Shown here: positions 1 to 38,024 of the stretch, in pieces
Numbering within the stretch: the first letter of the stretch is position 1
Layout of the letters: every line of letters starts with the position of its first letter
Source of the DNA: a virus
Lineage: Duplodnaviria > Caudoviricetes
Direction: 5' to 3' (one strand)
DNA: 38,024 nt
IMG/VR virus record: IMGVR_UViG_3300049924_000050
Location: 1 to 38,024 of that record
The notes under the pieces: generated by a model
Seen by the model: only the letters and a program-made list of their open reading frames with translations
The model's database searches: none
Told to the model about the DNA's origin: nothing
Translations under genes and position numbers: made by a program

Positions 1-2
1 GC

Positions 3-33
3 TATAATAGTAATAGAGGAGATAACCACCCTC
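3..33 (+). promoter_or_regulatory. -10 box followed by a 5' leader hairpin with AGATAACCAC loop
   Basis: TATAAT at 3-8; GAGG(16-19)-AGATAACCAC-CCTC(30-33); ATG at 42. Confidence 0.5.
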
Positions 34-41
34 GAAACATT

Positions 42-131
42 ATGGACAAAAAATACTACGTTTCTAATGGTTACAAATTAATGACTAAAGAAGAATTAAT
101 TAATAAAGTAACAAGTTCTTTTAAGAAATAA
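42..131 (+). CDS. Small hypothetical protein (29 aa, MDKKYYVSNGYKLMTKEELINKVTSSFKK)
   Basis: Read manually; follows promoter and leader; TAA-T-ATG junction with the next gene. Confidence 0.55.
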   Translation: MDKKYYVSNGYKLMTKEELINKVTSSFKK

Positions 132-132
132 T

Positions 133-684
133 ATGAAATCACACAAATACAAAACAGGGCGTAGAGTTATGAACTGGAGAGTAGGAGTAATCATCTTAAC
201 AATTATTAGTATTCTAGTTCTTTCACATTATGGAAACAAAGATAATACTTATGTAGCAGAGCATGAAGTATCTGTATACATGACAGCTACAGTAGTAGAT
301 CACCCAGAAGATGAAAGCATTGAGACAAAGATCAGAAAGTACTTTAAAAAGTCACACGTTACGATGCTTGCAATAGCTAAGGCGGAATCTGGGCTAAAAC
401 CAGATGCTATAAATTACAATTGTTGGTATACGAAAGATGGTAAAATAAGTACTACATATGTAAAGAATGGTGGAAGAACCTGCAATGTAGAGGACAGAAA
501 ATATAGCTTTGGTGTGGACTGCTTCGTGCTACAAGCGCACTACCCAGGAAGAAAGTCATGCCCTACAGATGTAACTATAGATGAACATTTACAAGAAATG
601 GCAGAACTTAGCAAAAAACGTTCTTTTCAGCCTTGGGTAACTTATAACACAGGGTCTTATAAAAAATATTTAGCAACTAATTAA
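133..684 (+). CDS. Membrane-anchored lytic transglycosylase-like (SLT/lysozyme fold) protein
   Basis: N-terminal hydrophobic helix; MLAIAKAESGLKPDAIN catalytic-Glu motif; C-terminal FQPWVTY. Confidence 0.7.
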   Translation: MKSHKYKTGRRVMNWRVGVIILTIISILVLSHYGNKDNTYVAEHEVSVYMTATVVDHPEDESIETKIRKYFKKSHVTMLAIAKAESGLKPDAINYNCWYTKDGKISTTYVKNGGRTCNVEDRKYSFGVDCFVLQAHYPGRKSCPTDVTIDEHLQEMAELSKKRSFQPWVTYNTGSYKKYLATN

Positions 685-731
685 TATTCGTGCCTGGACG
701 CAGACAATCAGGCAGGAGTAACACAAAATAT

Positions 732-953
732 ATGGCAACAAAGAAAACAGTTACAAAGAAGAAGGTAGTTAAAATCTTAGACGAAGTAGGAGTAGACAAC
801 GATCCAGGTATAGATGTACCAGTACACGCTAGAGGGCTTACATCTAAATGGAACTTTGAAAAGAAACCCATGTCTCTCACAGACAAAATCACATGGGTAC
901 TAACAGTAGTGAACGTAGCGATACTTATTACACTTGTAATCCAAAATATATGA
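732..953 (+). CDS. Hypothetical protein with C-terminal transmembrane helix
   Basis: ATG at 732 preferred to GTG at 690; hydrophobic C-terminus; ATGA overlap with the next gene. Confidence 0.7.
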   Translation: MATKKTVTKKKVVKILDEVGVDNDPGIDVPVHARGLTSKWNFEKKPMSLTDKITWVLTVVNVAILITLVIQNI

Positions 954-1144
954 AAACACTCATGGTTCCAATACGTACAGATCGACTGGTAACTAAAGAA
1001 GATATACAGTACGCAATAGTAAACAGAGAAGAACAGTTAGAAGGAATAAGATACCATGTTCCTGAGCTTAGAAAGAAGGCAGTAAACGTAAAGTTAAAGG
1101 AAGGGGCTGGTTTATGGTGCTTTATTACTGGGTGTTTACCTTAA
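950..1144 (+). CDS. Hypothetical protein
   Basis: ATGA overlap start at 950 (MKTLMVPIRT). Confidence 0.65.
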   Translation: MKTLMVPIRTDRLVTKEDIQYAIVNREEQLEGIRYHVPELRKKAVNVKLKEGAGLWCFITGCLP

Positions 1145-1155
1145 ATTGTAAAGAA

Positions 1156-1551
1156 ATGAAAACAAACAACAAATGCCCCTCTTGTAAATCACCTAACTAC
1201 ATAGTAAGTGTATTCGGTAGTATCTGTCAGATTTGTTACTACGACTCTTCAAAAGAAACACTTTCCCCACAACCAGAAGAGTGGCAAAAGGCGTTTTTAG
1301 ATGCTGGTACTTACGAAACAGGTACAGACTTATCTTGTATGATTGGCATCGTGTCTAAAATACTTGAAACCGAGATTCGTAAGGCAGAGGAGAGAATGCT
1401 CCAAAGATTATATGTTGGAGACATAAAAGAAGCGGAGTTCGAAGCGTTGAAGAACGGAACTGGTGCAGTCCACTTTATGTTTGGATTCAGATACGCTAGA
1501 AACAACTTACAAAAGCAAAAAAGTGATATTTTAGAAGCCCTTAAGAAGTAG
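1156..1551 (+). CDS. Hypothetical protein with N-terminal zinc ribbon
   Basis: CPSC...CQIC; likely start MKTNNK at 1156. Confidence 0.7.
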   Translation: MKTNNKCPSCKSPNYIVSVFGSICQICYYDSSKETLSPQPEEWQKAFLDAGTYETGTDLSCMIGIVSKILETEIRKAEERMLQRLYVGDIKEAEFEALKNGTGAVHFMFGFRYARNNLQKQKSDILEALKK

Positions 1552-1809
1552 ATGTATATGAAAAGTAATTATGTAAGTGTTGGAAAAACAATAGCTTGTA
1601 GCCACTGTAATACAGAAAATATGTTTGAACCAGTAGAAAAGTATGGGCTAATTTGTGAATGTATATGCCATACCCCACATACCATGCAAGAAGAAATAAA
1701 AGCACTTAAAGAAAATATAAAGTTTTTAGAATCACAAAGATTTTACGATAGGTTAGGAATGACGATTGCAACGATATTATGGTTTGTATTATTCTTATTA
1801 GTTAAATAA
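1552..1809 (+). CDS. Hypothetical Cys-rich protein with C-terminal TM helix
   Basis: CSHC and CECIC motifs; hydrophobic tail; abuts the previous stop. Confidence 0.65.
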   Translation: MYMKSNYVSVGKTIACSHCNTENMFEPVEKYGLICECICHTPHTMQEEIKALKENIKFLESQRFYDRLGMTIATILWFVLFLLVK

Positions 1810-1811
1810 CC

Positions 1812-2135
1812 ATGCAAGAAAAGACATTAGAAGAAGAGTTAAAAGATTTAACATGTGTAAATGGTGCGATGTACTTTGGAGCAGTTGAAGAACCTTGCTC
1901 TGGAAGAGAAACAGGTGAGTGTTGTCAGAACGAACAGACATATAAAGAAGCATTTAGTGAGTTACTCTCCTTCATCTCCTCCCGTGAAGAGAAAGCAAGA
2001 GAAGAAGGTAGGAAGGAAGCAATACAACAAAAATCTGAGTTGCTATATCCAAATGAAATCATCACCCAATACAAAGAAGAGCTACTAGTTAAACTGAAGT
2101 CTAAAGGGTTTGACATTAGTGAGTCAGACTTGTGA
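1812..2135 (+). CDS. Hypothetical protein
   Basis: ORF tightly packed in the operon. Confidence 0.7.
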   Translation: MQEKTLEEELKDLTCVNGAMYFGAVEEPCSGRETGECCQNEQTYKEAFSELLSFISSREEKAREEGRKEAIQQKSELLYPNEIITQYKEELLVKLKSKGFDISESDL

Positions 2136-2140
2136 GATAC

Positions 2141-2169
2141 TTGTAATAGTTGCCAAAAGATTATATAAT
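2141..2169 (+). promoter_or_regulatory. Sigma70-type promoter giving a leaderless HNH transcript
   Basis: TTGTAA(2141-2146)-17 bp-TATAAT(2164-2169); ATG 6 nt later. Confidence 0.65.
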
Positions 2170-2175
2170 GTAGGT

Positions 2176-2643
2176 ATGCCAACAGGAATATATACAAGAC
2201 CTTCTTTGTTAGACAGAATGATGAAATCATACACTGTAAATGACAAAACAGGTTGCTGGGATTGGAAATTATCACTAAATAAATTTGGTTACGGTCAAGT
2301 TAGGTTAAGACACCCAGAAAGAAGAATGGGTAGAGCACATAGAGTTATGTATGAACTACTCAAAGGAAATATTGAAGAGGGTTTACATTTAGACCACTTG
2401 TGCAGAAATAGAAAGTGTATAAATCCAGACCATCTTGAACCAGTAACAGGTAGGACAAACTATCTAAGGGGGATGAGTATTCCTGCACAAAATCATAAAA
2501 AAACACATTGTTTAAGAAACCACCCACTTAGTGGTTATAATTTAATGGTATTTGGTAAACGTAGAACTTGTAGGGAGTGTTGTGTACAAAGAAATAAAGA
2601 ATGGAAATTAAGAGTTAAACAAGCGAATGTCTATCAGAAGTAA
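2176..2643 (+). CDS. HNH endonuclease (HNH_3-like, homing type)
   Basis: CWDW, GYG, AHRVMY, LDHLCRNRKCINPDHL and C-terminal KTHCLRNH...CREC. Confidence 0.9.
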   Translation: MPTGIYTRPSLLDRMMKSYTVNDKTGCWDWKLSLNKFGYGQVRLRHPERRMGRAHRVMYELLKGNIEEGLHLDHLCRNRKCINPDHLEPVTGRTNYLRGMSIPAQNHKKTHCLRNHPLSGYNLMVFGKRRTCRECCVQRNKEWKLRVKQANVYQK

Positions 2644-2674
2644 AGAAACTACTAAATTAACCAAGCAGTAAGAT

Positions 2675-2872
2675 ATGATAACAATCACAAAAGAAGTAAA
2701 TGAAATTGTATTAGTACCAGAAAACGAAGCAGAGGATGCAATATTAAGGCATTGTAATTTGGGCGAACAAGTAAGGTTTTCTTACAGGTTGCCAAATACG
2801 TCTTTAGACGGGGAAGAGACACCACTACATAAAAAAGAGTTTGTCATTACATTTAGTGATGATGAAGATTAA
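2675..2872 (+). CDS. Hypothetical protein
   Basis: ORF track; co-directional. Confidence 0.6.
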   Translation: MITITKEVNEIVLVPENEAEDAILRHCNLGEQVRFSYRLPNTSLDGEETPLHKKEFVITFSDDED

Positions 2873-2877
2873 CTAAT

Positions 2878-2973
2878 ATGATTGAAACACCAATAGAATG
2901 GATTACAGGGTGTGCATGCCAAGAATGTGTATGTAGGTTTAAGAAGACAGGCGTGGTAATTAAAAATCGGTAG
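2878..2973 (+). CDS. Small Cys-rich protein (31 aa)
   Basis: Read manually: MIETPIEWITGCACQECVCRFKKTGVVIKNR. Confidence 0.4.
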   Translation: MIETPIEWITGCACQECVCRFKKTGVVIKNR

Positions 2974-3196
2974 TTCTTATCTTAACTCTTTTGCATTTAA
3001 CTTTAGAAACATCCAATAGTGGGTGTTTTTCTAGTTCTCCCATGTCAATTAAACATTTAACACAAACTTTTTGCCCATGCCTTGTTTTTGTGTATGAACC
3101 ATTACATTGAGGAGAATTTCCAAGACATTTAAGGCGAGGATTATGGTTTATAATCAGTTCAGTTGTCTGTCGGAAATTAAGCTTGATCTGCTTCAT
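2960..3196 (-). CDS. Hypothetical zinc-finger-like protein, opposite strand
   Basis: C-x6-C...CVKC; own -10 TATACT on the minus strand (3208-3213). Confidence 0.65.
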   Translation of the reverse strand: MKQIKLNFRQTTELIINHNPRLKCLGNSPQCNGSYTKTRHGQKVCVKCLIDMGELEKHPLLDVSKVKCKRVKIRTTDF

Positions 3197-3199
3197 TAG

Positions 3200-3248
3200 T
3201 TATGCACAGTATAAACATAGTTTTGTAAAGATGATACACTGTGGACAA
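3200..3248. promoter_or_regulatory. Divergent promoter pair with two DnaA-box-like sites
   Basis: Minus TATACT 3208-3213; plus TG-A-TACACT 3232-3240; TTATGCACA 3200-3208; TGTGGACAA 3240-3248. Confidence 0.55.
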
Positions 3249-3760
3249 TGGCACACGAAGCACAGAGAATGTTTTTTGAAAATGTTAAGAGTGATTTACC
3301 AGAGTATTTTAAAAGTGTTAAAGTGGTAGATTTTGGTTCTAAAGATTATAACGGATCATTTAGAGATATGTTTACTAACTCTGATTATATTGGAGTAGAT
3401 ATATCAGATGGTAAAAATGTTGATTACGTATCACTATGCCATAAGTTTATTACAAATGAACGGTTCGATACAGTGATTTCAGGGGAAATGTTAGAACATG
3501 ACGAGTTCTGGAAAGAATCTCTAAAGAACATGTACACATTGCTAAGACCTGGTGGGTTACTTGTTATAAGTTGTGCAGGTAAAGACAGACCAGAACATGG
3601 TACAAGAAGAACAGATGGTCATCTATATGGAACCACACAAGATTACTACATGAACTTAGAACCAGAACACTTTAGGGAAGTACTCAAAGAATCTATGTTC
3701 GAAGACTCAGAATGTTTCGATTATAACCAAGACACATACTTTTATGGCATCAAAAACTAA
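3248..3760 (+). CDS. Class I SAM-dependent methyltransferase (Methyltransf_11-like; not a DNA MTase)
   Basis: VVDFGSKDYNG motif I, GVDI..GKNVD, FDTVISGEMLEHD, LLRPGG; no DPPY/NPPY/PC motif. Confidence 0.85.
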   Translation: MAHEAQRMFFENVKSDLPEYFKSVKVVDFGSKDYNGSFRDMFTNSDYIGVDISDGKNVDYVSLCHKFITNERFDTVISGEMLEHDEFWKESLKNMYTLLRPGGLLVISCAGKDRPEHGTRRTDGHLYGTTQDYYMNLEPEHFREVLKESMFEDSECFDYNQDTYFYGIKN

Positions 3761-4148
3761 AACAGAATCAATATACTTACCCCTTAAAGACTTTCCTTAC
3801 CTAGAGAGATATACTTCACAGTTCCAGCTTGATCTAAATGACGTAGCTTTCCCGTACAAAGGTAAAATCTACTCTAACAAGGAACTTCCAGCAGAACTTC
3901 TAGCACATGAAACGGTACACTTTAAACAACAGGAAGAAATAGGAGCTGACGAGTGGGAAGAAAGATACCTAAAAGACGCTAACTTTAGAGTGAAGATGGA
4001 AATAGAAGCCTACAAGAAGCAACTAACTTTTTACACAGCGAACAAAGACGTATACGAAGCAGGAAGAATGGCTATGGCTAAAGTATTGTCATCTCTTATG
4101 TATGGTAATATACTTACATATCAGGAGGCTTATCATTTACTTAAATAA
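3744..4148 (+). CDS. Putative zinc metallopeptidase-like protein
   Basis: LLAHETVHFKQQ (HExxH) and downstream MEIEAY third-ligand motif. Confidence 0.65.
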   Translation: MASKTKTESIYLPLKDFPYLERYTSQFQLDLNDVAFPYKGKIYSNKELPAELLAHETVHFKQQEEIGADEWEERYLKDANFRVKMEIEAYKKQLTFYTANKDVYEAGRMAMAKVLSSLMYGNILTYQEAYHLLK

Positions 4149-4205
4149 CATGGCAAAAGAAGAAAAATATCATAAGAAGGAGGTTAAGAAACCTAAGAAG
4201 GTAAA

Positions 4206-4541
4206 ATGCTAGATAATCCACAAGAACAGGAAAATAACAGCAAAGAATGGCTAAAACCCTGGCAATTCAAACCAGGTGTTTCTGGAAATCCAGGAGGAAG
4301 ACCAAAAGGTTCCATATCTTTAAAGGAATTTGCAAAAAGATATTTAGCAGAAATGTCTGATGAAGAAAAGCTAGAATTTATGAAAGGATTAGATAAAGTA
4401 GATATATGGAAACTAGCAGAGGGTAATCCTCACTCTACATCAGATAATAAGACGGAACTAACTATTCCTCAACCAATTCTAGGAAATGTACAGCTCAACA
4501 ACAGCATTACAGAAGATAACAGCACTAACAAAGAAGATTAG
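4206..4541 (+). CDS. terS: Terminase small subunit (DUF5681-like N-terminal motif)
   Basis: WQFKPGVSGNPGGRPKGS; immediately upstream of terL. Confidence 0.75.
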   Translation: MLDNPQEQENNSKEWLKPWQFKPGVSGNPGGRPKGSISLKEFAKRYLAEMSDEEKLEFMKGLDKVDIWKLAEGNPHSTSDNKTELTIPQPILGNVQLNNSITEDNSTNKED

Positions 4542-5673
4542 AATCTTACAAGGTGGTACTTCATCTTCTAAAACTATATCGACACTGCTATATCTTATTC
4601 ATAGAGCACAGTCTGATAAGTCACCAACACTTACTTCAGTTATTGCTGAATCAGTCCCTCACTTGAAACGTGGAGCGATGAGAGACTTTAAGAATATATT
4701 GATAGCACATAAATACTGGAAAGATGACCTATGGAATGCTACAGACTCAACATACACATTTGAAACAGGCTCACAGATAGAGTTTTTCTCTGCTGATAAT
4801 GCGGCTAAGCTTCGTGGAGGTCGTCGTGATAGAGGTTTTATGAACGAGTGTAACAACATGTCTCTTGAAGCCTTTGATGAAATTGAAGTGCGTACAAAAG
4901 AGTTTATATTCCTTGACTTCAACCCAACAAATGAGTTTTGGGTTTTCACTGACATTATCCCAAAGCGTAAAGACGTAGATCACATCATCCTTACTTACAA
5001 AGACAACGAAGCCCTATCAAACGAGATTGTATCGTCTATTGAATCACGTAAGAACCGTAAAGGATGGTGGCAAGTATACGGGCTAGGCCAACTTGGAGAA
5101 GTGGACGGGAAGATATACAAGGATTGGCAAATTATTGACGAAGTTCCATTTGAAGCTAGACTTGAACGTTACGGGATAGACTTTGGCTACACTAATGACC
5201 CTACTGCTATTGTGGCTATTTATCGTTACAATGGTGGCTTTATTGTGGACGAGGTAACTTTCCAGAAAGGATTAAGCAACAGGCAGATAGCAGATATCCT
5301 ACTCAACGAAAGACGAGAGCTTGTGATCGCAGACAGTGCAGAACCTAAAAGTATAGATGAGATAGCTTCTTACGGAATATCAATAGTTGGTGCTGATAAA
5401 GGTCCAGATTCTGTCAGAAATGGCATACAATTAGTCCAAGACCAGCGTATATCTATGACTAAACGCTCTATAAACATAATCAAAGAGTATCGTAACTATC
5501 TATGGAAGACTGATAGAGACGGCAAGATACTAAATGTACCAGAGTCAGGCTTTGACCACTCCATGGATGCACTAAGATATGCAATAACTACACTTATACA
5601 AAACGCTTCTGATCCCTTTGCTATGATGAGGATTCATGAGAAACGTAAGAGCAAGAATCTTGCCTATGATTAA
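4486..5673 (+). CDS. terL: Terminase large subunit (PBSX-like family)
   Basis: QGGTSSSKT Walker A, FMNECN Walker B variant, DFNP, GIDFGY, ADSAEP, DHSMDALRY. Confidence 0.95.
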   Translation: MYSSTTALQKITALTKKIRILQGGTSSSKTISTLLYLIHRAQSDKSPTLTSVIAESVPHLKRGAMRDFKNILIAHKYWKDDLWNATDSTYTFETGSQIEFFSADNAAKLRGGRRDRGFMNECNNMSLEAFDEIEVRTKEFIFLDFNPTNEFWVFTDIIPKRKDVDHIILTYKDNEALSNEIVSSIESRKNRKGWWQVYGLGQLGEVDGKIYKDWQIIDEVPFEARLERYGIDFGYTNDPTAIVAIYRYNGGFIVDEVTFQKGLSNRQIADILLNERRELVIADSAEPKSIDEIASYGISIVGADKGPDSVRNGIQLVQDQRISMTKRSINIIKEYRNYLWKTDRDGKILNVPESGFDHSMDALRYAITTLIQNASDPFAMMRIHEKRKSKNLAYD

Positions 5674-5675
5674 AT

Positions 5676-5689
5676 TGTGCTTGATACTT
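5676..5689 (+). promoter_or_regulatory. Putative late promoter TGTGCTT-GATACT (identical copy at 11059-11072)
   Basis: 14-nt exact repeat TGTGCTTGATACTT just upstream of the portal and adaptor ATGs. Confidence 0.6.
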
Positions 5690-5694
5690 GACGT

Positions 5695-7548
5695 ATGGAA
5701 CTAACAAACATCTTTGATACCATCCGAAAGGAGCGTTATGACTTTTTGAATAACGAAATTACTATTGTAGGATGGCCTACACACTCACAGTACGCAACAA
5801 TTAAGAAAAATCACCTCTACTATACTTCTCATTTTGAGAATGGAGACTACGAAGTAATCAACGGTGTCACGCGAAAGAAGCACTTTCATAACATTAACTC
5901 TTGGAGATGTGATGTTGCTACAAAGATGCTCGACATAGACTTTAAAGACTTTCTTCTTGTTGGCAATGACCCAGCGCAGGATGTAAACGTAATGCTCCTC
6001 GAGAAAGAGCTAAAGCATTGGATGAAGCGTGAGAAATGGGGGAAAATCCTTAACCAGGTATCTGAGAAACTACCAGTACAAGGATCAGTTGTGCTTCGTA
6101 AGTATGGTAATGATGAGGCTAAGGTAGTTGACCTACGTTACCTTTACAATGACCAGAGTGCTGAGTCTCTCAAGTGTGCTCGTTATATCATCATCCGTAA
6201 CCTAATGGATGCTAACGAGCTTCGTAAGATGAAAGGAAAGTGGAACAATGTTCAGGATGTGCTCGACAACTTCGATGATTATTCTGCTGTGGTTGGATAT
6301 GACAATGCTAATGAGTTTGGTGGTAATGCTAACGTTGCAATTACAAAGAACAATACACAGAACCTCGTAGAAGTATGGGAAAGGTGGGGTGAATTTCCTA
6401 AGAGTTGGATCACTGGGAAGTCTCCAGATGAGGATGAATATGTGTGGGGTAAGTTTATTGTCTGTGGAGCTGATGCTGTAACTCGAAATGAGAACGGTAA
6501 TATCACTGCTGAGAATGGAGTTGTTCTATGGTCAGAGGAACTAAACAAAGAAAAGGATTTCCCATTCAAGGAAGTACATTACCGAAAGGTTGATGGTCGT
6601 TGGCTTGGAGTTGGTATTGTCGAGATGACATGGGAGCCACAGCGAAGAACTAATGAGATCAAGAACCAAGAAGCTAAAGCTCTTGAACTTGCTTCTCTTC
6701 AGCTATTCCAGACACGATCAACCAATGTAATGTCTAACATTCTTACTGATGCTGATACTGGAGACATTATCCAGTCTAACAGTGAGATTACACCAATTGC
6801 TACAGAGTCACGTAACCTACAAGGTTTCCAGGTGGCATTTGATGGAGAAGATAAACACGCTGATCGTCTTACTTTCTCATATGATGGGGTTAGCGGTGAA
6901 ACTGCTCCTGCTTCCGCAACACTTGGAGCGCAACAGATCGCAACACAGCAAGCTACTTCTGCTTTCGACTACAAGAAAGAAAACGTCGCACTCTTCTACC
7001 AAGAATATATCGAAGACATTGTACTTCCAGCGCTTGAAAAGGTATTAACACGAGATCATGTGTTCCGTCTTACCGGCTCAATGGAAGAACTAGCAAAGCT
7101 ACGCCAGAATATTGCAGAAAACTATATCTTTAACATCCAAAAGGAGGCTATTCTTAATGGTCAGGAAGTCCCAGACAAGGAAACTCTCATGCAATTGCAT
7201 ATGAAGGAACTACAGAAGCAAGGTGATAAGATTTGGGTATCTGTCCAAAAGGACTTCTTTAAGAATCTTGATTACTATGTTGACCTTGTTATTTCAGGTG
7301 AAAACAAGAATATCTTTGCTACTATTGGTAATGCACAAGCAGTCCTTGGACTTCTACAAGACCCTACAATCCTTCAGGATGCTGGCAAGAAAGCTATTCT
7401 ATTCAAAGTATTATCAAATCTAGGTATGCATACTTCAGAACTACAGGATATTGAAGCTAAAGTGTCTGAACAAGCTCAGCAACAACCACAGCAGATGCCA
7501 CAGCAACCATCACCAATGCAGCCTATAACCGCTCCACAAAATGCTTAA
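5695..7548 (+). CDS. Portal protein
   Basis: 617 aa after terL; WLGVGIVE, SATLGA and Q/P-rich tail resemble P22/T7-like portals. Confidence 0.85.
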   Translation: MELTNIFDTIRKERYDFLNNEITIVGWPTHSQYATIKKNHLYYTSHFENGDYEVINGVTRKKHFHNINSWRCDVATKMLDIDFKDFLLVGNDPAQDVNVMLLEKELKHWMKREKWGKILNQVSEKLPVQGSVVLRKYGNDEAKVVDLRYLYNDQSAESLKCARYIIIRNLMDANELRKMKGKWNNVQDVLDNFDDYSAVVGYDNANEFGGNANVAITKNNTQNLVEVWERWGEFPKSWITGKSPDEDEYVWGKFIVCGADAVTRNENGNITAENGVVLWSEELNKEKDFPFKEVHYRKVDGRWLGVGIVEMTWEPQRRTNEIKNQEAKALELASLQLFQTRSTNVMSNILTDADTGDIIQSNSEITPIATESRNLQGFQVAFDGEDKHADRLTFSYDGVSGETAPASATLGAQQIATQQATSAFDYKKENVALFYQEYIEDIVLPALEKVLTRDHVFRLTGSMEELAKLRQNIAENYIFNIQKEAILNGQEVPDKETLMQLHMKELQKQGDKIWVSVQKDFFKNLDYYVDLVISGENKNIFATIGNAQAVLGLLQDPTILQDAGKKAILFKVLSNLGMHTSELQDIEAKVSEQAQQQPQQMPQQPSPMQPITAPQNA

Positions 7549-7825
7549 ACAACACGCTGAACTTATCGCTAAGAAAGAACAGGAACGAAGAATTGATATA
7601 GGGAGACTAACATCTTACCCAGAGTACTACGTCCTTAAAGAAGAACTTGAAAAGATGGTAGCAACAATGAATACTATCGATAACATCGACGAAGAATCAA
7701 AGATTGAAGTTGCTGTACAAGTTAGAGGAAACAAGATTGCTAAAGAGAAGATACTACGCTTTCTTTCAGACATGGGTGCATACGCAATTAAGTCACAAGA
7801 TACTACTGACAAGAGCTACAACTAG
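7541..7825 (+). CDS. Hypothetical head-module protein
   Basis: Overlaps the portal stop; helical. Confidence 0.75.
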   Translation: MLKQHAELIAKKEQERRIDIGRLTSYPEYYVLKEELEKMVATMNTIDNIDEESKIEVAVQVRGNKIAKEKILRFLSDMGAYAIKSQDTTDKSYN

Positions 7826-7932
7826 TTGCAGTGTGTAAATATGTACTTTACCATTTTAGGTAGGGTATAGTTCTCCTTAAACTAATTTAATATAAAAGAG
7901 TATCGGTCTCTAAAACGTTATCCTTATCATTT

Positions 7933-8400
7933 ATGGAAGAAAATGAAGTACAGGCTCTTGAGAATGAGCAGGAAGTAATCTCACAGGAAGAAACATTATC
8001 GGATGTTGCAACTGATGACAGTGTTACCCTGTCGAAGTCTGAATATTCAAAGCTTAAAAGACAAGCTATTGCATATCAGTCTACGAAAGGTGCAGAAGTT
8101 AAGCCTCGTGCTGAAGCTCCTACCCCTACGGGTTCAGATGACAAGTTGAAGGAATTGGAACTAAAGATTGATGGTTACAATAAAGACGAAATTGAACTCA
8201 TTAAAGAGTTCGGTTACGAAAAAGTTAGTAACCCAATCGTACAGAAAGCTATCGAAGTTATGCGTCAAGAACGCAAGAGCAAAGATGCTGATGTGCAAGT
8301 TGCAAACAAATCAGCAGTGTACAAAAAGTATACTAATGAAGACCTACAGAACATGTCAGTTGAAGAACTTCGTAAAATCCTTCCACACGCTGATAATTAA
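7933..8400 (+). CDS. Putative scaffolding protein
   Basis: Acidic N-terminus, coiled-coil character, directly upstream of the capsid gene. Confidence 0.7.
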   Translation: MEENEVQALENEQEVISQEETLSDVATDDSVTLSKSEYSKLKRQAIAYQSTKGAEVKPRAEAPTPTGSDDKLKELELKIDGYNKDEIELIKEFGYEKVSNPIVQKAIEVMRQERKSKDADVQVANKSAVYKKYTNEDLQNMSVEELRKILPHADN

Positions 8401-8435
8401 GCGTAAGGATTACTAAATTAACTAATTAACTAACT

Positions 8436-9347
8436 ATGGTTTCATTAACAACAGGTTTGACACAAGTAATGCAGACTTTCTACGACAAGAAGTTTCTTGA
8501 TCGTGCTAAGGCTGAACTCCGCCATGATTTCGGAGCACAGGTAAAGAATCATAAGATGAACATGGGTAAGGTAGTACGTTTTACACGTTTTACTCCTCTT
8601 GCTCTCGCTACTACAGCACTTACTGAAGGTACTGATCCATCCCCAGCAGTTGACATGACAGCTACTAACGTAGATGCTACTCTTACTGAATACGGAAACT
8701 ACACTATCGTATCTTCACTCTTCTCAGCTACATCTATTGATGATAACCTCGAAGAGCACGTTGATATCCACGCTACAAACGCTGGTGAAACAATTGACGC
8801 TATCGTTCGTAACGTTCTTTCAGCTGGTGCTACTGCTCAGATTGCAGCAGGTAAGGCTCTTACAGCCGTAGGTGTTACAGACACTCTTACAGGTCTTGAA
8901 ATTCGTAAGGCTGTACGTACTCTTAAGCAAAACAAAGCAAAGCGATTTGAAAACGGATACTTCCGTGGTATTATCCAACCGTTCCAGTCTATGGATCTTA
9001 TGGGTAACTCAGAGTGGCTTTCAGCTTACCAGTACTCTTCACCAGATAGTGATGCTATCAAGCGTGGTGTAGTTGGTAAGATTCACGGTGTAGAGTTCGT
9101 TGAAACTAACCAAGGTTCTACAGAAGCTTCGACCGTTACTATTTACCACACATTCATCTTCGGACAGAATGCATACGGTGTAGTACGTCTTGAGTCTATG
9201 ACTGACCCTAAGGTTTACATCGGACAGGGTGTTACTACAGCTAACCCACTTAACCTTCGCTCAACTGTAGGATGGAGAATGCCATTTACAGCAGTTGTGC
9301 TTAACGCTAACTGGATTATTTGTGTGAAGACAGGCGCTACTGCTTAA
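8436..9347 (+). CDS. Major capsid protein (N4-gp56-like family)
   Basis: LTEG..P, EYGNY, VGKIHGVEFVET, NPLNLRSTVGW; biased codon usage; followed by a strong terminator. Confidence 0.9.
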   Translation: MVSLTTGLTQVMQTFYDKKFLDRAKAELRHDFGAQVKNHKMNMGKVVRFTRFTPLALATTALTEGTDPSPAVDMTATNVDATLTEYGNYTIVSSLFSATSIDDNLEEHVDIHATNAGETIDAIVRNVLSAGATAQIAAGKALTAVGVTDTLTGLEIRKAVRTLKQNKAKRFENGYFRGIIQPFQSMDLMGNSEWLSAYQYSSPDSDAIKRGVVGKIHGVEFVETNQGSTEASTVTIYHTFIFGQNAYGVVRLESMTDPKVYIGQGVTTANPLNLRSTVGWRMPFTAVVLNANWIICVKTGATA

Positions 9348-9366
9348 TCGCAATAGTTATCAACAA

Positions 9367-9392
9367 GACAGCCTTCGGGCTGTTTTTGTTTT
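9367..9392 (+). terminator. Rho-independent terminator after capsid gene
   Basis: GACAGCC-TTCG-GGCTGTT plus T-rich tail. Confidence 0.9.
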
Positions 9393-9410
9393 ATATGGTA
9401 CACTCCAAAT

Positions 9411-9659
9411 ATGTCAAATAAAAAAGTAGATATTTATATAATTCCAATTGACGGTGTAGATGTTAAGTTCACTTACAACAACAATATAATTAGCTATCAC
9501 TATTCAATAGATGGTAAAAATTACGGCAATGCTCTTAATATCCTCCCAGAAGGCAAAAAACGCTCTACAGTAGAGTCTGCTGTTAAGGGTGGAGGTATTC
9601 TTATGTTGAATGCTATTGAGTCTATTAAAAGTCTAAAAGAACAAACAAATGACAAGTAA
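9411..9659 (+). CDS. Hypothetical protein (leaderless)
   Basis: TG-G-TACACT (9396-9404) ends 6 nt before the ATG. Confidence 0.7.
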   Translation: MSNKKVDIYIIPIDGVDVKFTYNNNIISYHYSIDGKNYGNALNILPEGKKRSTVESAVKGGGILMLNAIESIKSLKEQTNDK

Positions 9660-10014
9660 AGAATTAGAAACAAAACTACGTGCAGAAATTAGTGATGACA
9701 TTAGAATCAAGGAACACGCTAGTTTAGCTGGGATATCAAATGTATTTTGGAGACAGTACGAAGTATGCCCATGCCCAACTTTTGATATAAGAGACGAGTA
9801 CAACCAATCATATACCTATGAGTTCCCTAATGGAATGCTTGGTATTCACAATGCTGTTGATAATATTACTGCTAAAGTACAGGCTACAATTGATTTCTTT
9901 AGTTCAGAAGAAGGCAAACAGTTTGAGGAAGATGAAAAGAAGCCAGACGCAAAGATTTTCTTCAATCAGAATAATGAAATAACACCACTAAATGAAGGTA
10001 CTATCACAGTATAA
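9649..10014 (+). CDS. Hypothetical protein
   Basis: Overlapping ORF in the operon. Confidence 0.7.
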   Translation: MTSKELETKLRAEISDDIRIKEHASLAGISNVFWRQYEVCPCPTFDIRDEYNQSYTYEFPNGMLGIHNAVDNITAKVQATIDFFSSEEGKQFEEDEKKPDAKIFFNQNNEITPLNEGTITV

Positions 10015-11056
10015 CGACTGGAATCAGTCTGACGAACGTTCTAAGGTAAATGGCTATGGTGGTTGTGGATATTACCGTATCGTACAGCCATCTCGTTTAT
10101 TAGGGTTTGATACTAAAGGTAAAGAACAGGCGCAAAAGAGTAACGATGAATACTACAATGAAGTATTTAACTCTTATGATGTTTATTGGCTACACCATAT
10201 CTGTAATCCACAGGTTATTAAGTCTATGGTTGTCCAGGCAATGGTACACAAGAAGAAAATAGTGGTAGACTTAGATGATGATTTCTTCTCTATACCGCAA
10301 AGTCATTCAGCTTATAGCGTATATAAACACAAAGGACACGGAAGACTTGGATTAGGGACTCTTTTAACCTTCGTAGATGCCATAACCGTATCAACAGAGC
10401 ACCTGAAGATGGTTATTTCTCAGTACCTTAAGCTTGTTCATAAGATGGATAAGCCTATTTTTCTCATAGAGAACCGTGTTGACCCTACAATGTGGCGTGA
10501 AGAGCCTAAAAAGCGAAGAGTTATAGGGTATTCTGGTTCTACTTCGCATATTCATGATCTAAATATGGTGCTTCCAGCTATCAGAAAGGTAATGGAGAAA
10601 GACAAGGAAGTAAGATTCGAGATGCTAGGTGTCCTCTCTAAGGAAAATGCCCGCAAAGCTTTCAAAGGATGGCCAGATAATATCCTAGAACGTATCGCTA
10701 TGCTTGGGGCTACTGCAACCTATGATGAGTACCCAGATATGCTTGCTGAAAAGGGTTGGAAGATAGGCATCGCACCACTAGAAAAGAATGACTTTAACAA
10801 AGCGAGATCAAATATCAAGTGGCAAGAATATACAATGAGTGGGTATGTCACGTTAGCAACTGATTTCACTCCTTATGATGGCACTAATGCTATTAAGTGT
10901 AATACAGAAGAAGATTGGATTAGAGAAATAGAGAAATGGATTGATGCAGATGCCACAGATTACCTAAAAGAAGCTAGGGGTATAATCGAAACAAAGTACA
11001 AACACGATAAGAAAACATTAGAGAAATTATTTAACCCTGTACTTGCCTCGCTATAG
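9992..11056 (+). CDS. GT-B fold glycosyltransferase (GT4-like)
   Basis: GCGYYRI, VVDLDDD, AITVST, IGYSGSTSH..D, IGIAPLE...FNKARSNIKWQEY. Confidence 0.85.
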   Translation: MKVLSQYNDWNQSDERSKVNGYGGCGYYRIVQPSRLLGFDTKGKEQAQKSNDEYYNEVFNSYDVYWLHHICNPQVIKSMVVQAMVHKKKIVVDLDDDFFSIPQSHSAYSVYKHKGHGRLGLGTLLTFVDAITVSTEHLKMVISQYLKLVHKMDKPIFLIENRVDPTMWREEPKKRRVIGYSGSTSHIHDLNMVLPAIRKVMEKDKEVRFEMLGVLSKENARKAFKGWPDNILERIAMLGATATYDEYPDMLAEKGWKIGIAPLEKNDFNKARSNIKWQEYTMSGYVTLATDFTPYDGTNAIKCNTEEDWIREIEKWIDADATDYLKEARGIIETKYKHDKKTLEKLFNPVLASL

Positions 11057-11079
11057 AATGTGCTTGATACTTATGGTAT

Positions 11080-11802
11080 ATGATTATCTCAAAAGTATCA
11101 GACAGAACAGGCATTATCCAATCTTTGGAAGACCTAACGGGGACACAAAACGTTTCTTCATATTCTACTGCCGTAAAACTTAAAGATATAAATCTAGCAT
11201 TCGATGATTACAGTAATCTAGTAAAGCAAGTGTCATCAACATGGCAAGCGGACGACTCTAGCCATACAAAGTATCCAAATATGTACTTTAACCTTGTTTC
11301 TGGTCAAGGTGATTATTCTTTTACTGAGGATGAACAAGGAAACCAGGTTCAAGATATTTATCGAGTGGAGTGTATGATGCCAAATGGTACATGGAAATTA
11401 CTTACACCAGTTGATGAAATGGCTGGAGCTTCTATTACTGAAATAGAGGCACAATCAGGAACACCAACTGAATACTGGAAGACAGCTAACGGTATTTTCC
11501 TTAAGGTTAAGCCTAATTACTCACAGACAAACGGAATCCGAATGTTCTTCACTCGATCACCTAATTACTTTACTGCGGCAGATGTAACAGCAGAAACTAA
11601 AGAACCTGGTATCCCTAACGGCCATCACAAGTATCTATTCTGGAAGCCAGCATTTTGGTACTGGCTACCAAAGGACACAGCACGAGCACAGATTTGCAAG
11701 CAGGAAGTAGATAAGATCGAAGCAGAGATTATGGAAGATATTTCTAATCGTAATCGTGATGAAAAGGTTGGTTTTAGACCTCGTTACACAAATTATAATT
11801 AA
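11080..11802 (+). CDS. Putative head-tail adaptor / tail tubular protein
   Basis: Position; FNLVSGQGDYSF, GTPTEYW and PGIP..HH patterns. Confidence 0.6.
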   Translation: MIISKVSDRTGIIQSLEDLTGTQNVSSYSTAVKLKDINLAFDDYSNLVKQVSSTWQADDSSHTKYPNMYFNLVSGQGDYSFTEDEQGNQVQDIYRVECMMPNGTWKLLTPVDEMAGASITEIEAQSGTPTEYWKTANGIFLKVKPNYSQTNGIRMFFTRSPNYFTAADVTAETKEPGIPNGHHKYLFWKPAFWYWLPKDTARAQICKQEVDKIEAEIMEDISNRNRDEKVGFRPRYTNYN

Positions 11803-11803
11803 T

Positions 11804-12076
11804 ATGCCAGTAGTCGGGACAAATCAAACAAAAAATATCGTTACTCCAGTAGGAGCAAGAAAGTACGGTGTTTACACTTGGGGAGATTCAGAAGCTACAT
11901 GGGGTGATGCTGTAGCAACTTGGGGAGGTTTGGCTATAACCCCAACTAATCAAAGTAGAACTAGTTCCACAACTGACTTTTTAGTCACCGATGAACTTGA
12001 TTTCTTGATTACAGATGAGGGGGACTTTTTAATAATTAGCTCTGGAAACAGCGTGGTTAACCAATCAAAATCTTAA
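11804..12076 (+). CDS. Small virion-associated protein
   Basis: Start MPVVG after TAA-T-ATG; repeated TWGD and FL(V/I)TDE.DFL motifs. Confidence 0.6.
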
Positions 12077-12077
12077 T

Positions 12078-15000
12078 ATGGCAAACGTAAAAGTAGTTGA
12101 CTTAACAGCTAAAACAACCCCAGTAGATGCAGATGTTACTTTAATTGTAGACAGTGCTGCTTCTAACGACAATAAGAAGGTTACATTTCTAAATATTTAT
12201 AACTATATTAAAGGTAAAGCAGATTCTGTTTACCAGAGCTTGCTTGTGTCTGGTACAAATATTAAGACAATCAACGGGTCATCAATCCTTGGTAGTGGGG
12301 ACCTAACTGTTTCTGGTACAGGGACTGTTACATCTGTAAGTGTCACAACAGCAAACGGTGTATCAGGTTCTGTGGCTACAGCGACTAGTACACCAGCTAT
12401 CTCACTGACCCTTGGGGATATCACTCCTTCCAAAGTAAACTCAGTCGCCATCTCAGGTTCGTCCACTCCAACCCTTGCAGTGACTGGCACAACAGCGGTC
12501 AGTGGTACTAATACAGGAGATAATGCCGTAAACTCACTCTACTCAGGGCTGGTATCTAACGCCACACACACTGGAGATGCTACAGGTTCTACAGCTCTTA
12601 CACTTGCTACAGTAAACTCTAACGTTGGTTCATTTACCAATGCTTCTGTCACAGTAAACGCTAAAGGACTTGTCACTGCCGCATCATCAGGAACAGCTCC
12701 AGTTACTTCAGTTGGAGCAACTGCGCCTTTGTCATCGTCTGGTGGCACAACACCGACAATCACTACCTCAATGGCAACTAATAAGTTGATAGGTAGAGGA
12801 ACAGCAGGAACAGGCGTGATGGAAGAAATTACTCTTGGTACTAACCTATCACTCTCTGGAACTACTCTCAATGCTTCAGGTGGGGGAGGGACACCAGGAG
12901 GATCAACTACACAAGTACAGTACAACAACGCAGGTTCTTTTGCAGGTATTACTGGCGCAACAACAAACGGAACGGCTCTAACTCTTGTAGCTCCAGTTCT
13001 TGGGACACCAGCTTCGGTAACGCTAACAAATGCAACAGGTTTACCACTTTCAACAGGTGTAACTGGTAACTTGCCAGTAACCAATCTTAACTCTGGTACT
13101 TCTGCATCTTCAACTACATTCTGGAGAGGTGATGGAACTTGGGCCACTCCTTCTGGATCAGGTGATATGGTTCTCGCCAATACACAAACTAACTCAGGTC
13201 TTAAGACTTTCCTAGATGGAACATTTGGTCTCAGAAACGTTGCTAATACATTTACATCTCTATTTACTAACACCAACACAGCGGCAAGAACCTATACTCT
13301 AAAAGACGCTTCAGGGACTCTTGCTTTCACATCAGACATTACAGGGACAAACTCAGGGACAAATACAGGAGATCAAACATCTATTGTTGGAATTACAGGA
13401 ACAATGGCACAGTTCGATACAGCAGTGACTGATGGGAATATTGTATACCAAGGACAAGCACTTGGCACTCCTGCGAGCGGTACTGTAACTAACCTTACAG
13501 GTACAGCATCAATTAACATTAACGGCACAGTTGGAGCAACAACACCAACAACTGGGTCATTCACCACAGTAACTACTTCTGGGAACATTGAACTGGGTAA
13601 CGCCTCAGACACTACTCTCTCAAGAAGCGCAGCAGGTCAGTTGGCAGTTGAAGGTGTAGATGTTCTCACAACATCAAATACAAAAACAGTAACAAATAAG
13701 AGAATCACTTTCCGTGAAGTAACAACAACTCAATCAGCTACTCCTACAATCAACACTGACAACGGAGACGTGTTCACTATCACTGGTCTTGCACAAGCTA
13801 TTACTTCGATGACGACCAACCTTTCTGGCACACCGACAAATGACCAGAACATGATTATCAACATTACTGATAACGGTACTGCAAGAGCAATCACTTGGGG
13901 CTCTTCATTTGAAGGTTCACTGCTTCCTACAACTACCGCAGTATCAACATTGCTAAAGGTTGGGTTTAAATGGAACGGTGCGACATCCAAATGGTTGTGT
14001 GTTGGGTCTACAGCACCAGTTGCTGGAGGTGGTGATGCTCTAACAACAGGAACATTAGCACAATTTGCTGCGACAACATCATCACAATTGGCTGGTGTTA
14101 TATCAGACGAGACAGGATCAGGAGCCTTGGTATTTGGAACAAGCCCTACTCTTGTCACTCCAGTGCTTGGGACTCCAACAAGTGTAACTCTTACTAACGC
14201 CACAGGGCTTCCATTATCAACTGGTGTAACAGGCAATCTTCCTGTGACTAACTTAAACAGTGGAACTTCAGCGTCATCCTCTACTTTCTGGAGAGGCGAT
14301 GGCACATGGGCGACACCATCTGGTTCTGGAACAGTAACCGCAACAGCTGGGTCACTTACTGCTAACTCAGTAGTACTTGGCGCTGGAACAACTGATACTA
14401 AGGTAGTATCTGGTATTACAACAGATGGAACCTCTCAGCTTAACCTTGGTGTAAACGCTACTACTCTTGGTAAAGTTAAGATGTTCGGTAGTACATCGGG
14501 TGACGCAACAATCCAGCCATCAGCTGTCGCTGGTACAGCAACTGTTCTCACTCTTCCATCTACATCAGGTACTCTTGTAACTGGAGGTGGTACAGCTAGT
14601 GGATCAAACACTGGAGACCAGACTATAACGCTAACTGGTGCTGTAACTGGTTCAGGCACTGGGTCATTCGCGACAACAATTGCTACTCCAGGGACTCTTA
14701 CAGTTTCTTCAACAAACTCAACAGCGACCGCGCACACACATGCAGTTACTTCATCATCTGCCCCAGGTGCAGCTGCTTCAATCCTAGCTACCGACGCTAG
14801 TGGACATGTTGGTTCTACAGGAACACGTATTGTCAAAGGGTGGTTCACTGATCTACAGGTCACAAATAACATTTCTGGTTCTATCACAGGAAATGCCGCG
14901 ACTGTCACAACAAACGCTAACCTGACAGGTCCTATTACTTCTTCAGGTAATGCTACTTCAGTCGCTTCACAAACTGGTACTGGTTCTACTTTCGTAATGA

Positions 15001-15545
15001 ACACATCACCAACACTTGTTACCCCTACTATTGGTGTTGCTACTGCCACATCAGTAAACAAGGTTGCGATCACAGCACCTGCCACAAGCTCTACGTTGAC
15101 CGTGGCTGATGGCAAGACCCTAACTGCAAGTAATACTGTAACACTCACTGGTACAGATGGAGTATCAATGAACGTAAGTAACAACAAGATAGCTCAAATA
15201 ACAATGATTATTGGGGATGGAGTAAACGCTATCTCAGCAAACGCTACTTCATTTGCAGTTCCTTGTACATTCGCTGGCACAATCACTGGCTACACCATTG
15301 CAGCAGATGCAGGAACATGTACTATTAAGACATGGAAGAAAGCTACTGGAACAGCCATCCCTACAATATCTGATGTTATATCCACTAGCGGTGTTAGCCT
15401 ATCTTCTGGTACACTTGTACGTAGCAGTACAGTATCAGACTTTACTACTACAACAGTTACATCAAATGATGTTTTCATTGTGCAAGCTACTTCGGTGGCA
15501 ACAGCTAAGTACATAAGCTTCACACTAGAAATAACTAAATCATAA
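12078..15545 (+). CDS. Large Thr/Ser/Gly-rich tail fibre / adhesin with internal repeats
   Basis: 1155 aa; NIKTING, GTVTSV, VQYNNAG and RGDGTWATP modules. Confidence 0.8.
12993..13163 (+). repeat. 57-aa fibre module, copy 1
   Basis: PVLGTP...[15 protein letters not shown]; 55/57 aa identical to 14160-14330. Confidence 0.9.
14160..14330 (+). repeat. 57-aa fibre module, copy 2
   Basis: Matches copy 1, with extensive synonymous divergence. Confidence 0.9.
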
Positions 15546-15548
15546 TAT

Positions 15549-15884
15549 ATGAGATACTCATTATTTATAGGTAGGTATCAACCACTACATGACGGTCATA
15601 AGAAATTGTTTCAAACAGTTCTTGATGAAGGAAAGAATATTGTAGTTGCGTTGCGGGATACACCAATTCAGGATACAGATCCATATACCATAGAAGAAAG
15701 AATAAAAATGGTGAGAGACGCTTTCCCTGACGATGATAGGGTTAAGATTATTTCTATTCCTGATATTGAAGATGTTGTGTACGGTCGTAAGGTTGGATGG
15801 GGCATACGAGAAATTAAGCTAGACGAAGAAACAGAATCAATATCAGCAACTAAAATACGCGCACAAAATGCTACTACTATCTAA
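15549..15884 (+). CDS. HxGH nucleotidyltransferase (cytidylyltransferase-like); candidate minimal sulfate adenylyltransferase
   Basis: GRYQPLHDGH and ISATKIR motifs; substrate inferred from neighbours. Confidence 0.8.
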   Translation: MRYSLFIGRYQPLHDGHKKLFQTVLDEGKNIVVALRDTPIQDTDPYTIEERIKMVRDAFPDDDRVKIISIPDIEDVVYGRKVGWGIREIKLDEETESISATKIRAQNATTI

Positions 15885-16047
15885 AACAATCGTATACAGA
15901 ATCTACTCAATCGTAATTTTACTGGCGATAGCTCTTGTTATTACACGCGATGTGCAATCGGCACTTAAACTATCACTTGGTTTAGAGTTTATTAAATTAC
16001 TCCAATACTATGTATTTGAAGAGATTTGGAGATCATTAAGAAAATAA
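15868..16047 (+). CDS. DUF2061-like small membrane protein (59 aa, absent from ORF track)
   Basis: MLLLSKTIVYRIYSIVILLAIALVITRDVQSALKLSLGLEFIKLLQYYVFEEIWRSLRK matches the K..(W/Y)R...E..K..YY..E..W pattern; fills the gap exactly. Confidence 0.75.
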   Translation: MLLLSKTIVYRIYSIVILLAIALVITRDVQSALKLSLGLEFIKLLQYYVFEEIWRSLRK

Positions 16048-16048
16048 T

Positions 16049-16372
16049 ATGTCAATAATCTGGATAACAGGGAATAGTTGGTCTGGGAAAACAACTCTAG
16101 CAAAGAAAATGCGTAAGCATGAGGTTATTCTCGACGGCGATGCTATGAGGTCTGTGTGGCCAGGGATGAGGTTTTCTAAGGAAGATAGATGGGAACATAA
16201 CATGCGCGTAGCAAGGATGGCGAAAGAGCTTGATGAGCAAGGATTCGATGTTATTGTAGCCACAATCTGTCCTTATCGTGATTTGAGAAAAGAAGTACAG
16301 AGGGTAACACGGTGTAGGTTTATCTACCTCGAAGGAGGAAAAGAGGGGGAAGATTACCCTTATGAAATATAA
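16049..16372 (+). CDS. cysC: Adenylyl-sulfate (APS) kinase, short form
   Basis: WITGNSWSGKTT P-loop, LDGD..R, FSKEDR, ICPYRDLR, terminal PYE. Confidence 0.85.
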   Translation: MSIIWITGNSWSGKTTLAKKMRKHEVILDGDAMRSVWPGMRFSKEDRWEHNMRVARMAKELDEQGFDVIVATICPYRDLRKEVQRVTRCRFIYLEGGKEGEDYPYEI

Positions 16373-17141
16373 TATGGATAAAATTCACTTTATCTCAGGT
16401 CTACCACGTTCAGGGTCAACACTCCTCTGTAACATTCTTGCACAAAATCCTCGTTTCCACGCAACGTCTACTAGCGCTGTTATGGATATAATGTCGGCTG
16501 TTAGAAATCAGTGGGATGCAATGCCAGAACTTAAAGATACAGACGATTCTAAAAAAAGGGTACTAAAAGCTGTCCTAGAAAACTTTCACGGAACAGACAA
16601 AATTATATTTGATAAATGTCGTGGGTGGGTTTCATGGATTGAGCTATTGGAAGATATCCTTGGAAGGAAAGTAAAAATTCTTGTACCTGTTAGAGATATG
16701 AGAATGGTTCTTGCTTCTTTTGAAAAACTAAATAGGAAAAACTATCTGGCTGGGAACAAACTTGACCAACAAATGTTCCTTAAAACACAGAGCATACAGG
16801 GTAGGTGTGAAACTTGGCTGTCTTATAACTCACCACTTGGGATTGCTTACAATAGGATAAATGATGCTCTCCTAAGAGGGTTGGCAGACAGACTATATTT
16901 TGTTCATTTTGAAAAATTAACATCTGATCCAGAAGCTGAGATGAAGAGAATCTATGATTTTTTAGGAGAGGAATACTTTAACCATGATTTTGAAAATGTT
17001 GAGCAAGTTGTGTGGGAAGATGACAGTGTGTGGGGTATGGGTGATCTCCATAGTATTAGGAGTAAGGTCGAACCAGTAAAAGAAAATTGGGGAGATATAC
17101 TCGGTGGGTGGGCCGATGTTTATAAACAGTATAACTTTTAA
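16362..17141 (+). CDS. PAPS-dependent sulfotransferase
   Basis: FISGLPRSGSTLL (5'-PSB), VRD...VLAS (3'-PB), VHFEKLTSDPE..MKRIYDFLG. Confidence 0.9.
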   Translation: MKYNMDKIHFISGLPRSGSTLLCNILAQNPRFHATSTSAVMDIMSAVRNQWDAMPELKDTDDSKKRVLKAVLENFHGTDKIIFDKCRGWVSWIELLEDILGRKVKILVPVRDMRMVLASFEKLNRKNYLAGNKLDQQMFLKTQSIQGRCETWLSYNSPLGIAYNRINDALLRGLADRLYFVHFEKLTSDPEAEMKRIYDFLGEEYFNHDFENVEQVVWEDDSVWGMGDLHSIRSKVEPVKENWGDILGGWADVYKQYNF

Positions 17142-17143
17142 GT

Positions 17144-17551
17144 ATGCAACCAAACATTTTAACTGAACTAGAGCTAACGGATAACTCTATAAAATATGGT
17201 CAAGTTACAGTCTATAATAGAGACGGGTCAATTAACCGAGAATTTAAAATCTCACCCGAAGAAGAATTAAAGTGTAGGTTATCACCAGATTCACCTCCGA
17301 TCGGTGTGACAAAAGATGAGTGGGCTAATAACTTCACATCAATGACTGCACGTTCTTTACTTTATAAGCAGGCTTTTGTGACCAAAGAGGGGGAATTAGC
17401 TGTTAACTACGGGCTTGGGTCAGATAGGCTCGGGGCAAAAATGGATATCGCAGTAAAGATATTACCTAAAGAGCAATTTCTTGTAAGCGGGACAGACATT
17501 TACCTGACGCAAGAAGCATTAGATACATTAACTGGAGTAAATAGAAAATAA
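17144..17551 (+). CDS. Hypothetical protein
   Basis: ORF coupled between the sulfotransferase and structural genes. Confidence 0.7.
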   Translation: MQPNILTELELTDNSIKYGQVTVYNRDGSINREFKISPEEELKCRLSPDSPPIGVTKDEWANNFTSMTARSLLYKQAFVTKEGELAVNYGLGSDRLGAKMDIAVKILPKEQFLVSGTDIYLTQEALDTLTGVNRK

Positions 17552-17552
17552 T

Positions 17553-18188
17553 ATGGCAGTAACACTTGATAATCATGCAATAGGTTCTGGGGGGAATGGG
17601 TATTCTCGTACTTTTTCTTACACTTCTAGTACTTCAGCCAACAGAGCCATTTTGGTAAAAAGTCATATTGCCAGCCAACCTGCAACTGGGGTTACTTATG
17701 CTGGTACGTCACTGACAAAATATTCAGCTTTTTCTGGGGATGCAACAAACGTTTTATGGACACTTGCAGGCCAGTCAACAGGAGCTAATAATGTTGTGCT
17801 CACATGGTCAGCTTACAGTAATGGTACAGCACTAGTGTCGTCTTACACGGATGTTGATCAAACCACTCCTTTTGGAACAGCTGTACAAAACACAGCAAGT
17901 AATTATTCTCCGACAACAGGTTCAATAACATGTCCGACAAATGGGATGGTAGATGCTTCTGTTTGGCACGGGTATGTTACAGCTACCCCAACTTCTACAG
18001 CAGGAACTGAGTTAGACAACTATAGTACTGGGGGGACATGGTATATGCACGGTTACCGAGCTTCAACAGGTGCCGTTTCTTGGACAGTTAACAGATCAGC
18101 AACCTGGTACGCGATAGCAGTTCCTATTAACCCAGTTTCTGCTGGCGGTTCAGCAACTAATAGACAATACAGCTTTGTAGCTGGATAA
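17553..18188 (+). CDS. Beta-rich Ser/Thr-rich virion/fibre-associated protein
   Basis: Similar in pattern to the next gene (VTYAGTSLT vs LTYNGVSLT; TGANNV vs TGSNTV; PFG). Confidence 0.7.
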   Translation: MAVTLDNHAIGSGGNGYSRTFSYTSSTSANRAILVKSHIASQPATGVTYAGTSLTKYSAFSGDATNVLWTLAGQSTGANNVVLTWSAYSNGTALVSSYTDVDQTTPFGTAVQNTASNYSPTTGSITCPTNGMVDASVWHGYVTATPTSTAGTELDNYSTGGTWYMHGYRASTGAVSWTVNRSATWYAIAVPINPVSAGGSATNRQYSFVAG

Positions 18189-18192
18189 ACAT

Positions 18193-18861
18193 ATGGCAAT
18201 AACAGTAGACTCAACAGGGAGCAACGCAGGGCCAGGGACAGAACAGAGTACTGGTAGCTTTTCGTTCACAAACACAGCTGGTAATGCACTTGTTATTTCT
18301 ATTTCTGGTTTTAGAAATAGAACAGTATCATCCCTTACTTATAATGGAGTTTCTTTGACAAGTCTTGTAACTTCTACAAATTCTTCTAACCATAAAACAT
18401 TTTTATATGGCTTGGCATCTCCAGCAACTGGGTCTAACACTGTGTCTTGGACTTTATCAGGTAATGATGCTCCAACGTTTGCCTTGATATCATTTTCTGG
18501 TGCTCACTCTAGTCCTTTTGGGGCAACTGGAACTGGCAATGATGGTGGCTCTGCTGGAACAGCCGTGTCTACCTCTATTACTACTACTGCAAATAATTCA
18601 TACATATTTGATGCTTTTTACAGAAATGGAGGGTCTAACATAACTACAGTCGGCGGGTCACAAACAGAAGTATCTGACCTACAAGATGCTGCATATGGGT
18701 CAGAAGGGTCAAGTAGCAGTTATAAGTCTTTCACAACAGCAGGGGCTACAACAATGACAAGTACTCTTAGTTCTAGTCGTAACTGGACTTCTGCCGCTGT
18801 AGAGATAAAAGAGGCTGCTGGCACATCTTCAACGCGTAATTCTTTCTTGATGATGATGTAG
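18193..18861 (+). CDS. Beta-rich Ser/Thr-rich virion/fibre-associated protein (probable paralog)
   Basis: Shares motifs with 17553-18188. Confidence 0.7.
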   Translation: MAITVDSTGSNAGPGTEQSTGSFSFTNTAGNALVISISGFRNRTVSSLTYNGVSLTSLVTSTNSSNHKTFLYGLASPATGSNTVSWTLSGNDAPTFALISFSGAHSSPFGATGTGNDGGSAGTAVSTSITTTANNSYIFDAFYRNGGSNITTVGGSQTEVSDLQDAAYGSEGSSSSYKSFTTAGATTMTSTLSSSRNWTSAAVEIKEAAGTSSTRNSFLMMM

Positions 18862-18883
18862 ATGTCATTTACACTGTAACTAT

Positions 18884-19900
18884 ATGGCTACTAACTACCC
18901 CTCATCTCTTGATAACTCAACAACAATACCTGTAGAAGCTGCTTCAACCCCGTTAGCTACTAACCATGTTACCGCACACCAGAATATCCAAGATGCTTTA
19001 GAGGCTATTGAAGCAAAGGTTGGTGTAGACAGTTCTGCCGTTACCACTTCACATGATTATAAGCTTGGAGAAGTTACCTCTACCGACAAAGCAGTAGGTA
19101 AGACAGCTACACAGACACTCACTAATAAGACACTAACTGCACCAACTATCACAGGCGCGACAGTAACTACATCTACAGTAAATGGTGTTACTCTACAGAC
19201 TGGCGGTTCAGCAACTGATTTTCTAGCAGCTAGTGGGTCTTATGTTTCTGGATCAGTGGCAAATGCAAGTACAACTGTTGCTGGTGTAAGTGAAGAAGCT
19301 ACATCAGCAGAAGTAACGTCTGGTGCGTCAACAGGAGGCACGGGGGCTAAACTTTTTATCACTCCTGCTGCGCTTGCAGCAAGTACACCTGTGTTTGATG
19401 GGTCTGGGATTACAAATGTTTCAAAACTATTAACATCAAGTGCTTCTGATACAACGTTTAACAACAGTTCTGCTGAAAACACACTAGTAACTTACTCTCT
19501 AGCTGGGGGAACTCTCGGAACAAGTAAGGTTGTTAAAGTAAAAGCACTAATTGATTATGTAATTACGACAGCAAACGTTAACTGTACTTTTAGAGTTAAA
19601 TACGGTGGTACGACAATTGCCTCTTTCGGCACTTCTGGTGTTACTGGGACGCCTTCCTTTACTGCGACATTTGCTGTAGACTTTTCTTTAATTGCTGCAG
19701 GGAGCACTTCTTCTCAAGAGGGATTTGTATTATACACGCAGACTGGCACATCATTTTCTCCTATTGCGGGGGCTCTAAAGGGTAGTTCATCAATCGACAG
19801 TACAACTTCACAAAACATAACGATTACAGCACAAATGGATACTGCTGCTGCTAGTGCCACATCAGCAGTAAGAATGTACTTTATCGAAAAATGCTTATAA
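18884..19900 (+). CDS. Tail fibre-like structural protein
   Basis: MATNYPSSLD start, EAIEAKVG coil, TQTLTNKTL, ASTTVAG..E.AT.AE and FITPAAL fibre motifs. Confidence 0.7.
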   Translation: MATNYPSSLDNSTTIPVEAASTPLATNHVTAHQNIQDALEAIEAKVGVDSSAVTTSHDYKLGEVTSTDKAVGKTATQTLTNKTLTAPTITGATVTTSTVNGVTLQTGGSATDFLAASGSYVSGSVANASTTVAGVSEEATSAEVTSGASTGGTGAKLFITPAALAASTPVFDGSGITNVSKLLTSSASDTTFNNSSAENTLVTYSLAGGTLGTSKVVKVKALIDYVITTANVNCTFRVKYGGTTIASFGTSGVTGTPSFTATFAVDFSLIAAGSTSSQEGFVLYTQTGTSFSPIAGALKGSSSIDSTTSQNITITAQMDTAAASATSAVRMYFIEKCL

Positions 19901-19901
19901 T

Positions 19902-21386
19902 ATGGCTAAAGCAATACAAAACAAATGGGATGGAGGACTTGCGCAAGATATAAGAACACACGCGACTAATGAGTGTGAATCTTCTTCTGGGTTTGATATA
20001 TACACAGATGAATATACACTGCGCGCGATACCAGATCAAGTTAATGAAACTGGCCATTTTAGTATTACTGATGTTGTACCTATAAACTTTTCAGGAACCA
20101 CAAAATTGGTTGGGTGGGGTAGAAAATCAGCAGTAGATACATCCGCATCTTTCTTCACAAAATCAACATCTATTTCTACTGCATGGACACAGGTTGTATC
20201 TACTAGTGGAGGTGGAAGCGCAACACCAGCAAATGGTACCCTTGTGGAGTTTAGAGGAGATGCTTATGCGTGTACTATCCAACCTAACCTAATTAAGTTT
20301 ACCTCTGGAACAACATTCACTATTGTCGGTACTATTGGTGCTCCTAACGCAGACAACTTTGTTGCTAAACCGTTTGTTCACCCAGAAGACAATATAATGT
20401 ACCTTGCAGCTGCAAATACGATAGCAACATATGACGGGACAAATCTTACACCAAATGTCTTCGTATTTTCTTCAAAATGGGTTATAACATCCATAACCAG
20501 CTATGGAGGTGACCTTGCGGTAGCATGTAAACCAGTAACGGGCAATGGTGATTCTATGGTTTTTATATGGAATAGAGATACAGGGCTAACAACTTCGCAG
20601 GGTAAAATAAACTGGGGGAGTGAATCAATTGAAATATTAGAAAACTATAATGACACTCTTATTGGAATTTCTACAAAAAAAGAAGTTTCTGGTTTTGATA
20701 CAATAGCAACATACACATATACAGTTAAACAATATTCTGGGGGGTATCCTATAACATTAAAGTCTTTTGTACGCACTGATACAAATGTTCTTCGACCGTA
20801 CAAAGCAAAAACAATAGACCGTTTATACTTTGGTTTTGATAACGACAACACGATCTATTGTTTTGGGCAGAATAAAAGGGGGCAGTACTATGTTTCTAAG
20901 GAGAGATATATAACACCTACGGGCTCTTACATTGTAGGGACAATAAACGGTATATCTATTGTTGGCGACGTGTTTTTCATTGCGTATACAGATAGTAGCA
21001 CCGATTATTTGTCAAGAACAGACGAAAGTTCTTTTGACGTAACAAATGTGTACACCTGTTCTGTAAACACAAATATGGACGTAGAGGATAGGTTAGAAGA
21101 TAAAAAACCAACTGGTATTCGTATTTCCTATAGGGTTGGCCTTACCGATGGCAATGCAGGGGATTCATCTGTAAACCTAAGTTATCATGTGGGTGATAGG
21201 TCTTCACTTAAAAGCATACTAACAAAAACTAATACCCTACAGGGTAATTACTCATACATAGAAAGAGGACAAGAAAATGGCCAGACATTCCTAGATGGTC
21301 AGGAATACACTTTTGTTATTCAAACTACTGGCGATGTGCGCGTGAAGGAACTTAAGTATGTTTACGACGTAATTAAAAACATATGA
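19902..21386 (+). CDS. Putative tail nozzle / tubular protein B-like (beta-propeller-like)
   Basis: N-terminal WDGGL, beta-rich, precedes the ejection-like genes. Confidence 0.5.
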   Translation: MAKAIQNKWDGGLAQDIRTHATNECESSSGFDIYTDEYTLRAIPDQVNETGHFSITDVVPINFSGTTKLVGWGRKSAVDTSASFFTKSTSISTAWTQVVSTSGGGSATPANGTLVEFRGDAYACTIQPNLIKFTSGTTFTIVGTIGAPNADNFVAKPFVHPEDNIMYLAAANTIATYDGTNLTPNVFVFSSKWVITSITSYGGDLAVACKPVTGNGDSMVFIWNRDTGLTTSQGKINWGSESIEILENYNDTLIGISTKKEVSGFDTIATYTYTVKQYSGGYPITLKSFVRTDTNVLRPYKAKTIDRLYFGFDNDNTIYCFGQNKRGQYYVSKERYITPTGSYIVGTINGISIVGDVFFIAYTDSSTDYLSRTDESSFDVTNVYTCSVNTNMDVEDRLEDKKPTGIRISYRVGLTDGNAGDSSVNLSYHVGDRSSLKSILTKTNTLQGNYSYIERGQENGQTFLDGQEYTFVIQTTGDVRVKELKYVYDVIKNI

Positions 21387-21688
21387 GTCCACAAGAAAAG
21401 ACAGAATTTGAACAAATGAAAAAGGATTTAGACAATCTAAAAAGAAACTATTTTCTTGGCGATTTCCCTGATAAGAAAGTCTACTACAAGACACTTGTTG
21501 CACAAGGTGGTATGTCGTTTACTCAGTCTGTTCTTGGTTTTTTTGGTGTCACACCAGTAGCACAACAAAGCGCAGTTACCTCACCGAGTGGTGGAGGTGG
21601 TTCATCTACAGATGCTATTGATATATCAGCAAGAACTTCTATTGGACAGATTAAAACAGCACTCCAAAATCTTGGACTAACAGCATAA
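21383..21688 (+). CDS. Hypothetical virion protein
   Basis: ATGA overlap; LGFFGVTPVAQQ and LQNLGL motifs. Confidence 0.65.
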   Translation: MSPQEKTEFEQMKKDLDNLKRNYFLGDFPDKKVYYKTLVAQGGMSFTQSVLGFFGVTPVAQQSAVTSPSGGGGSSTDAIDISARTSIGQIKTALQNLGLTA

Positions 21689-21707
21689 TGTAATTTACAC
21701 TAGGAAT

Positions 21708-23369
21708 ATGGCACAACCACTAGACGCAAGCGGCAATGTAATTATAAACGGGATGTCAACTAATATGACCCCATCTCAGTATTCTGCTTCAATACCAACA
21801 ACAGTCCCAACAAGTTCGCTGGCTACTCCGACTAAAAGTATTAACCCTGTACAGCCAAACTATGATGTAAATGGAATGGTTTCTGGTTCTAATACTAACC
21901 TTGCTTACACACAAAATGCCCTTGCAGATGCTCAGAAACAAGCGCAAGACATTGCAGACCAAAAGAAGGCAGAGGCGGCAGCTGCAAATACTGACGTAAA
22001 CAGACTTGCAAGCACTCTTAACGCAGGTGGTAGCAACTTAGCAAATAGTACTGTTGGGGATGTATATGCTAATACAGGTGTAAACGACAAACTCTCTATC
22101 CTAAACCGTCTAAACGCAGAATCTCTCGGTCTTGGGTATACAAGAGATATGATTCCTTTACAAATACAGAACCAATCAATCGGCCTCGATAGAACTGACA
22201 GAGGAATTGCACCACTGCAAACAAAGCAACTCCGAGATAACGCTATTCAGTTAGCTTCTAACGCATATCAGGCCGCTATCGCTAAGGCAGACTATGAAAC
22301 AGCTAAAAGTAAAGCAGACCAAATGATCGCGTACAAGTATGACACTACCATCGCTGAAATTAATGCTAAGAAAACAAATCTAGAGAACATCAGAGCTGAT
22401 TTAACTACAGCAGAAAAGAAACTTGCAGACGCTACCACTGCTCGTCTTAATAAACAGCTAAAAGATGAAGAAAGAAAAATGGCAGATGAGAAAGACGTAG
22501 CTAAACTAATTATCGATGCATCACCATACGCACCGGCATCAGTTCTTAGTCAGGCAAAAAAGCTACAAGCAGAAGGGAAATCATCTGTTGAAGTAGCCAT
22601 TACTCTTGGTAAGTACGGAGGAGACTATCTTGGTGATTTAGTAAAAAGAAGCACTATTGCAAAAAATGATGCAGACTACCAGAAGACAATGAAAGAAATT
22701 AAGGAACTGGGCAAAGCTCCACAGGTTACAGCTCCTACTGGCTCAAATGCTAATTTTATACAAAATCTTGCTGCAAGCGCAGTAAATAAAGAAAGTCTTT
22801 CAGCTGGTGAGCGTGAGAAAATATCTAAATCTTTTGCAGTTGTCGGGCAGTTAGGTAATTTATCAAAAGCTTTACAAAAAGACCAAACATCTTTCTTTGG
22901 AGGAAAAGTAAAAGAAATAAAAGCCGCCCTTGGGCAAGATGCTAATGCTGGTGCGATCCAAGCACAAATTACGGCATTGGTCCCACAAGTTGCACGTGGA
23001 ACTTTTGGTGAGGTTGGTGTACTAACAGACGCAGATATTTCAAATTATAAAAAAGTAATCGGTAACTTGTCTTCTCCAAATTCACAAAATGCAGCGGTAA
23101 CAGCGATGACTCTTACAGCACTAAGAAATGGAGTTAAAGCACAACTTGATACAGCAGCAGCTTCTAAGCTAGACGTCTCAAGGTTTGCTCCTATGTACCA
23201 AGATTTAACAAACCAAATTAATCAGATAAACGATGAGATCGGTGTCACAGACAGCCAAGTGCGTGAATATATGGTTAAAAATCCACAGACACAACAGATG
23301 ATTGAACAATTAATTGTTGACGGGGTTAAGGGCAGTGAAATATTACAAATATTAGGAGTAGAAAATTAA
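21708..23369 (+). CDS. Putative DNA ejection / internal virion protein
   Basis: Ala/Gln-rich helical 553 aa; GEVGVLTDADI motif; position. Confidence 0.55.
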   Translation: MAQPLDASGNVIINGMSTNMTPSQYSASIPTTVPTSSLATPTKSINPVQPNYDVNGMVSGSNTNLAYTQNALADAQKQAQDIADQKKAEAAAANTDVNRLASTLNAGGSNLANSTVGDVYANTGVNDKLSILNRLNAESLGLGYTRDMIPLQIQNQSIGLDRTDRGIAPLQTKQLRDNAIQLASNAYQAAIAKADYETAKSKADQMIAYKYDTTIAEINAKKTNLENIRADLTTAEKKLADATTARLNKQLKDEERKMADEKDVAKLIIDASPYAPASVLSQAKKLQAEGKSSVEVAITLGKYGGDYLGDLVKRSTIAKNDADYQKTMKEIKELGKAPQVTAPTGSNANFIQNLAASAVNKESLSAGEREKISKSFAVVGQLGNLSKALQKDQTSFFGGKVKEIKAALGQDANAGAIQAQITALVPQVARGTFGEVGVLTDADISNYKKVIGNLSSPNSQNAAVTAMTLTALRNGVKAQLDTAAASKLDVSRFAPMYQDLTNQINQINDEIGVTDSQVREYMVKNPQTQQMIEQLIVDGVKGSEILQILGVEN

Positions 23370-23370
23370 T

Positions 23371-25194
23371 ATGACACAAGAAGAAATTCAGGCTATAAGA
23401 AACAAATATAAGTATGACCCTAGCACTTTAAATACTGGTAGTTCTTCTGGTATGGATGTTAATTCTCGTCTTGCAAGATTAAGGGGAGAGCCAGTAACCC
23501 AAGATGCACAAGAAACTATTGGGCAAAAAGCAGCTGGGATTGCAGGAGAAATTATCAAACCTTTTGAAAGAATTGGTGGCGGAGTTCTAAACCTTTTGCC
23601 AGGTCAGGACCAAGCTACTAGAACAGGCCTTTTTGGGAATGAAGTACAGGCATTGGGGTATCGTGATGGACAAAAACTGCAAGGTGGAGAACTTGCAAAA
23701 GATGTTGCTGGTACAGCTTTAGACGTAGGTAGTTTTGCTGTTCCTGTTGGGACAGGGGCTAAAGTACTAACTAAAGTCGCAAAAGGTATACAAGCAGGAG
23801 CTGCTGCAGGGGCATTAACTGGAGCTGGAAGATCATTACAAGAGGGAGAATCAGTACCTGAAGCCATTGGTCAGGGTATTATTGGCGGAGTAACTGGAGG
23901 AACAATAGGAGGTGTAATTCCTGGTGCTGCCAGTGGAGTTAAAGCAGCTTATAATAAGCTTAATCCGTCTGAAAAGTTTATTGAATCACAAATAGTAAAA
24001 GAATTTACAAAAGGGGTTAAACCAATTCTACCAGGCAAAACTACACCAAATCTTTTAAATAGATACAATGATAATGTAGTAAGTGCAGTTAAAACAATTC
24101 GTGCAAATAAAGACAAACTAAACTTTACAGATGAAACTGGTGAAATTATTGCAGGTCAAACACCTAAAAATATTACCCAGCTCAATGATGCTGTAGAACA
24201 AACTAAAAAGACAATATTTACGCAGTACGATGAACTTGCTAAAAAGGCAGGGGCGCAAGGGCTTGAAGTAGACGTAACACCAATATCCAATGAGCTTGAT
24301 TCTATCATTGGTAATAAATCACTTGCTATTACCAATCCTAATGCTGTTCAGTATGCTCAAAACCTTAAAGACCGCCTTTCAACTATTGGCAAAATAGACG
24401 CACAAACAGCACAAGACGTTGTACAAAACTATAACAAGTCTCTTGAAGCTTTCTACCGCAACCCAACCTATGATAATGCTTCTAACGCAGCTATTGACTC
24501 TGTTGTAGCAAATAACATGCGTAAAGCACTTGATGACGGTATTTCTGGACTAACAGGAGCAGAATATCAAGCATTAAAGAATCAATACGGGGCGCTAAAA
24601 GCTATTGAACGAGATGTCATCAAAGCATCATTAAAAGAAGCTCGTAAAAATGCTAAAGGATTAATTGATTTTACAGATATCCTTTCAGGAGGACAGGTTG
24701 TCAATGGTATTATGTCACTTAACCCAGCAATGGTTGCAAGTGGGGCCACACAGAAAGCTATTGCAGCTTTGTATAAACATCTTAACGATCCTAACCGAGC
24801 TATTTCTAAAATGTTTGAAGCAGCGGACACCCCAGTTGGCGGTATTGTAAAGAAAATTTCAAAAAGCCAAAAAGGAATGATTTCTCTTAACCCAGAAGAT
24901 TGGTTTGGTAAATTAAAATCTGACATTGAAGTTGCTGGTAAAACAAAAACTGTAGATGGCAAAATATTAATTGCTGAGGATATTGCGTCAACCTTAAGTG
25001 ATCTTGGAGAAACTGTTGGGGTTGTAACCAAGGCTAATGTAGACGACATTATTGAAAATGGTAAAAGAGTTATAAGCCAATACAATCTAGACGCAAAGAA
25101 AAAAGCTATGTCTACACCAGCTGTAAAAGAAATGCAGGCAAGGTTTATTAAAAACCCAACTACAGGTAAGTTAGAAGGTTCAAAAAAGAAGTAA
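23371..25194 (+). CDS. Putative DNA ejection / internal virion protein
   Basis: Gly/Ala-rich GxxxG membrane-like segments; helical remainder. Confidence 0.55.
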   Translation: MTQEEIQAIRNKYKYDPSTLNTGSSSGMDVNSRLARLRGEPVTQDAQETIGQKAAGIAGEIIKPFERIGGGVLNLLPGQDQATRTGLFGNEVQALGYRDGQKLQGGELAKDVAGTALDVGSFAVPVGTGAKVLTKVAKGIQAGAAAGALTGAGRSLQEGESVPEAIGQGIIGGVTGGTIGGVIPGAASGVKAAYNKLNPSEKFIESQIVKEFTKGVKPILPGKTTPNLLNRYNDNVVSAVKTIRANKDKLNFTDETGEIIAGQTPKNITQLNDAVEQTKKTIFTQYDELAKKAGAQGLEVDVTPISNELDSIIGNKSLAITNPNAVQYAQNLKDRLSTIGKIDAQTAQDVVQNYNKSLEAFYRNPTYDNASNAAIDSVVANNMRKALDDGISGLTGAEYQALKNQYGALKAIERDVIKASLKEARKNAKGLIDFTDILSGGQVVNGIMSLNPAMVASGATQKAIAALYKHLNDPNRAISKMFEAADTPVGGIVKKISKSQKGMISLNPEDWFGKLKSDIEVAGKTKTVDGKILIAEDIASTLSDLGETVGVVTKANVDDIIENGKRVISQYNLDAKKKAMSTPAVKEMQARFIKNPTTGKLEGSKKK

Positions 25195-25296
25195 TTACCT
25201 AAGCCAGATATCCCAGATAAGCCATCCTATCGCAAAAGGGATACCAACCCATGGGAAAAAACAAGTAATTAATAACCAGATTAAAAAGTTTGTCAT
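25195..25296 (-). CDS. 33-aa Trp-rich hydrophobic microprotein (absent from ORF track)
   Basis: MTNFLIWLLITCFFPWVGIPFAIGWLIWDIWLR; stop abuts the upstream gene's stop; minus-strand -10 TACTAT at 25335-25340. Confidence 0.65.
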   Translation of the reverse strand: MTNFLIWLLITCFFPWVGIPFAIGWLIWDIWLR

Positions 25297-25317
25297 ATCG
25301 TTATAGAGCTTATTGCT

Positions 25318-25382
25318 CTTTCCACAACTCTACCATAGTATTGTCCACATGTCTTGTGGATAAATTATCCGTACCCTACACT
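25318..25382. promoter_or_regulatory. Divergent promoters with DnaA-box cluster
   Basis: TGTGGATAA 25355-25363 (perfect, reverse), TTGTCCACA 25341-25349, CTTTCCACA 25318-25326; plus-strand TACACT 25377-25382. Confidence 0.6.
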
Positions 25383-25388
25383 GTACAC

Positions 25389-27209
25389 ATGACACCCGAT
25401 GATTCTATAAGAGTTGCATTAGCTAGAAAGACAGCAAAGTCTATCGTAGACCACGGCTCTGTTCCTATGGCTACTCTTAAAGAGTCAATCATTTTACAAG
25501 AAAAAGTAGACGCTCTTCTCGCAAAAGAAATAGAGTTCCCAGAAGTTGAACCTATCGAAATACCAGAAGTAGACCTTACGCCTATTAATGAAAAGTTAGA
25601 TGAACTCTTGACTGAGACTAAAAAAAAAGACTTATTAGAGTACGACTTACAGATTGATGAAGAGACAAGAAAGAAACTCAAAGGTGATAAAGGAGATACA
25701 GGAATTGACGGTATTGATGGATTAAACGGAACAGATGGGAAAGATGGAGTAAATGGAATTGATGGCAAAGATGGATCACCAGATACACCAGATCAAATTG
25801 TAGAAAAGCTTGAGTCTCTTAAAGGAACAAAAAGATTAAGCGCTAAGGCTATTAAAGGTTTAGAGCAAGCTGTTTTAGATGGTATCAATAGCCAGCCAAG
25901 ACCAGGTGGTTACTTTAATATGGGTGGTGGAACAAGTTCAGGCTCTTCAACATTCACTGGGCTTACTGATGCACCATCATCTTATACAGGACAAGGAACT
26001 AAGTTCGTAAGAGTAAATGCAGGTGAGACAGCTCTAGAGTTTGCTACTGTTGCAGGAGGCGGGGACGCTCTTACTTCCGCTCCATTGTCCCAATTTGCCG
26101 CTACAACCTCTCTTCAACTAAAAAACGTAATAAGTGACGAGACAGGCTCAGGTGCTTTGGTGTTTGCTACTTCACCATCTCTTGTTACTCCCTCACTTGG
26201 TGCAGCTACCGCAACGTCTATCAACGGAGCGACTATTACTTCTGGAACTTTAAATGGTTCTGTTACTGGGACTAACACTGGTGATCAAACATCTATCGTT
26301 GGGATAACAGGTACTAAGGCACAATTTAACACCGCAGTTACTGACGGGGATATTCTCTATGTAGGAGATGTCACCCAGTATACAGATGAACTTGCTCAAG
26401 ATGCTGTAGGGGCGATGGTAGACTCCTCACTGACATACGTAGACGCGACTCCCTTACTCCAACGCGCAGCACTTACTGGAGCAATCACTGCTTCTGCTGG
26501 CTCTAATACTACCGCTCTTGGTTCATTTACGACTGCTCAGTTAAACACAGCTTTGTCTGATAACGATATTGCAACTGGTGGTGGAACTGCAACAGGTACA
26601 AATACTGGCGATCAATTAATGTACGGCACAATTGCAGTAGCTGGTCAGTCAGACCTCGACCCAACTGGAACAGGCGATACACTTACTTTCGTTGCTGGGT
26701 CTAACATAACTTTAACTACAAACGCTGGAACAAATGAATTAACCATCACAGCTTCTGGTGGAGGTATCTCAGATGGAGACAAAGGAGACATCACAGTAAG
26801 CGGTAGTGGTACAGTTTGGAATATAGATGCAGGAGTTGTTGGCGTTACAGAACTTTCAGCCACAGGAACACCATCGTCATCAACATTTCTTCGTGGTGAC
26901 AATACTTGGGCTACCCCAGCAGGTGGCGGTGGAAGCCTAACTAAAGGAATTGTAGAAGTAGACTTTGGGGCTAATACAACACAGTCAGATATTGCTACAG
27001 TATCTGTTGCTGATGCGACAGTGACTTCAACCTCTTACCCATCTGTGTCTATGTATGCCTTAGCAACTACAGACCATGATCCAGACGATTACATGGCAGA
27101 GGGGTTAATACCTTATGTTACTAACGTCCAAAACGGGGTTGGGTTTGATATCAGTGTGCGGGCGCCAAATTTAACTTTTGGGAAGTACAAGTGTACTTAT
27201 CAGTTTTAA
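25389..27209 (+). CDS. Second tail fibre-like protein with collagen-like repeat
   Basis: Leaderless ATG at 25389 preferred to TTG at 25290; 11 Gly-X-Y triplets (25683-25781); modules shared with 12078-15545. Confidence 0.75.
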   Translation: MTPDDSIRVALARKTAKSIVDHGSVPMATLKESIILQEKVDALLAKEIEFPEVEPIEIPEVDLTPINEKLDELLTETKKKDLLEYDLQIDEETRKKLKGDKGDTGIDGIDGLNGTDGKDGVNGIDGKDGSPDTPDQIVEKLESLKGTKRLSAKAIKGLEQAVLDGINSQPRPGGYFNMGGGTSSGSSTFTGLTDAPSSYTGQGTKFVRVNAGETALEFATVAGGGDALTSAPLSQFAATTSLQLKNVISDETGSGALVFATSPSLVTPSLGAATATSINGATITSGTLNGSVTGTNTGDQTSIVGITGTKAQFNTAVTDGDILYVGDVTQYTDELAQDAVGAMVDSSLTYVDATPLLQRAALTGAITASAGSNTTALGSFTTAQLNTALSDNDIATGGGTATGTNTGDQLMYGTIAVAGQSDLDPTGTGDTLTFVAGSNITLTTNAGTNELTITASGGGISDGDKGDITVSGSGTVWNIDAGVVGVTELSATGTPSSSTFLRGDNTWATPAGGGGSLTKGIVEVDFGANTTQSDIATVSVADATVTSTSYPSVSMYALATTDHDPDDYMAEGLIPYVTNVQNGVGFDISVRAPNLTFGKYKCTYQF

Positions 27210-27231
27210 TAATGTAATTTATAATTAACAT

Positions 27232-28674
27232 ATGTCAATAAAAATCGTAGGAAACAGCAGTGGAAATATCGCAGAGGTAAATGCTTCTAATCAGTTAAAA
27301 ACAACATTAGAAACAGATGTATCAACCAATCCAGGCAATGTCGGGGCCGTACGTGTTTTTTCAGAAAACGACCCTGGAGAACAAACAGGGACAGCGTTGC
27401 TTCGCTCCCCAGAAGTATCGTCTGACTACCGTCTTCGTATGGGTGTCGACGCTGTATGGGATGATGAAAACTTCAACTATGTTGCTCAAAACTTTACAAA
27501 GCACAAGTACACATCAAACACACTTACCGCTACATGGGCGTCTGGGTTCCTCAACACTAACGGTGGTTCTGTAACAACTACAGCAACTGGAGTACAAGTA
27601 TCTACATACCGACACTTCCCAATCCAAGGACAAGGAGGTATCTACTGTGAGACAGCATTTGCTCTAACAAACACACCAGTGACTAACTGGACTCTTGATG
27701 TTGGAATGTTCACTCCAGCAGCAGCATCTACATCGCTCCCTACAGACGGCGCATACTTTCGAGTAAACTCATCTGGTGTCTTCGGTGTGATAAACAACAA
27801 CGGAACAGAGACAACAACATCTGCATTCTCTGGCTTCTCGTTCACAATAAACCAAGTTTATAACTTCATTCTTGTGCTTACTGACCACCAAGTTGAATAC
27901 TGGATTGATGATGTTCTTTACGGGACAATAAACCGACCAACAAACTCTGGGTCTGTAGTGTATGCAGGCTCTCTTCCTTGGGCAGTACGTCACCACCACA
28001 CAGGGGTTACATCAGCAGTTATCCAAGCTAAGATTGCTAATTACTCTGTGGCAACTGTAGATATCGACAACAACCGCCTCTGGGCTACAAACAAAGCAGG
28101 GCAAGGACTCATGGGCATCGTATACCCATCAGGAGGCGCGGCAGGTCTTACAGCAAACAGCGCCAACTCAGCAGTACCAGCAACAGCAACACTCTCTAAC
28201 ACAACCGCAGGGTACGCAACACTTGGTGGTCAATTCGTGTTTGCAGCAGTAGCAGGAGCAGAAACAGACTATGCACTCTTTGCCTTCCTAAACACTGCAC
28301 CTACAACTGGTATTACAGGTCGTAACCTAGTAATCCGTGGTGTGCAAATAGACCTATGGAACCAAGTAGTAGCAGTAGCAACAACACCAACAGTTTTCCA
28401 ATGGAGTCTTGCTGTCGGTAGTACAGCAGTATCACTTGCAACCACAGACGGTGCAGCAACTCGTCTCCCTAAGCGTATTACTCTCGGGGCTCAGTCTCTT
28501 ATTGTTGGTTCTGCGGTTGGGGCTCTTGCACAACCGATCGACGCGAACCTAGACGCTCCTGTAGTATGCGAGCCAGGTACATACGTCCATATCATTCTTA
28601 AAATGCCACTAGGAACAGCAACAGCAACAGAAACATTCCGTGGAGTGGTGGGTATTAACGCTTACTGGGAATAA
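27232..28674 (+). CDS. Beta-sandwich-rich structural / receptor-binding-like protein
   Basis: 480 aa, Thr/Ala-rich; VEYWIDDVL lectin/ConA-like strand pattern. Confidence 0.55.
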   Translation: MSIKIVGNSSGNIAEVNASNQLKTTLETDVSTNPGNVGAVRVFSENDPGEQTGTALLRSPEVSSDYRLRMGVDAVWDDENFNYVAQNFTKHKYTSNTLTATWASGFLNTNGGSVTTTATGVQVSTYRHFPIQGQGGIYCETAFALTNTPVTNWTLDVGMFTPAAASTSLPTDGAYFRVNSSGVFGVINNNGTETTTSAFSGFSFTINQVYNFILVLTDHQVEYWIDDVLYGTINRPTNSGSVVYAGSLPWAVRHHHTGVTSAVIQAKIANYSVATVDIDNNRLWATNKAGQGLMGIVYPSGGAAGLTANSANSAVPATATLSNTTAGYATLGGQFVFAAVAGAETDYALFAFLNTAPTTGITGRNLVIRGVQIDLWNQVVAVATTPTVFQWSLAVGSTAVSLATTDGAATRLPKRITLGAQSLIVGSAVGALAQPIDANLDAPVVCEPGTYVHIILKMPLGTATATETFRGVVGINAYWE

Positions 28675-28675
28675 T

Positions 28676-28834
28676 ATGGAACTAACAGGAGGAAACTACG
28701 GAGGTTACGAAGTTGGTGAGACATCTGTAAGCCTTGGTGATGAAGTTATTGTTTTTACAGTGGTTGAAGATGGCGTTATTAATGTTGGCGGTTTTCTCTA
28801 CAATGAAGACGGAATCTTTGTTGGCCAAGAATAA
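28676..28834 (+). CDS. Small acidic hypothetical protein
   Basis: TAA-T-ATG start (MELTGGNYGG). Confidence 0.6.
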   Translation: MELTGGNYGGYEVGETSVSLGDEVIVFTVVEDGVINVGGFLYNEDGIFVGQE

Positions 28835-28923
28835 TTGACGCTTTTTATGTCATCTAAAATTAAATAATAGCCATAATTAGACGGAGTTATTTCTGTATTT
28901 TATAATTAGTACATAAATAATTT

Positions 28924-29142
28924 ATGGACAAAGATGATTTTGCTTTACTTAAGGTAATGGCATCAAATATAGAGACAATAAAAGAAGAACTTAGGGAGAT
29001 GAAAGACTCTATAAAAAACAAGGTAGATATGTCTGATTTCGTTACAATCAAACAAGATGTGGACGACCTTAAGAAGTCAAAATGGTTTGTTATGGGGGTA
29101 TCTGGTGCGGTATCTTTTTTCATTAGTCACTTCTGGAAATGA
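28924..29142 (+). CDS. Coiled-coil plus C-terminal TM lysis protein (XhlA/holin-like)
   Basis: Architecture and ATGA overlap with the endolysin. Confidence 0.55.
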   Translation: MDKDDFALLKVMASNIETIKEELREMKDSIKNKVDMSDFVTIKQDVDDLKKSKWFVMGVSGAVSFFISHFWK

Positions 29143-29684
29143 AAGACGTATCTTTGTTACACCCAAAAGTACAAGAAATGACTGGGCTTTTTCTGTCAAA
29201 GTGTAAAGCAGCTGGGTATAACGTAATTATCACCTCAACGTATCGAAATGAAGAAGAACAGAATGCACTCTATGCTCAAGGCAGAACAGCTCCTGGCAAT
29301 GTTGTGACTAATGCTAGGTTTGGTGATAGCCTACATAACTACAAAGTAGCTTTAGACTTTGCACCTGTTGTAAATGGTAATATCCCATGGAATGACAAAA
29401 AGCTTTTTATGAAGATTGCTGATATTGGTGTTAGTTGTGGATTTGAAGCTGGGGCTTACTGGACATCGTTCCTTGACCTCCCTCACTTACAGTACACAGC
29501 AGGATATTCATTAGATGATTTTAAACAGGGGAGAGTTGACCTAACAAAATTTGGCGTACGTAGTAATCACGTAGATGTTTTCCTTAAAGCTCTATCAGAG
29601 TTCCAGAAAGCAGAAGGCTTACAGCCATACCCTAAAATTGGCCCGGCAACAACTGCATCTCTAAAAAAGTACGGTATACTTTAA
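29139..29684 (+). CDS. Endolysin, M15 family (L-Ala-D-Glu peptidase-like)
   Basis: TYR..EEQNALYAQGRT, SLHNY..ALD, DLPHLQ; C-terminal FQKAEGL...IGPAT peptidoglycan-binding-like helix. Confidence 0.9.
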   Translation: MKDVSLLHPKVQEMTGLFLSKCKAAGYNVIITSTYRNEEEQNALYAQGRTAPGNVVTNARFGDSLHNYKVALDFAPVVNGNIPWNDKKLFMKIADIGVSCGFEAGAYWTSFLDLPHLQYTAGYSLDDFKQGRVDLTKFGVRSNHVDVFLKALSEFQKAEGLQPYPKIGPATTASLKKYGIL

Positions 29685-29686
29685 TT

Positions 29687-29926
29687 ATGATCTCAACAAC
29701 ACAAAAAACTAACTTTCTTTCTCTTGCTGGTGCTCTTGTTGTTGTACTTGGGTATTTTGATATTAAAATAGAAATCAATGAACTTGCAGAACTTATGGGT
29801 GCTGTGGCTATGATTTTAGGTACACTTTTAAATTATCTTCATCGTTACCAGAAAGGAGATGTTACTTTCTTAGGTATTCGTAATACCACACAAACTGTGG
29901 ATGCGGAAGTTACAGAACTAGGGTAA
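29687..29926 (+). CDS. Putative holin (2 TM)
   Basis: Two hydrophobic helices, directly after the endolysin. Confidence 0.65.
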   Translation: MISTTQKTNFLSLAGALVVVLGYFDIKIEINELAELMGAVAMILGTLLNYLHRYQKGDVTFLGIRNTTQTVDAEVTELG

Positions 29927-30026
29927 GACGGTATAATTAAAAGATACCCTGTAAATGCAAAAGTCCACACCTTCATAGTCGTTGGTGCTAAGGATAATGA
30001 GATTGACCGACTAACTGTTTTCTCTT

Positions 30027-30473
30027 ATGAGAGTACTTAAAATTTTGTTTCTTTCCTTTGCTTTTCTGAGTCAAATTACTGTTTACGCTAGCTATGCGCC
30101 AGAACCAGAGAAGAAACCAGTTGTGGAGCACGTTATTACGTCAAAAATTGACATTAGAGGCACACAAAATGTTAAAAACGATTACCAGCTACTTATCGAT
30201 AAATATGCTCAAATTTGGTCAGTTTCACCCGACCTTATGAATAGCTTAATCAAGTGTGAATCTTCGTACAATCGTTACGCAGTTAATGACACACCTGGAG
30301 TAGAGTTAAGTATCGGGTTGAGCCAGATTAATCTAAAAGCTCACGACGTTACACGTGAACAAGCAGAAGACCCTGAGTTTGCAATAAACTTTATGGCTAA
30401 ACACATTGCTAGTGGTGATGCGCCAAGAATGTGGTACACCTGTTACAAAAAGTTTTCCACAGGTAAAAATTAA
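30027..30473 (+). CDS. Secreted SLT-type lytic transglycosylase
   Basis: Signal peptide; LIKCESSYNRYAVN, SIGLSQIN, DPEFAINF; own TATAAT at 29932-29937. Confidence 0.85.
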   Translation: MRVLKILFLSFAFLSQITVYASYAPEPEKKPVVEHVITSKIDIRGTQNVKNDYQLLIDKYAQIWSVSPDLMNSLIKCESSYNRYAVNDTPGVELSIGLSQINLKAHDVTREQAEDPEFAINFMAKHIASGDAPRMWYTCYKKFSTGKN

Positions 30474-30640
30474 AACGTGTGCTAGTATACACGATAGAAG
30501 ATATTTCTTCTATTCCCCACTTATAAATTAATTTACATCATTATTAATAAGTGTGGGGTTGAGGATATATCTAAGAGGGGGATTAAGTTCTATAGGAGTT
30601 TAAATCTCCACCCCTCGCCATTCTTTCACAAGGAGTAATC

Positions 30641-30877
30641 ATGAAAGGAGCTAAGAAACTTCATGAAGCACAAGCTGAGCACCGTGATTCCGTCGCACTC
30701 TCTCCATGCCTCGTATGTGGCACAGAGATCGACAAAGGCTACTATGGCCGTCATGGCGATGGTGGCGTTTGCTCGAAAGTGTGTGAAGACGAGTTCGCTA
30801 AGAAGCCAAAGTTTCCAGGGCATTCGGAAGAAGAGCTTTTGATGCGTTTGGCTGAAGACATGGACAACGATCACTAG
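30641..30877 (+). CDS. Hypothetical zinc-finger protein (GC-rich island)
   Basis: CLVCG...CSKVC; SD AGGAG at 30631-30635. Confidence 0.75.
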   Translation: MKGAKKLHEAQAEHRDSVALSPCLVCGTEIDKGYYGRHGDGGVCSKVCEDEFAKKPKFPGHSEEELLMRLAEDMDNDH

Positions 30878-30885
30878 GAGAAGAC

Positions 30886-30966
30886 ATGTTCTATTTCTGG
30901 TTCGCTTGGGTGTACATCATCCTCGACATTCCCCCACCCCACAGCCGTCATCGGCGAAAGGACTGA
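30886..30966 (+). CDS. 26-aa hydrophobic/basic microprotein
   Basis: MFYFWFAWVYIILDIPPPHSRHRRKD; SD TAGGAG at 30875-30880; fills the gap. Confidence 0.55.
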   Translation: MFYFWFAWVYIILDIPPPHSRHRRKD

Positions 30967-30968
30967 TC

Positions 30969-31274
30969 ATGGTCAAGAACGTTCGTTTGCTTTTGGTTTC
31001 TGCTCTGTTCCCTTTTGCAGTTCACGCCTTCGAGCCGAAGGTTGACCTGAAGGGTTCAGAAGCAATCGGCAAGGGCCACTGCAAGTTCGTGGACATGACG
31101 TATGTGTGCTTCGTTCTCAAGAAGGACGAAAAGTACTACATCGCTGCCGTGGACAACAACGGTGTGCTCGCCGTCTACTCGGTCAGTGGTCTGAAACAGG
31201 ACTACACGGCCGAAGAGATGAAGCTGATCTGGCAACGCGACAGCCAGGAGCGGAGGCAAAATGACCTCACATGA
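30969..31274 (+). CDS. Secreted hypothetical protein
   Basis: Start MVKNVR with SD AAAGGA; signal peptide ending AVHA; two Cys. Confidence 0.7.
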   Translation: MVKNVRLLLVSALFPFAVHAFEPKVDLKGSEAIGKGHCKFVDMTYVCFVLKKDEKYYIAAVDNNGVLAVYSVSGLKQDYTAEEMKLIWQRDSQERRQNDLT

Positions 31275-31446
31275 CAAACTCAAGGCGGCCATTGCGCAAT
31301 CTCGTCGCACAGAAATTGAGTTCTTCCAAGCTGCCTATCTTTGGCGGTACAAGAAAGTTCATAACTGTGTGAATGATGTTTGCCAATACAGGCTGAACGC
31401 TGTCATTCCAAAATACGTGCTGGAGTTCCTTGAACACCACTCGTAA
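31261..31446 (+). CDS. Hypothetical protein
   Basis: SD GGAGG at 31252-31256. Confidence 0.7.
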   Translation: MTSHDKLKAAIAQSRRTEIEFFQAAYLWRYKKVHNCVNDVCQYRLNAVIPKYVLEFLEHHS

Positions 31447-31449
31447 AAG

Positions 31450-31473
31450 AAACCACCCAATTACGGGTGGTTT
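31450..31473. terminator. Bidirectional terminator between convergent island operons
   Basis: AAACCACCC-AATTAC-GGGTGGTTT. Confidence 0.8.
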
Positions 31474-31489
31474 TGATTTGTTCAGTAGA

Positions 31490-31687
31490 TTACAGCAAGT
31501 CTGCAAGGATTTGAATGACTTCACTGTACTCCTTAACACAGTCTTTGTGGAATTGATGATTTTCGGATCGAGCGAGCTCTCCATCGTGGGTGTAGTACAG
31601 ATGGGATTCAAGTGACCCCCACACAAGGCGTATTGCTTTCTCGATCTTGATTGTTCTTTCCTTATCCGCTTTAGATGTTCTCGCCAT
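31490..31687 (-). CDS. Hypothetical protein
   Basis: Start MARTSK at 31687 with SD GGAG. Confidence 0.65.
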   Translation of the reverse strand: MARTSKADKERTIKIEKAIRLVWGSLESHLYYTHDGELARSENHQFHKDCVKEYSEVIQILADLL

Positions 31688-32108
31688 GATGTTTCTCCGT
31701 AAATGGTTGGACACAATCTGGGTACTTGTCGATTATCTCCCCCATCTTTGCATTCATTTTTTTGATCCATTCTTCGTCTTTGAACTTCGGTGGGCGATCG
31801 TCTTCCCACATCTCGTTCATCATTGCATCCCGCAGCACATGAAGTGCCGACATCGCTTTTGAAATGTGTGAGATGCCTGAATCTGGGTCAATATCAGTAC
31901 CCTCCCACCAATCCATGAGGTGTCGCATTGCTGCATCGTAGTAAACAGAGGCACGAACACCAGCTACACGATAGTTGTGTGAGCCGTATTTGCGCCCACC
32001 TTCTGCCATACCCAGTGCCATTTCCATGACAACTGGCATAGACACAACGTGCATTGGAACTTTACGAATACCGATTGAGTCTTTTGGGTTTGTTTGCTTT
32101 GAGTCCAT
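31671..32108 (-). CDS. dATP/dGTP diphosphohydrolase-domain protein (DUF5664-like)
   Basis: NPKD..G..K, G..KYG..NYR, YYDAAMRHL..WWEG.D.DPDSG..H. Confidence 0.8.
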   Translation of the reverse strand: MDSKQTNPKDSIGIRKVPMHVVSMPVVMEMALGMAEGGRKYGSHNYRVAGVRASVYYDAAMRHLMDWWEGTDIDPDSGISHISKAMSALHVLRDAMMNEMWEDDRPPKFKDEEWIKKMNAKMGEIIDKYPDCVQPFTEKHHGENI

Positions 32109-32127
32109 GTATTTCCTTTAGTTAATG

Positions 32128-32152
32128 AAAAAAAGAGTAGCCGAAGCTACTC
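32128..32152 (-). terminator. Rho-independent terminator after the phosphoesterase
   Basis: Minus strand GAGTAGC-TTCG-GCTACTC-T7. Confidence 0.85.
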
Positions 32153-32155
32153 CAC

Positions 32156-33328
32156 CTACTCAACAAGAATAGGACAAACTACAGTTTTGCCACGCTTCTG
32201 ATCAATCAGGAAAAATGCTTGCTCAGGTCGTCCAGTGAAACCAAGACGCTTCCCGTATGGGCTGTCCCCGATGAGAGAACCGTTGACAATGAACTGCCCA
32301 CCATCAATGCGATTATGGAAATGCCCGAAGACATCCAGATACGCTTTTCGGTCATTGTTGTAACGGTTGATGGCCTTGATGACTGGCACGGTAATGCCAC
32401 CCAATCCACCACCGTATTGAATTGCATGACCATGGTGAAAACGAATCGTGTGTCCAAGCACATCGACGTAGTTGTGGTAAGACCTGGACAGAACAAACGT
32501 CACACGCTTTTCTTTTGCAAAGTACTTCGCCAAGAAGTTGTACATCGCCCACTCAAGCGAGTTCCCTTGTTCATTCGACACGTGAATCTTGTGAGTCATG
32601 CGCGAATGATTACCAACGGCACACGGCACAACCAGCTTCAGTTTTGAGTTCTTCAGGAGGAACTCAATTCCAGATGCGATAAGGTTCTGTGCGAACAGCA
32701 TTGCATCTTGTGGACCGACTTCACATGCGGCAAGCAGCTCTTCATGGATGTTCCCTGAGAAGAAATCTCCCAAGAGAGCAACCACAAGTGTGTCGATCTT
32801 CACCGCTTGTTGTTCTTTTTCCACGAGTTGCAGTGTGTGCTGGAAGAACTTCTCTGCACGTTTCTTTGCGATAGCCATCGTGTACTCGTTTGAACCGTTC
32901 ACGCTTTCTGGCTTCACATTTTCTTCGACGTGCCAATCTGAGGCGACAGCGACTGCCACAGCATTGCCACCAGTTCCTTTCGACTTTTCAATCGTGTAAG
33001 TGCTCACAGCATCCTTACATGCAGAAATGGTTTCAATGTCATCACGCAAACGCATGATTTCAGCCATAGCGATCTGGTACTTTTTGTCAGTACCTTTTTC
33101 TTGGTGCTTCAGACGAAGTTTCTCCATGTCCAGCGCAAACTGTTGCTCATCAGTAAGTGCTGCTTTCTTGACCCCTTGGCCTTGTGCTTCACCAATCAGA
33201 CCTTCATCACGAAGTCGTGCTTGGTGCTCGTTGATCGTTCTTGTAGTCCTGCCAGTTTTCTTTGCCAACCATGCCCTTGTTTCTCCTTGATTATCAATCA
33301 AGAACTTACGCAGTTGCTCGGTGTTCAT
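32156..33328 (-). CDS. Calcineurin-like metallophosphoesterase with N-terminal HTH and coiled coil
   Basis: SDWH, LGD, GNH, HHGH and GHFH motifs; N-terminal TRAWLAKKTGRTTRTI; SD AAGGAG. Confidence 0.85.
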   Translation of the reverse strand: MNTEQLRKFLIDNQGETRAWLAKKTGRTTRTINEHQARLRDEGLIGEAQGQGVKKAALTDEQQFALDMEKLRLKHQEKGTDKKYQIAMAEIMRLRDDIETISACKDAVSTYTIEKSKGTGGNAVAVAVASDWHVEENVKPESVNGSNEYTMAIAKKRAEKFFQHTLQLVEKEQQAVKIDTLVVALLGDFFSGNIHEELLAACEVGPQDAMLFAQNLIASGIEFLLKNSKLKLVVPCAVGNHSRMTHKIHVSNEQGNSLEWAMYNFLAKYFAKEKRVTFVLSRSYHNYVDVLGHTIRFHHGHAIQYGGGLGGITVPVIKAINRYNNDRKAYLDVFGHFHNRIDGGQFIVNGSLIGDSPYGKRLGFTGRPEQAFFLIDQKRGKTVVCPILVE

Positions 33329-33486
33329 AGTTTACTCCTTTTGAAAGAACGTTGTTGAACTTAGTTTATGTGACATATCTCTTCATCACACGACTACCTT
33401 AATATTAAAATGTGTTGTCCAATAACGTCTTTAAAATAAGTAGAACATGATACTTGACAAAAACCTATACTGTGGACAGTAAATAC

Positions 33487-33591
33487 CAGAAAAGCACTCT
33501 CTGGTAAAAGTGCTTCTCTGTGAGATAACGATATGAAAGTGTAAACCCGTTCAGAGATTACATGTGACGAGAAATACTAAAAACTCATCAC
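33487..33591 (-). ncRNA. Putative ~105-nt three-hairpin small RNA
   Basis: TG-C-TATACT promoter (33598-33606); stems close with G-U pairs on minus but A-C mismatches on plus; ends in hairpin plus short U run. Confidence 0.5.
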
Positions 33592-33620
33592 TTGCAGAGT
33601 ATAGCATACCGTATTATAAT
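33592..33620 (+). promoter_or_regulatory. Sigma70-type promoter overlapping a divergent promoter
   Basis: TTGCAG(33592-33597)-17 bp-TATAAT(33615-33620). Confidence 0.7.
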
Positions 33621-33626
33621 TAAGAA

Positions 33627-34035
33627 GACCTCTCGCTAAAGAGTTTACTAGCCAGTGGCGGAACTATATTCTGTTGCACAAGGCTCTGATGAGTAGGCTA
33701 TTATGATACTTAACGTAGCCGAAAGTGACATTTGGTGTGATCCCATTTAGGCTCGGTGTATCAATCGAATATATGACATATAGAAGATTATATTTGTAGA
33801 GTGATAAATGTTTTTTTAGTTTCGTAAAAACTATTACCTACCTACTTAATGTAGATAAGGCTCGGAGCATTGTTGAAAGACTTGCTCTGCATCTAGCGGG
33901 CGCAAGCTCCTAACGGTTCGAACTGTTGGCTAGACAAAAAGTAATTCCACTTAATGGGGCTTCCGTATGGTTGCTCAGTAGCTAAACGATGGGTTCTCCC
34001 ATTTAATGCTTCTTACAAGACTAAGTGGTTTTTTT
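33627..34035 (+). ncRNA. Putative ~400-nt structured non-coding RNA
   Basis: Promoter upstream; several stems with GNRA and TTCGAA loops; CCACTTA/TAAGTGG plus T7 at the end; no long ORF. Confidence 0.55.
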
Positions 34036-34050
34036 GTTGTATAATTAAAT

Positions 34051-34170
34051 AGCACAATAAAAGTGTAGAGCCAGCTCCGTCCAACTCTTTTACATAAAAT
34101 ACAAAGTGGCGGTAAATAAATAAGACTAGATTAATAGTACAACTAACCCCACAGCAATGTGTGGTTTTTT
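34051..34170 (+). ncRNA. Putative ~120-nt small RNA
   Basis: TATAAT 34040-34045; AGTGGCGG shared with the upstream RNA; terminator CCACA-GCAATG-TGTGG-T6. Confidence 0.4.
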
Positions 34171-34171
34171 G

Positions 34172-34180
34172 TTATCCACA
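34172..34180 (+). promoter_or_regulatory. Perfect DnaA box
   Basis: TTATCCACA. Confidence 0.6.
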
Positions 34181-34248
34181 CCCTATACACTTTTAAATAC
34201 GTTGTTTATACTCTAAGAGTAATAGAAATATTACCAGTGATATGACTC

Positions 34249-34308
34249 GACTCTTCACAGAGTCCCATGAGCGTAAGTTCGTGGCTCACTGTGAGGAGTT
34301 TTGTTTTT
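34249..34308 (+). ncRNA. Long GNRA-capped hairpin with T tail (sRNA or attenuator)
   Basis: GACTCTTCACAG/CTGTGAGGAGTT enclosing CCATGAGC-GTAA-GTTCGTGG; TATACT at 34207-34212. Confidence 0.55.
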
Positions 34309-34733
34309 AAATTCTTGTACGAACCATCTAATAAGGCTTACAGATGTAAAACTATGTCTTTTGAAATAGAGGTACATTTATGAAGGGGGACAATATAACA
34401 CGTTCTATGAGTTCCTAACAATCTGGTTAGATAAGAACATAGTAAACTAGGACTTCCTCTCGACGTATGAAGCTGAGTATTGCCCTCTTTCATAGATGTA
34501 TCTTAAATGAACATTCAGGTATTAATGCGAAAACATGGAAAAACAGTTGTCACCCTCTGTCCATGTCGTCTGATTAGTATCGGAGTGTTTAAGTTAGTAA
34601 CGTATACCTTCTGGGGAGGTAACAACATCTACTAACACCGTACAGATAACATAAGAACCCAAGCTTCTGGGATTAATCGAAAGGAAAAGGGTGGAAGATA
34701 AATTTGAACTATTAGATAAAATTGAAAGTTCAC

Positions 34734-34797
34734 TTATCCACACAAGAAACCTAGGAACTATGTATATAATATATCTAGCGATAACAACGCTAACGAT
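34734..34797 (+). promoter_or_regulatory. DnaA box, -10 box and leader hairpin
   Basis: TTATCCACA 34734-34742; TATAAT 34765-34770; TAGCG-ATAACAA-CGCTA 34776-34792. Confidence 0.6.
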
Positions 34798-35103
34798 ATG
34801 GAAATACCACAAACAACTTTAGATAGATTCAAATTAGGTGCTGAACTAAATACTAAGATAGTTAAGCGTCAGACAGAAAGAGGTGAATTACTTAAACAAT
34901 TCCTAGAGCAAATAAACATGTCTAGGATAGGAAGCAAATACAAGCCTGTTACCATAGCAAAAATAGGAATGGACGTAGCACACGTAGAAACTAAAGATCT
35001 ATACTACCTACTCAGTGTATGCAAAGATGCTGGCAACAGAGCAAAGAGATATGATTCAGGTTTCTCTAAGATGTTTTATTGGTCAATAAGAGTACAAAAA
35101 TGA
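34798..35103 (+). CDS. Hypothetical basic protein
   Basis: First gene after promoter and leader. Confidence 0.75.
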   Translation: MEIPQTTLDRFKLGAELNTKIVKRQTERGELLKQFLEQINMSRIGSKYKPVTIAKIGMDVAHVETKDLYYLLSVCKDAGNRAKRYDSGFSKMFYWSIRVQK

Positions 35104-35276
35104 AAACAGAATTTAACAACGATGATAGAAAATTACTACTAAGATACTGGCAAGCATTCCATCAAGGATTTGTCTCTAAGTCAGATGTTACTGGTTTAAG
35201 AATTATGAGAGAAAAATTCGTAAGTAACAAAGCGTATGACAAGTATGACTTGTTTATACCTAATAACTTGAAATGA
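35100..35276 (+). CDS. Hypothetical protein
   Basis: ATGA overlaps at both ends. Confidence 0.65.
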   Translation: MKTEFNNDDRKLLLRYWQAFHQGFVSKSDVTGLRIMREKFVSNKAYDKYDLFIPNNLK

Positions 35277-35674
35277 AATCGGATCGTAAGAAATTAGAGG
35301 ATAAAGTATGGAATGAATGTAAACGTGTCACTAGAAAACGTCATGGAGATAAATGCTATACGTGTGGAGCTTCTAACTTAGAAGGTTCTAACTGGCATAC
35401 TGGCCACGGCAAACCAAAAGGAGCACTATCGGTAAAATATAAGTATGACCTTCGTAACCTACGGCCACAATGTATGTTATGCAATATACATAGAGGTGGA
35501 ATGTCTGATATATTTATTACCAAGTTAGAAAAAGAACAAGAAGGGCTATCTTTCCTAGAAGAATGTTGTACACAGACTGATGAAGGGTGGATTATAAAAC
35601 ACGGTGATACAATGGGCGGTAAAGATGCAACTTTCTTTCTTGAGAACTTGCTTAAAGAATATAAACAACTATGA
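35273..35674 (+). CDS. ninG: NinG/Rap-like recombination endonuclease
   Basis: CYTCG, HTGH, YDLRNLRPQCMLCNIHRGG. Confidence 0.75.
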   Translation: MKSDRKKLEDKVWNECKRVTRKRHGDKCYTCGASNLEGSNWHTGHGKPKGALSVKYKYDLRNLRPQCMLCNIHRGGMSDIFITKLEKEQEGLSFLEECCTQTDEGWIIKHGDTMGGKDATFFLENLLKEYKQL

Positions 35675-35781
35675 CATATATTTGTGATACATGTAAAAAG
35701 TCTTGCAGCCAGCTATACTCTGGTGTTATTGACAATAAGTTTGTTTATCAATGTGTAAAATGCACGTTTAAGAAGAAATGA
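35671..35781 (+). CDS. 36-aa zinc-ribbon microprotein
   Basis: Read manually: CDTC...CVKC; ATGA overlaps. Confidence 0.55.
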   Translation: MTYICDTCKKSCSQLYSGVIDNKFVYQCVKCTFKKK

Positions 35782-35879
35782 AAAAATACTACTGGAAGGG
35801 GAATTGGTACACAGTGATAAATAAAGATGACTATAATTATGTACTTTTAAATGGTTCTTGGACGTATATAAAAAAATAG
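35778..35879 (+). CDS. 33-aa aromatic-rich microprotein
   Basis: MKKYYWKGNWYTVIIKDDYNYVLLNGSWTYIKK; ATGA overlap. Confidence 0.45.
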   Translation: MKKYYWKGNWYTVINKDDYNYVLLNGSWTYIKK

Positions 35880-35951
35880 TTTTCCACAGTTACCCACTTG
35901 CAAAACTTATCACATGGTATATACTGTGTACATGGAGAGATAACCAACTCC
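35880..35951 (+). promoter_or_regulatory. DnaA-like box, promoter and leader hairpin
   Basis: TTTTCCACA 35880-35888; TTGCAA 35898-35903; TATACT 35920-35925; GGAG-AGATAACCAA-CTCC 35934-35951. Confidence 0.6.
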
Positions 35952-35959
35952 TTAATACT

Positions 35960-36211
35960 ATGAAAATAATTTCAATATCAGAATTTAACAACTACGCAGT
36001 TAAAGAACTATCAAGAGGTAAAGTTGAATCACACTGTGTGTCAATCTTAAGGGCATTAATGGAAAATCTTGTAGTTGGAGAATCTGTAGAGGTTTTAAAA
36101 GAAGAATGGACAAATAAATCAGAGCCAAGAATCCCATTAAAAAATGGTAAAAAATTTACTACACACACATTAGCTAATAATTCAGGTTGGCTCGTTAAAA
36201 GAATTGTTTAA
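35960..36211 (+). CDS. Hypothetical protein
   Basis: ATG at 35960 lies downstream of the promoter and leader. Confidence 0.7.
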   Translation: MKIISISEFNNYAVKELSRGKVESHCVSILRALMENLVVGESVEVLKEEWTNKSEPRIPLKNGKKFTTHTLANNSGWLVKRIV

Positions 36212-36217
36212 TTTATT

Positions 36218-36406
36218 ATGATAAAGTTGTACATCACAGCCATTGATTCAAAAACAGATGGCACAGCAGTTACTTTACTAGAAGATACTTTGCTTTACAC
36301 AACAAGAGAACGTCTTAACCTTTTTCCAGAAGAGTTAAGTGTTGTTCTACAAAATAAGTTAGAAGAAGCTGAAAAAATTAACGATCAAATAACATCACCA
36401 TTCTAA
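36218..36406 (+). CDS. Hypothetical protein ending in SPF
   Basis: ORF track. Confidence 0.65.
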   Translation: MIKLYITAIDSKTDGTAVTLLEDTLLYTTRERLNLFPEELSVVLQNKLEEAEKINDQITSPF

Positions 36407-36407
36407 T

Positions 36408-36575
36408 ATGACTTTTGATCCACATTTTGACAATAGAAGTGAAGAAGGTCTACAACTAAATGTAGATGGTCACGGTGTAGAGTGGGATAGGGAAGAAAGT
36501 CTTGAATCATATAATTCAACCTATACAACAAGTGAAGCTATAGAAGTAGAACCACAATTACCAAGTGAACAATAA
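36408..36575 (+). CDS. Small acidic protein (55 aa)
   Basis: Read manually (MTFDPHFDNRSEEG...); TAA-T-ATG start; fills the gap. Confidence 0.6.
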   Translation: MTFDPHFDNRSEEGLQLNVDGHGVEWDREESLESYNSTYTTSEAIEVEPQLPSEQ

Positions 36576-36579
36576 AAAT

Positions 36580-37059
36580 ATGAAAGAAATATCTAAAGCA
36601 ATCCTTGCCGTCATGACAGAGGTAAAAGGTATCGACAAGTCAATGACAGTTGGCTCAGGTAACTACTCTTACAAGGGAGTATCAGACCAAGTAGTAAAGG
36701 AAGTACTGCAACCTGCTATGGTAAAAAATGGGCTTTCTATCGTTCCTACAGATGTGCAAGCTAAAGTTACAACTGACAGATGGGAGGAAGGTGGAAAACA
36801 GAAGCAATCCACCTTCACAGAAGTGACTACAAAATATCTCCTACTGCACTCAAGTGGAGAGTCAATCGAACTAGCAGGTTATGGTCATGGTGTAGACAAC
36901 CAAGACAAGGGAGCTGGTAAGGCAACAACCTACGCTCTCAAGTACGCTCTACTATACACGTTCTTAATCCCCACAGGTAAGATCGATGATGCAGATACCA
37001 CTCATTCAGATGAAGTGGACGTTCCAAATACTAATAATAAGGCAGGACTGCCATTTTAA
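36580..37059 (+). CDS. erf: ERF-family single-strand annealing recombinase
   Basis: YSYKG, LLHSSGE, DKGAGKATTYALKYALLYTFLIPTG..DD. Confidence 0.85.
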   Translation: MKEISKAILAVMTEVKGIDKSMTVGSGNYSYKGVSDQVVKEVLQPAMVKNGLSIVPTDVQAKVTTDRWEEGGKQKQSTFTEVTTKYLLLHSSGESIELAGYGHGVDNQDKGAGKATTYALKYALLYTFLIPTGKIDDADTTHSDEVDVPNTNNKAGLPF

Positions 37060-37064
37060 ACAAC

Positions 37065-37421
37065 ATGAAAATCACACGATACACAAACCTAGCATTATTC
37101 AAATCTAAAGACGCACCAGAAAAAGCTAATGAAAAAAATCCTTACTACGATTTATCTGCAAAAGAAAACAAAGATGCAACTGTAAAGATTTATCCTGGAA
37201 AGTTTTGGTTCAAGAAGACAGAGACTGGATTAAATTACTTTTCAGGTAGTATGGCAGAAGCAAGAACTTGGGAAGGAAAGACTTATGAAGGTTATGTAAT
37301 TGTTTCAGTTAAAGAACTTGATGCACTTGAAGCTAAAGTAAGCACACCAGCAGTTGAAGGTAAAGGAATTGATATGTCAGAATTTACAGGTGAAGCTAAG
37401 ACAGAAGACATCCCTTTTTAG
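37065..37421 (+). CDS. Putative ssDNA-binding protein
   Basis: Follows erf; aromatic beta-rich core; acidic tail EDIPF. Confidence 0.55.
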   Translation: MKITRYTNLALFKSKDAPEKANEKNPYYDLSAKENKDATVKIYPGKFWFKKTETGLNYFSGSMAEARTWEGKTYEGYVIVSVKELDALEAKVSTPAVEGKGIDMSEFTGEAKTEDIPF

Positions 37422-37514
37422 TCACTCATCCACTACCATGTAACTACATAAAACAGACACCGTACGACTACTGTGGTGACTGTGCATTACATGAATGGGA
37501 ACAATCAATCTTAT

Positions 37515-37877
37515 ATGATCCTAACGTTACCAGCACAGCTGAACCCAATCTCTAGAAGAAAGGACAGAAGCGTAAAATTAAGCTATGAGACAAGAGAGCT
37601 TACTCCATCTGAGACAATGTCGCTTATGGCTCTTGAAGGAGCAGAAGGTTGGCTAATCTTTGCACCAACAGAGCATGAAGCAAGCGCACAAGAAATACCA
37701 GACGCTAAGCCAGAACTAGGACAGAAAACTGCAGCAGAAAGATTGAGAGCGGTTATCTATGTCCACTACAAGCAAGCAGTTGAAGACGGAAAGTATGTTG
37801 GACTTGCAGAAACATTTTACCAAGAGCAAATGTCTAAAGTAATAGAAGGTTACAAATTAAAAAACTTGCATGATTAA
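37515..37877 (+). CDS. Hypothetical protein
   Basis: Likely start MILTLP at 37515; KTAAERLRAVIY motif. Confidence 0.7.
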   Translation: MILTLPAQLNPISRRKDRSVKLSYETRELTPSETMSLMALEGAEGWLIFAPTEHEASAQEIPDAKPELGQKTAAERLRAVIYVHYKQAVEDGKYVGLAETFYQEQMSKVIEGYKLKNLHD

Positions 37878-37885
37878 AAAAACTT

Positions 37886-38024
37886 ATGAACGATAATATT
37901 TTACAACTTTTAAAAAGAGAATGGTGCAGGGGTCTAATTTTTGGTCAAAACATAAAATTAACTGACAAGTATACAGTAGAAGAACTTTATGAACACTATG
38001 ATAAATATTTAGAAGATAATGAAG
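37886..38024 (+). CDS. Hypothetical protein, runs off the window end
   Basis: Open frame MNDNILQLLKREW... to the last base. Confidence 0.5.
   Translation, partial: MNDNILQLLKREWCRGLIFGQNIKLTDKYTVEELYEHYDKYLEDNE

Follow-up and report, generated by a model that had tools for sequence, protein, structure and literature searches.

Does a 1.47-kb gap in the genome of this phage, between a minus-strand nuclease gene (33328) and ORF 34798, encode a small RNA that acts on distant genes? The gap lies in a virus record that is complete in the window, i.e., in the whole stretch of 38,024 bases analyzed here. The phage genes include those for terminase, a portal-like protein, the major head protein, endolysin, Erf, NinG, and nuclease; among the best five PHROG families for each of 53 proteins, none was an integrase or repressor family. 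The PHROG scan also returned no polymerase, primase, or helicase family, which, together with five perfect DnaA-box-like 9-mers (25355, 30453, 34172, 34734, and 35880), suggests that the phage may lean on host DnaA. A tRNA/tmRNA search found none. The host is likely an ultra-small CPR bacterium, since the look-alike clusters of the protein encoded by ORF 34798 are, in the Atlas, mostly viral or Minisyncoccota (CPR). A Shine-Dalgarno word is found in only 3 of the 50 plus-strand starts. A TACACT box at 3235-3250 (+) stands only 7 nt 5' of the methyltransferase ATG at 3248, and this message is probably leaderless. Close relatives of the phage are present as Logan contigs of about 32 kb. As read from this one genome, the feature in the gap is real and non-random, and it makes a good sRNA candidate with an unusually tidy set of predicted targets.

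The predicted RNA is encoded by the minus strand (Table 1). The extended -10 promoter, hairpin 1, and terminator-like hairpin described in an earlier note on this DNA are all present in the sequence. A gap of 6 nt separates the -10 box from hairpin 1, placing the expected +1 at the first base of that hairpin, and we infer transcription from a host-polymerase promoter of the same kind as those of the targets. The terminator-like hairpin is one of 16 terminator-like sites returned by a genome-wide script. The minus strand folds with a z-score of -5.31 (0/200 shuffles as good) versus -1.54 for the plus strand, and, when the terminator is left out, with -2.87 versus -0.39. The fold contains five G-U pairs on the minus strand, which favour that strand as the working one. 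A second stem drawn previously, UCUCUG/CAGAGA closing a 31-nt loop, depends on the 3' end of the RNA. If the RNA ends inside the U4 tract (33490-33492), this stem is the minimum-energy fold (pair probability 0.72-0.92); with an end at or past 33487, CAGAGA pairs within the terminator instead, the stem probability is at most 0.0001, and the seed forms an open linker of 19 nt. Under both alternative folds, most of the seed is unpaired (mean 0.70-0.96). Rfam gave no match at gathering score across the window and, at E of at most 10 over 33300-34850, three unrelated weak matches only, none on the candidate RNA. Three segments of the RNA were tried as a second seed. The hairpin 1 loop has matches of 8, 7, and 7 nt in three leaders, a result equalled by 38/2,616 composition-matched windows, and may be a second pairing site, as a weak lead; the hairpin 2 loop and the 3' tail were not above background. 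The seed was rejected as a DnaA box, from which it differs by two mismatches.

Table 1. Positions of the candidate RNA, its putative targets, and related elements.
Feature	Positions	Strand	Basis or remark
Predicted sRNA, about 105-112 nt	33480..33591	minus	MFE -36.7 kcal/mol
Predicted extended -10 promoter TGcTATACT (TG-n-TATACT)	33598..33606	minus	consensus match only
Hairpin 1, GUGAUGAG/CUCGUCAC, 8 bp, 12-nt loop	33564..33591	minus	sequence and fold
Hairpin 2 (fold with long 3' end)	33540..33562	minus	computed fold
Single-stranded 19-nt seed CUUUCAUAUCGUUAUCUCA, anti-AUG half and anti-loop half	33521..33539	minus	unpaired probability about 0.9
Terminator-like hairpin, 15 bp (33520-33487), short U tract	33480..33520	minus	sequence scan
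Possible convergent promoter TATACT and three-codon ORF MKV	33466..33544	plus	sequence; TAnACTGTGGAC context as at 3235
T1: TAGAGT box, hairpin AGAGC-AATAA-GCTCT, then ATAACGATATGA	25293..25332	minus	12-nt match over AUG
33-aa hydrophobic peptide ORF, first gene behind T1, opposite to virion genes	25195..25296	minus	translation
T2: TATAAT, hairpin TAGCG-ATAACAA-CGCTA, then ACGATATG	34765..34803	plus	10-nt match; 13 bp with one G-U
101-aa helical-bundle protein, first gene behind T2	34798..35103	plus	25 homologues; model pLDDT 84
T3: TATAAT, hairpin GAGG-AGATAACCAC-CCTC, AUG 42, 29-aa ORF	3..46	plus	predicted 8 bp + 6 bp split duplex
T4: TATACT, hairpin GGAG-AGATAACCAA-CTCC, AUG 35960, 83-aa ORF	35920..35965	plus	predicted 8 bp + 7 bp split duplex
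Promoter-proximal hairpin, invariant loop AGAUAACCAC	L132:8294-8342, L137:1509-1558, L148:1575-1624	all minus	other phage contigs

We scanned the window for -10-like hexamers followed by a 5' hairpin of any loop sequence and, 3-12 nt beyond it, an AUG. The scan, whose rules were chosen after four sites had already been seen, found four promoter-hairpin-AUG units, with AUGs at 42, 34798, and 35960 (plus) and 25296 (minus), identical to the four targets named in the earlier note. With looser rules, the four targets are still the top 4/6 and the top 4/24 by seed match, and when the hairpin rule is dropped, three of them are the top 3/16. The same scan gave 18 matches in 7 of 9 other sequences, one of which is a leader family member in G010, while the rest look scattered. 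The targets form a coherent class, the genome's only four promoter-hairpin-AUG units. All four hairpin loops contain AUAA. Perfect DnaA-box-like 9-mers stand just upstream of T1, T2, and T4 (3 of the genome's 5, with the DNA upstream of T3 lying off the contig), which suggests that the targets share a promoter class. None of the four target ORFs, the 33-aa peptide included, has a Pfam or NCBIfam family. The 83-aa ORF of T4 stands ahead of the Erf recombinase gene. For the 101-aa protein of T2, fold searches gave no clear match (best Z 8.1, to a designed helical protein); look-alikes of the RepB C-terminus, with scores below 0.9, are a lead only; and 300 genomes of G011's phylum yielded no member of the family (one further genome was not scored).

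The seed matches the leaders T1, T2, T3, and T4 over 12, 10, 8, and 8 nt, respectively (sum 38); in order of distance from the RNA, the four sites lie 1.2, 2.4, 8.2, and 33.5 kb away. The complementarity to four starts claimed before holds, with the T1 match (25304-25293, minus strand) longer than the 11 nt first given, the T2 match at 34791-34803, and the 8-nt GAGATAAC of T3 and T4 at 19 and 35937. Among 75,270 other genomic 19-mers, the best sum against the four leaders was 31, and none matched all four over at least 7 nt. No shuffled seed among 100,000 reached 38, and 3/100,000 did so with TATGAA fixed (i.e., with the start codon retained). The phage's 47 other starts score at most 25 against the seed, and the summed duplex energy of the seed with the four leaders beats all 3,000 sampled windows. 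The complementarity to the four leaders is non-random. Elsewhere, in-gene matches to the seed reach 11 nt (26559) and 9 nt (22234). Judged against background, the earlier claim stands for the four structure-defined leaders, but not to the same degree against all 54 start regions: there, the seed comes first among 5,224 non-coding 19-mers with a small lead (39 vs 38) over a runner-up that is a sense-strand gene start at 28676, an unlisted gene.

These counts bear on a reading in which the site is an ordinary promoter-terminator stretch, or an attenuated leader upstream of the minus-strand nuclease operon (33328), and AT-rich, start-like words make it resemble the leaders by chance. The small lead against all starts would suit this, as would the picking of the site by whole-genome scanning, the lack of a homologue, and a terminator with a short U tract that points at a downstream operon. 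However, the genomic 19-mers and constrained shuffles argue against chance, and in G002 the 160 nt that precede 33328 are conserved independently, the candidate element being absent there. We consider this reading very improbable.

In the predicted duplexes, a single run of 12-13 bp spans the AUG of T1 and of T2. The duplexes with T3 and with T4 are each split in two by a looped-out stretch of 14 nt: GUUAUCUC pairs with the hairpin loop GAGAUAAC, and the AUG is paired by UUUCAUA or UUCAUA. The matched bases form a mosaic in which T3 and T4 use the GAGATAAC end of the seed and T1 and T2 the TAACGATATG end, the two motifs overlapping in AUAAC; only with T3 and T4 does the match include the seed's GAG end. 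Together, the matched bases occupy 17 of the 19 unpaired seed positions, and for this reason a short protein motif explains the likeness less well than pairing does. The best reading is the one proposed in the earlier note, an antisense RNA acting in trans on several targets, and its targets are coherent. It is fairly probable, judging from these predicted features, that a trans-acting sRNA blocks translation of the first gene of each predicted promoter-first message, and one RNA would likely silence the whole early gene class. In this scheme, the RNA would be made alongside the early messages and then accumulate. The 3' half of the seed (GUUAUCUC) would first make contact with the GAUAAC or AGAUAAC that is accessible within or next to each 5' hairpin, the 5' half (UUUCAUAUC) would then cover the AUG, and initiation would be blocked at the first AUGs of the early messages. 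Since so few starts carry a Shine-Dalgarno word (3/50), covering the AUG region itself is a likely way to stop initiation. The RNA would act as a delayed brake on early genes and might also hinder related incoming phage. The framing as immunity or a master repressor fared less well than the antisense reading itself, because no integrase or repressor family and no Rfam match were found and the targets, instead of making up a co-transcribed antirepressor operon, are first genes at a distance; as no integrase turned up, a role in timing or in a carrier state is as plausible as prophage immunity.

Binding energies are less even than the seed matches. Whole-RNA values are -14.3, -12.5, -7.8, and -7.7 kcal/mol for T1, T2, T3, and T4, respectively; 3/47 other starts bind at -12.5 or better and 9/47 at -7.7 or better. 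When ranked with an opening penalty, T2 is 4th and T1 10th of 54, and neither T3 nor T4 is among the first 10. By whole-RNA binding energy, two of the four targets do not stand out from other starts. Such values would suit a real RNA with a narrower task, in which it controls the 33-aa membrane peptide, and perhaps 34798, for exclusion or as an unlinked type I-like antitoxin, and its 8-nt matches at T3 and T4 are idle. Among the four, T1 is matched over the longest stretch and bound with the most favourable energy, the T1 peptide is short and hydrophobic, the energies of T3 and T4 are unremarkable, and a leader of the same type in L113 also precedes a 32-aa hydrophobic peptide. A type I antitoxin is usually encoded next to its toxin gene or overlapping it, and the two are complementary over a longer stretch. 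The likeness here is a short hydrophobic peptide (25296-25195) whose start is covered by a 12-nt match, but the RNA and the peptide gene are 8.2 kb apart and share 12 nt only. The peptide has no family match, the GAG end of the seed fits only T3 and T4, and both of these share the 14-nt spacing between pairing runs. Such an antitoxin seems quite improbable to us, and the sole basis of the antitoxin variant raised previously is that one target is a 33-aa hydrophobic peptide.

The preferred reading, a minus-strand RNA with four targets, was also weighed against one in which the plus strand works. There, GAUAAC/AUAAC would be an early-leader motif recognised by a protein of the host or of the phage, and 33522-33536 would be a fifth copy, present as a decoy RNA made from TATACT at 33466 or as a decayed gene start (MKV). 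This TATACT and the ATG AAA GTG TAA (MKV) at 33533-33544, both pointed out before, are there, although, beyond a plausible -10 box, the counter-transcript proposed with them gained no support. The -10 box has the same context as those at 3235 and 35920, GAGATAACGATATGAA is an ordinary gene start in many of 32 unrelated viral loci, and the runner-up 19-mer is itself a sense-strand gene start (28676). Along the same lines, the leader hairpin of G010 has no antisense partner, and a further sense copy, GATAACAT, stands at 34645 in a conserved plus-strand element, with which a protein-bound motif would also fit. Yet the plus strand folds no better than shuffles, and the leader geometry is absent, with the AUG 61 nt behind the -10 box versus 27-34 in the four units. 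Moreover, the match extends both ways past the AUAAC core and coincides with the unpaired minus-strand stretch, and the phage's other 47 starts score at most 25 versus 38. On balance, we find the plus-strand reading rather improbable.

Relatives were searched for the RNA and for its targets. No RNA homologue was found in five related records (two chance matches of 14-16 nt lie outside the RNA), in 32 viral loci with an exact 16-mer, in 24 metagenome and two viral loci of the 34798 family, or in INPHARED (seven chance matches, E of at least 3); a full-length homologue was absent from the collections searched, and no RNA-target covariation or compensatory change was shown. Contigs from runs X1-X5 have, among the differences listed, none over the candidate where they cover it, and the sequencing runs listed for the phage include no RNA run. 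An X7 contig aligns over only 23 nt at 33521-33543, i.e., the seed (mismatches not displayed), and then from 34173; this match is shorter than the 30 nt below which, according to the tool's warning, one side of a joint often comes from another organism. A second X7 contig covers the T4 promoter and hairpin (35897-35955) and then diverges, and a third X7 alignment stops at the start of the T2 hairpin.

The target side recurs more widely. A leader hairpin with the loop AGAUAACCA stands behind TATACT in L113/L132, L133, and L148, with changed stems; in L113/L132, it precedes a 32-aa hydrophobic peptide and, in L148, an operon with Erf, as for T4. The recurrence of the loop hairpin with changed stems suggests that the target loop is a real conserved RNA feature. 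In the leader stems, 28/30 cells are paired and 3 pairs are changed on both sides, a covariation count inflated by search patterns that demanded purines and pyrimidines and drawn from a set in which L132 and L148 are close relatives. Between 9 and 10 of 500 shuffles were as high on three of five covariation measures, and the other two were not distinguishing. The T3/T4-type leader family has no Rfam match in this window. A leader search returned 43 matches, two with a perfect stem and one of those with a -10 box; in further searches, stems were found in 2/2 and 1/7 matches, and a last set of seven held no new member. L143 was rejected as a member, its hairpin being in another register with no AUG close by. 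A covariance model of the leader run on 44 sources found only its five training sites and one match at E 1.9. In G010, which has terminal repeats and is rated 100% complete, the leader is present with no non-coding GTTATCT and no convincing antisense partner; a 14-bp match to its own leader at 39079 was set aside as lying inside a short gene. G003 keeps a T2-like start, and no antisense partner was found there, while G006 and L148 are fragments and uninformative on partner absence. The G010 leader, occurring without a partner, counts against extending the scheme to every phage with the leader; the leader may therefore have its own job, and this RNA may be a later addition.

The c4 RNA is processed out of the operon that also carries its target, and the complementarity of sar to ant is long. 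In extracts of PMC12197685, c4 of phages P1/P7 is described as pairing through short exposed sequences near the ribosome-binding region of the ant antirepressor mRNA, blocking translation and forming the basis of heteroimmunity. The candidate resembles c4 as a phage RNA with a short exposed seed, here with predicted duplexes over AUG regions; unlike c4, it would act on four distant unrelated first genes, and there is no antirepressor among the PHROG families listed for 53 proteins. The C4 antisense RNA covariance model of Rfam had no match on the candidate. The CI RNA of satellite P4 is, according to PMC4825925, processed from a primary transcript and pairs with flanking seqA and seqC, leading to premature termination. 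Both CI and the candidate concern RNA control of phage early or replication genes with short pairing at more than one site, but a promoter and a terminator of its own are predicted for the candidate, whose sites lie over AUGs about 1.2-33.5 kb away rather than flanking it. Similarly, sar of P22 appears in the extracts of PMC12197685 as a small, independently made RNA that blocks translation initiation of ant. It shares with the candidate the character of a small independent phage RNA (predicted here) directed against translation initiation, whereas sar has one target (ant) and the candidate short, partly split pairing with four leaders. The same extracts (PMC12197685) attribute to trans-encoded bacterial sRNAs hairpins, an unpaired seed by the terminator, and short imperfect pairing with several mRNAs. 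The candidate is like these multi-target sRNAs in its predicted promoter and terminator, its unpaired seed, and its short matches to distant mRNAs; it differs in that its predicted regulon consists of the phage's own promoter-first genes. In summary, the candidate would work like c4 and sar and recalls CI, but it belongs to none of these families, given the lack of an Rfam match, of an ant target, and of flanking sites.

Within the literature covered (listings and abstract openings), no description was found of this RNA, of the leader, or of any CPR-phage sRNA. As described in PMC12197685 and PMC4825925, c4, sar, and CI act on one operon tied to lysogeny. If the preferred reading is true, such an RNA would switch a whole gene class without any protein by covering the start of each promoter-first message. 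Little work has addressed how CPR bacteria and their phages control their genes, and a hairpin-plus-AUG leader with an antisense partner would offer a handle on how messages mostly without Shine-Dalgarno words are started and stopped. The short pairs lead to direct predictions for reporter tests. A bolder version, which is unlikely, is that the whole early regulon of a CPR phage lacking a recognisable repressor or integrase is run by one RNA with a two-part seed, one half reading the conserved loop AGAUAACCA and the other covering the AUG. As this loop is shared across phage lineages, the RNA could also silence the early operons of other carriers, i.e., RNA-based exclusion through a Shine-Dalgarno-independent leader. 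The family of promoter-proximal leader hairpins with the AGAUAACCAC loop is of interest in its own right, beyond this phage.

The same gap and its surroundings contain other conserved elements. The non-coding element 34497-34695 (+), which holds the GATAACAT copy mentioned above, matches G003 with 84% identity over 206 nt; L074 shares its first 75 nt, L086 shares 31 nt, and parts of it occur in runs X6 and X8. It folds into a long hairpin and two smaller ones with plus-strand G-U pairs, has no Rfam match, and is a second ncRNA candidate. Shorter conserved non-coding stretches lie at 34304-34378 and 34386-34457 (84% in G003, 83% in G001). The stretch 33615-33807 (+), behind TATAAT at 33615, is about 83-88% conserved in several X7 contigs; its single-sequence fold is not above shuffles, and it has no Rfam match. 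It contains CUGAUGAG...GAAA words that resemble a hammerhead core, without a clear third stem.

Elsewhere in the genome, TGTGCTTGATACTT occurs at 5676-5689 and 11059-11072 (+), just 5' of the portal-like gene (5695) and ORF 11080, and is a possible late promoter; its core, TGATACTT, is also present at 33448 and 33704. The small ORF 28676-28834 (+), which has no Pfam family, shares its first 12 coding bases and the preceding T with the portal-like gene at 5695. Finally, a tRNA-like gene cluster was seen by eye at L007:4890-5315, upstream of a nuclease homologue.
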